IMG/VR virus record: IMGVR_UViG_3300032334_002567
Span: 1-64,000 of that record
Reading direction: 5' to 3' (one strand)
Length of the DNA stretch: 64,000 nucleotides
In this document: piece by piece, positions 1-64,000 of the stretch
Numbering within the stretch: the first letter of the stretch is position 1
Layout of the letters: each line of letters begins with the position of its first letter
Program-made: the position numbers and the translations under genes
The notes under the pieces: generated by a model
The model's input: only the letters and a program-made list of their open reading frames with translations
What the model was told of the DNA's origin: nothing
The model's database searches: none

Positions 1-118
1 GTTGGTGTTGGTGTTGGTGTTGGTGTTGGTGTTGGTGTTGGTGTTGGTGTTGGTGTTGGTGTTGGTGTTGGTGTTGGTGTTGGTGTTGGTGTTGGTGTTG
101 GTGTTGGTGTTGGTGTTG
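1..118. repeat. Perfect (GTTGGT)n hexamer tandem repeat, ~19-20 copies, encoding (Thr-Pro)n on the minus strand
   Basis: Directly visible; in frame with the LamG ORF. Confidence 0.97.
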
Positions 119-1859
119 AACAATTAAAATCAGGTGCATCCGAGGACCATGTGACGCTTCCATTGTTTGTGGCTGATTTATTCAAACCACTAGAATCGTC
201 AAGATATGTTCCTGTAGTGTATGCTAACAGCAGCAATTTGGTGCCGCTGATAGCAGCAAGTGGTTCTGTGGGCACTGCTATGGTGGTTTGCGTTCCGTCG
301 TACACAGAATTTCCTTTGACCCATCTAAAGTTGGTTATTTTTCCATTCCACCAATTGCTGCTGCCAAATCCTATTTTTAAAGGATCAGTATTGTTGGTCA
401 CATCGTTGGGAGTAGAATAATTTATTATTCTAGATCCGTTTTGATATACAGAGGATGTTCCGCTTTGTCTTACCACCGCAAAGTGAACCCATTGATTTAA
501 ATAGTTTGCTAAACTTACTCCGCCATACAATTGAGTCCCGTTATTTACCCAAAATATGAAAGTTCCATTTTCAATACTTACGGCTATTGAGTGATTTGGA
601 TAATCTCCAACTTGAAAAAGTCTGCTATACAATGGAGGTGAGGCAGCGGTTTGATATTGCCACCATTCGATACAGAAGTCTCCCGTTCCTAGTGCCCAGT
701 CGTTGTCGCCAGCAAAAGAAACATACTTCTCGTTGGCACCAAAGACTAAGCTGCCGGTGTGACAGGGTAGATTGCTAAAACAAATATGATAGCCATATGC
801 AGCATTGCCACCAGCATTATATCCGCCAATTGTAAAAGAACTATCATATAAGATAAAAGTATAATTTACTGATCCTGCTAGGTTGTCTCTTCCTATTATG
901 CTTCCATTAACTACAAGATCATCATCTGCGACTCCGTTTATAGTAACTTGTGCTGGCAATGAAATACCGTTTGGTATGTCACTTATTGTTACTTCTCCAA
1001 ATGTTCCGTCAGGAAAACTAGATAAGAGAGGAAATTCTATATATATGCAATTTGGATCTGGTGTGGTGGTAATTGTGGGCGTGGGTGTGGGCGTGGGTGT
1101 GGGTGTGGGCGTTGGTGTAGGCACTAATCCTTGAGGGGCTTTAACAAATGAAATCTGCTCTGGTAGGTTGTATAAAGTTTTTTTCCAAAACCTATGAACA
1201 GCGCCTTTTGTTAGTTTATAGTGTCCGTGGGATCTGCTAAATTTATTGGGTAAATTAGTTTGTCCTTTAATAATCTTGAGTTCGTCAATATATCCTTCAA
1301 AATAACCATTCGGATTATTACTTGTACCACCTGCTCTTCCAACAGTAATAACACTGTTTGCATCCGTCATTTCATAAGAATCTTCTATACTCAAAATATC
1401 ATCTACATATATTTTTATATTTGTATAACCGCCTATTGGGTTGTCTCCAACCACTACTACATGATGCCATTCATTGCTCAAAATAAGTGCTGGTCCTACC
1501 AATCCATCGCCACCATTATGACCATAGAAGCCAATATGGTCGTCAGTAATACAAACAGCCCAAGACAAATTAAATCCCCATTGATCTTTGGCTATTATAC
1601 ATCCTTGTGGAACTTCTGATGTTGGATAGAACCAAGCTTCAATAGTAAATGGCGTATTAGATAAATCAAAAATAGGCGAATTAGGAATAATTAGATTTGA
1701 AGATCCATCAAAATACCCACTCGTTGCCCCCGACACGCTTTGAGAGTTGCTGATTACGGGCGATCCTTCTAAGGCTATATTATTAGAATAAGTAGAACTA
1801 TCCACAAATGTGTTACTTCCATTAGAAGCATCAAAATTAAGTAACAACGATGTTGGCAT
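1..1859 (-). CDS. Virion/tail-fibre-like protein with two LamG (concanavalin A-like) domains joined by Pro-Thr linkers; runs off the left edge; absent from the ORF track
   Basis: Hand translation from ATG at 1859: MPTSLLLNFDASNG...FTIEAWFYP...WHHVVVV...YFEGYIDELKIIKG...(PT)n...DFCIEWWQY...WVHFAVVRQSG...WNGKITNFRWVKG...(TP)n; no stop before position 1. Confidence 0.85.
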   Translation of the reverse strand, partial: MPTSLLLNFDASNGSNTFVDSSTYSNNIALEGSPVISNSQSVSGATSGYFDGSSNLIIPNSPIFDLSNTPFTIEAWFYPTSEVPQGCIIAKDQWGFNLSWAVCITDDHIGFYGHNGGDGLVGPALILSNEWHHVVVVGDNPIGGYTNIKIYVDDILSIEDSYEMTDANSVITVGRAGGTSNNPNGYFEGYIDELKIIKGQTNLPNKFSRSHGHYKLTKGAVHRFWKKTLYNLPEQISFVKAPQGLVPTPTPTPTPTPTPTPTITTTPDPNCIYIEFPLLSSFPDGTFGEVTISDIPNGISLPAQVTINGVADDDLVVNGSIIGRDNLAGSVNYTFILYDSSFTIGGYNAGGNAAYGYHICFSNLPCHTGSLVFGANEKYVSFAGDNDWALGTGDFCIEWWQYQTAASPPLYSRLFQVGDYPNHSIAVSIENGTFIFWVNNGTQLYGGVSLANYLNQWVHFAVVRQSGTSSVYQNGSRIINYSTPNDVTNNTDPLKIGFGSSNWWNGKITNFRWVKGNSVYDGTQTTIAVPTEPLAAISGTKLLLLAYTTGTYLDDSSGLNKSATNNGSVTWSSDAPDFNCSTPTPTPTPTPTPTPTPTPTPTPTPTPTPTPTPTPTPTP

Positions 1860-1889
1860 ATATTTTATTTTGAAAGAAGTATGTTTTAA

Positions 1890-2714
1890 TTATGGTGTAA
1901 CAAGATCACCATCTGTCAACACATATGGGATTTCTGTAACTTGTGAAGGATTTGAATTGCTTGAGGTATATGTGTAATTTATTTTTCTAGCAAATGCACC
2001 AGCTTTTGCACCGGCTGGATATTCTATAATTTCTGTGATTCTGTCACTTCCATCAACGGTTAGCTTTTGAAAGGTAAAAAGACCTGAGGCTCTTCCCTCT
2101 ATTAACTCCCAATCCTCTTTCATATCCCCTACAGAAAAACCTGCGTTTTCTATGTAAATTTGATCTGTGGAGTTTTCTTCGTCAAGAAGGATCAGCTGCC
2201 CTACAGAATCGGAATAATTAAATCTGTTTTCAATGGTGTGTCTAGCAAAATAAGAAGGTAACTCTGAGACTCCTGCTTTTAGGTTGAACCCCATAACAGC
2301 TTCTGCTCCGGTATTGCTTATCCACAACCTAACATCTTTCTTTATTCTATTGACTTTTTGAGTAATTAAAACCGTATTACCGTTTACATTCTCCTTAACG
2401 CTTGCAAAGAACATATCTGTGAATGTGGGGTTCGAATTTAAGGCGGAGCTTACTTCTTCGGGAGTAGTTGCCGCTGCATTGTCTCCTGTGACATTGATTT
2501 CTAGTGCGGCATAATTCTTAAAAGATTCGTCCCAAGCATAATTTAATGTTAAGGTTGCAGAGCCGCTTAAGTCCCAAGGGCCATTGTTATAAGCTAATTG
2601 ATAATTTGAGCTATTTAAATTTGGTGGACAGGCAAAAGTCAAAGAATATTGTCTATCACCTAAAACCCAGTTGCCCCTAAATTCTGTATTAAAAACATTT
2701 TGAAAAAAAGCCAT
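1890..2714 (-). CDS. Hypothetical protein, probably virion structural
   Basis: 274-aa ORF, SD-like GAGG upstream, beta-rich composition, directly upstream of the LamG gene. Confidence 0.6.
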   Translation of the reverse strand: MAFFQNVFNTEFRGNWVLGDRQYSLTFACPPNLNSSNYQLAYNNGPWDLSGSATLTLNYAWDESFKNYAALEINVTGDNAAATTPEEVSSALNSNPTFTDMFFASVKENVNGNTVLITQKVNRIKKDVRLWISNTGAEAVMGFNLKAGVSELPSYFARHTIENRFNYSDSVGQLILLDEENSTDQIYIENAGFSVGDMKEDWELIEGRASGLFTFQKLTVDGSDRITEIIEYPAGAKAGAFARKINYTYTSSNSNPSQVTEIPYVLTDGDLVTP

Positions 2715-2742
2715 TTTATCTCTACCTCATTGTTATAATGAC

Positions 2743-2790
2743 AAAAAACCCGCCAACCACTCATATCTAGAGTGATTAGCGGGTTTTTTT
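2743..2790. terminator. Bidirectional-type intrinsic terminator
   Basis: AAAAAACCCGCcAAcCACTC-atatcta-GAGTGaTTaGCGGGTTTTTTT; imperfect stem with A/T tracts on both sides. Confidence 0.8.
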
Positions 2791-2816
2791 ATATTACTAT
2801 TAATTATTTTAGATAA

Positions 2817-3116
2817 CTAAACCCCAGCTTCGATCAAATCCATCAAGGGACGTCTTACCAAAGTGCTTTTTGATGAAACAATCCTTCTTTTCTGGCTTGA
2901 ACGTAAATTGCTTTGTTTCGCAATCTTACTACGGTTATAGGTCTTTACAGGGGCTTTTGAGGCCACTCTAACAATATTTCCGTCCCTGAGTTCGTAACCC
3001 TTAATATGGTCCTTTGTGGACTCAATAACCAATACGGTTCTGCGAACCGGATGAGTGTGATTCCCCTTATACCAAAAACGAGCTACTGGGACATTTTCAA
3101 CTAAATCATACTTCAT
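2817..3116 (-). CDS. Small basic protein, possibly WYL/Sm-like fold
   Basis: VARFWY...RRTVLV...IKGYELR...KTYNRSKI loosely matches the WYL pattern; ATGA overlap with the upstream gene. Confidence 0.4.
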   Translation of the reverse strand: MKYDLVENVPVARFWYKGNHTHPVRRTVLVIESTKDHIKGYELRDGNIVRVASKAPVKTYNRSKIAKQSNLRSSQKRRIVSSKSTLVRRPLMDLIEAGV

Positions 3117-3655
3117 TTGTCAATCTCCTTTCTAATTTCTGTGAGTAACTGTGAAGCATATCGTGCATCTCCAAGTAATTTATTAGAAAATCGTGTGTCA
3201 GTCAAGGGGACTACATATAATAAATTTTCTTTCACAACATCAGGAGTGTCATGAGGCTCATATTGATCTTCTGGCAATTCGACTTCTGCTATTGCCATAT
3301 AAATATGCTCTTTATAATCTCTAAAGAAATCAATTTCCCAAGTATTTTCAAATGAATTAATTATATAACGGGTTTTTTCTAAACGGTTAAGAGCTATATT
3401 CCAAAGATCATCAAAATCTCGCTTATCTAACTTCTTTTCTACTTCTATAGCTCTACCACCTGTTGTAGCTTTTAAAGTAAAATAGTACTCAGTCTTTTGA
3501 TTGCTTAGTTTTACAGACTTACGAACACGTACCGTTATACCTCTTGTGGCTATAAGATAACCTTGGGATATGTCATACTGTGAGGATGAATTCTTTTTAA
3601 CTTCCGACTCACAGAGAGAATCTATGACATATTTTCTTTCATTTTCTGTAGGAAT
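3113..3655 (-). CDS. CYTH / triphosphate tunnel metalloenzyme (CyaB-like), 180 aa, ATT start; the ORF track shows only the last 61 aa
   Basis: (M)PTENERKY (ExExK), ISQGYL, VRVR, FTLK, EVE, EKTRY, WEIDFF, IAEVEL, DTRFSNKLL; AGGAGA 7 nt upstream of ATT. Confidence 0.88.
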   Translation of the reverse strand: MPTENERKYVIDSLCESEVKKNSSSQYDISQGYLIATRGITVRVRKSVKLSNQKTEYYFTLKATTGGRAIEVEKKLDKRDFDDLWNIALNRLEKTRYIINSFENTWEIDFFRDYKEHIYMAIAEVELPEDQYEPHDTPDVVKENLLYVVPLTDTRFSNKLLGDARYASQLLTEIRKEIDK

Positions 3656-3666
3656 GGATAAATCTC

Positions 3667-4092
3667 CTATTTTTTTAGTATCTGTCTATAGCTGTCTACA
3701 TCTTCTCTACTCTTCTGAACCTGTCCTTCTAAGAATATCTCTAGCCACTGTCCGTCTACGCCACCAAGCTCAACAGCATCTTTCATTCTTTGAACATAAT
3801 TTTCTACAACTTCTTCTTCCATCTTTAAAGCGTAGGCAAATATTTGCTCAGGATCTGTAAATTTTTCAAAGCTATTTCTTTCATCCGTAGCCGTACCGCC
3901 CAAACCAAGTATTACATCTGAGAATTCTGTGACATGGATCATTTCACCAGCAGCTTCTTTTAGAAAAAATTCTTTATATTCCTCACGGTTTAAGCCAGTC
4001 ACGGCACTTGCGTGATAAAGGTAGAAACAAAGATGTTTCCATTCATTTTTCAAGTCGTTCTTTAATAAATCTATCATTTTATCTTTATTCAT
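3667..4092 (-). CDS. Ferritin-like (bacterioferritin/Dps-type) four-helix protein
   Basis: DLKNEW...Y, EAAGEMIH (ExxH), ILGLGG, MEEEVVENY; final ExxH altered to SRED. Confidence 0.8.
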   Translation of the reverse strand: MNKDKMIDLLKNDLKNEWKHLCFYLYHASAVTGLNREEYKEFFLKEAAGEMIHVTEFSDVILGLGGTATDERNSFEKFTDPEQIFAYALKMEEEVVENYVQRMKDAVELGGVDGQWLEIFLEGQVQKSREDVDSYRQILKK

Positions 4093-4212
4093 AATTTACC
4101 TTTTATATTTTGTAAACAAGGCTAAAAACCATATATATTATGCGTATTTCGCCAAGTTGGACTATCTTATTTTAGTCAAAAGAAATTTTACTTCAAGTCA
4201 AAAAAGGTTCAA

Positions 4213-6039
4213 ATGTCAGAAAAATTTTGGATATCCACCCACGGTTCATTAAAGAAATTTTATGAAAGTGGTGGTATTGCAGATAGAAAAACTGGAAAAC
4301 TGCAGTATGATCCAAAATACTACACTTTTGATAAATATGAACTTGAAATTGATCCCACAGAAACACTAGAAGTTGTTGACCTTTATGATACTGCCAGACA
4401 ACAAAAAGAAATAATTAAATGTTGCAATTCTTTTCCTTATTTTTGTCACAAATATATAAGAATTCTTCATCCAATGAAAGGATTAATTCCTTTCGTATTA
4501 TTTAATTATCAAAGAAAAGTAATAAAAGATTATGAAAACAATAGATTCAATATTATTAGTAAATTTAGACAAGGAGGTTTGACGACAGTAACCTTACTTT
4601 GGGGTCTATGGAAGTGTATGTTTCAAATGGATCAACAAGTAATGTTAATCTCTAAAACAGATAGAGAGGCGACAGATACTGGGCTAATTATTGACAGAGC
4701 TTGTGAAAATTTACCTGCTTGGCTTAAGCCTAAAAAAGATGCAAAATGGAATGACCATTTAAAAATGTTTACAGATACAGGCTCTGCTATAAAGTTTTAT
4801 TCTCCAGAAGCTTCTCGTGGAAAAGCAGTAACTTTTTTAATAATAGACGAAGCTGCATTTATTGAAGATATGGACAAACACTGGAAAGCTATGTGGCCGG
4901 TTTTATCCACGGGTGGTTCTTGTACGCTGATATCAACGGTGAATGGTCTAGGAAATTGGTACGAACAAACGTATAGAGATGCCAAAGATAACAAAAATAA
5001 ATTCCACGTAATAGACCTAGATTTCTGGGAGCATCCTGATTACAACGATGACGACTGGATAGCCGAACAGAAAGCTCAGCTTGGAGAAAAAGGCTTTCTC
5101 CAAGAAGTAATGAGAGAGTTTCTAGGATCAGGAGAAACATATTTTCCAACTAAAACAATCACTCAATTAACCGAGCAAACTAGAAACAATTATCCTAATA
5201 GAAAGCTGTTTGCAAAATGGTGTAATAAAAATGGAAGAATGTCACAGCTAGAAGATGAATATTCTAAAGGTGCATTGTGGCTATGGAAAGAGCCGATAGA
5301 AGGCAGAGAATACATAATAGGAGCAGACTGTGCAGAGGGACAAGGCGAGAACAATGATAGTTCTTGTTTTCAAGTTATTGACACGAACAGTTTAGAACAA
5401 GTTGCTGAGTTTTATTCAAATACTATTTTACCTCATGAATTCGCACAAGTAATGAATGAGGTTGGAACATTTTACAACAATGCAATGTTGGCAATAGAAA
5501 ACATGGGTGCAGGAATGGCTGTTATTAGCAATCTTCAGCACACCCTTTATTATGATAATTTGTACTATGACACAACAAAAATTACAGCGAGCACAAAGCC
5601 CGGAATAAAGATGGGCCAAAATAATAGGTCATTATATCTCGAATGCCTTCAAAACAATATTATAAATCAATCTGTTCTAATTAATAGTATAAGATTTGTT
5701 ACAGAACTACAGACTTTCGAATATAATCCTACTACTAAAAAAGCACAGGCTCAAAAAGGAAAACATGATGATGCAATTATGGCAATGTCGATTGCTTTAT
5801 ACGTAAGAGAATCGTTAACTAGAGATTTGCCTATAGGAGCAGAGTCAAAAGATTCCGCAGCCTTAAAATCACAAGTTTACGATGAAATTAAAAAAGAACT
5901 AGAAGAAGGCATAGAAGATTTTATAAGTAATGAAGAAATAGATTTATTGGCTCCTAATATGGACACATTACACAACATAGATTTCTTCCCAAATGCCCAA
6001 AGAAAGAATGATAGCATAATAAAAGAATTTGGATGGTAA
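4213..6039 (+). CDS. Terminase large subunit, T4 gp17-like
   Basis: PFVLFNYQ, KFRQGGLTT, LIIDEAAF (Walker B), LISTVNG, QE..EFLG, YIIGADCAEG, AIEN, HDDAIMA (RNase H-like nuclease). Confidence 0.95.
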   Translation: MSEKFWISTHGSLKKFYESGGIADRKTGKLQYDPKYYTFDKYELEIDPTETLEVVDLYDTARQQKEIIKCCNSFPYFCHKYIRILHPMKGLIPFVLFNYQRKVIKDYENNRFNIISKFRQGGLTTVTLLWGLWKCMFQMDQQVMLISKTDREATDTGLIIDRACENLPAWLKPKKDAKWNDHLKMFTDTGSAIKFYSPEASRGKAVTFLIIDEAAFIEDMDKHWKAMWPVLSTGGSCTLISTVNGLGNWYEQTYRDAKDNKNKFHVIDLDFWEHPDYNDDDWIAEQKAQLGEKGFLQEVMREFLGSGETYFPTKTITQLTEQTRNNYPNRKLFAKWCNKNGRMSQLEDEYSKGALWLWKEPIEGREYIIGADCAEGQGENNDSSCFQVIDTNSLEQVAEFYSNTILPHEFAQVMNEVGTFYNNAMLAIENMGAGMAVISNLQHTLYYDNLYYDTTKITASTKPGIKMGQNNRSLYLECLQNNIINQSVLINSIRFVTELQTFEYNPTTKKAQAQKGKHDDAIMAMSIALYVRESLTRDLPIGAESKDSAALKSQVYDEIKKELEEGIEDFISNEEIDLLAPNMDTLHNIDFFPNAQRKNDSIIKEFGW

Positions 6040-6040
6040 A

Positions 6041-6967
6041 ATGTCAATTAAAGAATACTTAAAAAATCGTAAAAATGAGTCTAAAGTATCGCTAGAAAAT
6101 TACAAACAAAGTTTGTATGAAAACTTGGCAATTTTTCTAGGCACAAAAGAAGAATCTTTAGATATAAAAGAAAACCTAATAAATGAAATAGAAATCAAGG
6201 AAGAGACCGATAAACTCGGCTATCCCAACAGTAATTCATTAGTTTTATCTTTAAAAACACAAGATATAAAAGAAGTTATATTAGAAAGAAACAAACTCTT
6301 ACAGTGGGCTCAAAAAAATGAAAAAGAAATCGAAAAAATAAAAAAGACGATGGCAGTTTATGAGTCGTACATGTTGTCTAAAGAGGTTACCCGCTATGTA
6401 ATAGAAAAACTAGTTGAGTCTTGCTTAGCCAAAACAGAAATGAAGATAAATGAATTATCTTTAAAAATAGATAATATAAAAAATAAAATAAAATGGCCAT
6501 TTAAAAATATTCTCATAGAAGCCATTTATCCTGCACAAGGGCTTTTAGCTGTAGAAGCGGATGTAAGTCTGGGAGAAGAGAATGTTCAAAAAGTATTCTC
6601 TATAAATTTAGAGACAAAAGAAATTGAGCTAAATGATGAAATGCCACAAAGAATAAAAAACAAATGTTCTGAACTTGTTAGCAACTTGAATGAAAGAAAA
6701 AAAGAAAAAGTTAAATTTATAAATCTCTACATGCCAATTTTAGCCGAGAATGAAAATAAAATATTAGAATCAAAAAAAGAGATTATACTCGGAATGAAAC
6801 AATACTTACCACATGGTACTAAACTAATGAAAGAGCCTATAGATCAAGAGGGGGCAACCATTTGGAAAGTTCGAATCAATGAAAACCAATTAAAAAAAGA
6901 TGGTGAAGAATACTTAGTAATAGCCGAAAGGGCAGAGTTATTCTGGGTGGGTAAGCATGAAAAATAA
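6041..6967 (+). CDS. Hypothetical protein with capsid-targeting-like N-terminus
   Basis: MSIKEYLKNRKNES; begins immediately after the terminase stop. Confidence 0.6.
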   Translation: MSIKEYLKNRKNESKVSLENYKQSLYENLAIFLGTKEESLDIKENLINEIEIKEETDKLGYPNSNSLVLSLKTQDIKEVILERNKLLQWAQKNEKEIEKIKKTMAVYESYMLSKEVTRYVIEKLVESCLAKTEMKINELSLKIDNIKNKIKWPFKNILIEAIYPAQGLLAVEADVSLGEENVQKVFSINLETKEIELNDEMPQRIKNKCSELVSNLNERKKEKVKFINLYMPILAENENKILESKKEIILGMKQYLPHGTKLMKEPIDQEGATIWKVRINENQLKKDGEEYLVIAERAELFWVGKHEK

Positions 6968-7259
6968 CACAAATAAAGCAAAAAATCTGTTAGAACAGGC
7001 ACTTTTTAATCTTCCTCAGGATTTTTCACTAGAAACAGCCAGAAGATCTATAAAAATTGCACTATCAGAAATAATACAAATAGAAAATAAACGTGAAAAA
7101 AGAAACACACTAAAAGAAAACAGAAAAGAAATTAAAAACAAATTAATGCCTTCATCTATTAAAATAATAGATGAATTAATTAAACAAGAAAACAAAAAAA
7201 TAGAAAATAATAAAAATAGAAAAGAAAGCGAAGATATAGAGATCAACATATCCGAATGA
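6957..7259 (+). CDS. Hypothetical coiled-coil protein
   Basis: 100-aa ORF overlapping both neighbours. Confidence 0.55.
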   Translation: MKNNTNKAKNLLEQALFNLPQDFSLETARRSIKIALSEIIQIENKREKRNTLKENRKEIKNKLMPSSIKIIDELIKQENKKIENNKNRKESEDIEINISE

Positions 7260-7270
7260 AAGAAGGAAAA

Positions 7271-7801
7271 ATGAAAAAAGATTGGCATGGAATAATCAAA
7301 ATACTAGAGATTCAGCATTTAAGAAACTCAAAAGTTATATGGGAAGAAAAAAATATAAATAATATTCTTCATAGCGAGGGAGAGAACTTTTTTTTAAAAT
7401 GCTGCTTTGTCAATGATGGTTCATATCCTCCGGGTAATTATTACTTTGGACTAGACAATAGGTCGTCTGTTACAGCAGGAGACCTAATAGAAGATCTTAC
7501 GGAAGAACCATCTCTAAGCGGATATAGCAGAGTTGCAGTTGATTCAACTAGTGGATTTACCATAGAAAAAGTTAATCAAGTTTATAGAGCTGCGGGTAGC
7601 ATAATAACTTTTTCTGCTATAGGCGGTTCTTGGGGACCGGTTAGAAATCTATTTTTAACCACAAGCATTAGTTCTACATCTGATAATTTGGCATCTAGTA
7701 TTTTACTTGCGTCTGCCCAGCTGTCCAGCAGCCTTACACTAACGGATGGTGACTCCGTAAACATGAGAATGGCTTTATCTTTACAAGATACAAACGGTTA
7801 G
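7271..7801 (+). CDS. Putative tail/baseplate structural protein
   Basis: YYFGL...EEPSLSGYSRVAV...ITF...WGPVRNLFL pattern typical of phage tail-associated beta proteins. Confidence 0.55.
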   Translation: MKKDWHGIIKILEIQHLRNSKVIWEEKNINNILHSEGENFFLKCCFVNDGSYPPGNYYFGLDNRSSVTAGDLIEDLTEEPSLSGYSRVAVDSTSGFTIEKVNQVYRAAGSIITFSAIGGSWGPVRNLFLTTSISSTSDNLASSILLASAQLSSSLTLTDGDSVNMRMALSLQDTNG

Positions 7802-8211
7802 TCTAAAGTATCAAGTAAAATTTCTATAGGTTTTATTTCTATAAAATGAACGACGCTTATATCTTTATTATTTCTATCAATTTTACTGTACTGACGGTAG
7901 GTTAATTCCTCACATCCTCCGTCCTCAACATCCAAAAGCTTTTTTGCAGTAGTAGAATTGTCTTTACCATAAAAAGTTTGTGGCAAATTTAATAAATAAC
8001 CTTCATCAGTTTGTATTATTGATTTAAAACTTAAGTTATTTGTAATTATATACTTACAAAAAACTTCTTGTGCCGGTTCACTAGTATCGCCTTTTCTGAA
8101 CCAAACTGGAACACTAATTCCTGTTGTTTCTAATCTTTCACCTCTAAAAAGAGCATATCTTTCTTCTCGGGTTAAATATATGTAATGAGATATGGTAAGA
8201 GTAGCAGCCAT
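7798..8211 (-). CDS. Hypothetical protein
   Basis: 137-aa ORF, convergent with the previous gene. Confidence 0.55.
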   Translation of the reverse strand: MAATLTISHYIYLTREERYALFRGERLETTGISVPVWFRKGDTSEPAQEVFCKYIITNNLSFKSIIQTDEGYLLNLPQTFYGKDNSTTAKKLLDVEDGGCEELTYRQYSKIDRNNKDISVVHFIEIKPIEILLDTLD

Positions 8212-8275
8212 AATTGTTATCCAATATAATATATATTAGTAGGAAAAGATCTATTAATCAAGGCTAAGGAGGGCT

Positions 8276-9145
8276 ATGTATAAATTTTTAATTCTAATCT
8301 GCTTATTCTTTGCGGCATCTACAAATGTGAATGGGGTAGATTTTGATGCCCTAGATAAAATGCCAATTCTAGAGGCGTTGCCTACCGAATTAAGAGGGGC
8401 AGCTCCCGTAGAACAGAGAGGAACGGAGTACAGAAAGTTTTTAGCCCCCTCTGTAAAGATAAATGTGGGAAATGGAAGTGGATCAGGAACTATAATATTT
8501 TACGATAAAAAAGAAAATCTTGCATATGTGGCTTCTTGCGGACATTTATGGAATCCAGGTGTCCTAAACGCAGGAGAAGCTCTAAAGAAAAAATTAAAAT
8601 GCAAAGTAATATCATTCTATCAAAATGATAGCAAATTAGAGGAAGTTAAATCCTATGATGCAGATGTAATATTTTACAGTTATATTGATGGACAAGACAC
8701 ATCTTTAGTTGTATTCAAACCAGATTGGGTGCCTACGTATTTTCCTATAGCACCAAAAAACTATACTTATAACATAGGATCTTATTTACATTCATGTGGT
8801 TGTGACCATGGCAGTGAAGTCGCACATTATTCAGTAAAAACTTTAGAACTAAATCAAGACGTAGTTACAACGGAAAATAGTCCTAGACCGGGGAGATCGG
8901 GCGGTGGACTATTAGACGATGAAGGATATTATGTTGGAACTTGCTGGGGAACACAGTATGTGGACGGTAGTGGGAAAGGATTTTTTACACCCTTATCATC
9001 TATTCATAACTTTTGGTCAAAACAAAAAGGGTACGAATTTTTATTAAATCAAAAACCAAACAACATTTTGGCCAAGAATATTCCCATAAAGGACCGAACA
9101 GAAAAACAAAAAACATACACGCCAGACTATATTTTGGTGCCTTAA
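8276..9145 (+). CDS. Secreted trypsin-like (S1) serine protease
   Basis: Signal peptide; GSGSGTI, SCGH (His), QDTSL (Asp), PGRSGGGL (Ser); AGGAGG SD. Confidence 0.85.
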   Translation: MYKFLILICLFFAASTNVNGVDFDALDKMPILEALPTELRGAAPVEQRGTEYRKFLAPSVKINVGNGSGSGTIIFYDKKENLAYVASCGHLWNPGVLNAGEALKKKLKCKVISFYQNDSKLEEVKSYDADVIFYSYIDGQDTSLVVFKPDWVPTYFPIAPKNYTYNIGSYLHSCGCDHGSEVAHYSVKTLELNQDVVTTENSPRPGRSGGGLLDDEGYYVGTCWGTQYVDGSGKGFFTPLSSIHNFWSKQKGYEFLLNQKPNNILAKNIPIKDRTEKQKTYTPDYILVP

Positions 9146-9981
9146 AAGTTTTTTATAATTAACTCTTTGCCTTTTTGTTTGGTAGTGTTCTTACCATTAG
9201 CACTGGAAGTACCGCAATATGTCCATTTCTCTTCAATAATATTAAAACTTTTGTACATTTTACGAATAAAATTATTATTGTCGTAAGAAAGAACAATTTT
9301 ATGCTTAGATTGTTTTATATCTTCGCATAGTTTTTCATGATCCTTTTTTTCAAAGTTTTTTTCATAAAGCCTTGAAGAATTAGGTTGCTGTGTATTACAG
9401 AAATATGGGGGGTCTATATAAACTAAAACGTCTTTACCCTTTTCAAACAAAGGAACCTCATAGCTTTCACAGGTAACTTTTGTATCTTTTATTATTAAAG
9501 CTGCTCTTTCTAATTTATCAGTTTTTACTATATTCCATCCGCTAGGATTAGAGAAGTACATTCTTGATTTCATGCTATAGCGTACTCTACCACCCCATAC
9601 AGTTCGATGTATGAAAAGGTATCGAACTGCTTGATCCATCTCTGCGTCTTGAGAAAACTTATCAAAAGTATCTTTTAACTTAGAACTATAAATTGCCTTG
9701 CCTTTTCTTGCAGGTGCCAATATATCTTTGTTAGAAGCAGGCAATATTTTCTTGCACTTCTGAATGAACTGTTTTGGTCTATCTTTCAATGCTAAGTAGA
9801 CTGACATTAAATGCGGATCAGAGTCGTTTATCCATCTCTTGACATCTATGGGAATGTGGAAAAATATACCGCCTCCACCAACCATAATATCACGAAATTC
9901 GGCATAATTTTGCGGAAAATTAGCAACTATCTTTTCTCTAACAGACTTTCTACTTTTCCCGCCAGGATATCTAAAAATCAA
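9142..9981 (-). CDS. Dam-family (D12) DNA adenine methyltransferase
   Basis: FRYPGGKS, DIMVGGGG, WINDSD, YIDPPY, LSYD, ELII. Confidence 0.9.
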   Translation of the reverse strand: MIFRYPGGKSRKSVREKIVANFPQNYAEFRDIMVGGGGIFFHIPIDVKRWINDSDPHLMSVYLALKDRPKQFIQKCKKILPASNKDILAPARKGKAIYSSKLKDTFDKFSQDAEMDQAVRYLFIHRTVWGGRVRYSMKSRMYFSNPSGWNIVKTDKLERAALIIKDTKVTCESYEVPLFEKGKDVLVYIDPPYFCNTQQPNSSRLYEKNFEKKDHEKLCEDIKQSKHKIVLSYDNNNFIRKMYKSFNIIEEKWTYCGTSSANGKNTTKQKGKELIIKNF

Positions 9982-9992
9982 AAAGCACCTCT

Positions 9993-10769
9993 TTAGGTTA
10001 AACTATAAAAAGGACAAATAGGTCTGTATTCACAACGACGACATTGATCTCCCACCCGACCATAAACATCATTAGGGTGAGTAGAAATTATGTCCTTATA
10101 AGTTTCATGTAGCTCTGTCTGTGCCGAAGTTAAAGACTCTTCAGTAAACTTGGTGGCGACTAAATCAGCTCCATCTAAGTAGAAAAGGGCCGCTTTGATA
10201 TTTTCTGCCTTGGCACCAAATTCAAGTTGCACAACACGAGCATAACACCTCAACTGAATATCTTTTCTTATTGTATTTGAGTTCTTTCTCCAGCGACCTT
10301 TTTTAGTTGTTTTATAGTCTATAATAAAGAACTTATCGCCACGAATTATCAAACGATCCATGACGCCAGTTAAAAAATGATTATTTGGCGGGTCTAAATC
10401 AAAGTGAAAAAGATATTCAACTTTGCCATCAAACCCTATTCGATCATTGAAGTTTTTGATATTGTTAAGATGATCTCTAAATCTATTGCGATATTCTTTT
10501 TCTATTACAGGAGGCGGCTTGCCCTGTTCTACTTCGATTTTCCCAGACAAACAATCGTTAGCAATATCCTGAATTTTTGTTTGACCCTGATTTAAAACAT
10601 AAACTTCTGCAATTTTGTGCACAAGTTTTCCATAAACAAAATAAGGTTGAACAGGTTCATCGGATATTACTTTTAAGTGATATTTAAACCTATATTTTGC
10701 TTGACAATCTCGCCATATTTGCTGACGGGATACAGATATATGTTCACATAATAAATTATCATCTGACAT
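9993..10769 (-). CDS. PD-(D/E)XK RecB/Cas4-like exonuclease with putative Fe-S cysteines
   Basis: ISVS...DCQAKY, GKLVH, GVMDRL...IIDYKT, QLRCY, C-terminal CRRCEYRPIC. Confidence 0.88.
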   Translation of the reverse strand: MSDDNLLCEHISVSRQQIWRDCQAKYRFKYHLKVISDEPVQPYFVYGKLVHKIAEVYVLNQGQTKIQDIANDCLSGKIEVEQGKPPPVIEKEYRNRFRDHLNNIKNFNDRIGFDGKVEYLFHFDLDPPNNHFLTGVMDRLIIRGDKFFIIDYKTTKKGRWRKNSNTIRKDIQLRCYARVVQLEFGAKAENIKAALFYLDGADLVATKFTEESLTSAQTELHETYKDIISTHPNDVYGRVGDQCRRCEYRPICPFYSLT

Positions 10770-10803
10770 AAAAAACTTGCCTCAGTTGAATTTATTGAGT
10801 ATA

Positions 10804-10832
10804 TTGCAGCTGTTATTTTACGAGAATATAAT
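10804..10832 (+). promoter_or_regulatory. Sigma70-like promoter for primase
   Basis: TTGCAG-17 nt-TATAAT. Confidence 0.55.
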
Positions 10833-10851
10833 TTTCGTTCAAGAGAGAATC

Positions 10852-11910
10852 ATGTCAGTAAACTTTGATAAATTTGAAAGCTGGGCCCGTTTAAAATTCG
10901 GAGAAGATAATGTTGTAGTAAAAGGAAAAGAAATAAGAATCAATTCTATATTTGAGCCGGATGATACTGGTCATCATTTGTGGTGCAATCCAGAAGGTGG
11001 CAAAAAAAAGCACAAATATGGAGTTTTTCATTGCTTTAAAACCGATAATAAAGGGAGCCTTTTAAAGCTTGTTCAAATAGTTGAAAACTGTGATCGTGAA
11101 AGTGCTCTAGATCGAATAAAGGGTAGGACCCCTATCAGAGATCTAGAAAAAAAGCTTGAAGAGATATTTATTCAAGAAGAAGTAGAAATAAAAGAAGTAA
11201 AATCAGATCTTTCACTGCCTCCACAATGCTATTTAATTTCAGAATTAGGAACAAATAATTGGTGGAGAGAAAAAGCAGAAAATTATCTTCTTTCAAGAAA
11301 AATACCAATAGACGGTTTGTACATATGCACCGGGGATAGATATAAAGGAAGAATAGTTATTCCCTACTACGATAAACAAGAAAAATTAATTTATTTCAAC
11401 GGAAGAGCACTTGGAAGTTCTAAATGCAAGTATTTGGGTCCACCAAAAGAAGTTGGAGTTGGCAAAGAAGACGTAGTCTTTATGGCTGGTCGGTGGCCAA
11501 ACTCAGGAGAAACTGTTTATATCTGTGAAGGTGAATTTAATGCTTTGAGCCTTAAAATTGCTGAATTAAATGCTGCGGCTTGTGGTGGAAAAAACATGGG
11601 AGAAAAGCAAGCCATCCTATTGTCTGAGTATAAAGTTGTTTTATGCTTAGACAGAGACAAGGCTGGTAGAGCGGGTACTTTGAAAATGAGCTCTATCATG
11701 ACCTCTATGGAAACAGCAAAAAGCGGTAGTGGAAACAAGCTAATGTTTGTGTTCCCTCCTAAAGACTACAACGACTGGAATGAGTTTTTAGTGAGAAACA
11801 ATCCAGAGTTACTACACCATTATATAATCAAAAATCAAAAAAGCATCGATTACTCTGGGCCGAATGGAACAGCGTGTGACTTTTTTGGCTTTAGCGATAT
11901 ATGGAAGTAA
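10852..11910 (+). CDS. DnaG-type (Toprim) DNA primase
   Basis: RIVIPYY, YFNGR, KYLGP, ICEGEFNA, CLDRDKAG, DWNE; N-terminal Zn finger degenerate. Confidence 0.88.
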   Translation: MSVNFDKFESWARLKFGEDNVVVKGKEIRINSIFEPDDTGHHLWCNPEGGKKKHKYGVFHCFKTDNKGSLLKLVQIVENCDRESALDRIKGRTPIRDLEKKLEEIFIQEEVEIKEVKSDLSLPPQCYLISELGTNNWWREKAENYLLSRKIPIDGLYICTGDRYKGRIVIPYYDKQEKLIYFNGRALGSSKCKYLGPPKEVGVGKEDVVFMAGRWPNSGETVYICEGEFNALSLKIAELNAAACGGKNMGEKQAILLSEYKVVLCLDRDKAGRAGTLKMSSIMTSMETAKSGSGNKLMFVFPPKDYNDWNEFLVRNNPELLHHYIIKNQKSIDYSGPNGTACDFFGFSDIWK

Positions 11911-11912
11911 AA

Positions 11913-12320
11913 ATGAAAACACTAACAGTAAAAAAACTTCAAGGCTTTGTTGGACATGTATGCACAATACTTACAAACTCTGTTTGTAAGAGAGATTTTA
12001 CAGACACTCAATTCCCCGATTTTTTCTTGGGAATAGTAGAAAGCGTAGATGAAGACGGAGTTTTTTCAACACATCCTATTACTGGGTGCAAGAACTTCTA
12101 CTCTTGGCCCCATATTGTTGGGATATTTCAAGAACAGGTAATAGAAGAAACAAATCCAGAATATAAACAAATAGTAGAGGAAGCTAAAAAAGTACCTCAA
12201 CAACAGCAACCGAATATATTTCCCCTAGAAATAGATCCAAAGAAACAAAGTCCTTTTGTTAATCCAGATATGATGGCGGAACTCGCTAAACAAGCAAAAG
12301 AAATTCAAAGGAAAAATTAA
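11913..12320 (+). CDS. Hypothetical protein (possible Sm/SH3-like N-domain)
   Basis: ORF coupled to primase. Confidence 0.55.
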   Translation: MKTLTVKKLQGFVGHVCTILTNSVCKRDFTDTQFPDFFLGIVESVDEDGVFSTHPITGCKNFYSWPHIVGIFQEQVIEETNPEYKQIVEEAKKVPQQQQPNIFPLEIDPKKQSPFVNPDMMAELAKQAKEIQRKN

Positions 12321-15106
12321 CGAAGTTTTTCTTTAAAGTACTTGACTCTTTCGCTTATAGGAAGATCTTTAATATTTTCCCATTCCGTTGCCGGTTCTAT
12401 ATCTCCCGTTGGTTGCTCTGTTGATTGGCCCGTTCTTCTAAACCTTGAAAGAGGAGAAGAAGCTGTATTGGATGGTCTACTCACTGCTCTGGGAAGCGGT
12501 CTTGCTGTTGGAGTCAGCCTAGGGCGTACTCCAGCACGTTCCGCAGGTGGTACAGGAGAAGCTATTGCTGCTGAGGTTCCCTGTACGGTTGCGGGTGCCG
12601 TTGTTGCTGCTGCTTGTGGGGGGGTCGCCGCAAGTCTTTTTAGCTCTTTGTAATCGTCTCTCTCTTTAATATATTTTAATATACTTTGGGCGTCAACATT
12701 TTCGTCTTTCCACGACCTTAATTGAGCATTTATTTCTCTTTCTTTATCTCTCTTAGTAAGCAGTCCGGCAGGTCTTCGTCGTCTTGGATATCTATCTACC
12801 TGAGCTTGCCAAATAGCCCACAGCATTTGTTTTGCTAAATCATAGAATTCATCATTTGCCGCCTCTGCTCTTTGCACGGCTCCCATCAAATTGGTTTGAC
12901 CTCCTGCTTTGGCAGCTAGTTCTTTTAGATAATCTTCAAGTTTTTTATTTTGTTCTTCAGCAGAAAGTTGCGAATCATTTTCTGGATCGGGGCTGCCTTC
13001 AATATCTGTATCTTGGATTTCTCTCTCCGCTGCCTCAATCTCTTTTTCTTTTTCTTCTAGCTCACTAAAAATATCTTGAAAGTTTTTTGCGGTATGCGAC
13101 TGTCCTACTCCTACCCTCGCTGTTCTACCGCTACTTCTTGTGTAGCCAGTTGCAGATGGATCTGATGCTCTGCCTTCTGCGTCTTGTGAGATTGGTACAG
13201 TTGAAGTTGTGTAACCTTGTCGCCTAGTACCTTCTCCCCCCTCTCCCCAAGAAGTTCTAGGAATATTTTGAATAATGTCGGTAGTTCGATCTTTAGCCCA
13301 ATAAACCAAATTATTGTAGCCTGGTTCACCCGGTTCCATTCCTTGTTGACCCCACTTTTTAACTGAGCCAAGGTTGCTCAATAATTGCGTAAAAATAAAA
13401 TTGTGGACATCCAGTAATCTAGATTTTAGTAAATTTCTTAAACGAGCAGGAGCACCACCAGCACATTGTGAGCTGTTCAAACAATATAAAATTCCATAAT
13501 AAAGAGCTGGAATAACTTCGACCGTTCTTCCTGCATAGGATATGTTTTTTTTAGGAAGGTACATTTCCATTATTTTTTGACCACGATCTGTTAGATGATT
13601 TATAAAACTTTGACCTCTAGCATTTTTGTTCAGCGTTGGTGCGAAAGTTCTTATTCCTTCAGTCCCATGAAGCTTGTCATTGGGGTCAGTTGGCATCATA
13701 ACTGGTATTTCTGGTCTTTTTTGTGCACCCCATATTTGTTTTGATTTTTTAAGAGCATCTGCATATTTGGGGTTCGCAACTTTGTTACCTTCTTTGTCTA
13801 TTATCTCTTTTTTTATTGTCTTTAAGTAAGTGGATGGTTTCAATAAAAGCTTGTCATTTTCGTCAAATGGAAGATAAACAATTGGTTTAACTACCTCTCC
13901 GTTTACAATTTTGTACTTTCTTTCTTCTATATCAACTCCATCAACAGGTGGAGCATATAAACCTTCTTCTTCTATCTTACTTTTAAGAACGTTCTCTGCT
14001 GCTTTTTTTGCTTCTTTTTCTTGTTGTTTCGTCAGTTCCGGCACTTTTATTTTGTTTTTATCGCCACTAGCAATAGCAGCACGTTGTAGTTCCTCGTACA
14101 TAGTTTTTTTGATAATTTTCTCTTGTTTTTTTGCCTCTATTTCAAGCAGCCAATCATAAGTTGGATCTTCTAAATATGTGGGTATGCTATTCGAATTGGT
14201 TGAAAGTGTGATTGGTTTCCATGACGCTGAGTGCTCGTCAGGATGTGAGCCAAAATGACCATGTGAACTGTGCTGAAGGTATTTCCTTATGTCGCCAACC
14301 CATTGGCCTGCTCCGACCCAATTTGTTCCTCTTGCCAATTTTCTTGTTTCTCCTCCGGAAATCTGCTCTTTAGGATGAGACAAATCGTATCCATACCTTC
14401 CCACACCAGTATTTTCTGATTCTTCTGTATGGGGTTCACCTTCTGTTCTTTCTAAACGATGATACATTCTATTCAAAAATGGTTTAGCCTTTACTTTGGT
14501 AGTATTAGTATCACTAGTTCTTCCACGTTTACCTGGATGACGAAGAGAAAACTGAACCTCTTCATCTAAGCCTAAAGATTTTAGATTTTCTGTTTGTGGC
14601 TTTATGTATTCAAAAGCTTCATCTTCAGCTATGTGCCTTATTATTTTTAGTTTTTTTCTTTCTATATCACGCTCTCTATCGTTGGTGGCACGTTCACGAT
14701 CAGCAGCATCGGGGCTATCAGGAACTGGGATTGTGGAGCTAATATTTCTGAACTGGCTCTTGGAGTTCATGTCCACAGGTATAGGCCCATGATCAGACTT
14801 TAATCTTTCAATTAATTTTTCAGGTAAATCAGAAGGCGATCCAGTCCTTAAAAAGTTTTCTATTTTTTCTACTAGCCTACCTTCTTGTATCTTACTTTTC
14901 CTAATATCATGAAGTTTTTTTAATGCATCATGAAATAGATCCCATCTCTGGGCGATTGCAGCAGGCCAGAACTGGTGATCAAATTGATTTAGAAAATCTA
15001 AATCATCTTCATCAAAATTAAGTGTGTTCTTTGAAACGTCACCATGATATTCGCCTCTACCCATTTGTGCCATCTCAAGATAAATTTTGTAAGAAATTAA
15101 AGCCAT
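12317..15106 (-). CDS. Large (929 aa) hypothetical protein, probable internal head protein
   Basis: Long ORF, MALISYKIYLE N-terminus, low-complexity C-tail. Confidence 0.65.
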   Translation of the reverse strand: MALISYKIYLEMAQMGRGEYHGDVSKNTLNFDEDDLDFLNQFDHQFWPAAIAQRWDLFHDALKKLHDIRKSKIQEGRLVEKIENFLRTGSPSDLPEKLIERLKSDHGPIPVDMNSKSQFRNISSTIPVPDSPDAADRERATNDRERDIERKKLKIIRHIAEDEAFEYIKPQTENLKSLGLDEEVQFSLRHPGKRGRTSDTNTTKVKAKPFLNRMYHRLERTEGEPHTEESENTGVGRYGYDLSHPKEQISGGETRKLARGTNWVGAGQWVGDIRKYLQHSSHGHFGSHPDEHSASWKPITLSTNSNSIPTYLEDPTYDWLLEIEAKKQEKIIKKTMYEELQRAAIASGDKNKIKVPELTKQQEKEAKKAAENVLKSKIEEEGLYAPPVDGVDIEERKYKIVNGEVVKPIVYLPFDENDKLLLKPSTYLKTIKKEIIDKEGNKVANPKYADALKKSKQIWGAQKRPEIPVMMPTDPNDKLHGTEGIRTFAPTLNKNARGQSFINHLTDRGQKIMEMYLPKKNISYAGRTVEVIPALYYGILYCLNSSQCAGGAPARLRNLLKSRLLDVHNFIFTQLLSNLGSVKKWGQQGMEPGEPGYNNLVYWAKDRTTDIIQNIPRTSWGEGGEGTRRQGYTTSTVPISQDAEGRASDPSATGYTRSSGRTARVGVGQSHTAKNFQDIFSELEEKEKEIEAAEREIQDTDIEGSPDPENDSQLSAEEQNKKLEDYLKELAAKAGGQTNLMGAVQRAEAANDEFYDLAKQMLWAIWQAQVDRYPRRRRPAGLLTKRDKEREINAQLRSWKDENVDAQSILKYIKERDDYKELKRLAATPPQAAATTAPATVQGTSAAIASPVPPAERAGVRPRLTPTARPLPRAVSRPSNTASSPLSRFRRTGQSTEQPTGDIEPATEWENIKDLPISERVKYFKEKLR

Positions 15107-15140
15107 AATGTTTTCCTTGTTTGAATTACCTATATATAGT

Positions 15141-16013
15141 ATGAATCAGAATATACTTTATGTACCGAGACCAACAAAAGATGAATATGCACAATTATCA
15201 TGTGCTCAAAATTGTGGTAGTTTAGGGCCAACTGACCCTCTGGAGAGAATAGGACCGAGAAGAAAAAGGCAAAAAGTAAGGGAACAAATAAAGGATTATG
15301 TTCTTACCATGCTAGGAGCACCAGTTTTACCACTAGAATTAGACGATCAACAGGTAGAGAACGCAATAGACTTTGCTTTACAGGTTTTTGAAGATTATGC
15401 TCCAATGGAATATTTCCAATATTACACTTTTTACACAACTCCAGGTCAAAGTGTATACAACCTTCCAGCAGACGTAGGGTTTGTAAGAGATATATCATAT
15501 AAGGAAACTGCTAATTACGCATTTTCTGCCTCTGATTTAGGAGGTGTTATACCTTTAGAATATATGGGTGCCGGTGCTTATGGCTCAGTAGCAGGTGGTA
15601 TTAATCCACAACAACCAGTTTGGGGCAAAATGTCTGACTGGGTTATGTATAAGCAGTACGAAGATATGTACAACAGAATATCTGGGCAACAAGGTGGCTG
15701 GGAGTGGTTAGCGGGCTACAACACAATTAAATTGTATCCAGTACCATATAGAACATACCCTGTGGCTGTAAGATACTTACAAAGAAGACCTGATTTTGGG
15801 ATGGTCACACAGGCTATGCAAGAAGGAGCATTGGCTTTCGCAAAAATAATACTAGGTAGAATTAGAAGTAGGATACAAAATCCTCCGGGTCCAAATGGAG
15901 GAATTCAATTAGACGGCCAGCAAATACTACAAGAAGGCCTTGATGAAAAGAAACAGTGGCAAGAAGATTTAATTACTAGATACGGTGATATACTTGGCCC
16001 AAGAATGATGTAA
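15141..16013 (+). CDS. Neck/head-completion protein, T4 gp13-like
   Basis: IKDYVLTMLGAPVLPLELDDQQVENAIDFALQVF and C-terminal PNGGIQLDGQQILQEG. Confidence 0.88.
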   Translation: MNQNILYVPRPTKDEYAQLSCAQNCGSLGPTDPLERIGPRRKRQKVREQIKDYVLTMLGAPVLPLELDDQQVENAIDFALQVFEDYAPMEYFQYYTFYTTPGQSVYNLPADVGFVRDISYKETANYAFSASDLGGVIPLEYMGAGAYGSVAGGINPQQPVWGKMSDWVMYKQYEDMYNRISGQQGGWEWLAGYNTIKLYPVPYRTYPVAVRYLQRRPDFGMVTQAMQEGALAFAKIILGRIRSRIQNPPGPNGGIQLDGQQILQEGLDEKKQWQEDLITRYGDILGPRMM

Positions 16014-16070
16014 TTTAAAACTGTGTTTCGAGACATAAATAAAAAGGCCTACTAAAACGGAAATCTAAAC

Positions 16071-16535
16071 ATGAAAAGCTTTGAAGAGTGGAAACAAATA
16101 AACGAATCTGTTGAAGTATCTAGATACTCTGTAGAGGTCAACTTCAGAACTAACTTGGAAGAAGCTCTAGAAGGTTTCGCCAAAATTACTTTAGGCTACG
16201 TGAGTGCCGCTTTAAAGAAGCATGGATATCATACAAAGCATGTTTTCACAGAAAAGCCCCTAAGGTTATTAGTTTCTTCTAGAAACTGGGATGATGGAGA
16301 ATGGGTTGGTGCTGTTACTTATAACCCACAGTCACATTGCTTTTATCTAAGCAAAGGCTTCTACAACAAAAATCGTAGAAGCATATCAATAGAAAATTCT
16401 CAAAAGTGCGAAGGTAAATCAGCGGCAGAAATAACCAAAGAATTACATAACATGATGCATTCTTTAAAAGACGAACCAAACAAGCATGTAGAAAAATTAA
16501 AACCTGTACCACTAAAAAGAGGTCCCAAAAAATAA
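16071..16535 (+). CDS. Hypothetical protein with capsid-targeting-like N-terminus
   Basis: MKSFEEWKQINES; CATAAATA upstream. Confidence 0.65.
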   Translation: MKSFEEWKQINESVEVSRYSVEVNFRTNLEEALEGFAKITLGYVSAALKKHGYHTKHVFTEKPLRLLVSSRNWDDGEWVGAVTYNPQSHCFYLSKGFYNKNRRSISIENSQKCEGKSAAEITKELHNMMHSLKDEPNKHVEKLKPVPLKRGPKK

Positions 16536-16536
16536 A

Positions 16537-16764
16537 TTATTTTTGGTTCCATTCTTCATAGTTTCTAGCTTTTCTATTTTCGTAACCAAGTTTGTGTCCA
16601 TCGAAAAAAGCTTGTTTTACAAAACCTAAAAAAGCTTTATCGATACATTCTCCTCTTAGACTAAATTCTCCGTATGGTTCACCCATCCATTCTTTGAATG
16701 CTTCTTCTATTTTTTCGTAGTCTTCATTTAAGTCCAAATTTTTTTCTCCTTTTTTTCTTGCCAT
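16537..16764 (-). CDS. Hypothetical protein
   Basis: 75-aa ORF filling the gap between genes. Confidence 0.5.
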   Translation of the reverse strand: MARKKGEKNLDLNEDYEKIEEAFKEWMGEPYGEFSLRGECIDKAFLGFVKQAFFDGHKLGYENRKARNYEEWNQK

Positions 16765-17339
16765 CTAACATTATACAAAATATGGTCTGTCCAGTTGATC
16801 TCTCCACCCTTTTTTTCTATATTAACTAATAAGTCGAAATCTTCATATTGCCCATTATCAAACTTTATATCATTATTTTTTAAGAAATTAATATTCACAG
16901 CAAAGCTTATTCCTACATAAGATGACTTTACTTTTTTTTCAATTGGTAGCACAAAAGAGTTATCTTTGTTGTAAGTCATTCTAAACATATGAACTACTGA
17001 TTTAGAGCTACGTATTTCTTCATATAAAGTTTTAATATATGCATCTTTGAATGTATCATCATCGTCTAAAAAGCAAACCCAGTCTGTTTTTGCCATCTCA
17101 ATAAGATTATTACGAACTTTGCCAGCTTGTCCATGTTGTCCGTCAATTCCCAATTTATCTGGAAAGAAGATATATTCTATTCTTGGATCTTTTGGTAAAG
17201 GAAATTGTATTTTTTCAATAGAGTTAATTCCATCAAAACCAACCAAACATTTCCAATAAAGGTTTGACTGATTAATTAAAGATTTAAGACTATGGAGTAA
17301 TGTAGAGCGACCAATACTTGGAATTATTACTGTTACCAT
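16728..17339 (-). CDS. Glycosyltransferase family 2
   Basis: VTVIIPSIGR, LVGFDG, RNNLI, WVCFLDDDD, EDFD. Confidence 0.85.
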   Translation of the reverse strand: MVTVIIPSIGRSTLLHSLKSLINQSNLYWKCLVGFDGINSIEKIQFPLPKDPRIEYIFFPDKLGIDGQHGQAGKVRNNLIEMAKTDWVCFLDDDDTFKDAYIKTLYEEIRSSKSVVHMFRMTYNKDNSFVLPIEKKVKSSYVGISFAVNINFLKNNDIKFDNGQYEDFDLLVNIEKKGGEINWTDHILYNVRWQEKKEKKIWT

Positions 17340-17388
17340 TTGATTTATCCAGTTATGCCAAATATAATATAGATAGGTGAAATAAAAA

Positions 17389-18129
17389 ATGACAAAATCA
17401 ATAGTTTTAATGGGTGGAACTGGGAGTCGAATGGCCCCGGCCACCAGCTTTGTTAACAAGCACCTACTGCCCGTCTACTCTGGGCAAGGTGCCGTTCCGA
17501 TGCTTTACTATCCGATTGACACCCTAATCAAAACTGGGTCAAAAGAGATATTAGTTATTTCTTCCCGTGAGCACTGCGGCAGGATAATTGAGCACCTAGG
17601 GGATGGCTCACAGTGGGGAGCAGACTTTACCTATAAGATACAGGACACAACCAGAGTCCCTATGGGTATAGCTAGTGCCTTAAAATTGGCAGAAGATTTT
17701 ACCCGTGACGAACCATTCTTAGTAATTTTGGGAGACAACTTCTTTGAAGACTCATTTGCGAATGAATTAGAAAAAATATCTAAATCAAAAGTTAAAGCTG
17801 GCATATTCTTGAAAGAAGTAGAAGATCCAAAAAGATTTGGAGTATACGCAGATGGGGAAATACAAGAGAAGCCTAAGCGGCCAAAAAGTAATTTGGCAGT
17901 AACGGGCCTTTATTGGTACACGCCGCACGTATACGAAGTAGCTAACAAACTACAAGTTTCTGCTAGAGGAGAGCTAGAAATATCAGATATAAACCAACAT
18001 TACTGTAGGAACAAAGAAGTGAGTGTCGATTATATAAAAGGCTTTTGGAGCGATATGGGCACCCCTTTTAGCCTACAAAAAACACAAGAATTCATTCAAA
18101 AAAAGAATTACAGATTAAAACCTATTTAG
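17389..18129 (+). CDS. rmlA: Glucose-1-phosphate thymidylyltransferase (short RmlA type)
   Basis: GGTGSRMAPAT, NKHLLPVY, LGDN, EKP, AVTGLY, SARGELEISD, WSDMGT. Confidence 0.9.
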   Translation: MTKSIVLMGGTGSRMAPATSFVNKHLLPVYSGQGAVPMLYYPIDTLIKTGSKEILVISSREHCGRIIEHLGDGSQWGADFTYKIQDTTRVPMGIASALKLAEDFTRDEPFLVILGDNFFEDSFANELEKISKSKVKAGIFLKEVEDPKRFGVYADGEIQEKPKRPKSNLAVTGLYWYTPHVYEVANKLQVSARGELEISDINQHYCRNKEVSVDYIKGFWSDMGTPFSLQKTQEFIQKKNYRLKPI

Positions 18130-19342
18130 GCTCATTGAAGTTCTCTTCGGCTTTTTGAACCGCATACCAGTCTCTCTGATATGAACCGTCAAGAAGCCCG
18201 TCGCCTCCAGCTAAATAGCTACGAACTATTCTCGGGTCAGTGGCACCAAGTTTAGCTGCCAAGTCTACGGCTGGCTTAATCCAGTCATGGTTTCCACCCT
18301 TCTCCAAAATTTCTTTTTCCAAAATTTGGTAAAGGATATCTTGTGTAGGACGAGGATAGTAAATTTGCGTTACACAACGGCTTGACAAGGCACCGGCTTC
18401 TGAGCCATCTGATCCCATCATTTTGTCAAACAAAACCTTATTGTTAACAGTACAAATAAACAATATTTTCAAAGACCTAAGCTGGTTAACTCTAAAGTTA
18501 ACCTTTCTAATTTCACCACGATCATCTAAGGCTCCCAACCAAATTTTTAAAGCCTCTGGCTCTGCTTTCTCAGCTTCTTCCATAAAAACCAATGGAGGGA
18601 TCTCTGAGAGGTCAGAAAAGAAGAGTTTCTCTAAACCAGCCTTTGTTGTACTAGTTGCGTCAAGCTTTAAGACCGCATCCTTGCCGAACATTTGTTCAAG
18701 GCTGAACATGGTTGTGGTTTTCCCACATCCAGCGTGTCCAAAAAGAACAGCATGGTTTCTGCTGTCGCCATTTGTTTCATGTGCCCTTTTTATATTTCGA
18801 AGAATGAGTCGTATCTGGGGGTTCACGCCATAGAGGTGCTTCCAAGCAGGATGATTGCTAATATGATCATCGCTCTTGTCGCCTAAAAGCTCTTGGGGAA
18901 CCTTCAAATCACTCCAAGTTTTAACTTTGCCTAAAGGCTGAACTTCTCTGACGTTGTTAGCCATTTTTTCATTTTGTAAAACTTGTTGCAGAACTTGGTC
19001 GGGGACTTCGCTGCTGCCTTTGCTAGAATCCTCAACTACCACCCAAGGACTTTCACCAAATTTACTTGCAGACCCAGACTGCTGAATCATGGCTCTGATA
19101 TCTTGCCATTGTTTAAATTCAGCTTCGCCACCAACCTGTCCTGCTTCTTTTTTAAGGGTGATCTCGTAACGATAAACCCATTGACCATTTCTTTCAAATG
19201 GCTCTACAGTGGGAGCGTCTGCGGCCCATGTTTTACCACGGGCACCGGCAATCCCACGGGAAATAATATACTCAATTTGAGAAATTATCTTCGAATTACT
19301 TGGTCTTTTAGATAATGTGCGTTCTAAAACCAATTTATACAT
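18122..19342 (-). CDS. AAA+ ATPase with N-terminal extension (RuvB-like lid)
   Basis: GHAGCGKTT, LVFMEEAEK, CTVN, ALSSRC, TDPR. Confidence 0.8.
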   Translation of the reverse strand: MYKLVLERTLSKRPSNSKIISQIEYIISRGIAGARGKTWAADAPTVEPFERNGQWVYRYEITLKKEAGQVGGEAEFKQWQDIRAMIQQSGSASKFGESPWVVVEDSSKGSSEVPDQVLQQVLQNEKMANNVREVQPLGKVKTWSDLKVPQELLGDKSDDHISNHPAWKHLYGVNPQIRLILRNIKRAHETNGDSRNHAVLFGHAGCGKTTTMFSLEQMFGKDAVLKLDATSTTKAGLEKLFFSDLSEIPPLVFMEEAEKAEPEALKIWLGALDDRGEIRKVNFRVNQLRSLKILFICTVNNKVLFDKMMGSDGSEAGALSSRCVTQIYYPRPTQDILYQILEKEILEKGGNHDWIKPAVDLAAKLGATDPRIVRSYLAGGDGLLDGSYQRDWYAVQKAEENFNEPK

Positions 19343-19385
19343 TGTCTTTTGCGTCCTTGTGTATAATTAGCAGGAAACAAAGACA

Positions 19386-19413
19386 AGTATAGCAGAAAAA
19401 TTTGGCTTGTAAA
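19386..19413 (-). promoter_or_regulatory. Early sigma70-like promoter
   Basis: TTTACA-16 nt (ending TGC)-TATACT; same architecture as 51966-51993. Confidence 0.6.
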
Positions 19414-19436
19414 CCAACCCAAATTTTAACTTTAAA

Positions 19437-19922
19437 TTAGCCTAGAATAATTTCAAGACCATCTAAAGGAGATTCATTTAGCAAAACATCAGTTTTTGGA
19501 GATGAATCTGTGGAGTCGTTCATTGGTTGAACGGCAGAATTTCCATCTACAAGAACGTGTTCTACTTTTCCTTGATTTGTCACTGTATCTGGTTGGTCTA
19601 GAATCAACTTCTTTTCATTCATATTGCATTCCTCATTTATGATTGGATCTACATTATTAGTAGGGTTAGTTTTAGGTAGTATCTCTTCTACTAATTTTAA
19701 CAAATTCATTGGTGGTCCAACCCAATTCATGTAGTAACTATCTCCTTGAAATCTCTTTCTTGGAGAAACAGATCTAACCCCGCTGGATGTGGGTTTGGGT
19801 AAAGTCAGATCACCATCTGTGTTATTTTCATATATATAAATTCCGCTTCCGGTCATATTATTCTTGAATTTATCGGCTCGTAACTCTTTTTTTTGTTCTC
19901 TAGTTAATTTTTTTCTTCTCAT
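19437..19922 (-). CDS. Hypothetical protein
   Basis: 161-aa ORF. Confidence 0.6.
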   Translation of the reverse strand: MRRKKLTREQKKELRADKFKNNMTGSGIYIYENNTDGDLTLPKPTSSGVRSVSPRKRFQGDSYYMNWVGPPMNLLKLVEEILPKTNPTNNVDPIINEECNMNEKKLILDQPDTVTNQGKVEHVLVDGNSAVQPMNDSTDSSPKTDVLLNESPLDGLEIILG

Positions 19923-19991
19923 TTTATTTTCTTTTGGGGTTAAAGCGTATAATTATTATAGTACGAAACAAATAAAAGAGAAAGGGTAAAA

Positions 19992-20324
19992 ATGAGCAAG
20001 CAAAAGACTCCACCAAAGTGGATCGACGTATATCCACAAGGAACAAAAGAGGGAGATGAAGAACAAGGTGTTTTTATTTGCTTAGCAAGGAATCTTAAAT
20101 GGACTTATAGATCAGTTGCCCAGATAGCAAAAGAAACAAATCTTACGAAGGAAAGAGTAGAAGAAATACTATCAAAATACTGGAAAAGAAATATGGTCTT
20201 CCAGAATCCTACAAATGAAGACCATTGGGCGTATTGGGAGCGTGTACCTGAGTTATTGCCTAAAGAGCAAAAGTCGGTAACCAGAGAAGATCAAGACCAA
20301 AGAGTAAACAGCTTAAAGCCTTAA
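19992..20324 (+). CDS. Putative winged-HTH DNA-binding protein
   Basis: RSVAQIAKETNLTKERVEEILSKY. Confidence 0.55.
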   Translation: MSKQKTPPKWIDVYPQGTKEGDEEQGVFICLARNLKWTYRSVAQIAKETNLTKERVEEILSKYWKRNMVFQNPTNEDHWAYWERVPELLPKEQKSVTREDQDQRVNSLKP

Positions 20325-20325
20325 C

Positions 20326-20532
20326 TCAGCCCTTTCTATCAGGCTTATGATTTCCCATCTTCTGCATAGCATCGGCAGCTATTGGCATAAAGTAGGCATC
20401 TGGATATTGCTGGCGAGCATAAGCATCTGGGTATGCCCAGTGTGCGATACCAGCACGATGTGTCTTTTCTTCCACTTGGTACAAGGGAAGCTCTCTTTTT
20501 GATTCTCCAGCCCATTGAATGAATGTCTTCAT
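20326..20532 (-). CDS. Small protein with capsid-targeting-like N-terminus
   Basis: MKTFIQWAGES; internal YPDAY duplication; CATATATA upstream. Confidence 0.6.
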   Translation of the reverse strand: MKTFIQWAGESKRELPLYQVEEKTHRAGIAHWAYPDAYARQQYPDAYFMPIAADAMQKMGNHKPDRKG

Positions 20533-20597
20533 AATTTCCTTACTTTAAGTGTACTAGTACTAGTTTATTATATGTATGTTCTAACTTGAAATTTTAA

Positions 20598-21257
20598 ATG
20601 AATATTTCCAAAGTAAAATTAGAACCAATTGAACAGTCTCATATAAAAGAGCTTGCAGAAAGCTTTTTTATAAAATGTTCTTTTTGTGAAAAAAGATGCA
20701 AGAACACCTATGAAACTGCAGAATTATTAATAAGACTATCAGGGGACCAAGGATTTTTCTGCCCTTTTTGTATTAGAAATGGATTTAATACAAAAAATAG
20801 CAGAAATATATTGGTGCTAAGCTTTAGGAGCTTAGTAGGATATTGCTACCTAGAAAGAGGACAGATTAAAGACGAAAAAATAATTTCTAACCAAATTACA
20901 AAGCTTGTAGAAAAACACACAAAAATAGGTTTAATGAACCCTATTTTTTACTATGATTCAGAAACTATGCTTTGGTTTATTAATTTTGAAAAAGTAGGTA
21001 ATACAAGAAAAAAAGTTTCTATAGAAGAGATAAATCAAACAATACAAAAGATACTAGAATGTTTTTTGCAACAAGATTCTTTATCTGATGCCGATATAGA
21101 ATCTGTATACCAAAAGTACAAAAAAGCTATAGAGATATTTTACTCCAAAAGACGCAGACCAAACAAAAAAAGAATGCTGATACCTACTTTGGGGCTAGAG
21201 ATAAAATCTAATGTGAATATAAGAAATTTTACTTGGAATATAACAAAATGTTACTAG
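20598..21257 (+). CDS. Zinc-finger hypothetical protein
   Basis: CSFC...CPFC. Confidence 0.6.
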   Translation: MNISKVKLEPIEQSHIKELAESFFIKCSFCEKRCKNTYETAELLIRLSGDQGFFCPFCIRNGFNTKNSRNILVLSFRSLVGYCYLERGQIKDEKIISNQITKLVEKHTKIGLMNPIFYYDSETMLWFINFEKVGNTRKKVSIEEINQTIQKILECFLQQDSLSDADIESVYQKYKKAIEIFYSKRRRPNKKRMLIPTLGLEIKSNVNIRNFTWNITKCY

Positions 21258-21280
21258 ATTAAATCAAAGAAGGGGAAAAA

Positions 21281-21508
21281 ATGGACAACACACTATCAGT
21301 AAAAATAACACAAGCTAAGAATGGAACCTACGAAGGAACTGTGAGCATTTCTGGTCTGAGGCCAACAAAATTAATTAGAAAGTCAGATGGTAAGACTAAT
21401 TTTCCAAATAAGTCCTCTATAGGCGGGGCAGCTAGAAACCTAGCTAAGTCACTAGGGTTTACTGATGTGGAGATTTCAGACGGAACAAAAAAAGCAGCTT
21501 TACAATGA
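21281..21508 (+). CDS. Small basic hypothetical protein
   Basis: 75 aa, purine-rich RBS. Confidence 0.55.
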   Translation: MDNTLSVKITQAKNGTYEGTVSISGLRPTKLIRKSDGKTNFPNKSSIGGAARNLAKSLGFTDVEISDGTKKAALQ

Positions 21509-21784
21509 ATTTACAATTTCCAAACCCTTGACAGGATTAATTTCGTTCAAAAACTTCAAACTTCTTTTGGCTTCTTGCACATTTGGAAAGAATCTAAGTA
21601 TTTTTTCTGCTTTGTCATAGAGATTGTCTAATTGATTCTTTTCATATTGGTCTGAGTCGGGCGGATAAGCTGCTCTTTCTTGTTCATCGTAATAAAAAGC
21701 GTGAAATAGCATTCTTGCAACTTCTTCGATATCTTTTTGGTAGGCCAGGTTTTTATCTAGTATTTCTTGGTTCATATTTGCCAT
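21500..21784 (-). CDS. Hypothetical protein
   Basis: 94 aa, AAGGAG SD. Confidence 0.6.
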   Translation of the reverse strand: MANMNQEILDKNLAYQKDIEEVARMLFHAFYYDEQERAAYPPDSDQYEKNQLDNLYDKAEKILRFFPNVQEAKRSLKFLNEINPVKGLEIVNSL

Positions 21785-21838
21785 TATATCTCCTTTACAA
21801 TACCATAGTATATTTCATTTTTTTTTGATATATACAAT

Positions 21839-22003
21839 ATGGGAGAAAACAAAAAAAATGCAGTGGTAAAAAAAGGATGCGGCTGCGGCGGCAAGGCATT
21901 TAAGGCTTCTGAATTTTCTGTACAAGAGCACAAAAAGCAAGAATTATTAAATAGACTGAAAAAAAACAACATATATAAATCAAGAAACAAAATGTTTATG
22001 TGA
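21839..22003 (+). CDS. Small basic GCGC-motif protein (54 aa, below the ORF-track cut-off)
   Basis: MGENKKNAVVKKGCGCGGKAFK...; TATATA 4 nt upstream of ATG. Confidence 0.55.
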   Translation: MGENKKNAVVKKGCGCGGKAFKASEFSVQEHKKQELLNRLKKNNIYKSRNKMFM

Positions 22004-22011
22004 GGAAAAAA

Positions 22012-22263
22012 ATGGGATGTGGATGTAACAAATCAAGGCTGAGCAATAGAACAACTGGAATTAGAAGTGGATTAATTTCTAATAACACAAATAAGCAGAA
22101 CGCAGTAGTTGCTGGTGTACGAACTATAAATAATAGTGTTCAAACAAGAAACTCGGGCAAAGCTCCGAAAGCCCAAGTAAACAATAATGGAATTACATCA
22201 GAAAAAAGAAGGATACAGGCTCTTAGAAGAGAAGCTATACTTAAAAAATCTGGAAAAATTTAA
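22012..22263 (+). CDS. Small basic MGCGC protein
   Basis: MGCGCNKSR...; GAGG SD. Confidence 0.6.
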   Translation: MGCGCNKSRLSNRTTGIRSGLISNNTNKQNAVVAGVRTINNSVQTRNSGKAPKAQVNNNGITSEKRRIQALRREAILKKSGKI

Positions 22264-23090
22264 TTTTCTGCCATGTTGATTGATTGCTTGTAATAAGGTA
22301 ATTCCCAATTAGTTGGGTCTATACACAGATTAATTCCCACGCCAGACATATCCCATTCCATATAAATATTTTCTTCCGGCCATGTTATTCTTAAAGACGT
22401 TGGAATAATGACTCCGAACTTATCACATCTTTTAAATGACTTAAACTCTACACTAGCTAATAAGCTTCCATCCTCACGATAAAGATACTTTCCAGCTATG
22501 GCATTTATTTTAGGGTCCAATAAAGTAATTATAAATACGTTTTCACCTAAAGCACTCACTTTATACTGAATGATGCCTTGAAGAAATCCACACTTAACAA
22601 ATTCAATGTTTTTTTCTGGTAATTGAGTGATACCAAAAGATTCTAAAAGCCAGTCTGGGTTGAGCGGTGTTTTTAACATCGTCTTATCTAAATCTTTGTG
22701 GTGAGCATAAAACAATGCAGGCGGGTTCATTCTTTTAGACCAAAACCAAAAAAAGTCTTCATTAGAACCTATATCCATTTCTTGTCCGAACAGACCGTGA
22801 CTTATAAAAATCCTAAGAAATTTATCCTTTTGAAAAAATAATTTTCCCTTTGCCCTAATTGTGAGTTTTTGTGAAAATTGTATCTTTATATCCGTATAAT
22901 ATAAGCTTTTGACTCTTGAATTTGCATTATTAACAGACCTAATCAGTGACAAGGTGCCTAAGTCATCATTTTTAGAAGCCTCCGACAAATTCTCTAGAGG
23001 ATGATTATATTTATTTTTTAGGCTCAGACTCAAAAAAAGATAGATATAAACCAAGGAGAGCAATAGTGCTAATAGTTTAATTATTTTCAT
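22260..23090 (-). CDS. Membrane-anchored LolA/LppX-like fold protein
   Basis: N-terminal TM segment; EMDIGSNEDFFWFW..MNPPALFYAHH...PLNPDWLLESFG. Confidence 0.55.
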   Translation of the reverse strand: MKIIKLLALLLSLVYIYLFLSLSLKNKYNHPLENLSEASKNDDLGTLSLIRSVNNANSRVKSLYYTDIKIQFSQKLTIRAKGKLFFQKDKFLRIFISHGLFGQEMDIGSNEDFFWFWSKRMNPPALFYAHHKDLDKTMLKTPLNPDWLLESFGITQLPEKNIEFVKCGFLQGIIQYKVSALGENVFIITLLDPKINAIAGKYLYREDGSLLASVEFKSFKRCDKFGVIIPTSLRITWPEENIYMEWDMSGVGINLCIDPTNWELPYYKQSINMAEN

Positions 23091-23167
23091 TAATAAGCTT
23101 TAAAATATTTGGTAACAGACATATATAACGTACCACACCACATAATAGAAATAAGAAGAGAGGAAAA

Positions 23168-24493
23168 ATGTTATCTTACAAACAATGGAAATCAATAAAT
23201 GAATCCGTTCTACCGAGTTTTACTCTCGGACTATCAAACCCTTTGAACTTGGGCATAAAAGCACAAGGAGGAGTCGAACTTGATGAAGCCGGTCACGGCC
23301 ACCACAAAAAGAAAAAAGATAACAAAGAAGAACCAGAAGTCGAAGTAGATGTTAAAGAAGATGATGAAAAATGTAAGTGTGGTAAAAAATGTGGTATGAA
23401 ATGTGGAAAAATGTCTAAGAAGAAAATGTGGTCAGACGAAGATGATCAAGAAGATGAAGAAGAAGATCATGACGAAGATTCTGAAGAAGAATCCGAAGAA
23501 GAAGATCACGACGAAGATTCTGAAGAAGAATCCGAAGAAGAAGATCACGACGAAGATTCTGAAGAAGATGCTGAGGAGATGAAGTTCAGCAAAAAATCTA
23601 AGAAAAAAATGCTAAAAGGCAACCAGCACAAACTAGATGCCAATCATAATGGAAAAATAGATGCAGAAGATTTTAAGATTCTAAAAAGCAAGAAAAAGAA
23701 AATGGGTTCAGATAGCGTACAAAAACAAATAGACTACCATAAAGAAGTTGGATCTGATGGGATGCCCGATACTCCAGCAAAGGGTAAAACGATAAACAGC
23801 AATAAAAACTTCAGAGGCGGAAATGATTACCAACATCCATATGCCAAAAACATGAAGAAGATGAAGAATAAAATGAAAAAAGAAGAAACAGAATGGTGGA
23901 CAAGCGTACAAAATATGTTAGGGGCTGATCCCAACACCAAATTCAACGACGGATGGACAGAATATCAGTCTGACTCGCTGTTTACGCCAGTTGATACAAA
24001 TTCTTTAACACAAGCAATTAGACCAGACGGTGAGCCTGCTCCCGGCGAAGTAGGCTTTGCTCCACAAGGAAGAATGAATAGCTTTGCAAACGCAGAAGTT
24101 ACAGAAGCAATGGACTTGGATCTTGGAAAAGCTGAGGTGCCACACAGAAGGGCCCTAATACAAGATCCTAAACTAGGTGATCTAGTTAGCACTGCAACAG
24201 CACTAAAAGCTCATCAAAATAACTTAAGTAAAAATGATGATGGAATAGTTCATGATGAAAAGAAAAAACCAGTTTGGATAAAAACTGGTGATTCTGATCA
24301 TCGTGTTTTGGGTAACCCACTAACAAAAGAACCAGTATTATATCTAACTAGAAGTGATGCAAATGCAGCTGCAGCCTTAAAGGGCGGAAGAGCAATGAGA
24401 TCACATGGTGGTTACATATTAGTAAAACATGCCGTACCTGAAAAATCACAGTACGGCCTAGGATTCAGCTCAGATCAATGGGACTTGGCCTGA
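23168..24493 (+). CDS. Low-complexity putative internal head/core protein with acidic repeats and an EF-hand-like loop
   Basis: MLSYKQWKSINES; (EEEDHDEDSEEES)x3; KLDANHNGKIDAEDF. Confidence 0.65.
   Translation: MLSYKQWKSINESVLPSFTLGLSNPLNLGIKAQGGVELDEAGHGHHKKKKDNKEEPEVEVDVKEDDEKCKCGKKCGMKCGKMSKKKMWSDEDDQEDEEEDHDEDSEEESEEEDHDEDSEEESEEEDHDEDSEEDAEEMKFSKKSKKKMLKGNQHKLDANHNGKIDAEDFKILKSKKKKMGSDSVQKQIDYHKEVGSDGMPDTPAKGKTINSNKNFRGGNDYQHPYAKNMKKMKNKMKKEETEWWTSVQNMLGADPNTKFNDGWTEYQSDSLFTPVDTNSLTQAIRPDGEPAPGEVGFAPQGRMNSFANAEVTEAMDLDLGKAEVPHRRALIQDPKLGDLVSTATALKAHQNNLSKNDDGIVHDEKKKPVWIKTGDSDHRVLGNPLTKEPVLYLTRSDANAAAALKGGRAMRSHGGYILVKHAVPEKSQYGLGFSSDQWDLA
23456..23568 (+). repeat. 39-bp tandem repeat, ~3 copies
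   Basis: gaagaagaagatcaYgacgaagattctgaagaagaatcc. Confidence 0.9.
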
Positions 24494-25374
24494 TTTTTTA
24501 CAACAACTCTTTTGAGATCTTCGATACCATCCTCAACTAAATATTGAGGATGGTATTTTAGTTTATTCCTAGCTTTTTCAATATTTACAACTACCTCACC
24601 TTGGTACTTATCTGTATTGAGAGTGGGGTATTCTGGGCGAATGTTTTTCTTCATTTTTCTATTTATTATTTCTACAATTTTAGCGGCAGTTAAACTATTT
24701 CCTGATCCTATATTGAAGATGTCTACCCCCTTATACTTACTTGCCAAAAACATAGCATTAATAACATCTTTTACATACACCCAGTCCTTTACTATATCCT
24801 TGCCAAAAATCTTTACACTTTCATCTTTATAAATTGATTTAAAAAGTCTATTGACAAGGCTAGCAGATTTTCCTTTATGCGACTCATGAGTCCCAAAAAC
24901 CTCTGTGAGTCTCAATCCAACGCAACTAATTTTATTTCTATTTGAAAAATCACTTGCAAAATCTTCAAACATGGTTTTTGATTTTGCACAAAAGTTTATA
25001 GGATTTAAAGTCTGGGACTCTAGAAAAGGTGTTGGTGAATTACCATAGACAGAAACAGATGAAGCATAAATAAATTGAGTGCAACCTCTTTCTGCCGCTT
25101 TTTTAAACATAGAAATTGGCATATGATAATTAGCATAAAGAATATTGTCTTCTTTTTCATTTGGATCGTCTATTGATGCTAAATGAAAAAATGCATCAAT
25201 GTGTGAGATGTCTTCCCAAGATACTTTTGAACCTGTGTAAAATTCTTGGCAAGTAATTTTATTTTCGTCTTTTCTTCCAAGAGCAATTATTCTATAACCT
25301 TCTTGGTACAACTTGTTGCATAGGTGAAAACCAATGAATCCAGTTGCCCCAGTGACAAATACGTTTTTTATCAT
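24475..25374 (-). CDS. NAD-dependent nucleotide-sugar epimerase/dehydratase (HldD/GalE-like extended SDR) lacking the catalytic Tyr
   Basis: TGATGFIG, HLAS, YASSVSVYG, PINFCAKSK, ESHKG, DWVYVKDV, FNIGSG. Confidence 0.85.
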   Translation of the reverse strand: MIKNVFVTGATGFIGFHLCNKLYQEGYRIIALGRKDENKITCQEFYTGSKVSWEDISHIDAFFHLASIDDPNEKEDNILYANYHMPISMFKKAAERGCTQFIYASSVSVYGNSPTPFLESQTLNPINFCAKSKTMFEDFASDFSNRNKISCVGLRLTEVFGTHESHKGKSASLVNRLFKSIYKDESVKIFGKDIVKDWVYVKDVINAMFLASKYKGVDIFNIGSGNSLTAAKIVEIINRKMKKNIRPEYPTLNTDKYQGEVVVNIEKARNKLKYHPQYLVEDGIEDLKRVVVKNQAKSH

Positions 25375-25413
25375 TTGAAAACCCTTGTACTATCATTATA
25401 GCAAAAAACCGTC

Positions 25414-25572
25414 ATGAAGCTACGAAATTTTTGGCTAAACCGGATAAATGAGAAAAGTATTTTTAAAGTAATAGAATGGGCACACAAAAATAATAGAAAG
25501 ATTAAAACATTAGAAATTATGGAAATAATTGATGCTTTAAAGTCCTACATAAGGGATTCTTTGCACGCATGA
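25414..25572 (+). CDS. Small hypothetical protein (52 aa, below the ORF-track cut-off)
   Basis: MKLRNFWLNRINE...; stop overlaps the next ATG (ATGA). Confidence 0.5.
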   Translation: MKLRNFWLNRINEKSIFKVIEWAHKNNRKIKTLEIMEIIDALKSYIRDSLHA

Positions 25573-26270
25573 ATCAGTATTTAGATTATTTCGATAATTA
25601 CGTTTGCAAGGGTTTAATGCCCATAGCAATTCATAAAGGCACAAAAGTGCCTGTAGCACAAAAATGGAATATTGGCTGGAGTGCAAGGAAATGGCGTCAT
25701 TTTTTTTATGATGAAGAACATGAATTAGGTTTATTATGGAATGGAAATATAGTAGACGTAGAAGCGGACGATGAAACTTCAAATGCTTTTTTAAATAAAT
25801 TAATAGGAAACATAGACAGACCAATATACAAAAGTCATAGATCACACCACAATCTATTCATTACACCTAATCCAAAACTTACTAAGGTAAATCTATATGG
25901 TTCAAGAGGAGAAAAGATAGAAATATTTGGCAAAAAAACATTTACAATGGCCCCGCCTTCTAACCATATAAAAGAAGGTATAAAGTATGAATTTATAAAT
26001 GATTTTTGGCCTCCACCAAAGTTCCCAAATGCACTTAAAAGTTTATATTTTCAACAAAAGAAAATTAAACTATTAAACAAGGAAAAGAAAGAAAGTACTT
26101 GCACTGACTGTGGTGTTGGCTATTGCCTACACAAAAAAAGACTTACTTTAGAAGTCCGATCTTTTATTTCATTGGGGCTAGGATGGAAATGTATCAAGTG
26201 CAGAAAAAACTATGATATAGATATAAAAGAAGAATGCAGGAAGTTAAGAAAAACTATTGAAAAAATTTAA
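25569..26270 (+). CDS. Prim-Pol (AEP bifunctional primase/polymerase N-terminal) domain with C-terminal Zn finger
   Basis: TKVP...W, LGLL, VDVEAD, SHH.LF, APPS.H...YEF; CxxC...CxxC. Confidence 0.75.
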   Translation: MNQYLDYFDNYVCKGLMPIAIHKGTKVPVAQKWNIGWSARKWRHFFYDEEHELGLLWNGNIVDVEADDETSNAFLNKLIGNIDRPIYKSHRSHHNLFITPNPKLTKVNLYGSRGEKIEIFGKKTFTMAPPSNHIKEGIKYEFINDFWPPPKFPNALKSLYFQQKKIKLLNKEKKESTCTDCGVGYCLHKKRLTLEVRSFISLGLGWKCIKCRKNYDIDIKEECRKLRKTIEKI

Positions 26271-26852
26271 TGCTTGTTCAATATCTTCATTATCAACGTA
26301 GTGACCACCCTCATTCTTTTCAAGAAAACTGACTATGAAAGAGTTTTCTATTAAAAATTCTTTCATGGGAATGAATCGCTCATCCCAACTAAAGCATTCA
26401 TCATCACTACAGTGGATAACAAGAACAGGTGTTGTGTTTGATGTAGAGAGCTTATTCATATCTAAAATAGCACCATTATGGCAAACTATGCCTTTAAATA
26501 TGTCATCTGTACTTAACAAAATTTGAAGAGCGACAACGGCACCAGCCGAAAAACCTGATATGAAAAGATTTGATTCATGTAAATCATAAACTTCCCTCAG
26601 CTTATTTATCATGTTTTTAAGACGTGGGATTGTGTCCCTAAGACCTAAAACTGCTTCTTCTTGATCTCCAGTACCATTTGGTATCGGATACCATTCAGAA
26701 TATGGTTCTACAGATATCAACCTGTAATGGTCACTCTTTTGATTGTTTTTATATGCCACCAATAAATCATAGACTGAGTTGCCTCTGCCAGAGAGAAGCA
26801 ATATTGTGCCTTTATAATCTTTGCTAGGCTCTTCTGTTAAAACGTGATACAT
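26244..26852 (-). CDS. Alpha/beta hydrolase (phospholipase/carboxylesterase)
   Basis: LSGRG, GFSAGA nucleophile elbow, TPVLVIH..DD, GGH. Confidence 0.85.
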   Translation of the reverse strand: MYHVLTEEPSKDYKGTILLLSGRGNSVYDLLVAYKNNQKSDHYRLISVEPYSEWYPIPNGTGDQEEAVLGLRDTIPRLKNMINKLREVYDLHESNLFISGFSAGAVVALQILLSTDDIFKGIVCHNGAILDMNKLSTSNTTPVLVIHCSDDECFSWDERFIPMKEFLIENSFIVSFLEKNEGGHYVDNEDIEQALNFFNSFS

Positions 26853-27771
26853 TGTTTATCCCCCAAGCTGAGTAAGGGTCGGGTAGATATCTTTTTGAGC
26901 TTAACTTTTCAATAGAGTTTATTATTTCGTTTGGCAAATAATGACTAATAAAAGTCATAAACTTTTTGGCTAAGTCTATATCACATGAGTTTATACATTT
27001 CTTAAGCAGTTCTACATCATAACCAAAGCAGCAATAAGCCTTGCTTGGGTCCTCATCATCTAAAAATGAATCATCAACAGACCAAAATTTGTTATGAAGT
27101 TCATCTTGAACAAAATTCAAAACAAAATCACTCAAATCATATATCAAACCCATGTACTCCGGCGAAGCAAACCAAAAATTACCTAAAGACCTATATTCAA
27201 GCCCATAGTCCGTAACTCTGTGAGAACCAGCTTGTCCATAGACTTTTTTTCTTTTTTTTGTCATAGGGTCAACGTCTAAAAAGACTGCTGGGACGCCTAT
27301 AAATAAATCCATCATTCGAACTGTATTAAATATACTGAGTGGTTCACGTAAGAAACTGGCTCCTAGGTGAATATGACCACCAGCAGTTCTAAAAGGAGTT
27401 TTAGAAATAACTTCTTCTGGGGGTAGTATACATTGCAAACTATAGACATCCCATTCCGGGTTGCAGCCTGCTATCCTTGCCTCTTCATGCCTTAATTCTC
27501 TATCCGGATAGTCTTCGGCACAGCTTATATCAAACTTAATGGGATGAATAATTTCTGCTAAACGGGTTAATGATCTTTTGGTGTTTTCTATAAACTCTTG
27601 TTTGCTTTTGCCAGGCTTTATGGCTATTTCAGCAAGAACATTATCGTAATAAATAAAATTACCTTTAAAAGGAATTGCAGAGGTTTTTTTTGGCAATATT
27701 CCAATTGCACTTTTAGGGCAACTGTTGTTTGTTAGTATAAACTCTGGGTCGCTTCCAAATGTAAAACTCAT
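26824..27771 (-). CDS. phiEco32-like COOH-NH2 ligase (type 2)
   Basis: FGSDPEF, DNVLAE, GCNPEWDVY, RTAGGHIHLG, RK.VYGQAG, YGLEYRSLGNFW. Confidence 0.9.
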   Translation of the reverse strand: MSFTFGSDPEFILTNNSCPKSAIGILPKKTSAIPFKGNFIYYDNVLAEIAIKPGKSKQEFIENTKRSLTRLAEIIHPIKFDISCAEDYPDRELRHEEARIAGCNPEWDVYSLQCILPPEEVISKTPFRTAGGHIHLGASFLREPLSIFNTVRMMDLFIGVPAVFLDVDPMTKKRKKVYGQAGSHRVTDYGLEYRSLGNFWFASPEYMGLIYDLSDFVLNFVQDELHNKFWSVDDSFLDDEDPSKAYCCFGYDVELLKKCINSCDIDLAKKFMTFISHYLPNEIINSIEKLSSKRYLPDPYSAWGINNVSRFNRRA

Positions 27772-27780
27772 TCATTCACC

Positions 27781-28560
27781 TCATTTAAATTCATGCCAAG
27801 ATGGGACCGCAACAGGACTGCCTTGTGATTTGAGATTTATGTCTCCAGCAAATCCCATGATACCCAAGCGATTGTGTACGGTGTCCATCACCATATTGCT
27901 TGGGTAATTTTCTTTTATTCTTTTAGAGAATATCTTTTTATCGCCTAGTCTCAAGATTTTATCTAGAGCTTGTTGCGTATCTTGCAGCCATCTTTTATCA
28001 AATTTTTGATAAGGCTTGATTACACCTAGTTTTATACCTTCTATAGTAGAATAAAAAGGACAGCCTATATTATGTGAAAGGCCTACCCTTAACAACAAAG
28101 AGTATAAAGAAAGCATAGGTGGAGCATTTAGCCACCTTTTATTTGCCTCAAATAAAAATATACCATTTTTTTCATAACCAATTGGAGGATTAGAACACTT
28201 ACGAACCTTGGTTCTCTTTATTGTCAGCCTATCCTCTATTTGATTTATAAAATCTAAACAATCTATAATTTTAGAAGAAAACTTTTTATCTTTAGGGTTT
28301 GAAAGCAGTATTCTTAGGCTTTTTAAGCAAGGTTTAGGGCTTGTATTTGGATCGTATCTAAATTTATATATCTCAAAAGACCTATTGTTGATACAAGAAT
28401 AGACAACATCATGAAGAAAGTCTTTGCACCAAACGAAATCATGACATTGCTCAAAGTCGTCAGAAACCAAAGCGTATTCTAGACCTTTAGAATAAACCTG
28501 CAGAATTTTTTGTGTTAGAGGAGTTTTTTTCCATTTAATTTTTCGTTTATAGACGCTCAT
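27781..28560 (-). CDS. Hypothetical protein at the head of the ligase operon
   Basis: 259-aa ORF; CKDFLHD motif. Confidence 0.65.
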   Translation of the reverse strand: MSVYKRKIKWKKTPLTQKILQVYSKGLEYALVSDDFEQCHDFVWCKDFLHDVVYSCINNRSFEIYKFRYDPNTSPKPCLKSLRILLSNPKDKKFSSKIIDCLDFINQIEDRLTIKRTKVRKCSNPPIGYEKNGIFLFEANKRWLNAPPMLSLYSLLLRVGLSHNIGCPFYSTIEGIKLGVIKPYQKFDKRWLQDTQQALDKILRLGDKKIFSKRIKENYPSNMVMDTVHNRLGIMGFAGDINLKSQGSPVAVPSWHEFK

Positions 28561-28583
28561 TTTTGGTCCTTCGAAAAGCCCTC

Positions 28584-28591
28584 TATTTATA
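28584..28591 (-). promoter_or_regulatory. T4-type late promoter TATAAATA
   Basis: Exact consensus upstream of the gene starting at 28560. Confidence 0.6.
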
Positions 28592-28635
28592 GTTTAGTTG
28601 AATCAATAATTTTAGACAAGGGCAATACATAAAAT

Positions 28636-28920
28636 ATGTACGGATTTTATAAATTCATTCAAAATAACCCTTTGGATAGAGAGATTATTGGATTATATTA
28701 TCATAATCCTCATATGAATTTATCAGAAATTTCAAAAAAAACAAATGTATCAATAGGAGAGATTTATCGAATATTACATGCAAATGAAATTAATCCTAAT
28801 AGATTAAAAAATAATCATCAAAAAGTTCACAATCTATCTAACTTAGGATGGGGGATTAGCGAAATAGCAAGCTTTACCGGCTACACTCCAAGAAATATAA
28901 GATACATACTTAAGAAATAA
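28636..28920 (+). CDS. Tandem HTH DNA-binding protein
   Basis: [20 protein letters not shown] and [20 protein letters not shown]. Confidence 0.75.
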
Positions 28921-28922
28921 AA

Positions 28923-30686
28923 ATGACACCAATAGAATTATCTCCTACAGATACACCAACTCCAACACCAACGGATACTCCACCTACAGATACTCCTACT
29001 CCTACTCCTACTCCTACTCCAACACCAACGGATACTCCACCTACAGATACACCAACCCCAACACCAATTCCACCTACAGATACTCCTACTCCAACACCAA
29101 TTCCACCTACAGATACACCAACTCCAACACCAATTCCACCTACAGATACTCCAACTCCAACACCAATTCCACCAACAGATACTCCTACTCCAACTCCAAC
29201 GCCAATTCCACCAACAGATACTCCTACTCCAACTCCAACACCAATTCCACCAACAGATACTCCTACTCCAACACCAATCCCACCAACAGATACTCCTACT
29301 CCAACACCTACCAATACACCTACCAATACACCCACCAATACACCTACCAATACACCTACCAATACACCCACCAATACACCTACCAATACACCCACCAATA
29401 CACCTACCAATACACCTACCAATACACCTACCCCTACTCCAACTCCTGCTCCTCAATTAATTAAATCAGGAGAAATTGTTCTTCTACTTTCTGGTTCGGG
29501 TGTTACCAGTCCAGGTCAGTCTTTGGGTGGAGAACCTTCTAATACTTTTGTGTCTCAGAGACTTTTTTCAGATATATCTGCTGATCAGGCACAAGAAGGC
29601 AAGACAGACTACAGATGCATATACGTTAGCAATGCAAGTAACGAAGGAACTCTTTATGGTGCAAAAGTTTATATACTTTACAAAGAAACAAGTGACGTAA
29701 CAGTAAATTTGGGATTCGTGGCTAGAAATGAAGTTCAACAGATAATAATATCAAAAGTAAAATCCATATGCAGTGGTACTTTTAAAATAATATACACAGA
29801 CACTTATTTAGGAAATATACGACAACAAGTTACATCAGAAATAGATCTATTCACAGAAGCCGGTGAAGCAAAAAGCATTGAAGAGATATCTTCTTCTATA
29901 AAAGAAAAACTCTCAGAACTAAATGGTTTAGAAACTGTTAATTCTATTGATTCAATATCAGTAGGTGGAAGCCAAGATGTAGGCGAAGAACAAAACGTTG
30001 TAAACGAAAATAGTCAAACAAATTCGGGAAGTTCAAGTATTTCAGAATTCACTCTCAGACATTCCCCTATAACTAGTAATTCTATATCAGGAACAATATA
30101 CTTAAATAGCAACCCAATACAAACATTCGTAATGCAGGAATCCGGAACAAGCGGTGAATGTGGAATAAACTATAATTTAATCTTTACAAGTATAGGTTCT
30201 CAAGCAATAAAAGCAACTAGTGGAACAATAAATCTAACAAGTGGAAATTTGACTTTAAATTGGAACAATAGTTCTCCTGGTGTTAACTACGTACGGACTA
30301 ATTACACCTATAAAAACACTACCTTTACTTTTAATATAACTTTTCAAGGACAAGTAGGAAATCGTTTTAATGATGAATTGGCTGTTAGTGATGTTAATCT
30401 TGATTCAATAGAAAGTCCTACAATTCAAACATATAGATTGTTTTCAGGAGGACCTGTTAATACAGAAGCAGATATCATAGACGTAGAAACAACTACGCCA
30501 AATGGTGTAGAATTTTGTAGAAATACAAGTTGCTCAAGTGAAGGGTACGATAACGCTTTTTATCTAGGAGATCTACATCCTTTAGATGTAGCTCCTATTT
30601 GGATAGAAAGAATAGCACCAGCAGATTCAAACGCTATTGAAAATGATGGATTTACTTTAAAAATTGACGGCACAACTTCGAGATAG
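28923..30686 (+). CDS. Virion structural protein with an N-terminal mucin-like Pro-Thr tract
   Basis: ~170-aa PT/PTDT/PTNT tract; SLGG...LFSD...DYRCIYVSN and PIWIER tail-protein-like segments. Confidence 0.7.
28944..29453 (+). repeat. Compound coding tandem repeats: [11 protein letters not shown] units, then 10 x 12-bp PTNT units (29307-29426)
   Basis: Directly visible. Confidence 0.95.
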
Positions 30687-30693
30687 GTGAAAA

Positions 30694-30996
30694 ATGGAAT
30701 TCTGTCCTTTGAATAATAAAAATTGTGAAAAAGAAAAAATTATAAATATAATACAACTTAAAAAAGGAAAAATAAAAGAAATAAACGTCTGTAATGATTG
30801 TGTTTGTGATTATGCAGAAAATAATTTGTTAGATGATATTGGGCCTCTAAAAAACCTAGTAGAAACAATAGAAGAAAGCCCAGAATATAAACTGAGTAAT
30901 CTAAAAAACAAAATGGCTGCTGCTATAGAAATTGAAGACTATGAAGCAGCAGCCATTATCAAGAAAAAGATTGAAGATTTGACTAAAAAATCTTGA
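30694..30996 (+). CDS. Mini McsA-like protein (one Zn site plus UVR motif)
   Basis: C..C...IIQLKKGKIKEINVCNDC and LKNKMAAAIEIEDYEAAAIIKKKI. Confidence 0.7.
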   Translation: MEFCPLNNKNCEKEKIINIIQLKKGKIKEINVCNDCVCDYAENNLLDDIGPLKNLVETIEESPEYKLSNLKNKMAAAIEIEDYEAAAIIKKKIEDLTKKS

Positions 30997-31912
30997 CCCA
31001 TTCTTCCATTTTTCTGGGATCAATTATACCAAAACCTTCAAAGGCATGTTGGCCAGCAAATTGATTTGTAGATATTGTGTATTTCTTTAAAAAGTTTATA
31101 TAATCTTGAGCATTATTTAACTTTAGATCTAAACCCTTCTTCCTCTTGTAAGAAAGTAATAAACAACCTATACCAACAGCGAATGGATTAGCCATGCTGG
31201 TGCCAGAAAGTATTGCGTACCAATTTTTTGGAACCGTACTGAGTATTTTGACTCCCGGTGCTAGAAAGTCTAAATCAGGGCCTGTGCAGCTAAAACTAGC
31301 ACGATCAAAGCTCTCGTTTATGGCTCCTATTCCTATGGTTTCTGGATGGGCTGCTGGGTAAAAGATATTATGAGTCTTTCCCGCATTTCCAGCAGCACAC
31401 CAGACTACAACTCCTTTGGAAGATGCATACTTGATGGCATCGTGAAGAATTTTAGATGGATTAGGAGAACCTAAAGACATAGTTATAAAATCTACACCTT
31501 GATCCGCTGCCCAGATCACTCCATTTGAAACATCAGAAAGTTTTCCAGAACCTTTATTGTCTAAAACCTTAACAGGAACGACCTTTGTTTTTGGAGCTAC
31601 GCCTACAACACCTAGTTTGTTATTTGAGGCACATATAGTGCCCGTTACGTGGCTACCATGTCCTTGATCATCTTGAGGAGGCAACTTAGGATTAACAAAG
31701 TTTTTACCGGGAAGCAAATTATCAACTAGATCTTCATGTTCAAGATCAGCTCCTGTATCTAATACAGCTACAGTAACTCCTTCACCTTGAGTCCACTCCC
31801 AAGTTTTGGGAAGATTAAAAGCAGTTATTTCCCAACCAATTTTCTGTTCTACGTCTTGTACACTTAGAACCTCTTCTCTTTCATGAGGCAGTAGTTTTAT
31901 TCTTTTTGTCAT
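30983..31912 (-). CDS. Subtilisin-like S8 serine protease
   Basis: VAVLDTG, HGSHVTG, AAGN, SGTSMANP; GGAGG SD. Confidence 0.95.
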   Translation of the reverse strand: MTKRIKLLPHEREEVLSVQDVEQKIGWEITAFNLPKTWEWTQGEGVTVAVLDTGADLEHEDLVDNLLPGKNFVNPKLPPQDDQGHGSHVTGTICASNNKLGVVGVAPKTKVVPVKVLDNKGSGKLSDVSNGVIWAADQGVDFITMSLGSPNPSKILHDAIKYASSKGVVVWCAAGNAGKTHNIFYPAAHPETIGIGAINESFDRASFSCTGPDLDFLAPGVKILSTVPKNWYAILSGTSMANPFAVGIGCLLLSYKRKKGLDLKLNNAQDYINFLKKYTISTNQFAGQHAFEGFGIIDPRKMEEWVKIF

Positions 31913-32325
31913 ATTCCTCCTTGATTTGCAGTCACTCTCCAAGATCCATCACGATATTTAGAAACTATAAATTCAATTAATTGGCTCACTATAACACCTA
32001 CAATTATTTGTTTTACTACTGGTGTCAATGGTATCAGCCAAGCCGGAAAACTATTAGTAGCTACATAGTCAAAAATTTTAGAGATAACCAGTAGTACTAC
32101 GGCTTTCTTATCAGATCCTTTAGGTATGTTTTCTTGTACAAATAAAATTAAGTCATCTAAAGCACAGATTAAAAACTTAGTACACTCAGCAATTTGAGTT
32201 TGGTGGATCGTAAACCAAGATTTTTTTGGTGGGGCAGTTTCATCCCATTTTGTCTTCAAGTCTTCTAGATAAAAATCAAGCTTGAGCAAGACATCTTTAT
32301 CAATGTTTTCTACATTCATAGACAC
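31909..32325 (-). CDS. Hypothetical protein, possibly membrane-associated
   Basis: AGGAGG SD; hydrophobic C-terminal half; CATATATA upstream. Confidence 0.6.
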   Translation of the reverse strand: MSMNVENIDKDVLLKLDFYLEDLKTKWDETAPPKKSWFTIHQTQIAECTKFLICALDDLILFVQENIPKGSDKKAVVLLVISKIFDYVATNSFPAWLIPLTPVVKQIIVGVIVSQLIEFIVSKYRDGSWRVTANQGGI

Positions 32326-32363
32326 CTCCTTTTGTCTATTGTATATATGAAAATTAAAGCCAA

Positions 32364-32660
32364 TTATTCAGGCAAGCCAGTTTTTAAAAGTTTTTGTCTT
32401 TCTTTTGGAACTAATCGCTCATCAGCTTGATTAACTTTTGCAACATTATTTTTTATTCTTTCTGTCCAAGCTGAGACTTTTTCAAATGGTATATCTAATA
32501 AATCTGCAACTCCTTTAGAGTCATTTAGCAAAGAGAGAAAATCATCCCAAAATTCACTCCTAATGCCTATTCCGTTCCTAATTGCCGACATAGCAGAATC
32601 TTCAGAATTGTTTTCATCATCTTGTCTTACTTTTTCCCATAGTTTCTGAAAAGATTTCAT
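32364..32660 (-). CDS. Hypothetical protein with capsid-targeting-like N-terminus
   Basis: MKSFQKLWE. Confidence 0.6.
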   Translation of the reverse strand: MKSFQKLWEKVRQDDENNSEDSAMSAIRNGIGIRSEFWDDFLSLLNDSKGVADLLDIPFEKVSAWTERIKNNVAKVNQADERLVPKERQKLLKTGLPE

Positions 32661-32694
32661 TAAATCGCCTTTATTAATTTGAACTTTATTACCT

Positions 32695-32719
32695 TATTTA
32701 TACTTTATGTGCATAAATA
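32695..32719. promoter_or_regulatory. Divergent late promoter pair
   Basis: TATAAATA on the minus strand (32695-32702) and CATAAATA on the plus strand (32712-32719). Confidence 0.6.
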
Positions 32720-32724
32720 AATAT

Positions 32725-33600
32725 ATGAATTTTAAAGAGTGGCTAACAATTTTAGAAGCAACAGATTTGGAAACAGCTCCTAGTGAAGCCATCCATATTC
32801 ATAAGACCCATGATGGAGATGGAGGAACCCAATACGTAGCCACCTTTCAAATAAACAAAGGATCAGAAAGAGTAGGGTTTAAAGTAGCTGCAGAATTATT
32901 AGAAGATGAAAAAATTAGAAAAAGAGACCAAAATGGAAAAATCTATTCCATTCCTTTGAAAGGGGTTCTTTCTATAGTTTTTGGCCCCGACAAAGGATAT
33001 GGAGATCCTTCTTATGACGTTTCTAATATTTGGGGGTCTAACGCAAAATATATCTATACAAATGTAATGGTGGCAGTAAATAAAATTATTGATAGTGTGA
33101 CAGAAACTGATGTGGATGGCCTTGTTTTTACAGCCTATGATCAACGAACAGAACCAATATATCATAGGATATATTTAACGCAATTAAAACCAAGGGGCTT
33201 TATAAAAGTAGCTGACGATATGTATGCTAAGAAGGAAGTACTAGAGGCTGGGTTAAAAAAATTCCCTCCGGATGTTCAAGAATTTATAAAAAATGATGTA
33301 GAGTCCGCAGAGAGAAAGACTGTAAACAGATTAGATGCCGTGAGAAGAGAAAAAATAGAATCCAGACAAAAAACAGTACAAGCAGAAAATTTAAAAAGAT
33401 TAATTGGAAAAATAGTTTTATATAAAAATAATCCTAAGTTTGAGGGCACTGTATCTTCTGGATTGCTTTGGTCTGTGGATATGTCGCAGCACTATGCTTT
33501 AATAAAAAATAAAAAATTACCTGCGGGGCGTGAAGAAGATGCTTCATCGTGGTATGGTTCCATACAGGTTCCGGTAATGGATGTTATTGGATTAAGCTAA
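32725..33600 (+). CDS. Hypothetical protein with capsid-targeting-like N-terminus
   Basis: MNFKEWLTILEA. Confidence 0.65.
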   Translation: MNFKEWLTILEATDLETAPSEAIHIHKTHDGDGGTQYVATFQINKGSERVGFKVAAELLEDEKIRKRDQNGKIYSIPLKGVLSIVFGPDKGYGDPSYDVSNIWGSNAKYIYTNVMVAVNKIIDSVTETDVDGLVFTAYDQRTEPIYHRIYLTQLKPRGFIKVADDMYAKKEVLEAGLKKFPPDVQEFIKNDVESAERKTVNRLDAVRREKIESRQKTVQAENLKRLIGKIVLYKNNPKFEGTVSSGLLWSVDMSQHYALIKNKKLPAGREEDASSWYGSIQVPVMDVIGLS

Positions 33601-34346
33601 AAATTTTTCCAAATAACTTCTACTTTTTTTGTTTTACTCTTTATCTTTGATTTGCAAAAGTTCCAATTTTTATAAAGTCTGCTATAGAGGGGGGAAGTAG
33701 CTCCACTTATCACAACTTTGCCTCTAAAAGAATTTAGCAAATGTGACAATTGAATATGAGCATCTGTCGTTATTTCGGAACTATAAACGGTTTTACTCTT
33801 TTTATTTTCATAAAGATAAGGAGGACAACAATACAGCAGACTATCTGCAGAATTGAAAGTTGTAATTATTTCTAAAGGCTTATTGTTAAAGATAAAAACT
33901 TCTTGAAGACGGTCAGAAGTATCTTTCAAATCTTTTATAGATTCTTTCCAATCATCTGTACTAGATTTTGCAAATGTTTTTTTCAACTCTCCTCTACTCA
34001 TTTTTCTTAAAACATACTCATTCACAGCACCATCTAAATAGTCATCATTTGATTGCTTTTTTTGAAGCTTTAAAAAAGTATCTTCACAATACTTAAAACG
34101 AGTAAGCTTTTTAGTCATTTCCTTAGGCTCATCTCTTAGAGCTCTATAAACATCAATTAAAGAAGCATCGACGTAATTTAAAACTTCTAAGTAAGACTTA
34201 TTTTTTACGAAAAGAACATTGGGTTCAACACAATACGGCTCTACATAAACCAATTCACAATAGTTTTCTGGAAATTGTGATGCTATCCATTTAGCTAGTG
34301 ATCTTTTGCTGTTACCTGATTTTGAAATAGTCTTAAGCGTTTTCAT
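33597..34346 (-). CDS. Dam-like methyltransferase homologue with degenerate catalytic and SAM-binding motifs
   Basis: Dam layout (KRSLAKWI..FP, YVEP, EVLN, LSHLLNSFRGKVVISG, EVIWKNF) but CPPY replaces DPPY. Confidence 0.8.
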   Translation of the reverse strand: MKTLKTISKSGNSKRSLAKWIASQFPENYCELVYVEPYCVEPNVLFVKNKSYLEVLNYVDASLIDVYRALRDEPKEMTKKLTRFKYCEDTFLKLQKKQSNDDYLDGAVNEYVLRKMSRGELKKTFAKSSTDDWKESIKDLKDTSDRLQEVFIFNNKPLEIITTFNSADSLLYCCPPYLYENKKSKTVYSSEITTDAHIQLSHLLNSFRGKVVISGATSPLYSRLYKNWNFCKSKIKSKTKKVEVIWKNF

Positions 34347-34560
34347 TTTTTTCCTTAGTCGGACTGTATATCTCGTGTCCGCACACGCAACAAATAAACT
34401 CAAATGGTCCGTAACCAAGCTTAGAACCCTCCCAAAACCAACCGGCTTCGGAAATCTTGTCCCTACCACATTTTTGACAAAATACACTGATCTTCTGATT
34501 GTCAGTTTTTTGATGTGGATCTACCCAAAAGTAACAATCTTCTAGCATTTGTCGCTCCAA
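34333..34560 (-). CDS. Small Zn-ribbon protein
   Basis: CQKC...CCVCG. Confidence 0.6.
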   Translation of the reverse strand: MERQMLEDCYFWVDPHQKTDNQKISVFCQKCGRDKISEAGWFWEGSKLGYGPFEFICCVCGHEIYSPTKEKNENA

Positions 34561-34646
34561 CGTGCCTACATTATATTAGCGATATTCTTCAAATTCTAAA
34601 AAAGACCACTAAATACTACAGACAAATATTTAATTAGGAGAATAAA

Positions 34647-35063
34647 ATGGCTAATTCACTTTATGACATTGGAAGAAACGGATTTTTAAATGGCGATATA
34701 GATTTTTTAAATGACACAATAAAAATGGCATTGGTAAAAGATTCTTATTCTCCTGATTTGTCTATGGATGAGTATTACAGCGACGTATCCTCCAATATTA
34801 TTTCTACACCACAAGCACTATCAGGAAAAACCACAAGTGCGGGTGTTGCAAATTGCTCAGACGTAACTTTTACAGCAGTCCCAGCAGGGGCTCCCACGCC
34901 AAACACAATAGGATACATTTTAATATTTAAATACACAGGAAATGATGCCACATCTCCTTTAATAGCATTATATGATACAGCTTCCGGCTTACCTATAATT
35001 ACAAGTAATGCAGATATTACAATAAAAATTGATACGGGCGTTAATAAACTATTTAAGCTATAA
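34647..35063 (+). CDS. Phage tail-associated structural protein
   Basis: MANSLYD.GR..FL.GDIDF..DTIKMALV...DVTFTAV...SPLIALYD...GLPI; AGGAG SD; CTAAATA upstream. Confidence 0.7.
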   Translation: MANSLYDIGRNGFLNGDIDFLNDTIKMALVKDSYSPDLSMDEYYSDVSSNIISTPQALSGKTTSAGVANCSDVTFTAVPAGAPTPNTIGYILIFKYTGNDATSPLIALYDTASGLPIITSNADITIKIDTGVNKLFKL

Positions 35064-35118
35064 CATTTAACCACTAGATTTAATTTTAGCGATATACTAA
35101 AATAATCATGAGGCAAAA

Positions 35119-35517
35119 ATGAAACAAGAATGGTATGAAATAATAGATCTTTTTGGATTTACTTCAAGTTTAAGAGAAATGATAATAGAAGATTTCTACT
35201 CTGAGGAAGAGAAGTTTAAAAAAAATAAATTTGGTGGGCTATTTAAAGAACAAAAAGAACAAATAGAAAAAAGACTATCACTACAAGAGGCAGAAAACAT
35301 AGTTTCTTCTTTTGTAAAAACTAAAAAAGATAACCTTGGTAATCAATTCTATACTATTTCAAAAAAATCTCTGGCCAAAGCCCTTAAAGATTTAAATACT
35401 AGAATAACAAGTAATATATTAAAAGATTTAGTTTCCAAGGGTGTTATAGATACCGCTTATGATAATGAAAAAAATGATTTTATATTTTGGATTAAAGACC
35501 AAGATAATTTGGAATAA
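35119..35517 (+). CDS. Hypothetical protein
   Basis: 132 aa; winged-helix-like C-terminus. Confidence 0.6.
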   Translation: MKQEWYEIIDLFGFTSSLREMIIEDFYSEEEKFKKNKFGGLFKEQKEQIEKRLSLQEAENIVSSFVKTKKDNLGNQFYTISKKSLAKALKDLNTRITSNILKDLVSKGVIDTAYDNEKNDFIFWIKDQDNLE

Positions 35518-36589
35518 AAGATTCTTCTGCGGCCCAAATTAAACTATTTACAGCTCTAGAAGCGGCTGTATACGCCCAGCGGGTGTGGTCCCACTTGTTA
35601 CATCTTTGCTCAAAAACAATTAAAGAGCCAAATTGATCACCTTGTGCTTTATGACATGTTATACAATATGCATAGTCAAAAGGTTCAGATTCACTAGAGA
35701 AAGAAAATTTGTTAGTCTCTTGACCAAACTGGTCTGGATCGTATCTAATCTGTTCAAATTGCTGTCCATCGGAAATAAAATCAAAATGTTCATTTTTTCT
35801 AATTTTTGTAACAACACCCTGCATACCGTTGAATAAACCTTTTAGTCTATTGTTTTTAAGGCATATAATCTTCTCTCCAACTGCGACATATGTGTAGTGT
35901 ATATTCTTTTCTTTTCTAGCTCTTTCATTTACTATAACTCTAGTTTTGTTATAAGCACAAATTACTTGATCGACTAGAGCTATGTGCTTGTCTTCAACAG
36001 CATTATGTTTAACAACCTGTACCTTATGTGATCCTTTAAATAAAGTTGCCATCTTTCCTTGTCTTAGATGTTCTGCGAAGTGGGCTATTTCCCCTGCATT
36101 TCTGTGAACTGTTTCTAATTTATATTTGGGGTCTTTCATCAAGTTAAATTCTGTGCCGATTGGTTCTAATTGGCCGTGATCTCCAATATAGATGATTGGA
36201 AGACCAAAAGAACAAAGATCGTTATGAATTTCTTTACTAACCATTGATGCTTCATCAACAATAAACCCATCAATTATTCCATCAAAATAATCTCTCTCAA
36301 CTAATTGCCAAAAAGTTTCATCTTTTTCATCTTTAAAGGGCCTATAGATTGAACTATGAATAGTACAGGCCTTAGAAATACCCTTTTTTCTTAAAACATT
36401 TGCTGCTTTTCCCGTGTAGGCACAAGGGAGAAAATTTAGGTTCTTTTTTTCTAATATATTAAGAAGAACACGTATAAGAGTGGATTTACCAGTGCCTGCA
36501 TAACCGCCTAAAGTAGTAATTAGTTCGTTACTTATATCTTTAACAATATATCTAATAATATTTTTTTGTTCTTCGGTAAGCTGGGGCAT
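35492..36589 (-). CDS. SF1B helicase, Dda/RecD-like
   Basis: GYAGTGKST, TGKAA, DEASMV, GDHGQL, YCITCHKAQG, YTAASRA. Confidence 0.92.
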   Translation of the reverse strand: MPQLTEEQKNIIRYIVKDISNELITTLGGYAGTGKSTLIRVLLNILEKKNLNFLPCAYTGKAANVLRKKGISKACTIHSSIYRPFKDEKDETFWQLVERDYFDGIIDGFIVDEASMVSKEIHNDLCSFGLPIIYIGDHGQLEPIGTEFNLMKDPKYKLETVHRNAGEIAHFAEHLRQGKMATLFKGSHKVQVVKHNAVEDKHIALVDQVICAYNKTRVIVNERARKEKNIHYTYVAVGEKIICLKNNRLKGLFNGMQGVVTKIRKNEHFDFISDGQQFEQIRYDPDQFGQETNKFSFSSESEPFDYAYCITCHKAQGDQFGSLIVFEQRCNKWDHTRWAYTAASRAVNSLIWAAEESFIPNYLGL

Positions 36590-36609
36590 TTGCAGGCTCT
36601 GACTAGAGG

Positions 36610-36981
36610 TTATTGATTACGTTGCCTAGTTTGAACATAAAAAACATAAGATTTTTTCAGATTTCCAGCTTCAACCTGACTTGGCGATTGAGTTTCTCTA
36701 TATGAGACGACTAACTTCGTACTTTCTGTTTCATAAGCCAATATACTTTTTAATTTGCCTAAAACCGATGCTACAAATTCTGGTCTTCCTGTAATTCTGA
36801 TGCCGTCTTCGCCGTATGTTGAACCTTTGTGATCATAGCTTATCGGTGCCATTTGTATAGGGGAATCAATCCTTAGAGTTTTCCAAAAGTCAATAATTTG
36901 ATCTTTAGTCGCTCTCCATTCTGATTTTTTTCCCAATTCTTTTTGGGATTCTCTATCACTAATCCAATTTTTAAATTCCAT
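36610..36981 (-). CDS. Hypothetical protein with capsid-targeting-like N-terminus
   Basis: MEFKNWISDRES; CTAAATA 4 nt upstream of ATG. Confidence 0.65.
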   Translation of the reverse strand: MEFKNWISDRESQKELGKKSEWRATKDQIIDFWKTLRIDSPIQMAPISYDHKGSTYGEDGIRITGRPEFVASVLGKLKSILAYETESTKLVVSYRETQSPSQVEAGNLKKSYVFYVQTRQRNQ

Positions 36982-37001
36982 ACGATATTTAGTGTAAAAA
37001 C

Positions 37002-37036
37002 AAAAAAAATATAGAGTGGGTTTCCCCACTCTATAT
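37002..37036 (-). terminator. Intrinsic terminator
   Basis: ATATAGAGTGGG-GAAA-CCCACTCTATAT followed by a T run. Confidence 0.85.
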
Positions 37037-37286
37037 AACTATTCTTATCTTATGTGCATTCAAGGAAGTACGATAAAAACAGTAAAAAGGAACCTTTTGG
37101 AACTTTGCAATTTACTGTGGTTCGTATATATCCTGCCTATTTTTTTAGGTTTTTTCATTTTAAATTCAGCCAAACAACTAAGCTACCACGTTTGGTGGGT
37201 CGCCTCTATGCAATCCATTACATTAGATTGTTGTTTTTCCTCAAGAGTCCTTCTCTTGTTCTTTCAGAGTCTTCATTTCTTTTTCT
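37002..37286 (-). ncRNA. Candidate structured non-coding RNA, family unknown
   Basis: Late-promoter motif CTAAATA (37291-37297) at the 5' end, terminator at the 3' end, no substantial ORF on this strand, several nested stems. Confidence 0.45.
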
Positions 37287-37351
37287 ACTATATTTAGTAA
37301 AATGAAATTTAAATTGAACAAATATTTGGTGAAAAACGACTAAATATGAAT

Positions 37352-37660
37352 ATGATAACTTTTAAAGGGTTTTTAGAATCCAAAGTAATAATAGAAGCAG
37401 ACGCACCACCACCCGCTGGTGGGCCTCCAACGCCTCCCAGTGGTGGACCTGCCGCAGGAGGAGCCGGTGGCATATCTTCGCCTGCTTCATTGCCTGGTGG
37501 GCCTCCAATGCCACCTCCTGCTATGGGTGGAGGTATGGGAGGTGGTCCTGCTATGGGTGGGCCTCCAACAGGAGATGCATCAAGTCAAAATAAATCTATG
37601 AAATTAAAAGCTTATAACGTTTGGGACGTAATAGAAAAATTAATTACCAAAGATAGCTGA
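37352..37660 (+). CDS. Pro/Gly-rich protein with capsid-targeting-like N-terminus
   Basis: MITFKGFLESKVIIEA then PPPAGG repeats; CTAAATA 5 nt upstream. Confidence 0.65.
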   Translation: MITFKGFLESKVIIEADAPPPAGGPPTPPSGGPAAGGAGGISSPASLPGGPPMPPPAMGGGMGGGPAMGGPPTGDASSQNKSMKLKAYNVWDVIEKLITKDS

Positions 37661-37724
37661 TTCCTGCCTTGATTTTTTTCTAATTTTCTGAATAATCGAA
37701 CTCTCCAACAATTCAGGCAAATTT

Positions 37725-38789
37725 ATGAACAAAATTCTTTTATTTTCTGATATTCATATTTTCCCACACAAACGTAAAAATGAACGGCTAGAGGACTGCC
37801 TCTCTGCGTTGCGGTGGGTTTTTAAAACAGCCGAGTCTAGAGGGATTAAAAACTTACTTTTTGGCGGTGATTTTTTTCATGATAGACAAAAAATAGACGT
37901 ATATACCTATCAAAAAACCTTTGAAATACTCCAAGAACAAATGAATAATTCTGACATAGAATTGTTTCTTTTACTTGGAAACCATGATATATGGTTCAAC
38001 GATAATACAAGTATTAGCAGCGTATTCCCGTTATCTGCCCTAAGGGGTGTGCATTTAATTGCAAAGCCAGAAAGAATAAAAATAGAAGGACATAATTGGG
38101 ATTTTATACCATTCACACACAATCCAATAGAAGCATTAAAACAATTAAAAGAAAAAGACGGAAGTCCTGAGTTTGCATTGGGTCATATTGCAATAGATGG
38201 CGCAATATTACACCACAACCAATATTCTGATGTTTGCGTTGAACACGATGGGGACATGGTTCCTATTAACTCTTCCTTATTTGAGGAATATAAACACACA
38301 TTTCTGGGTCATTACCACGCAGAACAAAGAGTGAGCAAAAAAGTCGAATACATCGGCTCTCCTCTGCAACTTAGCTTTGGAGAAGCATTTCAAGAAAAGC
38401 ATATAATTATATTTGACGGTGACAAAAATGAAAGAGAATACATAAAAAATGAATTCTCTCCCAAACATCTAATTTTAAACATAGAAGAATGCAAAAACCA
38501 TTCTTTAGATGGTAATTTTGTTCAAATAAAAGTAGATGAAGATAAAATTGGAACAACAGACCTGATCGCCTTGAAAAAAGAACTAATACAAACAAATAAA
38601 ATTGGAAGTTTGGAGATCAGACATCAGAAGAAAAAAATAGAAGAGCATGTGATAAAAGACGCTAAAGCTATACTTCTTAAAGGAGAAGAAATGCTATCAA
38701 AATACGTAGAAGAAGTTGGTTCAAATGAACTAGACAAAAAAATACTAATAGAAGTAGGAAAGAAAATTTGCAGAAAGGCAGAAAAATGA
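37725..38789 (+). CDS. SbcD/Mre11 nuclease (T4 gp47-like)
   Basis: SDIH, GGDFFH, LGNHD, GH, LGHYH, YIGSPLQLSFGE. Confidence 0.93.
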   Translation: MNKILLFSDIHIFPHKRKNERLEDCLSALRWVFKTAESRGIKNLLFGGDFFHDRQKIDVYTYQKTFEILQEQMNNSDIELFLLLGNHDIWFNDNTSISSVFPLSALRGVHLIAKPERIKIEGHNWDFIPFTHNPIEALKQLKEKDGSPEFALGHIAIDGAILHHNQYSDVCVEHDGDMVPINSSLFEEYKHTFLGHYHAEQRVSKKVEYIGSPLQLSFGEAFQEKHIIIFDGDKNEREYIKNEFSPKHLILNIEECKNHSLDGNFVQIKVDEDKIGTTDLIALKKELIQTNKIGSLEIRHQKKKIEEHVIKDAKAILLKGEEMLSKYVEEVGSNELDKKILIEVGKKICRKAEK

Positions 38790-39502
38790 ATTACGTTGTA
38801 ACTGGAATCAATGAAGGATATTGGCAAAATTGGGGTTCTTCTTGGATATTGTCTCTCAGAGATGTAGCAAAGTACCAAGGTAAGGTGCTTGTAGTTGCTC
38901 ACAATCTGTCTGACTCTACAAAAAATAAACTAAAAAGCAAAGAAGTAGAAATAGTTGAATGTGAAAAAGATGAAGCTAGTGTGCGAACTTCTACTATAAG
39001 AAAAATAATAGAAAGAGCAGAAAAAGGAAACAATAAATTTGTGTATTGGGATGCTGATGTTTTCTTTCAAGAAGAAATAGATAGCATATTTGATTTAATT
39101 GAAGATAAGTTTTTGGTCACAAAAAATCTGAACAAAGGGTTCATTGCCGCTCAGGGCAAAAGATGGAACACATTAGAAGACATTGAAAAGTTCATGGAGT
39201 TAGCCAAAGATAACATTGTTTATGAAAAAATGTTTGATCTGTTGGTTAAAAATATGGAAAGGCTAACAACTAAAATTGAAGATACTTGGAACTTCATAGA
39301 AATACAAGAAGCTAAAAAGAATGAACTAGGGTTAATTACACATAAAGAAATTTTACAAAAAGCAATACACCCTACAGGAAATATTAAGCATACAATTTCT
39401 GGGGGTGGTTTTCTCTTTTTTGAAAAAGAAAAAGAAAAACACCAGAACTTCATTTCTTCAAAAAATCAAACTACAAGAAAACTCTTAACAAAAAAGCACT
39501 AA
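38786..39502 (+). CDS. GT-A fold glycosyltransferase-like protein
   Basis: YVVTGINEGY, SLR, FVYWDADVFFQ (DxD), WNF. Confidence 0.65.
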   Translation: MNYVVTGINEGYWQNWGSSWILSLRDVAKYQGKVLVVAHNLSDSTKNKLKSKEVEIVECEKDEASVRTSTIRKIIERAEKGNNKFVYWDADVFFQEEIDSIFDLIEDKFLVTKNLNKGFIAAQGKRWNTLEDIEKFMELAKDNIVYEKMFDLLVKNMERLTTKIEDTWNFIEIQEAKKNELGLITHKEILQKAIHPTGNIKHTISGGGFLFFEKEKEKHQNFISSKNQTTRKLLTKKH

Positions 39503-39509
39503 GAGAAAA

Positions 39510-41543
39510 ATGAGAAATCTTGATTTTAAGTATGCCGGGGCTTGGAATTTTTTACCATTTGGCCCCGAAGGCGTAGAAATTAAATTTAAGGACTATGGAA
39601 ACATAGTCCTTATAGAAGGACTGAATAAAGACGCCAAGCCTATAGACGAGCCATTAGATGACTTGAAAATGAGCAGTAATGGAACTGGGAAAAGTAGCAT
39701 ACAGGAAATTATAGTTTTTACTTTATATGGAAAAACAATAAAACGACCAGAAAAAATAAACATTGACGATGTAGTTCACAACAAGATTGGCAAGGACTGC
39801 CGCTGTGTTGTTGAGTTCGACAAATATCGCATTGTCAGAACAAGGATAGAAGGTGGTAAAAAGAATAAGAATAGTCTTCGCTTGTGGGAAAGCGAAGAAG
39901 CAAAATGGGACGACTCGACAGAGCTCACTTTAGGAAGCATGTCGAACACACAAAAAAAGATAGAAGAAATTATTGGTTTATCTTATGAAAGTTTTGTAAA
40001 CATTTGTATTTTTACAGATGACCAAAGATCCTGTTTCTTAGAATGTGATAAAAACACAAAAAGAGAAATTGTAGAAAACTTATTATCTTTGGGAGAGTAT
40101 AGGGAGTGGTTTGAGAACGCAAAGTCTATTAAAAAAGAAACAAAAAATAAAATAGATTTTCAGTCTAAAGAATATTCTTTATTTTTAAGAAATAAAGAAG
40201 ATGCAGAAAAAAGACTAACTCTCACGGAGAGTAAAAAAGATCAATGGATTAGACAAAAAAAAGAAGAACAAATTCAACTGGAGAACAATATAGAGTTTAA
40301 AAAGAAAGAACTTAAGAACTCGGACACGGGAGCAGCACTTGTTCTATACCAAGAAGCACAAGAACTTATATCTAAAATAAACGAAGATACACCCGAGATA
40401 GAGAAAGAAAGAAAAGAGCTTGTTGATAGAATTATTTTAATAGAAGGAAAAGAAGAAACGCAGAAAGAAGCGGCCCAAAAGGTATCAGAACAGCTTAAAG
40501 ACTGTTCCAGAGAAATTAAATACAAACTTGAAGAAAGAAAGCAAAAAGAAAAAGAAATAGAAGAGCTCCAAAAAGAAGTTCCAGGATCCAAATGCAATAA
40601 ATGCAAAAGTACAGTTGAATCAAAAAATATAGAAGAATATGTAAAAGAACTACAAAAAGAATTAAATGATATCAATGATTATATTAAGGGTCAAGCAAAG
40701 GTTGTAGAAGATACAAAAGAAAAAGTAGAAAACGTAAAAGCAAACCAAGAAAAATTAAGCAAGTTGAGATCTCAAACAGAGATTAAAATAAAAGAAATAG
40801 ACAAAAAACTTGCTGATCTTCGGGCAAAATTTGCAGAGGCAAGCAAAATAAAAGAACCAAAGACAGAAAATCGTGAACTAATTATTCAACAAAAAATAGA
40901 AGAACTTAAAAACCAGCTATCGGCTAAAAAAGATGAACAAAAAAATGGTTCGCCTTTTGAGGATATATTACAAAACGGCAAAGAAGAACTAAAAGAAATA
41001 AATAAAGTTACGGAAGAAAAAAAGAAAGAAATAGAAGTTTTAGAAAAAGAATTGCCTTACTACGACTATTGGATTTCTGGGTTTGGTGAACAAGGAATAA
41101 GAAAATGGATAATAGAAGGTATAATACCAGATTTAAACAAAAAGATAAATTATTGGCTTCAATTCCTCATTGAAGGAATGGTGTCTTTGTCTTTTGATAA
41201 TGAGCTACAAGAGAAGATTGAAAGAAGCCCACCAGACGGAGATCCCTACATTTATTATGCAATGAGCACAGGCCAAAGAAGAAGATTAAATTTAGCCGTT
41301 GGTCACTCTTTTGCATATATTACAGAATTAAGTTCTGATGCGATTCCGAGCTTGATTTTCTTAGACGAAGTGACTACAAATGTCGATCCTCTTGGAGTAC
41401 ATGGGATATACAACATGATTAGAGAGCTTGCAGAAAATAAACAAGTTTTTATAACTACGCACGATCCCGATTTAGTAAAAATGTTAGATGATTCATCAAA
41501 AATAAAACTTGTTCATGAGAACGGTTTTACTAAAAAGGTTTGA
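39510..41543 (+). CDS. SbcC/Rad50 ATPase (T4 gp46-like)
   Basis: NFLPFG, SNGTGKSS, coiled coil with CNKC hook, MSTGQRRR, FLDE, ITTH. Confidence 0.94.
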   Translation: MRNLDFKYAGAWNFLPFGPEGVEIKFKDYGNIVLIEGLNKDAKPIDEPLDDLKMSSNGTGKSSIQEIIVFTLYGKTIKRPEKINIDDVVHNKIGKDCRCVVEFDKYRIVRTRIEGGKKNKNSLRLWESEEAKWDDSTELTLGSMSNTQKKIEEIIGLSYESFVNICIFTDDQRSCFLECDKNTKREIVENLLSLGEYREWFENAKSIKKETKNKIDFQSKEYSLFLRNKEDAEKRLTLTESKKDQWIRQKKEEQIQLENNIEFKKKELKNSDTGAALVLYQEAQELISKINEDTPEIEKERKELVDRIILIEGKEETQKEAAQKVSEQLKDCSREIKYKLEERKQKEKEIEELQKEVPGSKCNKCKSTVESKNIEEYVKELQKELNDINDYIKGQAKVVEDTKEKVENVKANQEKLSKLRSQTEIKIKEIDKKLADLRAKFAEASKIKEPKTENRELIIQQKIEELKNQLSAKKDEQKNGSPFEDILQNGKEELKEINKVTEEKKKEIEVLEKELPYYDYWISGFGEQGIRKWIIEGIIPDLNKKINYWLQFLIEGMVSLSFDNELQEKIERSPPDGDPYIYYAMSTGQRRRLNLAVGHSFAYITELSSDAIPSLIFLDEVTTNVDPLGVHGIYNMIRELAENKQVFITTHDPDLVKMLDDSSKIKLVHENGFTKKV

Positions 41544-41776
41544 TTGTGAAAAGAGAAATCAGCATTGTTTCTGTTGTTTTTGTATTGGTTGGATTCTTTT
41601 TTATAATTGGTTATGTATCAAAGGAACAAGCAAAAAATATTTCAAATTTTCCATGCACAACTTGGCATAAAAACCATTGTAGGCTTTGCGGAAAAATATT
41701 TTTATGCGAAGAAGGAGTAAAAATGCTCAAAATAGATGTAAAAAACAACAATAATTCACAACAAAAAAATTTTTGA
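41540..41776 (+). CDS. Small membrane protein with Cys/His cluster
   Basis: One TM segment, then C..WH..HCRLC. Confidence 0.45.
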   Translation: MIVKREISIVSVVFVLVGFFFIIGYVSKEQAKNISNFPCTTWHKNHCRLCGKIFLCEEGVKMLKIDVKNNNNSQQKNF

Positions 41777-41824
41777 ACCGACAAACATTAGATAAGTTTC
41801 ATGCAAAAAGAAGAAAGGTGAAAA

Positions 41825-44098
41825 ATGTCAAAGCAACACAAGAAAACGAGAAACTTTCACGCTGGAATGGGTCAAGCTGTAGCGGAGAGAACGATTCTCA
41901 GAAAGAAAGAAGATGGTAAGTGGGAAACATGGGCAGATGTTGCCAATCGTGTTGCACTAGGAAATTCACTTCTATGCAAAGAATCAAAAGAACAAGAGTC
42001 AGAATATGAGGCTTTACAAAAGCATTTAATAAACGCAACAACTCTTATGAGCGGTAGACATCTACAGCACGGAGATGAGTCGCAACCAGAAAGAAACATG
42101 GAAGTTTACACCAACTGTTCAACTTCCAGCACTAGCTTCATGCTTTTTTACTTATTAATGAACGGTTCTGGTGTGGGTAGAAGTTATGACGACGACATGA
42201 TGCTTGTTGATTGGGATAACGCTCCAGCTCTTAGGTGTGTTTTAAGTGAAACTCATGCAAATTTTGATTTTTCGGCTCACGAATCTGTGAGAGATGCAAA
42301 ACACAAATATGGCAGCGGCAAAGACGTTTTATGGCATCTCGTTGAAGATACAAGAGAGGGATGGGCAAAAGCACTAGAAATATGGGAAAATGCAGCTTTT
42401 GAAAAAATCCATAAAGATAAATTGTTCATACTTGACTTTTCAAACGTTCGACCAAAAGGTGCTCCTATAAATGGAATGCAGAAACGTCCAGCTAGCGGAC
42501 CTGTTCCCTTGATGAACGCATTCAACAAAGCTGCAACTCTAAAAGCAACTGGTTTGCCCCGGTGGATGCAGACAATTTATATTGATCATTATTTTGCCGA
42601 ATGTGTTTTGGTCGGTGGGGCCAGAAGAGCAGCAAGAATGTCTACTAAGACATGGAGAGATGATAGTGTGTTAGAATTTATTACTATCAAAAGACCAATT
42701 GAATTTGCCAATAAAGGGGTAGATGAAATAACAGAGCTAAGAAAGCAAATAAGTCCAATGGGATTCTTGTGGTCTTCAAACAATAGCATTACTGTTGACC
42801 AAGAATTCTGGAAGCTCTTGAATGTAAAAAAAGGTAGTGAAGAATATAGTTCTGAATTAGCCAAACATGCAAGGAATGTTTATAAACTTGCAGTTTCTGC
42901 TTCTTATGGTGATGGCACTGGTGAGCCTGGATTTATCAATGTTGACAAACTAAATCAAGATAAGCTCGGAACTGAGAAGCTTGTTAAAGAAAGTGACTCA
43001 CTTGTTGGTAGCAAAAAATATAGCTTAAATGAAGACACAGGACTTTATATTAATAGGCTTTTGAAGAAAGCTGTTAAAAAACAGCATTTCATGATAACCA
43101 ATCCATGTGGTGAAATTTCTATTGCTGTGTGGGGTGCTTTTTGCACTATTGCGGATGTGGTTCCTTATCATGCTGAAACCTTGGAAGAAGCAGAAGACGC
43201 ATTTAGGTGTGTTACAAGAGCTTTAATCAGGGTAAACACCATGGATAGTGTTTATAAAAAAGAAGTTAAAAGAACTAACAGAATAGGAGTTGGAATAACT
43301 GGGATTCATGAATTTGCATGGAAGTTCTTTGGATTAGGATTTAAAGATCTAATAAATGAAGAAAAGTCCAAGGAATTTTGGATGACTATGGCAAGATTTA
43401 AAAGAGCCGTGCAAGACGAAGCCAGAGAATACTCAAAGAAAATTGGCGTAAATGTTCCTCATTCTGACACGACAATTAAGCCTGCTGGCACAACGAGTAA
43501 ATTATTTGGCCTCACAGAGGGATGGCATCTACCGTCTATGAGATGGTACATGAGATGGGTTCAATTCAGTAAATCAGATCCATTGGTCAAAAAGTATAGT
43601 GAATCTGGTTACCCTGTGAAAGAACTGACTAGCTACCAGAATACTGTTATTATCGGATTTCCAACTACCCCAGTTATAACTGAGCTTGGGATGGAAGACG
43701 CCCTGATTACAGCCGGTGAAGCTTCACCAGAAGAGCAGTACAAGTGGTTAATGCTCGGTGAAAAATACTGGATTCGTGGCGTAGATGTTGACGGAAATCC
43801 ACTAGATAAAGATACGGGAAACCAAATTAGCTACACGTTAAAGTACAACCCCAATAAGGTTGATTTTAAGACTTTCTGTGACACGCTAAAAAATAGTCAG
43901 AGCCTAATTAAATGTTGTTCGGTAATGCCACAAGAAGATCGTAGCAGTTATGAATATTTACCAGAGGAATCGGTGACAAAAGCAGAATACGAAAACGTTG
44001 TAAGAAAAATTACTTCTTCTTTGCAGGAAGACGTAGATCGTACACACGTAGATTGTGCAGGCGGTGCATGTCCCGTTGACTTTAAGAAAGAATCATGA
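41825..44098 (+). CDS. nrdJ: Class II (adenosylcobalamin-dependent) ribonucleotide reductase
   Basis: TNCS, GSGVG, GGARRAA, GEPG, TNPCGE, RIGVG, TTIKPAGTTS, C-terminal CAGGACP; no beta-subunit gene in the window. Confidence 0.88.
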   Translation: MSKQHKKTRNFHAGMGQAVAERTILRKKEDGKWETWADVANRVALGNSLLCKESKEQESEYEALQKHLINATTLMSGRHLQHGDESQPERNMEVYTNCSTSSTSFMLFYLLMNGSGVGRSYDDDMMLVDWDNAPALRCVLSETHANFDFSAHESVRDAKHKYGSGKDVLWHLVEDTREGWAKALEIWENAAFEKIHKDKLFILDFSNVRPKGAPINGMQKRPASGPVPLMNAFNKAATLKATGLPRWMQTIYIDHYFAECVLVGGARRAARMSTKTWRDDSVLEFITIKRPIEFANKGVDEITELRKQISPMGFLWSSNNSITVDQEFWKLLNVKKGSEEYSSELAKHARNVYKLAVSASYGDGTGEPGFINVDKLNQDKLGTEKLVKESDSLVGSKKYSLNEDTGLYINRLLKKAVKKQHFMITNPCGEISIAVWGAFCTIADVVPYHAETLEEAEDAFRCVTRALIRVNTMDSVYKKEVKRTNRIGVGITGIHEFAWKFFGLGFKDLINEEKSKEFWMTMARFKRAVQDEAREYSKKIGVNVPHSDTTIKPAGTTSKLFGLTEGWHLPSMRWYMRWVQFSKSDPLVKKYSESGYPVKELTSYQNTVIIGFPTTPVITELGMEDALITAGEASPEEQYKWLMLGEKYWIRGVDVDGNPLDKDTGNQISYTLKYNPNKVDFKTFCDTLKNSQSLIKCCSVMPQEDRSSYEYLPEESVTKAEYENVVRKITSSLQEDVDRTHVDCAGGACPVDFKKES

Positions 44099-44646
44099 AT
44101 TTCAAAGATTTTTTAGTTTGCGAACAACAAGTAAGTTTGAGCCAAAAAATTGGCCCGATCCTAGGGGACGCACAACAGTTGCGTGATCAGGCCAATAAGC
44201 TTGCTGTAAAGCATTTAGCCCAATTTTCTGGGGATGTGGTGAGAAAGATAAGGGATATACTTCATAGCCATTGGTCGGATGAACAAGTTAAATATTTAGA
44301 AAGGCTAAGAATTGTAGCTTTTAATATAGCTGATGCTATAAAAGAAAAAGGAGACCTACCAGGAATCATAGCTGCATCTGTGGAAGAATTAGATAAAATT
44401 GTTAAGGACATTGGTTCTCCAATAAACTCACTTGCAGTTGATCCAGGAACCGATAATAAAGAAACGGATTCAAAGGGCACAAGTCCCGCAATTAAGAACG
44501 TACCAAATAAGGACCAGTCCAAGCCGCCAGCACAAACTAAAACTGTTGATTCGGCCGTAACAGCTACAAATCCACTTAGCAACGATCCTGAGTCGGTTGT
44601 AAGCCCTCCTTTGGGAGGCAGCTCTGGTACTTTAGATGCGTTTTAA
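44095..44646 (+). CDS. Hypothetical protein with capsid-targeting-like N-terminus
   Basis: MNFKDFLVCEQ. Confidence 0.6.
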   Translation: MNFKDFLVCEQQVSLSQKIGPILGDAQQLRDQANKLAVKHLAQFSGDVVRKIRDILHSHWSDEQVKYLERLRIVAFNIADAIKEKGDLPGIIAASVEELDKIVKDIGSPINSLAVDPGTDNKETDSKGTSPAIKNVPNKDQSKPPAQTKTVDSAVTATNPLSNDPESVVSPPLGGSSGTLDAF

Positions 44647-44648
44647 CA

Positions 44649-44677
44649 TTGATTTTCTTAAATAATTTAAATATAAT
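44649..44677 (+). promoter_or_regulatory. Sigma70-like promoter for guaC and the GATase
   Basis: TTGATT-17 nt-TATAAT. Confidence 0.6.
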
Positions 44678-44713
44678 CCTAAGCACCTTCCCCAATTAAT
44701 TAGGATAGAAAAA

Positions 44714-45757
44714 ATGAAAGTTGAAAGCGAAATAAAGCTAGATTTCAACGATGTGTTAATAAAGCCAAAAAGAAGTAGTCTCGAAAGCAGATCTCAAGTA
44801 GACCTGAATAGAGAATACAAATTTAGAAATTCTTCCATAAAAATTGAGGTTGGTGTGCCTCTCGTAGCAGCCAACATGGATACAATTGCTACGTTTGAAA
44901 TGGCCCGAGCTTTGTCAAAAAGAAACATATGGACAGCCTTACATAAATTTTACTCTATCAATGAGATTGAAAAATTTTTTAAAGAAGAAGCAGACGTAGC
45001 TTCTAAGTGCTTTTATTCTCTAGGAATAAATGAAGATGATTTTGATAAGATAAAAAAACTTCAAGGATTAGGTGTAAAGCTTCCGTTCATTTGTGTTGAC
45101 GTTGCAAACGGCTATAGCCAAAAGTTCGTAAATGAATGTGGTTATTTAAGAAAGCTATTCCCAAATGCAGTAATATTGGCTGGGAACGTATGTACACCAG
45201 AAATGGTACAAGAGCTACTGATTTCGGGCGGAGTGGACATAATTAAAGTAGGGATAGGTGGTGGAAGTGGATGTATCACTAGGCATACAACGGGCATAGG
45301 ATTTCCACAACTTAGTGCCGTAATAGAATGCGGCGATGCTGCTCATGGTCTAGGCGGGCATATCTGCTCTGATGGTGGTTGTAGGGCTCCTGGCGACATA
45401 GCCAAAGCATTTGCTGCTGGTGCTGACTTTGTGATGATGGGAGGCATGTTAGCGGGGCATGATGAATGTGGAGGTGAATTTAAACTAAATGAAAATGGCG
45501 AAAGAAAATCCATGTGTTTTTATGGAATGAGCTCTGAGCTTGCTATGAAAAAATACTATGGAGGCAAAGCTAGCTATAGAGCAAGTGAAGGAAGAGTAAT
45601 AGAAGTCCCCTATAAAGGCCATGTAGATCAGACTATAGAACAAATATTGGGTGGGTTAAGAAGCACTTGCACTTATGTTGGTACAGATAAATTAAAAGAC
45701 TTATCAAAGTGCACTACATTTATAAGAGTGAATAGAGTACACGATAATATGAATTAA
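44714..45757 (+). CDS. guaC: GMP reductase
   Basis: KLDFNDVLIKPKRS, AANMD, DVANGY, KVGIGGGSGCITR, SDGG, FYGMSS, YRASEG, GGLRSTCTYVG. Confidence 0.93.
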   Translation: MKVESEIKLDFNDVLIKPKRSSLESRSQVDLNREYKFRNSSIKIEVGVPLVAANMDTIATFEMARALSKRNIWTALHKFYSINEIEKFFKEEADVASKCFYSLGINEDDFDKIKKLQGLGVKLPFICVDVANGYSQKFVNECGYLRKLFPNAVILAGNVCTPEMVQELLISGGVDIIKVGIGGGSGCITRHTTGIGFPQLSAVIECGDAAHGLGGHICSDGGCRAPGDIAKAFAAGADFVMMGGMLAGHDECGGEFKLNENGERKSMCFYGMSSELAMKKYYGGKASYRASEGRVIEVPYKGHVDQTIEQILGGLRSTCTYVGTDKLKDLSKCTTFIRVNRVHDNMN

Positions 45758-45768
45758 GAGGTGAAAAT

Positions 45769-46911
45769 ATTTGTGGAATAGCAGGTTTTATAGGTTTATC
45801 TAAAAAACCTATCTTTAGTTACCAGCTTACAACTAAACTATTTGAAATAAGTGAATCCAGAGGAATTGATGCCGCAGGATTTTGGGCCGTGCGTCCTGAT
45901 GGTGGCGTTATATACCATAAAAAACCCATTAGATCATCTAGGTTTGTAAAGAGAGATGAATGGAGGGATGTTTTTAAATATAATCCTAATTTATTATTAG
46001 CACACGCAAGAGGAGCTTCTAAAGGTGTAGGAGAGCCTATGTTTAATAAAAACAATCATCCTTTCACAAGCTTAGACAAGTCTATTGGTCTTATCCACAA
46101 TGGCAGGGTAGAAGACTCTGAGTATCGGTCTTTAAAAAAAGCATATGAAGTATCAAGTGATTGCGATTCTGAAGTTATCCTTAGAATAATAGAAGCTGGC
46201 TCGCACTATCATCCGCATGAGATTACAGAGTTTATAAATCTGGATTATCCAAATAGATTAGCAGGGATTAGGGACGTTTATTCCTTTATAAACTCTGGTC
46301 ATTTAGCTGTGGCTGTGGGTGAGAGGAATGACGAAAACAATAGATCCCTGTGGCTTTTTAGAAACGCTTATAGACCTCTTTGGATTGTGGATATGCGTGA
46401 GCTACTAGGACAAATATTCTTTGTCTCAGAGCCGGGAATATGGGAGGAGTCAATAAATGAATGTCCTTCTATTAGAGGACATTCTAAATTTCAAAAATTA
46501 ATAGAGTTGCCACCGGAAGAAGTTTGGTTGATAGAATCAACAAAAGAAGAACCAACTCCAAATAAAATAAAAAAATACAAAGTTTCTAAAAGCAAAGAAA
46601 TAAGTGCTAATGAAATAAACAAATATTTTCCATTGATAGAAAAGCAGCCGTCGTTTGAAGTAATAAGCACAATAAGCGAAGAAAAAGAAACCCACCAATT
46701 TTTCGAAAATAATGATTGGGAAGAATTAGAATTAAAAGAGCTTGAAAGTAAATGCAACAAAGTTTCAGAAACTGTTCAAGAAATTAAAAATTGGGTAAAA
46801 GAAAAAACTACAAAACAGTCTATAGGCAAGGACGAAATAGATAGAATCTCTAATTTAATGAATAATCAAATCGATGATATGAACAAAATAGTTTCAATAC
46901 TGGAGAATTAG
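45769..46911 (+). CDS. Class II (Ntn) glutamine amidotransferase, ATT start
   Basis: (M)CGIAGFIG, SRGIDAAG, LAHARGAS, NNHPF, HNG, CDSE; GAGGTG SD 5 nt before ATT. Confidence 0.88.
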   Translation: MCGIAGFIGLSKKPIFSYQLTTKLFEISESRGIDAAGFWAVRPDGGVIYHKKPIRSSRFVKRDEWRDVFKYNPNLLLAHARGASKGVGEPMFNKNNHPFTSLDKSIGLIHNGRVEDSEYRSLKKAYEVSSDCDSEVILRIIEAGSHYHPHEITEFINLDYPNRLAGIRDVYSFINSGHLAVAVGERNDENNRSLWLFRNAYRPLWIVDMRELLGQIFFVSEPGIWEESINECPSIRGHSKFQKLIELPPEEVWLIESTKEEPTPNKIKKYKVSKSKEISANEINKYFPLIEKQPSFEVISTISEEKETHQFFENNDWEELELKELESKCNKVSETVQEIKNWVKEKTTKQSIGKDEIDRISNLMNNQIDDMNKIVSILEN

Positions 46912-46942
46912 TAACTATATAAGATATAGAAATGAGGTTTCT

Positions 46943-47482
46943 ATGTCTTATAATTTTGAAGATTTTGAAGATTTTGTTACAGACGAAGATTTCTTAAATA
47001 AGAAGAAAAAGAAAAAAGTTAATGGAAAGAAAAAAGGCAATAGGACTGAGCTTGAACTAACTAAAATACTCAATAAGAGATTCGGAACAGGATTCAGCAG
47101 ATCAGTTGGCTCCGGAAATCGTTGGTCACAAACTAACCACTTGCCAAAACACGCCCAAGAAATATTTTCTGGGGACCTGATTGTTCCTTTGGGGTTTAAG
47201 TTTGTATTAGAAAGCAAGGGCGGCTACGAAGACATAGACATAAATGGTCTATTTGTACGAGGCAACAAAGAACTTGATGGATTCTTGGACCAAGTTTCAA
47301 GAGATGCCAAAAGATGTGACAAAAAACCAATGCTATGCTGGAAGAAAAACAGAAAACCGTGGTTGGTTGCTATTTTGACTAAAGACATGACACGGGAGTT
47401 CAAATATGAACTTCGCTACGGAAAATGGTCTATTCTAGCACTTGAAGAACTTCTAGGTTTAGAGGACGAGTTTTTCATCTAA
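46943..47482 (+). CDS. Holliday junction resolvase (Hjc-like PD-(D/E)XK)
   Basis: KKKGNRTE, RSVGSG, GDL, VLESK, Q..RDA, PML.WK. Confidence 0.8.
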   Translation: MSYNFEDFEDFVTDEDFLNKKKKKKVNGKKKGNRTELELTKILNKRFGTGFSRSVGSGNRWSQTNHLPKHAQEIFSGDLIVPLGFKFVLESKGGYEDIDINGLFVRGNKELDGFLDQVSRDAKRCDKKPMLCWKKNRKPWLVAILTKDMTREFKYELRYGKWSILALEELLGLEDEFFI

Positions 47483-47883
47483 ATGTCCCTAGAAGAAGGT
47501 CTGATTTCTCTTACCTTCTTGCCTTCAAGATAGTTGCGTAACGCATAAACAACACTAGGATATAGATTTGAAGGGTTTTTATCAGCCCTTTTAAGAAAAC
47601 GCCATAGTAGGAACACAGGGTCATTAGGCCCGCTAAAATTCTTATTGCAAAAGTCATCACAGAACTTGATGACCTTTTCTCGGTCATGTTTAGCAAGAGC
47701 TTTCGCAATAACAGCGATCATGGAAGTTGGTCTTTGAGGCATAAGTCTCATTGCTTCGATAATTTCTTCTTCATACATGATCTTAAAATCGAGCCTTTGA
47801 TTTGAAGTAGCCCGTAGTTTTTTTGCACTACCGGACTTCATCATTTGATTTGTAACGCTTTCTACAATTTTTTCTTTGTTCAT
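47479..47883 (-). CDS. Stand-alone paralogue of the C-terminal domain of the ParB-like protein at 50890-51918
   Basis: Shared AV..K...FCD...F...DP..L...Y...A....KK/RK...DI/DV pattern. Confidence 0.6.
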   Translation of the reverse strand: MNKEKIVESVTNQMMKSGSAKKLRATSNQRLDFKIMYEEEIIEAMRLMPQRPTSMIAVIAKALAKHDREKVIKFCDDFCNKNFSGPNDPVFLLWRFLKRADKNPSNLYPSVVYALRNYLEGKKVREIRPSSRDI

Positions 47884-47894
47884 ACCAAGCCTTT

Positions 47895-49118
47895 CTATTC
47901 AAAATCCGACAAGTTGAAGAAATTGCATTCTTCTGAAATAAACTTTTTAGTCGAGAAATCAGTTAGAAACCAGTACCAATTCTTGGGTTTCTCTGGCTCA
48001 ACTGCTTCTCCATAGCCATCCGTTATGACGAAAACGCCGTCTGGGTACTTTTCACCATTTTGGATATGCTGCTGGATTGTTTGCTCCAATACAGCTAAAG
48101 AAGTGCCTCCACCACCATAAACAGAGACTTTCCCATTCTGCTTTGGACTAACTTCTGCCACCTTAGTATCGAAGCAAAATAGACGAACGTCAAATTTTTC
48201 GGAAGGCAATGAAGAAACTGCGGAGAAAAACCTATCTTTGTATCCCCAGCAAGACCCAGAGGTGTCAAGAAAGAAGTAAATTTTAATTTTAGATTTGCTC
48301 TTTTCAAGATGTTCAACTTCCATTTCTGACGGGATAAAGATTTCATCTAAGGCGGTAAGTCCTGATAAACGTCGATTAATTCTAGCCCATTGATCTATTT
48401 CTTTAAATTTACTTTGGTATTTGGCGTGGCACCATTTCTTGATTACAGTTTCCCATTTTCTTTTTTTTGTTTTAACTTCAAAATTTAAAACCTGCCAGAT
48501 TCCTTCCCCTAGCCCAATATGTTTTTGTATAGCATCAGAGAGACTCTTTTTTTCTTCTTTTGACATGCCTTCCAAAATATTGTTAGGAAGGTCGTTTTTA
48601 AAGGCGTGTTCGTCTACAGTGGATATTTCACCTTCACCTGGACCACCATCTCCGAATGACTTTTCAAACAAACTGTAGTAAAACTCATATGTTTCAGAAT
48701 TGGAAAGGTTAACTTTTTCTGCGAAAACGGTGTCCACCCAACAATAACTTTCCCAATTAAGTATGCTTTCTCTCTTAAAACCAAATTTTTCCACTAAAAG
48801 ATGGTTGACAACCACATCTAGGCATTGGTTACAGGCCAACATATTCACAGAGTCTTTAGTTCTTTTGCCGTGATTCAAAATCAAGTGCAAAGATTCATGG
48901 CAAATTACAAAGAGTTTATTGTAATAATCTAAAGAGTTCCAGAAATCCTCATTAAAAAGAAAGACAACAAACTCTCCTTCTTTGTCAAATTGAACGGCGG
49001 CCGTGTTGACTCTATTGGTAAAATGAGGTTTACCAATTTGCCATATTTTATAAAATATGGCATGGTGTTCTTCTAAACTCCTACTAATCTCTATCCACTC
49101 TTTATTTGTAATGCTCAT
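47895..49118 (-). CDS. Metallopeptidase (HExxH) plus VWA domain protein (DUF2201-like)
   Basis: TAAV, CHESLH, D..VN, VDEH; LDTSGS (MIDAS), FDT, GGGT, VITDG. Confidence 0.88.
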   Translation of the reverse strand: MSITNKEWIEISRSLEEHHAIFYKIWQIGKPHFTNRVNTAAVQFDKEGEFVVFLFNEDFWNSLDYYNKLFVICHESLHLILNHGKRTKDSVNMLACNQCLDVVVNHLLVEKFGFKRESILNWESYCWVDTVFAEKVNLSNSETYEFYYSLFEKSFGDGGPGEGEISTVDEHAFKNDLPNNILEGMSKEEKKSLSDAIQKHIGLGEGIWQVLNFEVKTKKRKWETVIKKWCHAKYQSKFKEIDQWARINRRLSGLTALDEIFIPSEMEVEHLEKSKSKIKIYFFLDTSGSCWGYKDRFFSAVSSLPSEKFDVRLFCFDTKVAEVSPKQNGKVSVYGGGGTSLAVLEQTIQQHIQNGEKYPDGVFVITDGYGEAVEPEKPKNWYWFLTDFSTKKFISEECNFFNLSDFE

Positions 49119-49128
49119 TTTAGTTGCT

Positions 49129-50820
49129 CTAGGCGTAGAAGTTCTCTATAGCATAATTAAAGTGCTCCTGAGTTCTCACTACCTTATGAATATTTCCAGA
49201 TAATCTTATTGCAGAAAAAAGAGTAGTGAAGATTCTTGAATTATCAACCAAAAAACTACTAAAGTCTTTTGGAGTAGGAACTAACTTGGCAACCCAATCG
49301 GCGTTAGACAGCCAACTTTTCTCTTTGCTGGAGAATTTTCTATTCTGTACGCCAGATACAATACAATGGTTAACTATCGAAATAAAGTTTGCCCAAGGGT
49401 CTCTAGGATCTAATAAACCCTGTGAAACTTCTGTGGGCGAAAGCTCCATATTACATAATATTTCCAAGCAATTCATTGCTTCTTCACCCGTCATTAATTT
49501 GGGAATAGATTTCACTATATTCTGAAACTCTCCCAACCGTAACTTTGAAAGATCGGCATTTTTTTGTATTTTTTCTAAAGTGGTTCCCCACATTACACTC
49601 ATAGCCTTCTTGTTATAAAAAGGCTGTGCTAGATTTATCAGGTCTCCTTCATTATCTTCAAACTTAATAGCCTGCAACTCTGTGAAATACTTTCTAATTT
49701 TCTTTACCACGCTACTGTTGGTGTTGGCCTTTAGTATCTCTTCACAAACTTCTTTAAATACAGAAACCTTGTCGATTTTTCCAATAATGTACGTAGAAGT
49801 CTTGCTGTTTTCAGAAATTAAAGAAGATATTTTTTCTTTTGGAACAAGTGGCAAAAAGTAATCTTTTAATGCGTCTGACTTAAGAACGTACTTCATGGCA
49901 GATGCATAGTTGTTCTCATTTGAAAGAAAAACTTTTGCTTGATCTGTATCTTTGGCAGACATCAAAGATTCAAGCTTTTCTAAAATAGGACCGCTACTTA
50001 GAGAAGAATAAAGCTTTGAAATATTACTAGATGAAGGGAGTATGTCTCTCATATCCCCCTTACAGCAATATGTATCCAGAGCATATTGCAGCCTTCTGGG
50101 TGATACCTTGCCTTTTTCTTCTGTTGAAAGGTCTTCCCACCATTGAATAGCCGAGTCGGCTGTTCTCTGTCCGTATCTAGTGCGAAACCAGTCAACACTA
50201 GGCGAGTAGGGAACTTCCACAGATACATGGAAACGATCTTTTTGTGCTGGGTCTAGCCTTTCAACGTCATAAGTTTGATCTTCATCATCTGGATTGATTG
50301 CAGCCCAGATCATTTTTAATTTAGGAAATTTGTATCCGTTAATGGATTTAAATTGCAGCAGCTCCATTACCGCATTTCTAACTTTTTTAGGGCTGCGGTT
50401 AAACTCATCAAAAAATAACGCCTCTATTTCCCCTGTGGCGAAAACAAGAGGACGGATCAAGTCCAAATATGCCAAGCCCTGTTCTCTGCCTATCGCATGA
50501 TCTACGATCTTTGATGCAGATGATTCTGACATTTTCCAATTAGAAACAACCCAATCAACAGCAAGTTGCCGGTCGATTGTTGAAAGCTCTTTCAAAATTA
50601 AGAATTGTTCTGGGACTTTATTCTCTATTTTCTCTTTTGGAACACCAACAAAGTCAACCCAAGGGTCCATTGTAGAGGCACTAAAATACCTGTAATTTAT
50701 TGAGCGACGTTCAAAAGCATCTTTTACCATGGCTGTTTTACCAACGCCATGCCTGCCGATGAACAAAACATTCTGGCTATTTTCAATCCAGAATTCAATT
50801 TTTTTGTCGATTTGATTCAT
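49129..50820 (-). CDS. MoxR-type AAA+ ATPase with long C-terminal extension
   Basis: GRHGVGKT, DFVGVP, FFDEFNR, AAINP, LDPAQKDRF, SPRR. Confidence 0.88.
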   Translation of the reverse strand: MNQIDKKIEFWIENSQNVLFIGRHGVGKTAMVKDAFERRSINYRYFSASTMDPWVDFVGVPKEKIENKVPEQFLILKELSTIDRQLAVDWVVSNWKMSESSASKIVDHAIGREQGLAYLDLIRPLVFATGEIEALFFDEFNRSPKKVRNAVMELLQFKSINGYKFPKLKMIWAAINPDDEDQTYDVERLDPAQKDRFHVSVEVPYSPSVDWFRTRYGQRTADSAIQWWEDLSTEEKGKVSPRRLQYALDTYCCKGDMRDILPSSSNISKLYSSLSSGPILEKLESLMSAKDTDQAKVFLSNENNYASAMKYVLKSDALKDYFLPLVPKEKISSLISENSKTSTYIIGKIDKVSVFKEVCEEILKANTNSSVVKKIRKYFTELQAIKFEDNEGDLINLAQPFYNKKAMSVMWGTTLEKIQKNADLSKLRLGEFQNIVKSIPKLMTGEEAMNCLEILCNMELSPTEVSQGLLDPRDPWANFISIVNHCIVSGVQNRKFSSKEKSWLSNADWVAKLVPTPKDFSSFLVDNSRIFTTLFSAIRLSGNIHKVVRTQEHFNYAIENFYA

Positions 50821-50823
50821 AAT

Positions 50824-50867
50824 AAAAAAGTAGCTCCGTTGAGAAGGCAAACCTCTCAACGGAGCTA
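50824..50867 (-). terminator. 14-bp perfect hairpin plus U-tract (terminator/attenuator)
   Basis: TAGCTCCGTTGAGA-9 nt-TCTCAACGGAGCTA-CTTTTTT. Confidence 0.8.
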
Positions 50868-50889
50868 AGTTGGAATTTAGCCTAAGAGG

Positions 50890-51918
50890 TCAAGCGTCTT
50901 TTCTATACCACCAAGAGTTCTTGGGTGCAAGCCATTCGCCATCTTCGTGACGCCATTCAAAAACATCGCTCTGAACTTCACGCAAAACCTTGATCTTGCG
51001 ATTGTTGACCAAGCTATTCATGGCAGAAAGGGCCAATCGGTACTTCTTTAAGTCTTCACATCTGGTGAGTCTGTCCAATGCCAGATACAAAGCCTTAGCT
51101 GGATCTCCCTCGTCTACGAATCGCACATTCTTAATGCGATCACAGAAATCAGAAAGCAAAGCCGGTCCATAGAAGATATACATTTTTCCTACAGCCGCCT
51201 GCACTTCTGCTTGGGCCTTGGGAATGTGAGTCATCACCCAATCGATCACTTCTGACCACTGGATTGCAAACTCTGTGATTTCTGATGGTGTGTAGGAGAG
51301 CTTGGCATCAAGTCCACGCATAATCGCCTTGCAGAAACCAGCGGTTTTATTGCCCCAACGACGATCAACGACCATCTGCATCTTCTCACCAACACTTCTT
51401 TTCGATCCTGAGTCGATGGCAAACTTGCTCTCTGGAAGCACTCCAAAAGTGAAGTAAAAACAAACCTCTTGCTTTTTGCTTGCCAAGAAGGCGTTGATTC
51501 GATGTTGGCCATCACCAGCTTGTCCGTTGGTATCAATCGCAATGCTTTCATGAGTAGGAAGCCAGCGATCAGACTCAATGTCTCTTTGCAAAGCTTCAAC
51601 GTGCATTCTTTTAACACGCCGATTACCCTCGCTAATCGACCAAATTGCTCCAAGCAATTCTTCTGCCATTGGTCGAGTCAACATAATGAATTCACTGTAT
51701 TGGGTGCTCTTCTTCACGCATGTGAACCAAGGCTTTCCGCTACGGTGAGCTTCGCTGAGATAGTGGTTTCGGTTTTCAATCGCTTCTGCTTCGATGAGCT
51801 TGATTTGCTCTTCGCTGCTGCTTGAGACGATTGATTCTTTTGGAGTGACACCAGGAATGCTGGGCTTCAACTTCGAACCAGCAATGATTAAATCAGCGAC
51901 CGAGCCTACCTTACCCAT
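50890..51918 (-). CDS. ParB/Srx-like (DGQHR) domain protein
   Basis: TRPMAEELL...NRR...DIESDRW...IAID..G...DGQHRINA...IDSG..RS; AAGGAG SD. Confidence 0.8.
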   Translation of the reverse strand: MGKVGSVADLIIAGSKLKPSIPGVTPKESIVSSSSEEQIKLIEAEAIENRNHYLSEAHRSGKPWFTCVKKSTQYSEFIMLTRPMAEELLGAIWSISEGNRRVKRMHVEALQRDIESDRWLPTHESIAIDTNGQAGDGQHRINAFLASKKQEVCFYFTFGVLPESKFAIDSGSKRSVGEKMQMVVDRRWGNKTAGFCKAIMRGLDAKLSYTPSEITEFAIQWSEVIDWVMTHIPKAQAEVQAAVGKMYIFYGPALLSDFCDRIKNVRFVDEGDPAKALYLALDRLTRCEDLKKYRLALSAMNSLVNNRKIKVLREVQSDVFEWRHEDGEWLAPKNSWWYRKDA

Positions 51919-51965
51919 GGATTAGCTCCTTTGTTAGGGTTGTTTTGGTTATTGATCTGTCAGCT

Positions 51966-51993
51966 ATGTTAGCACGACTTATTCGGTTGTAAA
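51966..51993 (-). promoter_or_regulatory. Early sigma70-like promoter
   Basis: TTTACA-16 nt (ending TGC)-TAACAT. Confidence 0.6.
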
Positions 51994-52090
51994 GGGGGCC
52001 ACAATCAACTTCTTCTATTTCAAAATTAGCACAAAAGACACTAAATAAAGTGGCGAGTTAAGGATAACTTTTGCTTTTACAAGGAGGTAA

Positions 52091-52759
52091 ATGATTTGGC
52101 ACTCCCCCAAAATTTTAATTTGTTTGCCTACATTTCACTCAGAAATAGCATGGCTTGAACGATCTACAGAATCAGTTTCAAAGCAAACTTACGCAAACTT
52201 TGATTGCTATCTAGTCAAAGATTCTTGTACCAAGGCAGGCACTCCATGCCTTGAGTGCGACAACTGCAGGGCGACTGTGTCTTTTTGCCAGAAGCTTGCA
52301 CAAAAGGATAAAAGATTCAAGTTTTTTAATTTGCCTCTTAATTGTGCAGGTGCAGGTTGGGGGCCGAGAAATTTTGCTATACAAAATACTAAGCATGATT
52401 TAATAGCCTACCTAGATGATGATAATTGGTATGAGCCAAATCATCTAGAACTGTTGCTAGAAGCTTTAAAATCTAAAGATTCAGATATGGCATACACAGG
52501 CACTAGGTTAATTAAAAAAGATGGAACAATAGAAGGCATAAGAATTCATCCGTATGAGCCAAAGCAAGGGTACATAGATACATCTGAAATACTACACAAG
52601 AGGTTTTTAATAGAAAAATATGGAGGGTGGAGATGGGTAAAAAAAGGAAATGATTGGGATATAGTCTCTAGGTGGGTTCCGGGGTTAAAATGGAGCCACA
52701 CAAATCAAATCACCTTAAATTTTTACCTTCGTGAAGGATGTGGAATACACAGAACTTAA
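52091..52759 (+). CDS. Glycosyltransferase family 2
   Basis: LPTF, SVSKQTY, PRNFAI, IAYLDDDN, IDTS, NDW; AAGGAGG SD; CTAAATA upstream. Confidence 0.88.
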   Translation: MIWHSPKILICLPTFHSEIAWLERSTESVSKQTYANFDCYLVKDSCTKAGTPCLECDNCRATVSFCQKLAQKDKRFKFFNLPLNCAGAGWGPRNFAIQNTKHDLIAYLDDDNWYEPNHLELLLEALKSKDSDMAYTGTRLIKKDGTIEGIRIHPYEPKQGYIDTSEILHKRFLIEKYGGWRWVKKGNDWDIVSRWVPGLKWSHTNQITLNFYLREGCGIHRT

Positions 52760-53166
52760 AAGAACTTCCAGAATTTTGATTTTTCTTTTGGTTTTTGCTC
52801 TGGCTCTTCTTTTATTTTTTGAGCTAACATTTTTTGCTTTTCTTTTTTTCTTGCATTGTGTATGGCTCTTTTCACAAGTAGTTTGGCTGCGATTGGAATA
52901 AAAGGTAGATTCCTTTTATCCGACTCTTCTTTGAGCCAATCAACCACTCTATCAATGTTTTGTTCTGTCCATTCGCTTCCATTTTGATCCATTATTGCAG
53001 CTCTTTCGTTACATTTACAACTTGGAGTAGGAACTATGCCTACTTTTGCTAAAAGAGCTTTTAGTTCAGTGCCGGGACCTTCAGGGTTTTCTAGATAATT
53101 TTGTAGATTTTCTATGTATCTGGTTCTTAGATTTTGTACGTCTTCTATGTTGAAAGATTTACGCAT
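52756..53166 (-). CDS. Conserved-looking phage protein with a CxC motif
   Basis: GPGTELKALL..VGI...CKCNERA..MD..G..W...N...VDWLKEE...R.LPF. Confidence 0.65.
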   Translation of the reverse strand: MRKSFNIEDVQNLRTRYIENLQNYLENPEGPGTELKALLAKVGIVPTPSCKCNERAAIMDQNGSEWTEQNIDRVVDWLKEESDKRNLPFIPIAAKLLVKRAIHNARKKEKQKMLAQKIKEEPEQKPKEKSKFWKFF

Positions 53167-53739
53167 TTAATTTGCCTCTTTACGTAATCTAAAATTATTT
53201 CTACTAATCATAGCACGAGTTTGATGTGCAAAAGAAACTATATCTGCCCTGTGTTCGGTGATTGTTTCTTTAGCAGGCAAACCAGAATCTAATTTATCCA
53301 AGCAAACTACTAAAGGTATTCTAGCAACCGGACCAAAGTGAAAACATCCATCTTTTAGTATCGCTCCACATTGCTTTGCTGCTTCCCAAGCATCTTCTTT
53401 GCTAACATTTGGAAACTCAACAAAGCTATTCTCTAAATTTTCTATTGTTATTCTTTCTGGTTCTTGACTTGGAGGCTCAAACAAAGAGTCAAGCGGAGTA
53501 GTATAGGTGCAACAATCCTCAGCATTAATATCACAACAATCAAAACACTCTGTGTAGCATCGTCTATCACAAAAACAGCCGTCGTCTTGTGGTGATCCAG
53601 TTGGAACACAAAGAGGTCCTGGACCACCGAGGGCACAAGTCCAGTTAGGATTTTGATCGTCTGGTGGGTAACAGCAACCTTCTGCTTTTGCCAACATTAC
53701 AAATAAAATATCGTCTTCTTCTTGTTTTTCTTGGCTCAT
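53167..53739 (-). CDS. Cys-rich protein with somatomedin-B-like spacing in the N-terminal half
   Basis: GCC...C...C...CFCDRRC...CFDCC....DCC. Confidence 0.6.
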   Translation of the reverse strand: MSQEKQEEDDILFVMLAKAEGCCYPPDDQNPNWTCALGGPGPLCVPTGSPQDDGCFCDRRCYTECFDCCDINAEDCCTYTTPLDSLFEPPSQEPERITIENLENSFVEFPNVSKEDAWEAAKQCGAILKDGCFHFGPVARIPLVVCLDKLDSGLPAKETITEHRADIVSFAHQTRAMISRNNFRLRKEAN

Positions 53740-54950
53740 TCTTCCACCTTAAAAGTAAAATCAATGTCTAAAAACTTATCACTTATTCTTTTTTTGTCTT
53801 CTTCGCTTATTTCTTTGCTAGAAATGATTAAAATACTTTCTACTTGACATCTAACTTGTTTTATACCTATTATATTTAAACTTAGTAATTCTTGTTTAAT
53901 TTTATTTATAGATTCACCTTTAATTGTAAAAGGTCTACTATCTAAAAATTCAAATTGACGATAAAGCCTTCCGCAATCACAACGAGAATATTCTTGCTCT
54001 ATTTTACAATAATCTCCATTCCAATATCTTATAAAAGGACTTGGTAACGAAAAATAATCAGTGCTAAGTAATTTTTTGTCTTTTTCTTCGCACCAACTTA
54101 AATTATCTAATAGATGTTGTCTTCTTTCTTTACAAGTGATAAATGTAGATCCGCCATCCCAGCAACGCATATGGTCACAAAATTTATCTATAAAACCAGA
54201 TTCCAATAAAAAGCTTACATCTTTTTTGAGTATTTTTTCATTTGTATTGCTTAAAAGTGTACAAATTTTACCCTTAAAATTAAACTTTTTAATATAGTGA
54301 CACAAAGAGTTTATAGTAGAACCGGGACCTAACAAAACATCTATTTTATTTTCAGATAAAAATTTCAGCAAATCACGATAAAAAACATCTGGTTGATATT
54401 TGAGTAATTCTAAACTAGCACAATGCGATGTGGATTGATACTTTTCGCCATGCTTCTCCATAAAATTAGGGGGGTTTTTAAAAGTCTCCACGGCATTGTT
54501 AGACACTACCCTATTCTTAAAAAGATAAAGAACATGTGGATTAAAAATATTAAATTCGTCTAAAATCAAATCATAATGATTTTCACATTCTATGAATTTT
54601 AAGAATGGATCCCACCTAAGATACTCAAATCCAACGCCGGTTGTGCTTCCACTACTACGCATTATTTGAGATTCAGATGATAACTCACTAACATACCAAT
54701 CCTTTTTATTCAACAAATCGTCTTTTGAAAAATAAAATTGATTTTTATCTCTATAAACCTTGCTGTTTTTAAAAGCCCAAAGCTCAATATTTTTCTTTAA
54801 AACATTAACAACATCTAAAAGAACTTCTTGATCTTCATAAAGCAAGCCAGAACAAAAACTTTTGTAATCGTACAATACTTGTTTATTAGGTAAGTTATTT
54901 TTCCATTTAACTAGAAATTCTTTAGTTTTTTTATAACCTAGTTTTAGCAT
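53736..54950 (-). CDS. PaaK/CapK-like adenylate-forming (ANL) ligase
   Basis: RSSGSTTG P-loop, CWDGG, LLSTD, PFIRYWNGD, CDCGR. Confidence 0.8.
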   Translation of the reverse strand: MLKLGYKKTKEFLVKWKNNLPNKQVLYDYKSFCSGLLYEDQEVLLDVVNVLKKNIELWAFKNSKVYRDKNQFYFSKDDLLNKKDWYVSELSSESQIMRSSGSTTGVGFEYLRWDPFLKFIECENHYDLILDEFNIFNPHVLYLFKNRVVSNNAVETFKNPPNFMEKHGEKYQSTSHCASLELLKYQPDVFYRDLLKFLSENKIDVLLGPGSTINSLCHYIKKFNFKGKICTLLSNTNEKILKKDVSFLLESGFIDKFCDHMRCWDGGSTFITCKERRQHLLDNLSWCEEKDKKLLSTDYFSLPSPFIRYWNGDYCKIEQEYSRCDCGRLYRQFEFLDSRPFTIKGESINKIKQELLSLNIIGIKQVRCQVESILIISSKEISEEDKKRISDKFLDIDFTFKVEE

Positions 54951-54952
54951 AG

Positions 54953-55513
54953 CTATAACATAAAATCTGGTGTTTTTGGAGTAATGTATTTTAGGAACTC
55001 CACAGTTCCATTATTTGTAAAAACTACCTCATATCGACCTCTACATTGATGAGTGCTGCATTCGCAGTCCAAAGATCTAAAGTACTCTGCAATTGTTTCG
55101 CTTCCAGTTTTCCCAAATTTTTGTGTTCTAAGATAACATTTTCTTTTGCTTCTTCTGCCTGAGTCTAAAAACCAAACCATCCAAGACTCATCTGTCAAAA
55201 CCTCTAAAGTTTCCCGAGCTATTATCTTCGATGAGTCTTTATAAAAAATGTTATGTATGTCATTAAAGATAGGATATGCTACACTATAAACTCTATAAGT
55301 ATTTTTATCTTTTTTTATAGTATTCTTATCTATCTTAAAAAAATTACTTAACATATCAACTTTATAAGACAGCCAGTCTTTATTTTTATCTCGCATGGCC
55401 AAGTAGCAGTTCTTACCTTTGGATGGTCTTATAATAGAAGAACCTCCCAAGATAGTACCATAAAGCACTTGCTTTTGTTTTTCTGTAAATTTTGGACCAA
55501 TTTGGTAAGTCAT
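54953..55513 (-). CDS. Free-standing double-motif LAGLIDADG protein with catalytic acidic residues altered
   Basis: VLYGTILGGS and WMVWFLDSG in place of GxLLGDG and WFMDDG. Confidence 0.75.
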   Translation of the reverse strand: MTYQIGPKFTEKQKQVLYGTILGGSSIIRPSKGKNCYLAMRDKNKDWLSYKVDMLSNFFKIDKNTIKKDKNTYRVYSVAYPIFNDIHNIFYKDSSKIIARETLEVLTDESWMVWFLDSGRRSKRKCYLRTQKFGKTGSETIAEYFRSLDCECSTHQCRGRYEVVFTNNGTVEFLKYITPKTPDFML

Positions 55514-55516
55514 AAA

Positions 55517-56056
55517 TTAATCTTTGTCTTTAAAAAATTGCATATTTTTATCTGCCCATTCTATAACCATGTGCGTTCCTCTGGACAACAGTCCTACCAA
55601 TTGGGTGGGGTTTCCAGAACCCTCTATTGATATGTTTTCTCTTTCATTATTCTCGATCCAAACCAAAGAAAATATTAAACTTTTTCTTTTCTTAAGTTCT
55701 TCTACCATTTGGTGAATAGTAACTAGAGATAAATCTGGGATGCCTAGTTCTTGATATTTTTTCTTTAGTTTTTCTTCTTGGGACTCAATTATTAGCAATA
55801 AATTATCAGAAAGAGCTTTTAAACCAGCTTCTAAATTTGCTCCACTAAAAAATATTTTACATAAGTTTGAATCAACTTTGGTTAATTTGGCTTCGAAACT
55901 TGTCGTTTCATTAGCATTTTTTACCATGTATTCTATTTCTTCTTGCACTCCCCTAGACAGTATTTCATAAAAAACAAAGAAAGGTCCGTCTTTTGTTTCT
56001 ACTAATTTAACCCCGTCTATTCTTTTAAAAATATTTATAAAATCTTCAAAATTCAT
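55517..56056 (-). CDS. Hypothetical protein
   Basis: 179-aa ORF. Confidence 0.6.
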   Translation of the reverse strand: MNFEDFINIFKRIDGVKLVETKDGPFFVFYEILSRGVQEEIEYMVKNANETTSFEAKLTKVDSNLCKIFFSGANLEAGLKALSDNLLLIIESQEEKLKKKYQELGIPDLSLVTIHQMVEELKKRKSLIFSLVWIENNERENISIEGSGNPTQLVGLLSRGTHMVIEWADKNMQFFKDKD

Positions 56057-56063
56057 TTAATTC

Positions 56064-56579
56064 CTATCTAATCATTGATTTTGGAAGAACCCTATAGAGT
56101 TTGATAATATGCTTACAAAGCATAGGATCATTGTTTGGATTCACAGAAGGTCTATTACCAGTGGGTGTGTATGAAGACCTTTTTCTTCCAAACAAGGATT
56201 TGTCTAGGTGGTCGGCATAATTGCCTCGCCAATAAAAATCCTTACAATTGCAGCGAACTAAAACATGACTATTTGGATCAATTTTATTAAATTCATAGCT
56301 TTTACCATTATTTGCAACTATTTTAACATTAAGTCCCGCACCATATTTGACATTTTTAAACAATATAGAAGGCATATATTCTTTGCCATTTTCTGTATTT
56401 TGAGCCAAACCTTTCAGGTATAGAGTTTTTAATCCTAAATAAGGGACCCAGTGTAGTTTTGATATCTTTATTGGGTCTATTGCGTATTGTCTTCTAGTGG
56501 CCTTAGGAAAAGCCTTCACGGTACTTGTGTACAAGTCGTTTAAACTGCTCTCTGCTATAAACCATTGTTCGAAATTCAT
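56064..56579 (-). CDS. SWIM-type zinc-finger protein with capsid-targeting-like N-terminus
   Basis: MNFEQWFIAES; VRCNCKDF...LCKH. Confidence 0.75.
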   Translation of the reverse strand: MNFEQWFIAESSLNDLYTSTVKAFPKATRRQYAIDPIKISKLHWVPYLGLKTLYLKGLAQNTENGKEYMPSILFKNVKYGAGLNVKIVANNGKSYEFNKIDPNSHVLVRCNCKDFYWRGNYADHLDKSLFGRKRSSYTPTGNRPSVNPNNDPMLCKHIIKLYRVLPKSMIR

Positions 56580-56633
56580 ACTATATTTATTATCATAATG
56601 TTCAAAACTTAACTATAATAAATCGGAGGAATA

Positions 56634-56930
56634 ATGGAAAAAGAAGAAAAAGAAGAGATTATAAAGTTTGAGAATAGAAAGACTTTTGAAGTCAAAATGA
56701 GACCTGCCAATGGAGGGGGAATAGAAAAAGCAATTTTTATAGATGGTGAACTACTAGATTGGCAAGTAGATATAAACTCTTTGGTAGATGCTATGAAAAT
56801 GGGGCCACAGTACATGAGAGAAATTCAAAGGGACATAGAAAAGCACTTTGTAGAATCTGTGTCTGATACTGTTGGAAGAAAAGTCACAGCAGAAGATATT
56901 AAACAAGCAATTAAAGTTGGATATATCTGA
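56634..56930 (+). CDS. Hypothetical protein
   Basis: 98 aa; GGAGG SD. Confidence 0.65.
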   Translation: MEKEEKEEIIKFENRKTFEVKMRPANGGGIEKAIFIDGELLDWQVDINSLVDAMKMGPQYMREIQRDIEKHFVESVSDTVGRKVTAEDIKQAIKVGYI

Positions 56931-56931
56931 T

Positions 56932-58206
56932 ATGAGTATGGTACATGATATACTGTGTAAACACACTATAGGCGATGGAGAAAAAATCGTCATAGACCCA
57001 GTTAAAAGCAATGGTGTGTATCTTGTAGACTTAATTGATGGAAAAAAATACCTAGACTGTTCAAGTCAATATGCCAGCATGGCTCTTGGTTGGAATAATC
57101 CAACATTAAAAAAATACCTAGAAGAAAACAAAGAAAGTCTAAATTTCTGTAATTTGCATAAAATTGCAAACTGTGATTTTTACACAACAGTGTATGCAGA
57201 ATTTGTAAGCAAGTTTTCTGAAATTACAAGTGATTTCAAACATTTGTTTTTTGTAGAAGGTGGAACTTTAGGTGTAGAAAACGCAATAAAAGCAGCCTTT
57301 GATTGGAAAGCTAAGAAACTCGGGCTGACTCATAAAGCTTCTAATTCTATAGTTAACAAGTTCGATGTTATACATTTACAGCAGGCGTTTCATGGAAGAA
57401 GCGGATATTGTTTGTCTATAACTAACACAATAGCAAACAAAGTTTCATTGTTCCCAAAGTTTAATTGGACAAGAATAAAAAATCCAAAGTTAGAATTTCC
57501 TATCGTTGAAAGCAAAGTCGCAATAGATGAAGAGCTAAGCTTGTTGCAGGCCGAAAATGCTCTGAAATCGAATAATGTGGCTGCAATAGTTCTGGAAACC
57601 ATTCAAGGTGAAGGAGGTGATAATCACTTTAGAACAGAATATTTCAAAGCTTTGCGTAAACTTGCAGATCAATATGAGGCATTACTTATATTGGACGAGG
57701 TTCAAACTGGTGTTGGACTTACGGGTAAAATGTGGGCTTACCAACATTCTGGGATAATCCCAGATATAATAGCTTTTGGAAAAAAGACACAAGTTTGCGG
57801 CTTTGCTTCCACCGATAGGATTGATGAAGTTTCTGATAATGTTTTTCGTGAATCAAGTAGAATAAGTTCTACTTGGGGCGGTAATATAATTGATATGTAC
57901 AGATTTACTCAAATAATAGAAATATTACAAGAACAAAGATTGGTTGATAATGCCAAAGAAGTGGGCGAATATTTTTTAAATAAACTTTATGAAGTAAAAA
58001 ATATAAAGAATGTTAGGGGCAAAGGATTAATGATTGCCTTTGATCTAAATACAACCCAAGAAAGAAATGAAGTTCTAAAAAAGCTTCAGTCAGATATGGC
58101 TATATTGCCTTGTGGAGAAAAGTCAATTCGTTTAAGGCCACATCTCATCTTCTCTAAAGATAATGTAGATGAAGCCATATATTATATAAATAAATCTGTT
58201 TCTTAA
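56932..58206 (+). CDS. lat: L-lysine 6-aminotransferase (class III PLP)
   Basis: FFVEGG.LGVENAIKAAFDWK, AFHGRSGY, IQGEGGDNHFR, DEVQTG, AFGKKTQV, SSRISSTWGGN. Confidence 0.9.
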   Translation: MSMVHDILCKHTIGDGEKIVIDPVKSNGVYLVDLIDGKKYLDCSSQYASMALGWNNPTLKKYLEENKESLNFCNLHKIANCDFYTTVYAEFVSKFSEITSDFKHLFFVEGGTLGVENAIKAAFDWKAKKLGLTHKASNSIVNKFDVIHLQQAFHGRSGYCLSITNTIANKVSLFPKFNWTRIKNPKLEFPIVESKVAIDEELSLLQAENALKSNNVAAIVLETIQGEGGDNHFRTEYFKALRKLADQYEALLILDEVQTGVGLTGKMWAYQHSGIIPDIIAFGKKTQVCGFASTDRIDEVSDNVFRESSRISSTWGGNIIDMYRFTQIIEILQEQRLVDNAKEVGEYFLNKLYEVKNIKNVRGKGLMIAFDLNTTQERNEVLKKLQSDMAILPCGEKSIRLRPHLIFSKDNVDEAIYYINKSVS

Positions 58207-59568
58207 TCAACCAAACCAAGTAAATTTGTTATCTTTACCACGACCTAATATGGAATTTAAAAATTCTTGGTCTGGTATGTTGTGATCTCCATACACGCCA
58301 CCTGTAGGATTGCCTCCCGAACTTACGTCTGAGCTGTAGTTGATGTTAGGAGGGGCAACATCTGAACTGCCTGTTCCAAAAGGCTCTTTTCTCTTTGTGA
58401 ATGAACCCTTTTCTCTAAGAGGCGGAGCTTTTAATGGCTTGTTTTTTCCTACATATTGATATGTTGCATGATCTGCTGCAGCTGAGTCTGGGCCCATGTC
58501 TGATACGCTTCCTGTTTGAGGACCAGCACCAACAAAAGACTGATAACTTTCTGGAGGCTGTTGTGCTGATTGTGTATTTTGTGGTGTTTGATTTCCCATA
58601 TTTCCTAATTTATCAACTACAGCATTTAAAGTCTTGGTAAAATCTTGATTAACATTAGTATTGCCTAGTTTAGACTGTAAATCACGTAGTGCAGACATTG
58701 CAAGAGTTATAGACTGCAGATCTCTTTCAGCGTCTACTCCAGCTTGTCTTTGTTGTCCAGCCTTGCCCCAATTTGACCAAGCAGATTTTACATTGGCCCA
58801 TTGATTGCCTATCCAATCACCTGCTTTTTGCAACCAATTCTCTGAGTAATTATCTACATACCACTCTGTGAAAGCTACAATATCTATTCCTTGATTTTGC
58901 AATTCAAATAGTTGCTTTTTTATTTCTAGGTCTTCATCAAAAAACTCTGTTTGAACAGATTCATCTAAACTATTTTTAAGTAAACCAATTAAATTAATTA
59001 TATTTTTATGAAACTCTGGATCTGCTACTTTATTTTGTAGATCTTTTGAAACCCCTAACCTTTTGGACAAAGTATCTAATGCATGTCTGGCAACCGCTTG
59101 GGATTTTTGAAGGGGTGTCATTTGTGGTTGTGGTTGTCCATTAGTAGTTGTAGAACCTTGCTGTGCTTGGGCTTGGTTTTGATTTTGTTGTGGTTGATCT
59201 CCTATGACACCCTTTGTAAAACTATCTCCGGCTCCTTTTGCAGAACTTGCCCAAGAACCGATTCTTTTGGCTAAACCTTGTGCTGCTGAGCCTAGGGCAC
59301 TTCCCATATATTCTGCACTTGCTGATGGCTTTTCTACAGAAGAACCGGCTGAGTAACCTTGACTGGCTCTGTTAGCCAAACCTGCTGCTGTCGGGAACCA
59401 TTTGTTCAAAAATTCATTTAAAATAAGTTTATCTTCAAATTGACCATCTTCAACATACCAATTGATGAATTTTTCTGGGTCTATACCCTTGTCTGCCATT
59501 ATAACCAGTGCTTGTTCTAGCAATTTAATGTTTTTGGTGATTCTAAGACTTTCAGAAAAACTTCTCAT
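58207..59568 (-). CDS. Hypothetical putative internal head protein with a duplicated module
   Basis: AGGAG SD; GIDPEKFINWYVE and GIDIVAFTEWYVD; Gln-rich linkers. Confidence 0.65.
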   Translation of the reverse strand: MRSFSESLRITKNIKLLEQALVIMADKGIDPEKFINWYVEDGQFEDKLILNEFLNKWFPTAAGLANRASQGYSAGSSVEKPSASAEYMGSALGSAAQGLAKRIGSWASSAKGAGDSFTKGVIGDQPQQNQNQAQAQQGSTTTNGQPQPQMTPLQKSQAVARHALDTLSKRLGVSKDLQNKVADPEFHKNIINLIGLLKNSLDESVQTEFFDEDLEIKKQLFELQNQGIDIVAFTEWYVDNYSENWLQKAGDWIGNQWANVKSAWSNWGKAGQQRQAGVDAERDLQSITLAMSALRDLQSKLGNTNVNQDFTKTLNAVVDKLGNMGNQTPQNTQSAQQPPESYQSFVGAGPQTGSVSDMGPDSAAADHATYQYVGKNKPLKAPPLREKGSFTKRKEPFGTGSSDVAPPNINYSSDVSSGGNPTGGVYGDHNIPDQEFLNSILGRGKDNKFTWFG

Positions 59569-59648
59569 ACTTTCTCCTAAATTATTCAAAATATCTCTCT
59601 TTTATATAGAGAAGACCTGTATTTTTTACCAATAACCAAGGAAATAAC

Positions 59649-60908
59649 ATGACAATGCTCCAAGAAGCTAAAAAACAACTAGAAGCAGCGTATGGGTTTG
59701 CACAAATAGACAAAGAAAGCTGGGAGCGTCTTCAATATCCACAAAAAACACTACAAGTCTCTATCCCAATACGTCACGATGATGGCACCTTAAAGGTTTA
59801 CCAGGCGTACAGATGCCAGTATGACAGCACACTTGGGCCATATAAAGGAGGGATAAGATATCATCCAAATGTAGATCGTGATCACTGTGAGGCTCTTGCT
59901 TTTTGGATGACTTTTAAATGTGGTTGTTTAAAACTTCCTTACGGAGGTGCAAAAGGTGGTATAAGTGTAGATGCAACAAAATTATCGCACAGAGAGCTAG
60001 AAAGAATCAGCAAGGCATATATTGCTTCAATAATGGACTTTATAGGCCCCGATTCAGATATACCTGCTCCTGATCTTTACACAGATGAAAGAATAATGGG
60101 ATGGATGTATTCTGAGTACAAAAGAATCAAAGGAGGCCATCCAAAAGACATTATAACCGGCAAGCCAGTGGCGTTAGGAGGAATAGAAGGAAGAAGCTCC
60201 GCTACAGGTCACGGTGGTTATTATGTTTTAGAAAATATTTTGAAAAGCAATGTGAAAGATATTTCAACTAATCCAGAAGATATTAAAATAGCAATACAAG
60301 GTTTCGGCAAAGTAGGTTACTGGCTTGCAGAGAAGTGCTTTAGATCAGGTATGAGAGTAGTGGCAGTTACGAACGAATTTGGTGGAGTTTATAACAAGAA
60401 TGGATTAAATATAATTTCTTGTAAAAAATGTATAGAAAATAGCTCTGGACAAGAGTGGGGTGAAGGAGAAAAAATTACAAATGAAGAAATTTGGGATTTA
60501 GATGTAGACGTAATTGCTCCTTCTGCGGTGGAAAATGTGATTACTAAAGATATAGCATCTAAGATTAAAGCTAAAATAGTTTTAGAAATGGCTAATGGAC
60601 CAACTACAAATGAAGGGGATGCAATTTTAAATGATCGTGATATTTTAGTTGTCCCAGATATATTGGCAAATGGCGGAGGAGTAGTTGTTAGCTATTTTGA
60701 ATGGCTCCAGAACAGAAATGCTATTACAAGGTCCTTAGAAAAAGTGGAAGCAGACCTAAAAGAAATGATGGTCTATGCAACAGAAAGAGTTTTAGGGTTA
60801 CACACAAAACACAATATACCAGCAAGAACTGCTGCTTATGTTTTAGCACTCAAAAGAATAAACGATTCAAATGTTTGTTTAGGAATAAAAGACTACTTTC
60901 AAAAATAA
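59649..60908 (+). CDS. gdhA: Glutamate dehydrogenase (Glu/Leu/Phe/Val family)
   Basis: GPYKGGIRYHP, MTFK, GGAKGG, DIPAPD, TGKP..LGG..GR..ATG, QGFGKVG, EMANGP, PDILANGGGV.VSYFEW. Confidence 0.93.
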   Translation: MTMLQEAKKQLEAAYGFAQIDKESWERLQYPQKTLQVSIPIRHDDGTLKVYQAYRCQYDSTLGPYKGGIRYHPNVDRDHCEALAFWMTFKCGCLKLPYGGAKGGISVDATKLSHRELERISKAYIASIMDFIGPDSDIPAPDLYTDERIMGWMYSEYKRIKGGHPKDIITGKPVALGGIEGRSSATGHGGYYVLENILKSNVKDISTNPEDIKIAIQGFGKVGYWLAEKCFRSGMRVVAVTNEFGGVYNKNGLNIISCKKCIENSSGQEWGEGEKITNEEIWDLDVDVIAPSAVENVITKDIASKIKAKIVLEMANGPTTNEGDAILNDRDILVVPDILANGGGVVVSYFEWLQNRNAITRSLEKVEADLKEMMVYATERVLGLHTKHNIPARTAAYVLALKRINDSNVCLGIKDYFQK

Positions 60909-61234
60909 GTGGGCACTGTATAAGATAGAGTGAGACCGTCATCAAAAGACACACAAACTTCTCTTGTTCTTGGATTAAAAGCTTTTACACTCCAATTTGG
61001 ATTGTCTAAAAGTATTTTTCTTGGATAAGATTTCTCAATTGGACGATATTTATTTTTATAAAGTCCATTTTTGAGATCTAAAGGTTTGGCTGCTGAGTTG
61101 ATTGAATCTATTCTTATTTTTTCCCCAGAAGCAACTTCGATAATATACGTAGGATCAGGATATGTTGGCAAAATAGCCAATAAAGTTTCTCTTCTCATTC
61201 TTTGAAGATTTAGACACGCTCTTTTTTGATTCAT
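60899..61234 (-). CDS. Hypothetical protein
   Basis: 111-aa ORF. Confidence 0.5.
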   Translation of the reverse strand: MNQKRACLNLQRMRRETLLAILPTYPDPTYIIEVASGEKIRIDSINSAAKPLDLKNGLYKNKYRPIEKSYPRKILLDNPNWSVKAFNPRTREVCVSFDDGLTLSYTVPTYF

Positions 61235-61291
61235 CTTGATTTTTTTTCCAATACATGTAAGATAAGTTATTTAGTGGGCTCAAATTGCAAA

Positions 61292-61666
61292 ATGCAAAGA
61301 AAAAGCTATATTGATAGAATTCATATTTCTACTTTTGGAAACAACAAAACTTTGTTTTTCACCAAAAACAAACTTAGAATTGCCAATGGCTATGAAAAGA
61401 TAATTATAGAAGAAAAGCCTTTCTGCGTGTTTTTGCACAAACAAATTTGCCATGAAAACATTGCTATTCCCTTTAAGCAAATTTGGAGAGAAGAAAGTGA
61501 AAAGTCCGATTACATTGAGTATAGAAGCAAAGATTATTGCAACATAAAACTAAAGTACGACAAGAAAACGCTAAGATTTTTCGTTTCATTATTTGACTTA
61601 TCCACAGAAGAAATACAAACACTGGTAGAACCGCTGCTCAGGACCAAAACAATTCAAAGGATGTAA
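61292..61666 (+). CDS. Hypothetical protein
   Basis: ORF abutting the exonuclease gene. Confidence 0.5.
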   Translation: MQRKSYIDRIHISTFGNNKTLFFTKNKLRIANGYEKIIIEEKPFCVFLHKQICHENIAIPFKQIWREESEKSDYIEYRSKDYCNIKLKYDKKTLRFFVSLFDLSTEEIQTLVEPLLRTKTIQRM

Positions 61667-61667
61667 T

Positions 61668-62264
61668 ATGAAATACGTGTCAATTGATATCGAAACAACT
61701 GGGTTGGATTTTCAAAAGTGTGATATCATTCAATTTGCAGCTGTTATAGATGATTTATCCGAAAGAGAGCCTATAAAGGAACTGCCTAAGCTAAATGTAT
61801 ATTTTACGAAGGATCATTATGTTGGAGAGCCCATAGCTCTTTCCATGCACTCAGATATATTCAAGAAAATAGCCCTTGCTCGTAAAAACAAAGTTGAATA
61901 TGACGAAGTAAGCGAGTCGCATTTTGCCAACATAGAAGATTTGCCTTCTATATTTAGAAATTTTCTGACCAAAAATGGAATAGAAGAAAACATAAGAACG
62001 GGTGCAATCGTTATCAATGTCGCCGGTAAAAATATTGGCGGGTTTGACATACCATTTTTAAAAGAAAAAATTAAAGACTGGGAACAAGTTTATTTCAGAC
62101 AAAGAGTTTTAGATCCATCTATTTTGTATATGAACATAGAAACGGATAAAGAAATTCCAGATAGTAAAACCTGCATGGAAAGAGCAGGAATAAAAGGTGC
62201 TGTGTCTCACACTGCACTTGAAGATGCAATGGTTATTGTAGAGTTAATTAGATATAAGTTTTAA
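61668..62264 (+). CDS. DEDDh 3'-5' exonuclease (DnaQ-like)
   Basis: SIDIETTG, GKNIGGFD, LDP, HTALEDA. Confidence 0.9.
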   Translation: MKYVSIDIETTGLDFQKCDIIQFAAVIDDLSEREPIKELPKLNVYFTKDHYVGEPIALSMHSDIFKKIALARKNKVEYDEVSESHFANIEDLPSIFRNFLTKNGIEENIRTGAIVINVAGKNIGGFDIPFLKEKIKDWEQVYFRQRVLDPSILYMNIETDKEIPDSKTCMERAGIKGAVSHTALEDAMVIVELIRYKF

Positions 62265-64000
62265 AAGGCTTTTGTATCACTAGTTCTTTTGCAAGTTTTG
62301 AACAGTTCTCTTTTTCATCTTTATATTTATTATAAAGATCATTATATTCTGGATATTTTTCTAGTTCTTCTTCTAACTCTAAAGCATCTTTGTCTTTAGT
62401 GTTTTCGTTTTTTTTACACCAACTTCTGGCCCCGTAGTGTCTTCTTGTATTAGGGTCGAACATTTCCACAACGTAATCTGAATTTAAAATTTTTGGTAAA
62501 ATAAAAGCACCCACATCTAAACTCAAAAGTCTAAATTCATTATTTGGGTCATAAACATCTTTATACAAAGAGTTTTGTTCATGTTCTAAAAGTCTTTTTC
62601 CTCGCCAATACTCTAGAAAAGCAGATGAACTAGTAAAATTGTCTATCTTGAACCTTTTTTCTATGTCTACATGATATCCAACCCAATTTGCTTTAATTCT
62701 TTTCATTAATGGTAGGCTACATAAGAGAAAATCTGTGCTTGTTACATGCGGCATTCTAAGTTGATCTTCACTCTTGGGATATGCAAGTACACCTACAGCA
62801 CTCAGAGGAGCGGCTGTCTTCATTATTGCATTTTTATTGCTAAAAAAAGATTTAAGTTGACTTTCCCAATCACGACTTAGAACTATAACATCATCGTGCA
62901 TTAGAAGATAATACTCTGTGTGAACCCAAGAAATACATTGTTCTATAATCTGTGAATGACCTACACGACTCCAAGTTCTACTAATCGTGATTGGCATAGG
63001 TTTATCCCATGCCCCATTAATATCTACCCAATTTAGAGATCTAAGCTCTTCTAAAAACTTTTGTTTCTTATCCTGTAATTCTGGGGGATTATTTTTATCT
63101 CTATCATCTCCTCCATTAATGCCAACTATAAAATGTTCTAAAGTTTCTGGGGTGGTTCTGAGCAGTAAAGAAAAAATACATCTCATAAAAGTATTAATGT
63201 CACAATTATATGTTGGGATAATTGCTGTCATTTTGTTAGGTACTTTAGTTATTTTCTCACACTCATACTCAGTCAAAATTGTATACGGGTCAGATTCTAC
63301 ATCGAGTTTTTCTATAGATTTAAATTGATCCTCATAAACATCCCAGTATTGTTTCCATTCACCCAACAAATGACAATCCCACATCCAGTCTAAAAAAGAA
63401 GTCCAATGTACATAATTAAGACTATCTATTTTTGAATGGGTTAATTGAACATCATGTCCCATTTTTCTGACTTGTTCTAAAATATGATTGTCCCCATGTT
63501 CAAATATTTCCCGAGCGGTTAGACGAAAAGGATTCGTCGCAGACCAAGCTGGTCGTGTGCCTATTTGAAGCTCACCTTCTTTTGGAAAAGTTAATTTTCT
63601 TGCTACTTCACTTGTAATTCCATACGCCACAGTTCTTATGTGACCACCTTCTCTGTGCGGGGTTTTTGGTTCATAACATTGAGCAACAAGGCCAACTTTT
63701 GGATTAAAAAACTTTTCAATAAAAGGGACCAAAAAGTTTTTTCTCATAGGGAGCATATCATCTGAAAACCAAAACATTTTTTTCCACTTTAATAAGTGCA
63801 ACATTTCCCCACATGCATAAATTAAAGCTTTAAGATCCATCAAAGATGAATTTTCAAACTGAATGTAGAAGTCGGGATTATACTTTAGTATGTTTTCTTT
63901 TTCTTCTTCTAAAGAATTATGATTCGAATCAATAGAGTGAAAAACAAAAAGTTTACAATTGCATTTATTTGCATTGTTCCAAGCCCTAAGCCATTTATCG
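62248..64000 (-). CDS. Multi-domain GT2-like glycosyltransferase; 5' end beyond the window
   Basis: WFSDD and AIIPTYN...LLMHDD modules; frame stays open from 63843 to the window edge. Confidence 0.75.
   Translation of the reverse strand, partial: DKWLRAWNNANKCNCKLFVFHSIDSNHNSLEEEKENILKYNPDFYIQFENSSLMDLKALIYACGEMLHLLKWKKMFWFSDDMLPMRKNFLVPFIEKFFNPKVGLVAQCYEPKTPHREGGHIRTVAYGITSEVARKLTFPKEGELQIGTRPAWSATNPFRLTAREIFEHGDNHILEQVRKMGHDVQLTHSKIDSLNYVHWTSFLDWMWDCHLLGEWKQYWDVYEDQFKSIEKLDVESDPYTILTEYECEKITKVPNKMTAIIPTYNCDINTFMRCIFSLLLRTTPETLEHFIVGINGGDDRDKNNPPELQDKKQKFLEELRSLNWVDINGAWDKPMPITISRTWSRVGHSQIIEQCISWVHTEYYLLMHDDVIVLSRDWESQLKSFFSNKNAIMKTAAPLSAVGVLAYPKSEDQLRMPHVTSTDFLLCSLPLMKRIKANWVGYHVDIEKRFKIDNFTSSSAFLEYWRGKRLLEHEQNSLYKDVYDPNNEFRLLSLDVGAFILPKILNSDYVVEMFDPNTRRHYGARSWCKKNENTKDKDALELEEELEKYPEYNDLYNKYKDEKENCSKLAKELVIQKPFKTYI

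What the first reader, a model, noticed from the sequence alone, without database searches (positions are those of the whole stretch)
33597..34346. Intact but apparently catalytically dead Dam homologue alongside a canonical Dam
Seen: the ORF is uninterrupted, yet DPPY is CPPY, the SAM loop EPFxGxG is EPYCVEP, YxGGK is SGNSK and NDxD is NYVD. A canonical copy lies at 9142-9981. Inference: concerted loss of SAM-binding and catalytic motifs without frameshift suggests repurposing as a site-specific DNA-binding protein (site masking, regulator or decoy).
Basis: partly seen in the sequence, partly recalled or inferred. Interest (0 to 1): 0.6.

Follow-up and report, generated by a model that had tools for sequence, protein, structure and literature searches.

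The report
Dead Dam-like gene kept by selection
A huge phage keeps, under strong purifying selection, a DNA-methylase look-alike that has lost its cofactor, catalytic and DNA-reading parts and always follows a tiny zinc-ribbon gene, which points to a job that does not need methylation.

Summary
Window 33597-34346 (-) is an intact 249-aa D12/Dam-fold protein: Pfam PF02086 at 45 bits, AF2 pLDDT 90, TM 0.77 to E. coli Dam. All four cofactor and catalytic motifs are altered: SGNSK, EPYCVEP, LNYVD, CPPY. It is not decaying. dN/dS against a 90%-identical relative is 0.06, the same as for canonical family members and a neighbouring helicase. Ten natural variants keep the altered motifs.

It is not a copy of the canonical Dam at 9142-9981 (23% identity). 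It is the positional counterpart of a separate D12 subfamily found almost only on huge-phage contigs. That subfamily has two forms:
- A "long" form keeps all motifs.
- A "short" form has lost the tip of the DNA-reading hairpin and a C-terminal loop, and nearly always some motifs.

The long/short state changes at least 4-5 times on the tree.

In every locus checked (18 aligned loci, 4 distant ones and one MAG contig), the gene is directly preceded by a conserved ~70-aa four-cysteine zinc-ribbon gene, usually with overlap.

Best reading: a pseudo-methyltransferase kept for a methylation-independent role that the family already had, probably working with the zinc-ribbon protein.

The parts
33597..34346 (-). 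Intact 249-aa D12/Dam-fold gene of the 'short' form. The cofactor motifs X, I and II and the catalytic motif IV are all altered, and the DNA-reading hairpin and C-terminal loop are shortened.
   Evidence: AF2 model pLDDT 89.9. Foldseek TM 0.77 to E. coli Dam 4rtj. dN/dS 0.059.
34333..34548 (-). 71-aa acidic zinc-ribbon gene with four invariant Cys (CxxC...CxxC) and a core GWFWEGSKLGYGPF. It overlaps the start of the Dam-like gene by 14 nt and is its conserved upstream partner.
   Evidence: Present directly upstream on the same strand in 18 of 18 loci, in 4 of 4 distant homologues and in L040. dN/dS 0.125. No Pfam, PHROG, NCBIfam or PADLOC family. Single copy in the 381-kb genome.
34352..34356 (-). 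AAGGA ribosome-binding site, 5 nt before ATG 34346 and inside the 3' end of the zinc-ribbon gene. This layout fits translational coupling.
   Evidence: Read from the sequence.
32364..32660 (-). 98-aa gene of unknown function, found within 1-4 kb of the pair in 17 of 18 loci. It has an HTH-like stretch (..GLS.LLDVP..KIS.W..). Its link to the pair is loose and may only reflect shared gene order.
   Evidence: No family hit.
9142..9981 (-). Canonical D12 Dam paralogue with all motifs intact. It shares only 23% identity with the dead gene and is not its sister. It is listed for context and is not part of the module.

Best explanation
The gene encodes a pseudo-methyltransferase. It is the positional counterpart, in this 381-kb phage, of a D12 (Dam-fold) subfamily found almost only in huge phages, and that subfamily's ancestral form is a normal SAM-dependent DNA methylase. 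In this lineage the protein first lost the tip of the DNA-reading hairpin and a C-terminal DNA-contact loop. It then lost the residues that hold SAM (motifs X, I, II) and the catalytic Asp (motif IV). It therefore almost certainly neither binds SAM nor transfers methyl groups.

It is nevertheless kept under purifying selection as strong as that on intact family members. The family must therefore have a second, methylation-independent function, and that is all that remains here. The gene is always translated just behind, and usually overlapping, a conserved acidic four-Cys zinc-ribbon gene. I infer that the two products act together. The most likely form of this is a small complex in which the basic Dam-fold scaffold still holds nucleic acid, with low or altered sequence specificity, without modifying it. 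That would be a regulatory or structural role in phage DNA metabolism.

Shown: homology, fold, motif loss, loop deletions, selection, repeated evolution, gene pairing.
Inferred: loss of SAM binding and activity (about 0.9), a shared function with the zinc-ribbon protein (about 0.5), nucleic-acid binding as the retained activity (about 0.35).
For: - Homology and fold.
- Motif loss.
- Motif stability: the altered motifs are the same in 10 variants of 89-96% identity.
- Selection: dN/dS is 0.059, against 0.040-0.045 for canonical long-form pairs, 0.032 for the neighbouring PIF1-like helicase and 0.046 for the S8 peptidase. There are no substitutions in residues 172-234 between the window and its relative.
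- Two forms: 19 of 23 long forms keep all four motifs, and 25 of 26 short forms have lost at least one.
- Repeated evolution: long/short changes 5 times on the tree, with at least 4 forced by well-supported branches. The motif IV Asp changes at least 7 times. Both results hold when the trait columns are removed.
- No new site: no position is conserved only in the short forms, so nothing suggests a new active site. 38 positions are conserved at 90% or more in both forms, including K9, which aligns with the DNA-contact residue K9 of E. coli Dam (PMC4417163).
- Charge: short forms stay basic, pI 9.1 on average and +13 for the window protein. The zinc-ribbon protein is acidic, pI 5.2.
- Pairing. 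The pair persists where the other neighbours differ (glutamate dehydrogenase, thioredoxin and Fe-S genes in place of helicase and nuclease genes).
- One version per genome: in the records searched, each genome carries either a long or a short version at this position, not both.
- Distribution: the family is nearly absent from 185,579 prokaryote genomes, with one hit on a 77-kb MAG contig that shares gene order with the window.
Against: - No biochemical data exist. Loss of SAM binding is inferred from motifs, not measured, and I could not inspect the model's pocket.
- The complex prediction for the zinc-ribbon protein with the Dam-like protein gave no answer, so binding is supported only by gene order.
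- The hairpin and C-loop deletions argue against canonical Dam-like DNA reading, so even non-specific DNA binding is uncertain.
- The link between loop loss and motif loss rests on only 4 independent contrasts (2-3 in the same direction, 0 opposite, p about 0.25).
- No RNA data show expression.
- All relatives come from a few related phage lineages, so conserved adjacency could partly reflect shared gene order.
Confidence: 0.55

Rival explanations
1. It is the non-catalytic subunit of a heteromeric methylase, binding the canonical Dam of the same genome (9142-9981) and tuning its activity or targeting. This would resemble METTL14 with METTL3 or DNMT3L with DNMT3A.
For: This genome has both a dead and a live D12 gene. 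Dead-plus-live methylase pairs are established in eukaryotes (general knowledge).
Against: The two share only 23% identity, lie 24 kb apart and belong to different D12 subfamilies. A short-form relative (G002, 52% complete) shows no second D12 gene, and the 100%-complete long-form genome G003 has only the family member. So the pairing is not general. Dam-type enzymes act as monomers on DNA (general knowledge; the E. coli Dam structures listed).
Confidence: 0.08
2. It is an anti-defence decoy or inhibitor. The Dam-shaped scaffold binds a host protein, for example a restriction or sensor component that normally engages DNA or a phage methylase, rather than binding DNA.
For: Huge phages carry many counter-defence genes, and the family is phage-restricted. 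Short forms have long branches and variable surfaces (end branches 0.2-0.6, against 0.02-0.3 for most long forms of the main clade). That pattern would fit an arms race.
Against: Within the window's lineage, constraint is very strong (dN/dS 0.06) with no sign of diversifying change. Nothing points to a particular host target. PADLOC hits are only generic type II and orphan methylase models.
Confidence: 0.12
3. It is still an enzyme: a methyltransferase with unorthodox motifs, or a Dam-fold protein with new chemistry that uses the Cys now at the catalytic position.
For: The PP-Tyr part of motif IV and motifs V-VIII are strongly conserved. Motif IV variants NPPY and SPPY are active in other methylase classes (general knowledge).
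Against: The first Gly of motif I is Val, followed by Glu-Pro. The motif II acid is Tyr and GGK is NSK, so three separate SAM contacts are gone. Cys at motif IV is not shared by the other short forms, which carry S, A, N, K or D. No position is conserved only in short forms.
Confidence: 0.05
4. It is a young pseudogene that has not yet picked up a stop codon and is decaying neutrally.
For: Several motifs were lost together. One relative's copy (L025) is split across several frames.
Against: dN/dS is 0.059 at dS 0.55, with 58 synonymous against 19 non-synonymous differences. The frame is intact in 10 variants and in about 30 short-form relatives down to 38% identity. Other genes in L025 are also split, so that contig looks rich in indel errors. 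Its close relative P0030 is intact.
Confidence: 0.02

Closest known systems
Dam-type (D12, alpha-group) DNA adenine methyltransferases: E. coli Dam, T4 Dam, DpnM, PDB 7m6b
   Same: Same fold and domain order: TM 0.77 to 4rtj, and family profile E 2e-23 to 7m6b and 2.5e-19 to 2dpm. The long-form relatives have every motif.
   Different: The window protein lacks GGK, the motif I glycines, the motif II acid and the motif IV Asp. It also has a hairpin 9 residues shorter and no C-terminal NHSSQ loop. It follows an obligate upstream zinc-ribbon gene, which is not a feature of known Dam genes.
Eukaryotic pseudo-methyltransferase subunits (METTL14, DNMT3L, ciliate MTA9)
   Same: A methylase fold with a degenerate cofactor or catalytic site, kept by selection for a non-catalytic role. 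This comparison rests on general knowledge, not on a test here.
   Different: Those proteins are paralogues that pair with an active sister enzyme. Here the dead gene replaces the active one at the same genomic position, and the constant partner is a small zinc-ribbon protein. No sequence relationship beyond the Rossmann fold was found.
Trm112, a small zinc-ribbon activator of several methyltransferases
   Same: A small four-Cys zinc-ribbon protein genetically tied to a Rossmann-fold methylase that carries an (N/D)PPY-type motif. This is a resemblance from general knowledge.
   Different: No match to the Trm112 family or to any other family at E up to 1. Binding is unproven. The targets of Trm112 partners are RNA or protein, not DNA.
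Methylation-independent DNA binding by E. coli Dam
   Same: A precedent that a Dam-fold protein can occupy DNA without methylating it and may act as a repressor (PMC4417163).
   Different: That binding uses the intact hairpin (R124, L122, P134, Y119, N120), which is truncated here.

Membership tests
D12-class DNA adenine methyltransferase (PF02086 / Dam) | Sequence and fold homology to the family | tested here: met
   PF02086 at 44.8 bits against a cut-off of 22. Foldseek TM 0.72-0.77 to E. coli Dam, DpnM and 7m6b. It falls below the TIGR00571 cut-off, 60.9 against 114.85.
D12-class DNA adenine methyltransferase (PF02086 / Dam) | Motif I FxGxG glycine loop for SAM | tested here: not met
   Y-C-V-E-P where the family has F-C-G-G-A. 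The change is conserved in 10 variants.
D12-class DNA adenine methyltransferase (PF02086 / Dam) | Motif X (GGK) and the motif II acidic residue after strand 2 | tested here: not met
   G-N-S-K in place of H-G-G-K. L-N-Y-V-D in place of I-N-D-x-D.
D12-class DNA adenine methyltransferase (PF02086 / Dam) | Catalytic motif IV DPPY | tested here: not met
   C-P-P-Y.
D12-class DNA adenine methyltransferase (PF02086 / Dam) | Full-length DNA-recognition hairpin | tested here: not met
   The hairpin is 9 residues shorter than in long-form relatives. Strand elements are predicted at residues 125, 131-132 and 135-136 of the long-form model P0014, whereas the corresponding stretch of the window protein's model (residues 126-129) is predicted as coil. 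The alignment to the E. coli Dam hairpin is.
D12-class DNA adenine methyltransferase (PF02086 / Dam) | SAM-dependent methyl transfer to DNA | not testable with these tools
   Needs biochemistry or methylome data.
Pseudo-methyltransferase partner subunit (METTL14 / DNMT3L type) | Degenerate active site under purifying selection | tested here: met
Pseudo-methyltransferase partner subunit (METTL14 / DNMT3L type) | A constant active paralogue in the same genome that it binds | tested here: inconclusive
   Present in this genome. Not seen in short-form relative G002, which is only 52% complete. Binding was not tested.
Trm112-like zinc-ribbon plus methyltransferase pair | Partner is a small four-Cys zinc ribbon | tested here: met
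   C24, C27, C53 and C56 are invariant in 16 sequences.
Trm112-like zinc-ribbon plus methyltransferase pair | Homology of the partner to Trm112 | tested here: not met
   No Trm112 hit at E up to 1 in Pfam. No named family in the Atlas.
Trm112-like zinc-ribbon plus methyltransferase pair | Physical complex of the two proteins | tested here: inconclusive
   The complex job returned 'no answer', which is evidence neither for nor against.

The most novel reading that the evidence does not exclude
Huge phages carry a two-gene module, a zinc-ribbon protein plus a Dam-fold protein, whose indispensable function does not need methyl transfer. Catalysis, cofactor binding and DNA-reading loops have been discarded repeatedly (at least 4-5 times) while both genes stay under strong constraint. 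If so, the 'DNA methylase' of this family moonlights, together with the zinc-ribbon protein, in an unrecognised process of phage DNA handling or regulation. The dead forms would be natural separation-of-function mutants that expose it.
Probability: 0.4. Interest if true: 0.7.

Novelty: new variant of a known kind. Interest (0 to 1): 0.6.

Why it matters
Pipelines annotate these genes as 'DNA adenine methylase'; JGI names several cluster members so. That annotation would mislead predictions of phage methylomes and of restriction evasion.

Pseudo-methyltransferases are well known in eukaryotes. I found no description of a selectively maintained dead Dam-fold protein in phages.

The repeated loss of catalysis with the gene and its zinc-ribbon partner retained gives a ready-made comparative system, with live and dead counterparts at the same locus, for finding a non-catalytic function of a DNA methylase.

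Tried and rejected
- **Complex prediction.** The zinc-ribbon protein with the Dam-like protein returned 'no answer'. It is not used as evidence either way.
- **Second Dam as a general companion.** A search for other D12 genes in five relatives' records does not support this. Many of those records are incomplete.
- **L025 as a decaying copy.** Rejected, because several other genes on that contig are also split.
- **Family scans of the zinc-ribbon gene and the 98-aa gene.** Pfam, PHROGs, NCBIfam and PADLOC gave nothing. The Atlas gave only viral hypothetical clusters.
- **Literature.** Searches for inactive Dam homologues or phage pseudo-methylases found no precedent.
- **Sequencing runs.** Only DNA metagenomes hold the stretch and none is RNA.
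- **Independent-contrast test of loop loss against motif loss.** Too few contrasts (4) to reach significance.
- **Large profile search.** Not run, because the word search already gave enough relatives and no claim here rests on absence of relatives.

Full report
**What is there**

Window 33597-34346 (minus strand) is an uninterrupted 249-codon gene.
- The open frame extends upstream to a GTG at 34487. Every relative starts at the MKT.. methionine, and an AAGGA sits 5 nt before that ATG.
- An open frame of this length is not expected by chance in this 35% GC DNA. About 1.5e-4 such frames are expected in the window.
- The product is a D12-class (Dam-fold) homologue: PF02086 at 44.8 bits over nearly the whole profile, two PHROG 'DNA methyltransferase' families, and TIGR00571 below its cut-off.
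- An AlphaFold2 model built on 38 sequences is confident (pLDDT 89.9, pTM 0.87).
- Its best structural matches are E. coli Dam (TM 0.77), DpnM, PDB 7m6b and T4 Dam.

The window belongs to a 381,443-bp virus record judged 79% complete. It is a huge phage with terminase, primase, SbcCD-like, PIF1-like helicase and class II ribonucleotide reductase genes nearby.

**The motifs**

| Motif | Family consensus | Window protein |
|---|---|---|
| X | HGGK | GNSK |
| I | EPFCGGA | EPYCVEP |
| II | INDxD | LNYVD |
| IV | CDPPY | CCPPY |

The first glycine of motif I, the acidic residue after strand 2 and the motif IV Asp are the standard SAM and catalytic contacts of this enzyme class (established knowledge of Dam-type enzymes). 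Losing all of them together makes SAM-dependent methyl transfer very unlikely. I put this at about 0.9, but it is an inference, not a measurement.

The canonical copy at 9142-9981 is real and has every motif. It shares only 23% identity with the dead gene.

**Not decay**

A relative on ENA lake-metagenome scaffolds (locus L005) is 89.7% identical in DNA and has the same gene order.
- Between the two genes there are 58 synonymous and 19 non-synonymous differences: dS 0.55, dN 0.032, dN/dS 0.059.
- For comparison, canonical members of the same family give 0.040-0.045. The neighbouring PIF1-like helicase gives 0.032, an S8 peptidase 0.046, and other neighbours 0.04-0.13.
- No amino-acid change falls in residues 172-234.
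- Ten natural variants of 89-96% identity all keep the altered motifs.

**The family**

A word search found 36 relatives of 38-93% identity, nearly all from metagenomes. A scan of viral contigs found 19 loci on contigs up to 533 kb.
- The best public phage match is the 595-kb uncultured phage LR756511.
- A scan of one genome for each of 185,579 prokaryote species found a single locus. It lies on a 77-kb MAG contig that shares gene order with the window.

The alignment shows two forms:
- **Long form.** It has HGGK, FCGGA, INDxD and DPPY. Its hairpin ends in ..RGGQPGDVNAW, and it has a C-terminal ..ANHSSQ.. loop.
- **Short form, which includes the window.** It lacks 9 hairpin residues and the C-terminal loop.

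The two features track each other. 19 of 23 long forms keep all four motifs, and 25 of 26 short forms have lost at least one. The changes among short forms are varied: motif IV Asp becomes C, S, A, N or K, and PPY becomes PPH, PPF, PPI, PPE, PPN or PPC.

The hairpin aligns with the E. coli Dam recognition hairpin, whose R124, L122, P134, Y119 and N120 make the base contacts. The deleted C-terminal loop aligns with the region of R249, a minor-groove contact (PMC4417163). A model of long-form P0014 shows short strand elements in the hairpin region and a low-confidence C-terminal loop. The window protein's model has only a short coil in the hairpin region.

**Repeated evolution**

On a maximum-likelihood tree, long forms are short-branched and basal or paraphyletic.
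- Most short forms fall in one group of 22 rows.
- Others arose separately. P0010 is sister to canonical P0017. P0036 and L023 sit among canonical P0037 and P0038. L022 and P0015 are further cases.
- The long/short state changes 5 times, with at least 4 forced by strongly supported branches. The motif IV Asp changes at least 7 times.
- The counts hold when all trait columns are left out of the tree.
- The root rests on one very long outgroup branch. The direction from long to short is argued mainly from the fact that D12 enzymes in general have these elements.
- Only 4 phylogenetically independent contrasts exist for loop loss against motif loss (2-3 concordant, 0 discordant, p about 0.25). 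The raw association is therefore suggestive, not proven.

In the window's own well-supported 9-member clade, P0004 is short but still has all four motifs. This suggests that the loops were lost first and the motifs drifted afterwards.

No column is conserved only in short forms, so nothing points to a new active site. 38 positions are conserved at 90% or more in both forms, including PP of motif IV, motifs V-VIII and K9.

**The partner gene**

Directly upstream on the same strand lies a 71-aa gene (34333-34548), which overlaps the start of the Dam-like gene by 14 nt.
- It has four invariant cysteines and a conserved aromatic core.
- A homologue sits in that position in all 18 loci compared, for long and short forms alike.
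- A profile search found 166 such proteins.
- Four of the most distant ones (31-39% identity) each have a PF02086 gene immediately downstream, although the other neighbours differ: glutamate dehydrogenase, thioredoxin, Fe-S and aminotransferase genes. The MAG locus is the same.
- The gene is single-copy in this genome, acidic (pI 5.2, against 9.3 for the Dam-like protein) and under purifying selection (dN/dS 0.125).
- It matches no curated family.
- A complex prediction returned 'no answer' and is not evidence either way.

**Interpretation**

In the records searched, each genome carries either a long or a short version at this position, not both. The dead gene is therefore a positional counterpart that lost catalysis, not a spare duplicate.

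A gene that can lose cofactor binding, catalysis and DNA-reading loops several times, yet stay as constrained as its intact relatives, must have another function. The constant zinc-ribbon partner is the best clue to that function.

I favour a small complex in which the basic Dam-fold scaffold still holds nucleic acid with low or altered specificity, serving regulation or DNA handling. This last step is inference, at about 0.35.

The rivals are set out in the Rival explanations section:
- a non-catalytic partner of the canonical Dam;
- a counter-defence decoy;
- a residual or new enzyme activity;
- a young pseudogene.

E. coli Dam does show that methylation-independent DNA occupancy by this fold is possible (PMC4417163).

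**Comparison and novelty**

The protein has the Dam fold but fails every catalytic membership test, so it should not be filed as a DNA methylase.
- It behaves like the eukaryotic pseudo-methyltransferases METTL14, DNMT3L and MTA9. Unlike them, it replaces the active enzyme rather than pairing with it.
- The pairing with a zinc-ribbon protein recalls Trm112, without detectable homology.
- I found no published description of this.
- I rate it a new variant of a known kind, with interest 0.6.

Noticed in passing
window 9142-10769 (-): The canonical Dam (9142-9981) lies 11 nt downstream of a PD-(D/E)XK / Cas4-like nuclease gene (9993-10769; PF12705, E 4e-27) on the same strand. They may form a methylase-nuclease pair. 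A DnaG-like primase gene runs divergently at 10777-11910.
   Followed up: partly
window 32707-33600 (+): A 297-aa gene with no family hit converges on the Dam-like gene and overlaps its stop codon by 4 nt. It is conserved in L005 (289 aa, dN/dS 0.13).
   Followed up: partly
window 34647-35063 (+); L040 2279-2683: A 138-aa protein matching phrog_644 (unknown function, E 8e-34) sits just upstream of the zinc-ribbon gene on the other strand. It is in the same place in the MAG contig L040.
   Followed up: no
L025 5700-6800 and elsewhere in L025: The Dam-like gene of this IMG/VR contig is split over at least five frames. Several other genes of the locus are also split, which looks like an indel-rich assembly rather than real pseudogenes.
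   Followed up: partly
G000:C1:87685-87837 (outside the window): A third, weak D12-like match (E 0.0035, 15 bits, profile positions 20-74) lies inside a 227-aa open frame of the same phage genome.
   Followed up: no
L035 2703-3437; L037 2724-3503; L040 2983-3705: These are further short forms with other motif IV states (CPPC, DPPC, KPPY). L040 also lacks the whole motif X region at its N-terminus.
   Followed up: partly
window 37725-44098 (+): This stretch holds an SbcD/SbcC-like nuclease-ATPase pair (Metallophos; AAA_23/SMC_N) followed by a class II (B12-dependent) ribonucleotide reductase. A T4-type large terminase lies at 4213-6039. No tRNA genes were found in the window.
   Followed up: no

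What the first reader, a model, noticed from the sequence alone, without database searches (positions are those of the whole stretch)
37002..37297. Candidate novel phage ncRNA with its own promoter and terminator
Seen: the largest intergenic gap in the window. The minus strand has CTAAATA (37291-37297), then ~250 nt with only short ORFs, then a GAAA-tetraloop terminator. The next gene has its own promoter, so this looks like an independent transcription unit. Stems: 37242-47/37253-58; 37172-77/37231-36 enclosing hairpins 37211-15/37226-30 and 37186-89/37195-98; and a long interrupted hairpin 37063-66/37131-34, 37069-73/37122-26, 37079-86/37111-18. I could not match it to tmRNA, RNase P, SRP or a hammerhead core.
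Basis: partly seen in the sequence, partly recalled or inferred. Interest (0 to 1): 0.75.

Follow-up and report, generated by a model that had tools for sequence, protein, structure and literature searches.

The report
New structured small RNA in huge phages
The gap holds a real, previously undescribed ~285-base structured RNA gene, shared by a clade of huge freshwater phages, whose two always-conserved hairpin loops look like docking sites for the RNA-binding regulator CsrA, which this phage itself encodes twice.

Summary
Window 37001-37285 (minus strand) lies in a 364-nt gap between divergent genes. It has a conserved -10-like box, no conserved ORF and a strong GAAA-loop terminator. Rfam 15, ARAGORN and blastn against GenBank phages find nothing.

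The element recurs at the same place in 13 sequences, about 11 lineages, of related huge-phage contigs. A covariance model built from ten of them found three more at the predicted spot (85-88 bits). The 5' domain is supported by covariation: 91% of cells paired, 14 of 22 pairs with double-sided changes, score 0.57 against 0.23 shuffled and 0.09-0.13 slid. G-U pairs place the RNA on the minus strand. Every lineage ends in its own terminator, while the downstream gene differs.

Two hairpin loops carry an invariant A-N-G-G-A, the CsrA/RsmE recognition motif. The 381-kb phage encodes two CsrA homologues. Their closest cellular relatives found are from Planctomycetota.

My best reading is an independently transcribed trans-acting RNA that binds one CsrA dimer. 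That it is a structured RNA family is well supported (about 0.9). CsrA binding is inferred (about 0.3). Expression is untested, since no RNA runs were listed. It is not a CsrB/RsmZ-type multi-site sponge.

The parts
37290..37297 (-). -10-like promoter box CTAAATAT.
   Evidence: A box TAnAtAt sits at the same distance upstream of the purine-rich 5' end in all 13 family members. There is no clear -35. The word is not enriched genome-wide.
37001..37285 (-). Predicted RNA of about 285 nt, from the inferred 5' end (GAAAAAG...) to the end of the terminator U-run.
   Evidence: The ends are inferred from the promoter box and the terminator. Fold z = -3.5. Single copy in the 381-kb genome. Expression not tested.
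37163..37268 (-). Conserved 5' domain, the covariance-model match.
   Evidence: R2 gives 76.6 bits, E 1.6e-10. Covariation is shown.
37242..37258 (-). HP1: stem 37253-58/37242-47, loop AAGGA at 37248-52.
   Evidence: The loop is A-N-G-G-A in all 13 sequences. The stem changes GAGA/UCUC to AAAA/UUUU in L095 and L112.
37230..37236 (-). P2, 5' strand (AAACAAC). This long-range helix encloses HP2 and HP3.
   Evidence: Helix 2: 8 pairs, 6 with double-sided changes, 98% of cells paired.
37172..37178 (-). P2, 3' strand (GUUGUUU).
   Evidence: The A-to-G change at 37229 in L006 keeps a pair, A-U becoming G-U.
37205..37227 (-). P2a (37225-27/37205-07) plus HP2 (37219-23/37208-12), with hexaloop AUGGAU at 37213-18.
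   Evidence: Helices 3 and 4: 6 of 7 pairs have double-sided changes, 98-100% paired. The loop is A-N-G-G-A-N in all 13, closed by C-G, U-G or A-U.
37186..37198 (-). HP3: CCAC-CAAAC-GUGG, flanked by the conserved AUCCC-like and GGUA segments.
   Evidence: C-G at columns 84/96 and the GGU triplet are invariant, and the A that follows it nearly so. The second pair is weak.
37136..37149 (-). H4 hairpin: CCUA-A6-UAGG.
   Evidence: A hairpin after AAAAAG is present in most lineages. Its outer stem is GUC/GAC in some and GGUU/AACU or GGUU/AACC in others, and its inner stem is GCC/GGC. The L006 indel and substitution fall in its loop.
37063..37134 (-). Long interrupted 3' hairpin: 37131-34/37063-66, 37122-26/37069-73, 37111-18/37079-86.
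   Evidence: Present in the sequence. All L006 changes here lie in internal loops. The architecture of this region varies between lineage groups.
37001..37036 (-). Intrinsic terminator: 12-bp stem, GAAA loop, U8.
   Evidence: Every lineage has a terminator of its own sequence at this position.
36986..36993 (-). Second CTAAATAT box, 4 nt before the ATG (36981) of the 123-aa gene, with no Shine-Dalgarno sequence.
   Evidence: L086, L095 and L112 have CATATATAT at the same place. Whether it is a promoter for a leaderless mRNA is untested.
37299..37345 (.). Conserved divergent control region shared with the Pro/Gly-rich gene. It includes ACTAAATAT at 37339-47 on the plus strand.
   Evidence: 100% identical between the window and L006. 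The block TAGTATTTTTCACCAATATTT is conserved across lineages.

Best explanation
Window 37001-37285 (minus strand) is the gene of a roughly 285-nt structured small RNA. It belongs to an RNA family that is not in Rfam and that occurs in a clade of huge freshwater phages, probably of Planctomycetota.

The RNA is read from its own -10-like box, divergently from the Pro/Gly-rich gene, and ends at a strong intrinsic terminator. Its conserved 5' domain folds into a hairpin (HP1) followed by a junction in which a long-range helix (P2) encloses two more hairpins (HP2 and HP3). HP1 and HP2 each display an invariant A-N-G-G-A in the loop.

Proposed mechanism (inferred): the two loops, about 35 nt apart, are bound by the two RNA-binding faces of one CsrA-family dimer. 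That dimer could be the host's CsrA or one of the phage's two CsrA homologues. The RNA would then act in trans as a high-affinity decoy or antagonist that sets how much free CsrA is available during infection.

Shown here: conservation, structure, strand, terminator, absence of coding, and presence of phage CsrA genes.
Inferred: transcription, the exact ends, and CsrA binding with its consequences.
For: - Family and structure. The element sits at the same place in 13 sequences, about 11 lineages. Model R2, built from 10 sequences, found 3 new members (L112, L113, L114) at the predicted place with 85-88 bits and E about 1e-13, and nothing in about 75 other related loci.
- Covariation. 91-93.5% of cells are paired against 75% in shuffles. 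14-16 of 22 pairs have double-sided changes. The score is 0.57-0.62 against 0.23-0.25, with 0 of 500 shuffles reaching it, and slid controls give 0.08-0.13.
- Strand. 26 G-U cells fix the minus strand.
- Non-coding. No ORF is conserved, and there are frameshifts between close relatives.
- Independent unit. A terminator is present in every lineage while the downstream gene differs. Promoters are embedded in the terminator in glycosyltransferase lineages.
- CsrA lead. Exactly two A.GGA motifs sit at fixed loop positions in all 13. The HP2 hexaloop ANGGAN is closed by C-G, U-G or A-U, as in the RsmE/CsrA consensus A/U-C-A-N-G-G-A-N-G-U/A (my own knowledge: Schubert et al. 2007; Dubey et al. 2005).
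- Phage CsrA genes. The phage genome has two PF02599 CsrA genes, at 87 and 61 bits, both above the 27-bit cut-off. CsrA1 aligns over 56 residues with E. coli CsrA 1y00, including the VHR(E/S)E motif.
- Host. The closest cellular homologues of CsrA1 found in the genome scan are from Planctomycetota at 58-77% identity, so the likely host phylum has CsrA.
- Literature. Phage CsrA genes are known and correlate with hosts that have CsrA (PMC8450108).
Against: - No expression data; no RNA run was listed.
- Only two GGA sites are conserved, and the total GGA count is not above chance: 3-5 seen against 3-5 expected. It is therefore not a multi-site sponge. One dimer per RNA would need high RNA levels to titrate CsrA.
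- The rest of the conserved fold (P2, HP3, AUCCC, GGUA, H4) has no role in the CsrA model, which suggests further or other functions.
- Co-occurrence of the RNA with phage CsrA could not be tested. Only G000 is long enough. G001 (26% complete) has the RNA but no CsrA in the part held. G005 has CsrA but no RNA.
- The complex prediction was not run for RNA.
- In the window, L086, L095 and L112 the next gene has no clear promoter of its own, so some read-through (a leader role) is possible.
- Low divergence from L006 cannot be read as purifying selection, because the neighbouring Pro/Gly gene is equally little diverged at third codon positions.
Confidence: 0.4

Rival explanations
1. It is a real structured trans-acting RNA, but with another partner or role. 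Candidates are an Hfq-dependent base-pairing sRNA, since it has A-rich ARN-like tracts and a terminator U-tail; a decoy against a host defence system; or an RNA scaffold for a phage protein. In this reading the GGA loops serve tertiary contacts or another protein.
For: The conserved fold goes well beyond the two GGA hairpins: P2, HP3, AUCCC/GGUA and H4. Purine-rich linkers such as AAAGAAAAG and AAAAAG are conserved. The RNA sits in a variable accessory slot. GGA is not enriched overall.
Against: No target or partner could be named. A GGA-UCC pseudoknot with the AUCCC segment shows no covariation: the base after GGA varies between U, A and C while the partner A is fixed. The match of both loops to ANGGA, together with phage CsrA genes, would then be coincidence.
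Confidence: 0.3
2. It is a cis-acting leader or attenuator. Transcription from the RNA promoter reads through the terminator under some condition, possibly with CsrA or a phage antiterminator, to express the downstream genes: the 123-aa protein and the Dda-like helicase.
For: The terminator ends only 0-45 nt before the next start codon in all lineages. In the window, L086, L095 and L112 no sigma-70-like promoter for the next gene was found, and that gene has no Shine-Dalgarno sequence. All genes downstream are on the same strand.
Against: The gene that follows differs between lineages: the 123-aa protein, an HD-domain protein or a glycosyltransferase. Glycosyltransferase lineages carry a good promoter inside the terminator hairpin, TTGAAC-17-TATAAT in L010 and TTGAAT-17-TAGAAT in L002. 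The conserved domain lies 120-150 nt from the terminator, and no conserved antiterminator pairing was seen. The terminators are strong, with 12-17 bp stems and U5-U8 tails.
Confidence: 0.2
3. The gap encodes one or more small proteins, such as MKKPKKIGR... (32-37 aa) or MKTLKEQEKDS (11 aa), and the conservation reflects coding.
For: Two adjacent substitutions against L006 in the 11-codon ORF are both synonymous: ACT to ACC and CTG to TTG. ORFs of 49-59 aa overlap the element in L002, L010 and L089.
Against: A 2-nt indel in L006 frameshifts the 32-aa ORF. The L010 and L089 ORFs differ by a frameshift in the A-run. The window, L007 and L086 have stops in those frames. The substitution pattern is that of paired RNA, with compensatory changes and G-U pairs. 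The 11-codon ORF is absent elsewhere; group A has only (A/G)UG-AAA-UAA.
Confidence: 0.03
4. It acts at the DNA level, as an origin of replication or a transcript-primed origin near the replication genes, or it is a decaying gene remnant.
For: It lies next to the Dda-like helicase, SbcCD and ribonucleotide reductase genes. The cumulative GC-skew minimum of the 381-kb record falls at 30-35 kb. The slot holds other genes in relatives.
Against: The skew minimum is shallow (-0.10), and skew follows gene orientation here. G-U pairs and strand-specific covariation point to an RNA, not a DNA, constraint. No iterons or tandem repeats were found. There is no similarity to the HD or glycosyltransferase genes.
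Confidence: 0.05

Closest known systems
Csr/Rsm protein-binding sRNAs (CsrB, CsrC, RsmX/Y/Z, McaS)
   Same: Small non-coding RNA with its own promoter and a Rho-independent terminator. It presents A-N-G-G-A in the loops of short hairpins, the motif CsrA/RsmE dimers recognise. It occurs in a genome that encodes CsrA.
   Different: Only two conserved GGA loops, against 4-22 in those RNAs, and no overall GGA enrichment. No Rfam match to any Csr/Rsm family. No GacA/UvrY box. It has an extra conserved junction and 3' domain. It is phage-encoded. Binding is untested.
CsrA-regulated mRNA leaders with two sites bridged by one dimer (for example glgC, hag, hcnA)
   Same: Two GGA sites a few tens of nucleotides apart. 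The hexaloop ACGGAU or ACGGAA closed by C-G resembles the hcnA site.
   Different: Neither site overlaps a Shine-Dalgarno sequence or a start codon. A strong terminator follows, and the downstream gene is not conserved.
Other phage-encoded stable or structured RNAs (T4 RNA C and D, phi29 pRNA, and the phage-associated GOLLD and ROOL)
   Same: Conserved, structured, non-coding and phage-borne, with function not obvious from sequence.
   Different: No sequence or structure match; the Rfam models for these gave nothing. It differs in size from GOLLD and ROOL, which are over 500 nt. It is not next to tRNA genes; none is in the window.
Phage-encoded CsrA/RsmA proteins (PMC8450108, PMC7366521)
   Same: This phage has two such genes. 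The literature proposes that they manipulate host post-transcriptional control, including repression of CRISPR-Cas.
   Different: My literature searches found no report of a phage-encoded RNA partner or antagonist of CsrA.

Membership tests
Csr/Rsm sponge sRNAs (CsrB, CsrC, RsmX/Y/Z) | Many GGA motifs (about 4-22), most in hairpin loops or single strands, clearly above chance. | tested here: not met
   There are 2-5 GGA per RNA against 3-5 expected. Exactly two A.GGA are conserved.
Csr/Rsm sponge sRNAs (CsrB, CsrC, RsmX/Y/Z) | Match to the Rfam covariance models of these families. | tested here: not met
   No hit at the gathering threshold or at E up to 10 in the window, nor at E up to 1 in 7 relatives.
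Csr/Rsm sponge sRNAs (CsrB, CsrC, RsmX/Y/Z) | GGA presented as A-N-G-G-A in the loop of a short hairpin, the high-affinity CsrA/RsmE site. | tested here: met
   The HP1 and HP2 loops are invariant A-N-G-G-A in 13 of 13 sequences while their stems covary.
Csr/Rsm sponge sRNAs (CsrB, CsrC, RsmX/Y/Z) | Direct binding and sequestration of CsrA. | not testable with these tools
   Complex prediction does not fold RNA partners. EMSA or ITC is needed.
Csr/Rsm sponge sRNAs (CsrB, CsrC, RsmX/Y/Z) | GacA/UvrY upstream box TGTAAGN6CTTACA (gammaproteobacterial members). | tested here: not met
   The best matches are 6-9 of 12, at no fixed position. The likely host is not a gammaproteobacterium, so this test carries little weight.
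Independent sRNA gene (promoter plus intrinsic terminator, non-coding) | Intrinsic terminator at the 3' end, conserved in position. | tested here: met
   Window 37009-37036 plus U8. Every lineage has its own terminator.
Independent sRNA gene (promoter plus intrinsic terminator, non-coding) | Own promoter. | tested here: inconclusive
   A conserved TAnAtAt box lies upstream in all lineages, but there is no clear -35, the consensus scan reports no site there, and no transcription start data exist.
Independent sRNA gene (promoter plus intrinsic terminator, non-coding) | No conserved reading frame. | tested here: met
Independent sRNA gene (promoter plus intrinsic terminator, non-coding) | Transcript detected. 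| not testable with these tools
   No RNA run was listed.
Riboswitch or cis-regulatory leader | Conserved association with one downstream gene family, and an expression platform coupled to the sensor. | tested here: not met
   The downstream gene is the 123-aa protein, an HD-domain protein or a glycosyltransferase, depending on lineage. The conserved domain is 120-150 nt from the terminator. Promoters are embedded in the terminators of glycosyltransferase lineages.
tRNA, tmRNA and other Rfam families | Detection by ARAGORN or Infernal. | tested here: not met
   The weak L20_leader hits (25 bits against a 58.7 cut-off) rest on the terminator alone.

The most novel reading that the evidence does not exclude
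This is the first phage-encoded RNA partner of CsrA. It would be a compact, two-site, structurally scaffolded decoy carried by huge phages that also encode their own CsrA proteins. Together these would give the phage a complete, self-contained Csr-type post-transcriptional switch, protein plus antagonist RNA, with which it takes over or times host and phage translation in Planctomycetota. No Csr antagonist RNA is known in that phylum.
Probability: 0.25. Interest if true: 0.8.

Novelty: new variant of a known kind. Interest (0 to 1): 0.62.

Why it matters
Structured RNAs of huge phages are almost unexplored. This one is a well-supported new family, with covariation across about 11 lineages and no Rfam match, and it has a concrete, testable hypothesis attached.

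Phage-borne CsrA genes have been reported and proposed to rewire host regulation and repress CRISPR-Cas (PMC8450108). My literature searches found no report of an RNA that would control or exploit CsrA from the phage side. If the RNA binds CsrA, it shows that phages carry both halves of the Csr circuit. It would also offer a minimal, structurally defined two-site CsrA binder.

If it does not bind CsrA, it is still a conserved ~285-nt RNA of unknown function in an accessory slot of huge-phage genomes, and worth an experiment.

Tried and rejected
- Rfam at gathering and E-value thresholds, on the window and on 7 relatives, gave nothing meaningful. The L20_leader and SpF39 hits are terminator-driven.
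- ARAGORN found no tRNA or tmRNA.
- blastn of the region against 50,697 GenBank phages gave no match.
- An exact 23-mer from the RNA was not found in IMG/VR.
- The 123-aa protein and the helicase as single-protein queries in IMG/VR found no relatives.
- nhmmer with the first alignment found only the loci already known.
- MAFFT plus RNAalifold on all lineages misaligned P2 and missed it. I solved this by building a covariance model from two easily aligned members.
- The first pairwise alignment with L002 on the wrong strand looked unrelated. The element there is on the other strand.
- CTAAATA as a general phage promoter word is rejected; it is under-represented genome-wide.
- A pseudoknot between the GGA loops and the AUCCC segment is rejected, as it shows no covariation.
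- No GacA box.
- Both RNA-seq run searches listed none.
- Complex prediction of the CsrA1 dimer with the RNA was not folded and gives no evidence either way.
- Model R2 found nothing in 5 + 151 Planctomycetota genomes or in the complete 532-kb relative G005 (with R1), and no second copy in G000.
- Purifying selection inferred from window versus L006 is rejected as weak, because of a mosaic boundary.
- The Atlas search gave no function for the 123-aa neighbour.
- The origin-of-replication reading has only a shallow GC-skew minimum behind it.

Full report
**What is there**

The window is the first 64 kb of a 381-kb IMG/VR virus record, 36.5% G+C and estimated 79% complete. The finding lies in a 364-nt gap (36982-37345) between two divergent genes. 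On the minus strand is a 123-aa ORF of unknown function (36610-36981), followed by a Dda-like helicase. On the plus strand is a Pro/Gly-rich 104-aa ORF (37346-37660), followed by SbcD, SbcC and a ribonucleotide reductase.

On the minus strand the gap holds three things. There is a CTAAATAT box at 37297-37290. About 285 nt follow with only 26- and 37-aa ORFs. A 12-bp GAAA-loop hairpin with a run of eight U ends the stretch at 37036-37001.

The stretch folds better than shuffles: z = -3.8 and -3.5, with no shuffle as good. The plus strand also folds well, z = -5.4. Rfam 15 gives no hit at the gathering threshold and only noise at E up to 10. ARAGORN finds nothing, and blastn against GenBank phages finds nothing.

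**Relatives**

I fetched related loci through three neighbouring proteins:
- SbcD, from IMG/VR.
- The 123-aa protein, which has 217 homologues.
- The conserved C-terminus of the Pro/Gly-rich protein, from JGI metagenomes.

A near-identical strain (L005/L006) has the same gap. More distant relatives, with SbcD 71-74% identical, keep a gap of about 320-390 nt next to the Pro/Gly-rich gene. This holds even where an extra gene has been inserted between the gap and the 123-aa gene: an HD-domain protein in L007/L009, and a glycosyltransferase starting MKISFC in L002, L010, L089, L094, L102, L113 and L114.

These gaps align in their 5' part. More distant lineages lack the element. In L003, with SbcD 51% identical, the two genes abut.

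**Structure and covariation**

MAFFT misaligned the long-range helix. I therefore built a covariance model from two easily aligned members (A10, R1). It found the element in nine lineages, always on the strand divergent from the Pro/Gly-rich gene.

A second model built from those ten sequences (R2) then found three new members, L112, L113 and L114. They were at the predicted place with 85-88 bits, E about 1e-13. R2 found nothing in about 75 other related loci.

| Measure on the 13-sequence alignment | Observed | Shuffled | Partner slid 1-3 columns |
|---|---|---|---|
| Cells paired | 91% | 75% | 39-60% |
| Pairs with changes on both sides | 14 of 22 | 7.6 | 2-5 |
| Covariation score | 0.57 | 0.23 (0 of 500 reach it) | 0.09-0.13 |

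The ten-sequence alignment gives similar values. The alignment was fitted to the model, which inflates pairing somewhat, but the contrast with the slid controls and the independent recovery of three members argue for a real structure.

The helices, in window coordinates, are:
- HP1: 37253-58 with 37242-47.
- P2, the long-range helix: 37230-36 with 37172-78. It has 8 pairs, 6 of them compensatory.
- P2a plus HP2: 37225-27 with 37205-07, and 37219-23 with 37208-12.
- HP3: 37195-98 with 37186-89.

Twenty-six G-U cells would be A-C mismatches on the other strand, so the RNA is on the minus strand.

**The 3' part**

After the 5' domain come a short hairpin (H4) and a longer, lineage-variable 3' domain. 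In many lineages H4 has an outer stem GUC/GAC, or GGUU/AACU or AACC, and an inner stem GCC/GGC. In every lineage an intrinsic terminator of unrelated sequence follows.

Between the window and L006, all nine substitutions and the 2-nt indel inside the RNA fall in predicted loops or linkers, or keep a pair (A-U to G-U at 37229). I do not use the low divergence of the RNA (3.2%) as evidence of selection. The adjacent Pro/Gly gene is also little diverged at third codon positions (4.8%, against 18-23% in the helicase and 123-aa genes), which suggests a recombination boundary.

**Not coding**

The 32-aa ORF MKKPKKIGR... is frameshifted in L006. ORFs of 49-59 aa that overlap the element in L002, L010 and L089 are not in a common frame. 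The window, L007 and L086 have stops in those frames. The two synonymous changes in an 11-codon ORF are adjacent bases and may be a single event. That ORF does not exist in other lineages.

**Independent unit or leader?**

A TAnAtAt box sits at a fixed distance upstream of a purine-rich 5' end in all members. CTAAATA as such is not a general promoter word of this genome, with 76 copies against 141 expected.

The terminator lies 0-45 nt before the next start codon. In the glycosyltransferase lineages a good sigma-70-like promoter is embedded in the terminator hairpin: TTGAAC-17-TATAAT in L010, and TTGAAT-17-TAGAAT in L002. There the next gene clearly has its own promoter. In the window, L086, L095 and L112 the 123-aa gene is preceded only by a TAAATAT or TATATAT box 3-5 nt from the ATG, with no Shine-Dalgarno sequence. 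About 20 genes of this genome share that arrangement, which may mean leaderless mRNAs. Some read-through cannot be excluded.

The downstream gene varies, and the conserved domain is 120-150 nt from the terminator. I therefore rank a leader or riboswitch reading below an independent RNA.

**How it may work**

The most telling conserved feature is that HP1 and HP2 both present A-N-G-G-A in the loop in all 13 sequences while their stems change. HP2 is a hexaloop A-N-G-G-A-N closed by C-G, U-G or A-U. An example is C-ACGGAA-G in L010. That is the form of the high-affinity CsrA/RsmE site, consensus A/U-C-A-N-G-G-A-N-G-U/A (my own knowledge of Schubert et al. 2007 and Dubey et al. 2005, not checked with a tool). 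The two loops are about 33-38 nt apart, within the range that one CsrA dimer can bridge (my own knowledge: Mercante et al. 2009).

Prompted by this, I searched the phage genome for CsrA and found two homologues, both above Pfam's cut-off. One is at 182789-182947 on the plus strand, 63 aa, 87 bits. The other is at 189925-190086 on the minus strand, 58 aa, 61 bits. The first aligns over 56 residues with E. coli CsrA (1y00), including the VHR(E/S)E motif. The second is more divergent.

The closest cellular homologues of CsrA1 found in the genome scan are from Planctomycetota, at 58-77% identity. A related contig also encodes a DUF1559-type protein (N_methyl and SBP_bac_10 domains); that type is typical of that phylum (my own knowledge). 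The host is therefore probably a planctomycete that has CsrA. A complete 532-kb relative also encodes a CsrA.

Phage-borne CsrA genes are documented and have been proposed to manipulate host regulation, including CRISPR-Cas (PMC8450108, PMC7366521). My literature searches found no phage-encoded RNA partner of CsrA.

**Limits of the CsrA reading**

- There are only two conserved sites, and no overall GGA enrichment: 3-5 seen against 3-5 expected. The RNA is not a CsrB/RsmZ-type sponge, and it fails that membership test. It would be a one-dimer, high-affinity binder.
- The conserved junction, HP3, the AUCCC and GGUA segments and H4 are unexplained.
- Co-occurrence with CsrA could not be tested, because almost all RNA-bearing contigs are short.
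- The complex predictor does not handle RNA.
- No RNA-seq run holds the sequence.
- The RNA was not found in 156 Planctomycetota genomes, so it does not look like a captured host sRNA.

**Verdict**

That it is a genuine structured RNA family I put at about 0.9. That it acts in trans rather than as a leader I put at about 0.7, given that it is real. That it works by binding CsrA I put at about 0.3. It is a new RNA family. If the CsrA link holds, it is a new, phage-borne variant of the Csr/Rsm type of regulatory RNA.

Noticed in passing
G000 (own genome) 182789-182947 (+) and 189925-190086 (-), outside the window; loci L092 and L093: The phage carries two CsrA-family genes, of 63 and 58 aa. The leader of the second contains AUGGAC and AGGAAGGGA just upstream of its start codon, so it may regulate itself. 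An SprT-like HEMIH protein overlaps the end of the first.
   Followed up: partly
Related loci L007, L009, L010, L089, L094, L102, L113, L114 and L002, between the RNA terminator and the 123-aa gene: This position is a hot spot for gene insertion. Different lineages hold an HD-domain gene (192 aa), a family-2 glycosyltransferase (245-246 aa, starting MKISFC) or nothing.
   Followed up: partly
L010:1708-1750; L002:371-399 (minus strand); also L089 and L102: In glycosyltransferase lineages the RNA's terminator hairpin contains a near-consensus sigma-70 promoter, with the -35 in the 5' arm and the -10 in the loop. The U-tract runs straight into the ATG. This makes a very compact terminator-promoter overlap.
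   Followed up: partly
window 36986-36993 and 37339-37347; about 20 further genes of G000: Genes with a TAWATA box no more than 9 nt before the ATG and no Shine-Dalgarno sequence, including both genes that flank the RNA. They are candidates for leaderless mRNAs. Most other genes have AGGA or GGAG upstream.
   Followed up: partly
G000 306.5-319.4 kb, outside the window: The motif CTAAATAAATTGTACCCTAAAAG recurs at least six times between genes. It may be a module-specific promoter or regulatory site.
   Followed up: no
window 35492-37660 compared with L006: Third-codon divergence is 18-23% in the helicase and 123-aa genes but 4.8% in the Pro/Gly-rich gene. The 77 nt of control region are identical. 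This points to a mosaic or recombination boundary near 36982.
   Followed up: partly
window 37346-37660 and homologues: The Pro/Gly-rich protein has a conserved N-terminus (..F..FLE.KLLLEAD) and C-terminus (LKLKAYNVWDVLEKILK) joined by a low-complexity P/G linker. It has no Pfam or PHROG match and is found next to SbcD far beyond the RNA-bearing clade.
   Followed up: partly
window 3299-3666: A second ORF-poor stretch, about as long as the one studied. It lies between a 61-aa ORF and the end of a 141-aa ORF, and the only long ORF in it overlaps the latter.
   Followed up: no
G000 30-35 kb: The cumulative GC skew of the 381-kb record reaches its shallow minimum within a few kb of the RNA and the replication genes.
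   Followed up: partly
window 37241-37276 (minus strand); L086, L007 and L095 5' leaders: An 11-codon ORF (MKTLKEQEKDS) runs through HP1 in the window. Relatives instead have a mini-ORF (A/G)UG-AAA-UAA at the corresponding place. Its significance is unknown.
   Followed up: partly

What the first reader, a model, noticed from the sequence alone, without database searches (positions are those of the whole stretch)
45755..45800. Second independent ATT start, fixed by the Ntn Cys1 requirement
Seen: GAGGTG-AAAAT-ATT TGT GGA ATA GCA GGT = (M)CGIAG, with an in-frame stop at 45745-45747 and no canonical start between. Known: class II GATases need Cys as residue 1 after Met removal, so 45769 is the only workable start. 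Two ATT starts with good SDs in one 64-kb window are unlikely to be chance errors. The Dam gene (GAGGTG-CTTT-TTG-ATT) may be a third non-ATG case.
Basis: partly seen in the sequence, partly recalled or inferred. Interest (0 to 1): 0.75.

Follow-up and report, generated by a model that had tools for sequence, protein, structure and literature searches.

The report
Real ATT start codon, phage amidotransferase
A glutamine-splitting enzyme gene of a giant freshwater phage really does begin with the rare start codon ATT, a third of its relatives in other giant phages do the same, always with an unusually strong ribosome-binding site, and standard gene finders therefore cut off the enzyme's catalytic first residue.

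Summary
TAA lies at 45745-47, GAGGTG at 45758-63, ATT at 45769-71 and Cys TGT at 45772-74. No ATG/GTG/TTG occurs in frame before GTG 45889.

The ATT is a genuine start, not an error. It stands in contigs from two samples and in a 93%-identical strain.

Among 101 distinct homologues, all from huge-phage contigs, the codon before Cys1 is always start-capable:
- ATG 46
- ATT 27
- ATC 7
- GTG 12
- TTG 9

ATT/ATC arose or was lost at least 6-13 times.

ATT/ATC comes with a much stronger Shine-Dalgarno site: mean -12 kcal/mol against -5 for ATG. GGTG ends exactly 4 nt upstream in 28 of 34.

Flanking genes in the same loci use canonical starts.

The protein is a stand-alone Ntn (class II) glutaminase with all catalytic residues.

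Two further genes of this 381-kb phage also start with ATT: window 3655(-) and genome 114505. Orthologues have ATG/GTG/TTG at the same codon.

The phage encodes IF3, S21 and peptide deformylase. It has no IF1, MetAP or initiator tRNA.

The mechanism, a weak AUU start rescued by an extended SD, is already known. Its recurrence across a phage gene family is new.

The parts
45745..45747 (+). In-frame TAA that closes the reading frame upstream of the ATT
45758..45764 (+). Extended Shine-Dalgarno GAGGTGA. Its duplex with the 16S 3' end is -11.7 kcal/mol, in the top ~3% of this genome's genes. It lies 5 nt upstream of ATT
45769..45771 (+). ATT initiation codon, read as fMet
45772..45774 (+). TGT, the catalytic N-terminal Cys (Cys1 after Met removal)
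45769..46911 (+). Full coding sequence of the stand-alone Ntn (class II) glutaminase, 380 aa. The glutaminase domain covers about residues 1-275, followed by a C-terminal helical hairpin
45889..45891 (+). GTG that public gene callers took as the start. The 340-aa product lacks Cys1
44714..45757 (+). GMP reductase (guaC) whose stop lies 11 nt before the ATT. It is absent from this position in all other loci examined
44095..44646 (+). 183-aa protein of unknown function. It is the conserved upstream neighbour of the glutaminase in 54 of 57 loci and uses canonical starts
46943..47482 (+). PDDEXK_15 nuclease-like protein. It is the conserved downstream neighbour in 55 of 57 loci and uses canonical starts
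41825..44098 (+). Class II (B12-dependent) ribonucleotide reductase at the head of the conserved module
3113..3655 (-). The other ATT-start gene of the window: 180 aa, phrog_6660, N-terminus (M)PTENERKY. ATT is at 3655-3653 and AGGAG lies 8 nt upstream. There is no canonical start for 119 codons. Orthologues carry TTG or ATT at the same codon
9142..9981 (-). Dam-type N6-adenine methyltransferase with GAGGTG-CTTT-TTG. This is an ordinary TTG start

Best explanation
ATT at 45769 is the true initiation codon of a 380-residue stand-alone Ntn-type (class II) glutaminase.

How it most likely works:
1. The 30S subunit is held by an extended, start-proximal Shine-Dalgarno site (GAGGTGA) that pairs with the CACCUC of the 16S 3' end. 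This places initiator fMet-tRNA on the near-cognate AUU.
2. Deformylase and methionine aminopeptidase then remove fMet and expose Cys1, the nucleophile.
3. The weak codon lowers initiation. In model bacteria this costs roughly 10- to 100-fold and depends on IF3. The strong SD partly restores it.

The same architecture, GGTG-N4-AUU/AUC, recurs in a third of the orthologues in other huge phages. It also occurs in about 1-2% of the homologue-bearing genes of this phage and of one of three relatives examined, so it is a maintained expression setting and not an accident.

What is shown and what is inferred:
- Shown: the sequence facts, the homology-defined N-terminus, recurrence, SD co-variation, gene specificity, and persistence across strains.
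- Inferred: that fMet-tRNA initiates there, that the output is low, and that it is sensitive to IF3.
For: - Sequence and frame.
- Cys aligns to position 1 of the glmS and asn_synth models and to Cys1 of PurF chains.
- C2, R81, N111-G112 and D133 are invariant in 34 homologues, in the columns of PurF's catalytic Cys, Arg, Asn-Gly and Asp.
- The AlphaFold model has pLDDT 87.7, and its best matches are the GlmS, PurF and EgtC glutaminase domains.
- Codon before Cys1 in 101 distinct homologues: ATG 46, ATT 27, ATC 7, GTG 12, TTG 9, none other.
- 13 switches on the tree, at least 6 of them forced by well-supported branches. One well-supported clade of 9 diverged members is entirely ATT/ATC.
- Mean SD duplex energy: ATG -5.2, TTG -7.7, GTG -8.2, ATT -11.7, ATC -12.6 kcal/mol. 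An SD of -9 or stronger occurs in 30/34 ATT/ATC genes against 3/67 canonical ones.
- GGTG ends 4 nt upstream in 28/34 ATT/ATC genes and is absent from all 46 ATG genes.
- Flanking gene families in the same loci show no non-canonical starts (0 of 55 in each family).
- The ATT is kept in a second sample and in a 93%-identical strain.
- Two database homologues called truncated proved to have ATT starts.
- Two more ATT-start genes in this genome have ATG, GTG or TTG at the orthologous codon elsewhere.
- Precedent: the AUA start of infC and the two newly found conserved non-canonical starts in S. aureus (AUU, AUA) all have extended SDs; reporters with such AUU/AUA starts gave ~10% of AUG (PMC13009471). 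AUU gives 1-2% of AUG in E. coli (bioRxiv 10.1101/063800).
Against: - There is no direct evidence of translation: no proteomics, ribosome profiling or RNA reads. The host is unknown.
- The test of SD strength against start codon by phylogenetically independent pairs has only 6 well-supported pairs. All informative ones go the same way, but the sign test gives a median p of about 0.06.
- The run evidence consists of assembler contigs, not raw reads, so rare variants at the ATT cannot be excluded.
- No amidotransfer partner or substrate was identified, so the reason for tuning this particular gene is unknown.
Confidence: 0.9

Rival explanations
1. Translational coupling. The ATT is used mainly by ribosomes that have just terminated on the upstream gene and re-initiate a few bases downstream, where start-codon choice is less strict. 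De novo initiation would be minor. This is a variant of the main explanation, not an alternative start site.
For: All three ATT-start genes of this genome lie 8-11 nt after the stop of an upstream same-strand gene. In the family, 13 of 18 ATT/ATC genes have an upstream ORF ending within 25 nt. In E. coli reporters with close or overlapping stop and start, re-initiation and de novo initiation contribute about equally (PMC3592434).
Against: ATG-start homologues are coupled at a similar rate: 14 of 27. The very strong SD argues for direct 30S capture. Five of 18 ATT/ATC genes had no upstream ORF detected within 60 nt.
Confidence: 0.3
2. IF3-tuned switch. AUU-start genes are a small phage regulon whose translation is set by the level or kind of IF3. 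The phage's own IF3 gene has an ATG start and so lacks the AUU autoregulation of bacterial infC. It would raise or relax start-codon stringency during infection and thereby time these genes.
For: The phage encodes a full-length IF3 (infC equivalog, 164 bits, both domains) with an ATG start, and S21 and peptide deformylase about 5 kb upstream of it. Among contigs of 200 kb or more, IF3 is present in 4 of 4 with ATT-start glutaminase against 3 of 7 with a canonical start. All seven other phage IF3 genes examined have an ATG available. IF3 is the known gatekeeper against AUU.
Against: By my own hand calculation, the association is not significant (about p = 0.1). Most contigs are fragments, so absence of IF3 means little. 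Extra IF3 should repress AUU starts, not help them. There is no timing or expression data.
Confidence: 0.2
3. Translation starts at GTG 45889, as in the public gene call, giving a 340-aa protein without Cys1. The conserved upstream 40 codons would be untranslated.
For: GTG 45889 is the first canonical in-frame start. Gene callers chose it.
Against: The 40 upstream codons encode the most conserved part of the family, including the invariant C2, G3, G6, G9 and S11. The truncated product would lack the nucleophile. No strong SD was seen before the GTG, which lies inside conserved coding sequence. Homologues with ATG start at the Cys.
Confidence: 0.02
4. Sequencing or assembly error, or a decaying gene that has lost its ATG and is no longer made.
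For: The window is a metagenome assembly. A single G-to-T change would turn ATG into ATT.
Against: The sequence is identical in a second sample. The ATT is kept in a strain that differs at 66 of 1001 positions, and of the 7 differences listed inside the gene up to 45942, 6 fall on third codon positions. The frame is intact for 380 codons with all catalytic residues. 34 independent homologues carry ATT or ATC with a matched strong SD. ATA is never seen although ATG to ATA needs only one base change, which points to selection and not decay.
Confidence: 0.02
5. An N-terminal propeptide made from an upstream start, or a frameshift fusion with guaC, is later cleaved to expose Cys1. B. subtilis PurF is matured this way.
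For: Some Ntn enzymes are matured by autoproteolysis (established knowledge).
Against: An in-frame TAA lies 8 codons upstream with no start between. In several ATT orthologues the stop is only two codons upstream. guaC is in another frame and is absent from this position in other loci.
Confidence: 0.01

Closest known systems
AUU-initiated bacterial genes: E. coli infC and pcnB, E. faecalis ebpA, S. aureus cvfC1
   Same: A near-cognate AUU serves as the start codon. It is conserved among relatives and paired with a strong or extended, start-proximal Shine-Dalgarno site. It is expected to lower translation and make it IF3-dependent (PMC13009471, PMC4447247, PMC3592434, bioRxiv 10.1101/063800).
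   Different: Here the gene is a phage metabolic enzyme. The trait recurs in 34% of a family of 101 distinct sequences, with at least 6-13 switches among ATG, GTG, TTG, ATT and ATC. The N-terminus is fixed by enzyme chemistry and not by experiment. Regulation by IF3 is untested.
Class II (Ntn, PurF-type) glutamine amidotransferase domains: GlmS, PurF, AsnB, EgtC, Gat-QueC
   Same: Cys1 nucleophile directly after the initiator Met. Conserved Arg, Asn-Gly and Asp. Four-layer Ntn fold: TM by target 0.70-0.73 to the isolated GlmS glutaminase domain and to EgtC.
   Different: There is no fused synthase or acceptor domain. The C-terminus is instead a roughly 100-residue helical hairpin. Sequence identity to any solved enzyme is only 13-19%. 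The family is confined to huge phages: one hit in 185,579 species genomes, on a 546-kb contig. Substrate and partner are unknown.
Translation genes of huge phages (IF1, IF3, S21, S1, PDF; Al-Shayeb et al. 2020, PMC7162821)
   Same: This 381-kb phage carries IF3, S21 and peptide deformylase, as reported for huge phages.
   Different: In the full-text searches I ran I found no report linking these factors to non-canonical start codons in the phage's own genes. The link proposed here is only a lead.

Membership tests
Class II (Ntn) glutamine amidotransferase, glutaminase domain | Catalytic Cys is residue 1 of the mature protein, directly after the initiator Met | tested here: met
   Cys is the codon after ATT. 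It aligns to position 1 of TIGR01135 and TIGR01536 and to Cys1 of PurF chains. It is invariant in 34 homologues.
Class II (Ntn) glutamine amidotransferase, glutaminase domain | Conserved Arg, Asn-Gly oxyanion hole and Asp that bind glutamine (PurF Arg73, Asn101-Gly102, Asp127; numbering from memory) | tested here: met
   R81, N111-G112 and D133 are invariant. They align to the haR / hnG / DSE columns of E. coli PurF.
Class II (Ntn) glutamine amidotransferase, glutaminase domain | Four-layer alpha-beta-beta-alpha Ntn fold | tested here: met
   The model has pLDDT 87.7. Foldseek gives E of 5e-12 or weaker, probability 1.0, to GlmS and PurF among its top 50 matches, and 1.9e-9 to EgtC at rank 50.
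Class II (Ntn) glutamine amidotransferase, complete amidotransferase | A synthase or acceptor domain, fused or as a partner, that receives the ammonia | tested here: not met
   No second catalytic domain is present. Residues of about 300-380 form a helical hairpin. The conserved neighbours (183-aa unknown protein, PDDEXK_15) have no recognised synthase fold. A partner may exist but was not identified.
Genes initiated at a non-canonical AUU codon | No canonical in-frame start between the upstream stop and the homology-defined N-terminus | tested here: met
   in several orthologues the stop is two codons upstream.
Genes initiated at a non-canonical AUU codon | Orthologues carry a canonical start at the same codon, and the non-canonical codon is conserved in relatives | tested here: met
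   ATG 46, GTG 12, TTG 9, ATT 27, ATC 7. A clade of 9 is entirely ATT/ATC. A 93%-identical strain keeps the ATT.
Genes initiated at a non-canonical AUU codon | Strong or extended Shine-Dalgarno site at short spacing | tested here: met
   -11.7 kcal/mol here, against a genome median of -6.0. Family-wide co-variation is seen.
Genes initiated at a non-canonical AUU codon | Direct evidence of initiation: N-terminal peptide, initiation-site ribosome profiling, or toeprint | not testable with these tools
   Only DNA contigs of metagenomes were available. The host is unknown.
infC-type IF3 autoregulation | Expression responds inversely to IF3 level through the AUU codon | not testable with these tools
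   The phage IF3 gene itself has an ATG start. No expression data exist.

The most novel reading that the evidence does not exclude
A lineage of huge freshwater phages that carries its own IF3 gene (ATG start, so without the AUU autoregulation of bacterial infC), together with S21 and deformylase, keeps a small set of genes behind a fixed GGTG-N4-AUU/AUC initiation site. The set includes the Ntn glutaminase, an FmdB-like zinc ribbon, a phrog_6660 protein, and in a relative a 411-codon gene. Translation of this set would be switched by the phage's change of start-codon stringency during infection. That would be a virus-encoded start-codon regulon.
Probability: 0.15. Interest if true: 0.8.

Novelty: new member of a known kind. 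Interest (0 to 1): 0.55.

Why it matters
There are three practical consequences and one open question.

1. Annotation. Standard gene finders do not allow ATT or ATC. About 31% of the database entries of this family are therefore mis-called. 32 of 120 are called short and lack the Cys1 motif (two checked were ATT starts; some may be cut by contig ends), and 5 are extended upstream. A reader of those entries would take an active enzyme for a dead one.

2. A test bed. An enzyme whose chemistry fixes residue 1 is a natural ruler for start codons. This family shows that AUU and AUC are used repeatedly in nature when, and almost only when, the Shine-Dalgarno site is extended and close. That is the same rule found experimentally in S. 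aureus. The data also show a graded compensation: ATG is weaker than TTG and GTG, which are weaker than ATT and ATC in SD strength.

3. Frequency. In this phage and one of three relatives examined, about 1-2% of genes with homologues start with ATT. In E. coli only two AUU starts (infC, pcnB) have been confirmed.

4. Open question. These phages carry IF3, the factor that polices exactly this choice. This makes the long-standing question of what phage-encoded initiation factors are for directly testable with simple reporters.

Tried and rejected
- Megablast of the region against deposited phages found nothing. A single-sequence scan of viral contigs also found nothing, so an alignment was needed.
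- I considered the 7-deazaguanine (Gat-QueC) pathway for the glutaminase because of a fold match. I rejected it: the genome has no TGT/DpdA and only a below-threshold PP-loop hit.
- An Atlas search for the conserved 183-aa neighbour gave only weak fold matches, with TM below 0.45.
- Searches for an initiator tRNA, IF1 and methionine aminopeptidase in the phage found none.
- The association between phage IF3 and the ATT-start glutaminase is suggestive (4/4 against 3/7 large contigs) but not significant, and it is limited by fragmentary contigs.
- I asked whether phage infC genes themselves use ATT. All eight (this phage's and seven others) have an ATG.
- The independent-pairs test of SD strength against start codon is underpowered, with 4 and then 6 well-supported pairs.
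- The first all-against-all homology scan for non-canonical N-termini was swamped because two 'relatives' (G014, G051) are the same phage and match in every frame. I redid it with those pairs and antisense frames removed.
- A candidate at G000 117000 turned out to be a non-coding leader. The true neighbouring gene starts with TTG.
- Other SD+ATT hits of the first genome scan are simply ATT codons next to a real ATG.
- An out-of-frame TTG that overlaps ATT-TGT cannot give the conserved protein (reading).
- RNA evidence was not obtained. Reads were laid on DNA contigs.
Full report
**1. The observation**

The window is the first 64 kb of a 381,443-bp IMG/VR virus record. CheckV estimates it as 79% complete, so it is a huge phage.

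At the reported place the plus strand reads TAA(45745-47) TAT GAA TTA AGA GGT GAA AAT ATT(45769-71) TGT GGA ATA GCA GGT.
- GAGGTGA occupies 45758-64.
- The stop of the upstream gene, TAA 45755-57, lies in another frame.
- No ATG, GTG or TTG lies in frame between the TAA and the ATT.
- The frame then runs open to 46911.
- The first canonical in-frame start is GTG 45889.
- The public protein collection holds this gene as a 340-aa product that starts at that GTG (P0001).

**2. What the gene is**

Read from the ATT, the product has 380 residues.
- Pfam gives GATase_6.
- The NCBIfam models for GlmS and asparagine synthase align their first position to this Cys.
- A profile of 34 homologues aligns to E. 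coli PurF with the Cys on PurF Cys1. The invariant R81, N111-G112 and D133 fall on the Arg, Asn-Gly and Asp columns of the PurF glutaminase site.
- An AlphaFold model (pLDDT 87.7) matches the glutaminase domains of GlmS, PurF, EgtC and Gat-QueC. The TM-score by target is 0.70-0.73 to the isolated GlmS domain and to EgtC.
- There is no acceptor domain. The last ~80 residues form a helical hairpin.

It is therefore an intact, stand-alone Ntn glutaminase, and the chemistry of that family requires Cys as the first residue. A product that started at GTG 45889 would lack the nucleophile and the most conserved 40 residues.

**3. Error or real**

*Contigs of public runs.* Contigs of four public runs were laid on 45300-46300.
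- One run carries the stretch identically at k-mer depth 58 and is probably the source.
- A second sample of the same study carries 45680-46076 identically.
- A third run carries a strain with 66 differences in 1001 bases. That strain changes 45759 (A>G, inside the SD) and 45767 (A>C, in the spacer) but lists no change in ATT-TGT. Of the 7 differences listed inside the gene up to 45942, 6 fall on third codon positions.

These are assembler contigs, not raw reads, so rare variants cannot be excluded. An assembly error is nevertheless not tenable.

*Homologues.* An alignment-based scan returned 80 loci from viral contigs and 80 from metagenome contigs. In 101 distinct N-termini the codon immediately before Cys1 is ATG 46, ATT 27, ATC 7, GTG 12 and TTG 9, and never anything else.
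- If ATT were an ordinary sense codon of a longer protein, other codons would appear at this position.
- In several ATT loci an in-frame stop lies two codons upstream.
- ATA is absent. Before TGT or TGC it would create an out-of-frame ATG, which is a sufficient reason (my reading of the sequences).

*Database entries.*
- Of the 120 best database homologues, 77 begin MCG.
- 32 are called truncated and lack the Cys1 motif.
- 5 are called with an upstream extension that reads Ile-Cys-Gly.
- Two of the truncated calls were fetched, and both have GGTG-TATT-ATT-TGC.

**4. Recurrence and compensation**

- On a maximum-likelihood tree of the 101 proteins, ATT/ATC against canonical needs 13 changes. 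At least 6 are forced by branches with SH-aLRT of 95 or more.
- In the first tree, a well-supported clade of nine members with end branches of up to 0.6 changes per site is entirely ATT/ATC. The state therefore persists.
- The predicted duplex between the 20 nt upstream and the 16S 3' end averages -5.2 kcal/mol for ATG, -7.7 for TTG, -8.2 for GTG, -11.7 for ATT and -12.6 for ATC. In the first set of 57, a Mann-Whitney test of ATT/ATC against ATG gave p = 7e-8, which ignores phylogeny.
- A duplex of -9 or stronger occurs in 30 of 34 ATT/ATC genes and in 3 of 67 canonical ones.
- By phylogenetically independent pairs there are only six well-supported contrasts. On average 5.4 go the expected way and none the other, with a sign-test median p of about 0.06.
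- GGTG ends exactly 4 nt before the start in 28 of 34 ATT/ATC genes. It ends 5 nt before in the window. It is absent upstream of all 46 ATG genes.
- In this genome the SD of the glutaminase (-11.7) is in the top ~3% of 352 crudely called genes, whose median is -6.0.

**5. Gene-specific or genome-wide**

Both, at different scales.

*Within the loci.* The glutaminase sits in a conserved same-strand module: ribonucleotide reductase, a ~180-aa unknown protein, the glutaminase, then a PDDEXK_15 protein. The two immediate neighbours are present in 54 and 55 of 57 loci. In those same loci the neighbours start with ATG 46 / TTG 6 / GTG 3 and ATG 53 / TTG 1 / GTG 1. None lacks a canonical start at the family N-terminus. 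The glutaminase is therefore a hot spot.

*Within the genome.* This phage has at least two more ATT-start genes.
- Window 3655-3113 on the minus strand encodes 180 aa of phrog_6660. It has no canonical start for 119 codons and reads AGGAG-N8-ATT. Its 75%-identical orthologues have TTG at the same codon, and a 65%-identical one has ATT.
- Genome 114505-114840 encodes a Zn_ribbon_8 (FmdB-like) protein, (M)PRYDFHCKDC. It has no canonical start anywhere in 111 codons and reads AGGTGA-N3-ATT. Its 21 distinct orthologues have ATG 13, ATT 4, GTG 3 and TTG 1 at that codon.

*Homology-based scan.* I scanned 228 genes of this genome that have homologues in four related contigs. It found only these three genes.
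- The related phage G014/G051 has two such genes among 135.
- One is a 411-codon gene with AGGAGGTG-TACC-ATT (-16 kcal/mol). Its orthologue here starts with TTG at the same codon.

That is about 1-2% of genes in this phage and in G014/G051; of the two smaller related contigs, one had 1 of 18 and the other 0 of 50. [quoted passage not shown]

All three ATT genes here lie 8-11 nt downstream of the stop of a same-strand gene. Re-initiation may therefore contribute. In the family, however, ATG-start members are coupled at a similar rate.

**6. The translation apparatus of the phage**

- Present: a full-length IF3 (infC equivalog, 164 bits, N and C domains) at 149285-149815, with an ATG start.
- Present: S21 at about 143297-143419.
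- Present: a peptide deformylase at about 143889-144263.
- Absent: IF1 and methionine aminopeptidase.
- tRNAs: ten were found. The single tRNA(CAT) has a paired G1-C72 and an A/U-rich anticodon stem, so it is not an initiator.

The phage IF3 belongs to a clade of about 65 metagenomic relatives at 50-93% identity. Named cellular IF3s start at about 51% identity and come from various phyla, so no host can be read from it.

IF3 was found in 7 of 50 records that carry the glutaminase. Among contigs of 200 kb or more it is present in 4 of 4 with an ATT start (this genome included) and in 3 of 7 with a canonical start. This is a lead and not a result.

All phage IF3 genes examined have an ATG, unlike bacterial infC. 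Huge phages are already known to carry IF1, IF3 and S21 (PMC7162821).

**7. Mechanism**

The best-supported reading is ordinary in kind.
- A near-cognate AUU (or AUC) is decoded by initiator tRNA because an extended, start-proximal SD holds the 30S subunit in register.
- fMet is then removed and Cys1 is exposed.

This is the rule described for S. aureus. There the AUA start of infC and the two newly found conserved non-canonical starts, cvfC1 (AUU) and ccpN (AUA), all have extended SDs; cvfC1, ccpN and citZ reporters with AUU/AUA gave about 10% of the AUG level (PMC13009471). In E. coli, AUU, AUC and AUA give 1-2% of AUG and are policed by IF3. An AUU construct modelled on infC shows mixed de novo initiation and re-initiation (PMC3592434).

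The following are inferred and not shown: that output is lower than from ATG, that it depends on IF3, and why this enzyme in particular is kept at that setting. A free glutaminase without a fused acceptor may be harmful in excess, but that is a guess.

**8. Comparison and novelty**

- As an enzyme, it meets every tested criterion of the class II glutaminase domain. It lacks a recognisable acceptor domain.
- The family is confined to huge phages. There was one hit in 185,579 species genomes, on a 546-kb contig of a MAG. CheckV completeness of the fragments implies genomes of about 450-500 kb.
- As a start site, it is a new member of the known class of AUU starts with extended SDs.
- I did not find the following described in the full-text searches I ran: the scale of recurrence in one family, the graded SD compensation across five start codons, the multiple ATT-start genes in one phage lineage, and the coincidence with a phage IF3. 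That is a limited search and not proof of absence.

**9. Verdict**

The Dam remark is trivial, because TTG is an ordinary start. Interest is moderate. The mechanism is known, but the case is unusually clean. It has an immediate annotation consequence, and it offers a simple experimental handle on what phage-encoded IF3 does.

Noticed in passing
G000 143297-149815 (outside the window; loci L083, L227, L082): A translation-related cluster: ribosomal protein S21, peptide deformylase, and about 5 kb further a full-length IF3 with an ATG start. There is no IF1 or MetAP in the record.
   Followed up: partly
G000 193850-194622 (locus L175): The only tRNA(CAT) is not initiator-like. It lies next to a 224-aa PP-loop protein with a weak, below-threshold QueC-type hit. 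This could be a tRNA-Ile2 with a TilS-like lysidine synthetase.
   Followed up: no
window 41825-47482 and loci L002-L074: The module of class II RNR, ~180-aa unknown protein, Ntn glutaminase and PDDEXK_15 protein is conserved in 54-55 of 57 distinct huge-phage loci. Only this phage has guaC (44714-45757) inserted between the unknown protein and the glutaminase.
   Followed up: partly
L174 (CALFYV010000090.1, 546,147 bp): The only hit in 185,579 species genomes lies on a 546-kb contig of a MAG labelled Bacteriovoracaceae. A near-identical-length contig (546,038 bp, L147) is in the metagenome set. It looks like a huge phage genome binned into a bacterial MAG.
   Followed up: no
G014 52097-53332 (-) and G000 about 117300-118509 (+): A 411-codon gene, (M)PRRIEEDHKDF..., starts with AGGAGGTG-TACC-ATT in the related phage. 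Its 85%-identical orthologue in this genome starts with GGAG-N7-TTG at the same codon.
   Followed up: partly
G000 379600-380700 (-): A 363-codon ORF is built of short repeats (ACAGGTGGTATATT-like units). It produced many false SD+ATT hits in the genome scan and is probably a repetitive structural protein.
   Followed up: no
whole genome G000: By a crude call of 352 long ORFs, 16% start with TTG and 8% with GTG. The median SD duplex is -6.0 kcal/mol against -2.5 at random positions, so the host evidently uses Shine-Dalgarno sites.
   Followed up: partly
window 47895-50859 (-): Two neighbouring minus-strand genes were noted: a VWA/metallopeptidase-like protein (DUF2201_N, VWA_CoxE) and a MoxR-like AAA ATPase (AAA_3/AAA_5). 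Together they form a MoxR-VWA pair, conserved downstream in about 20 of the related loci.
   Followed up: no
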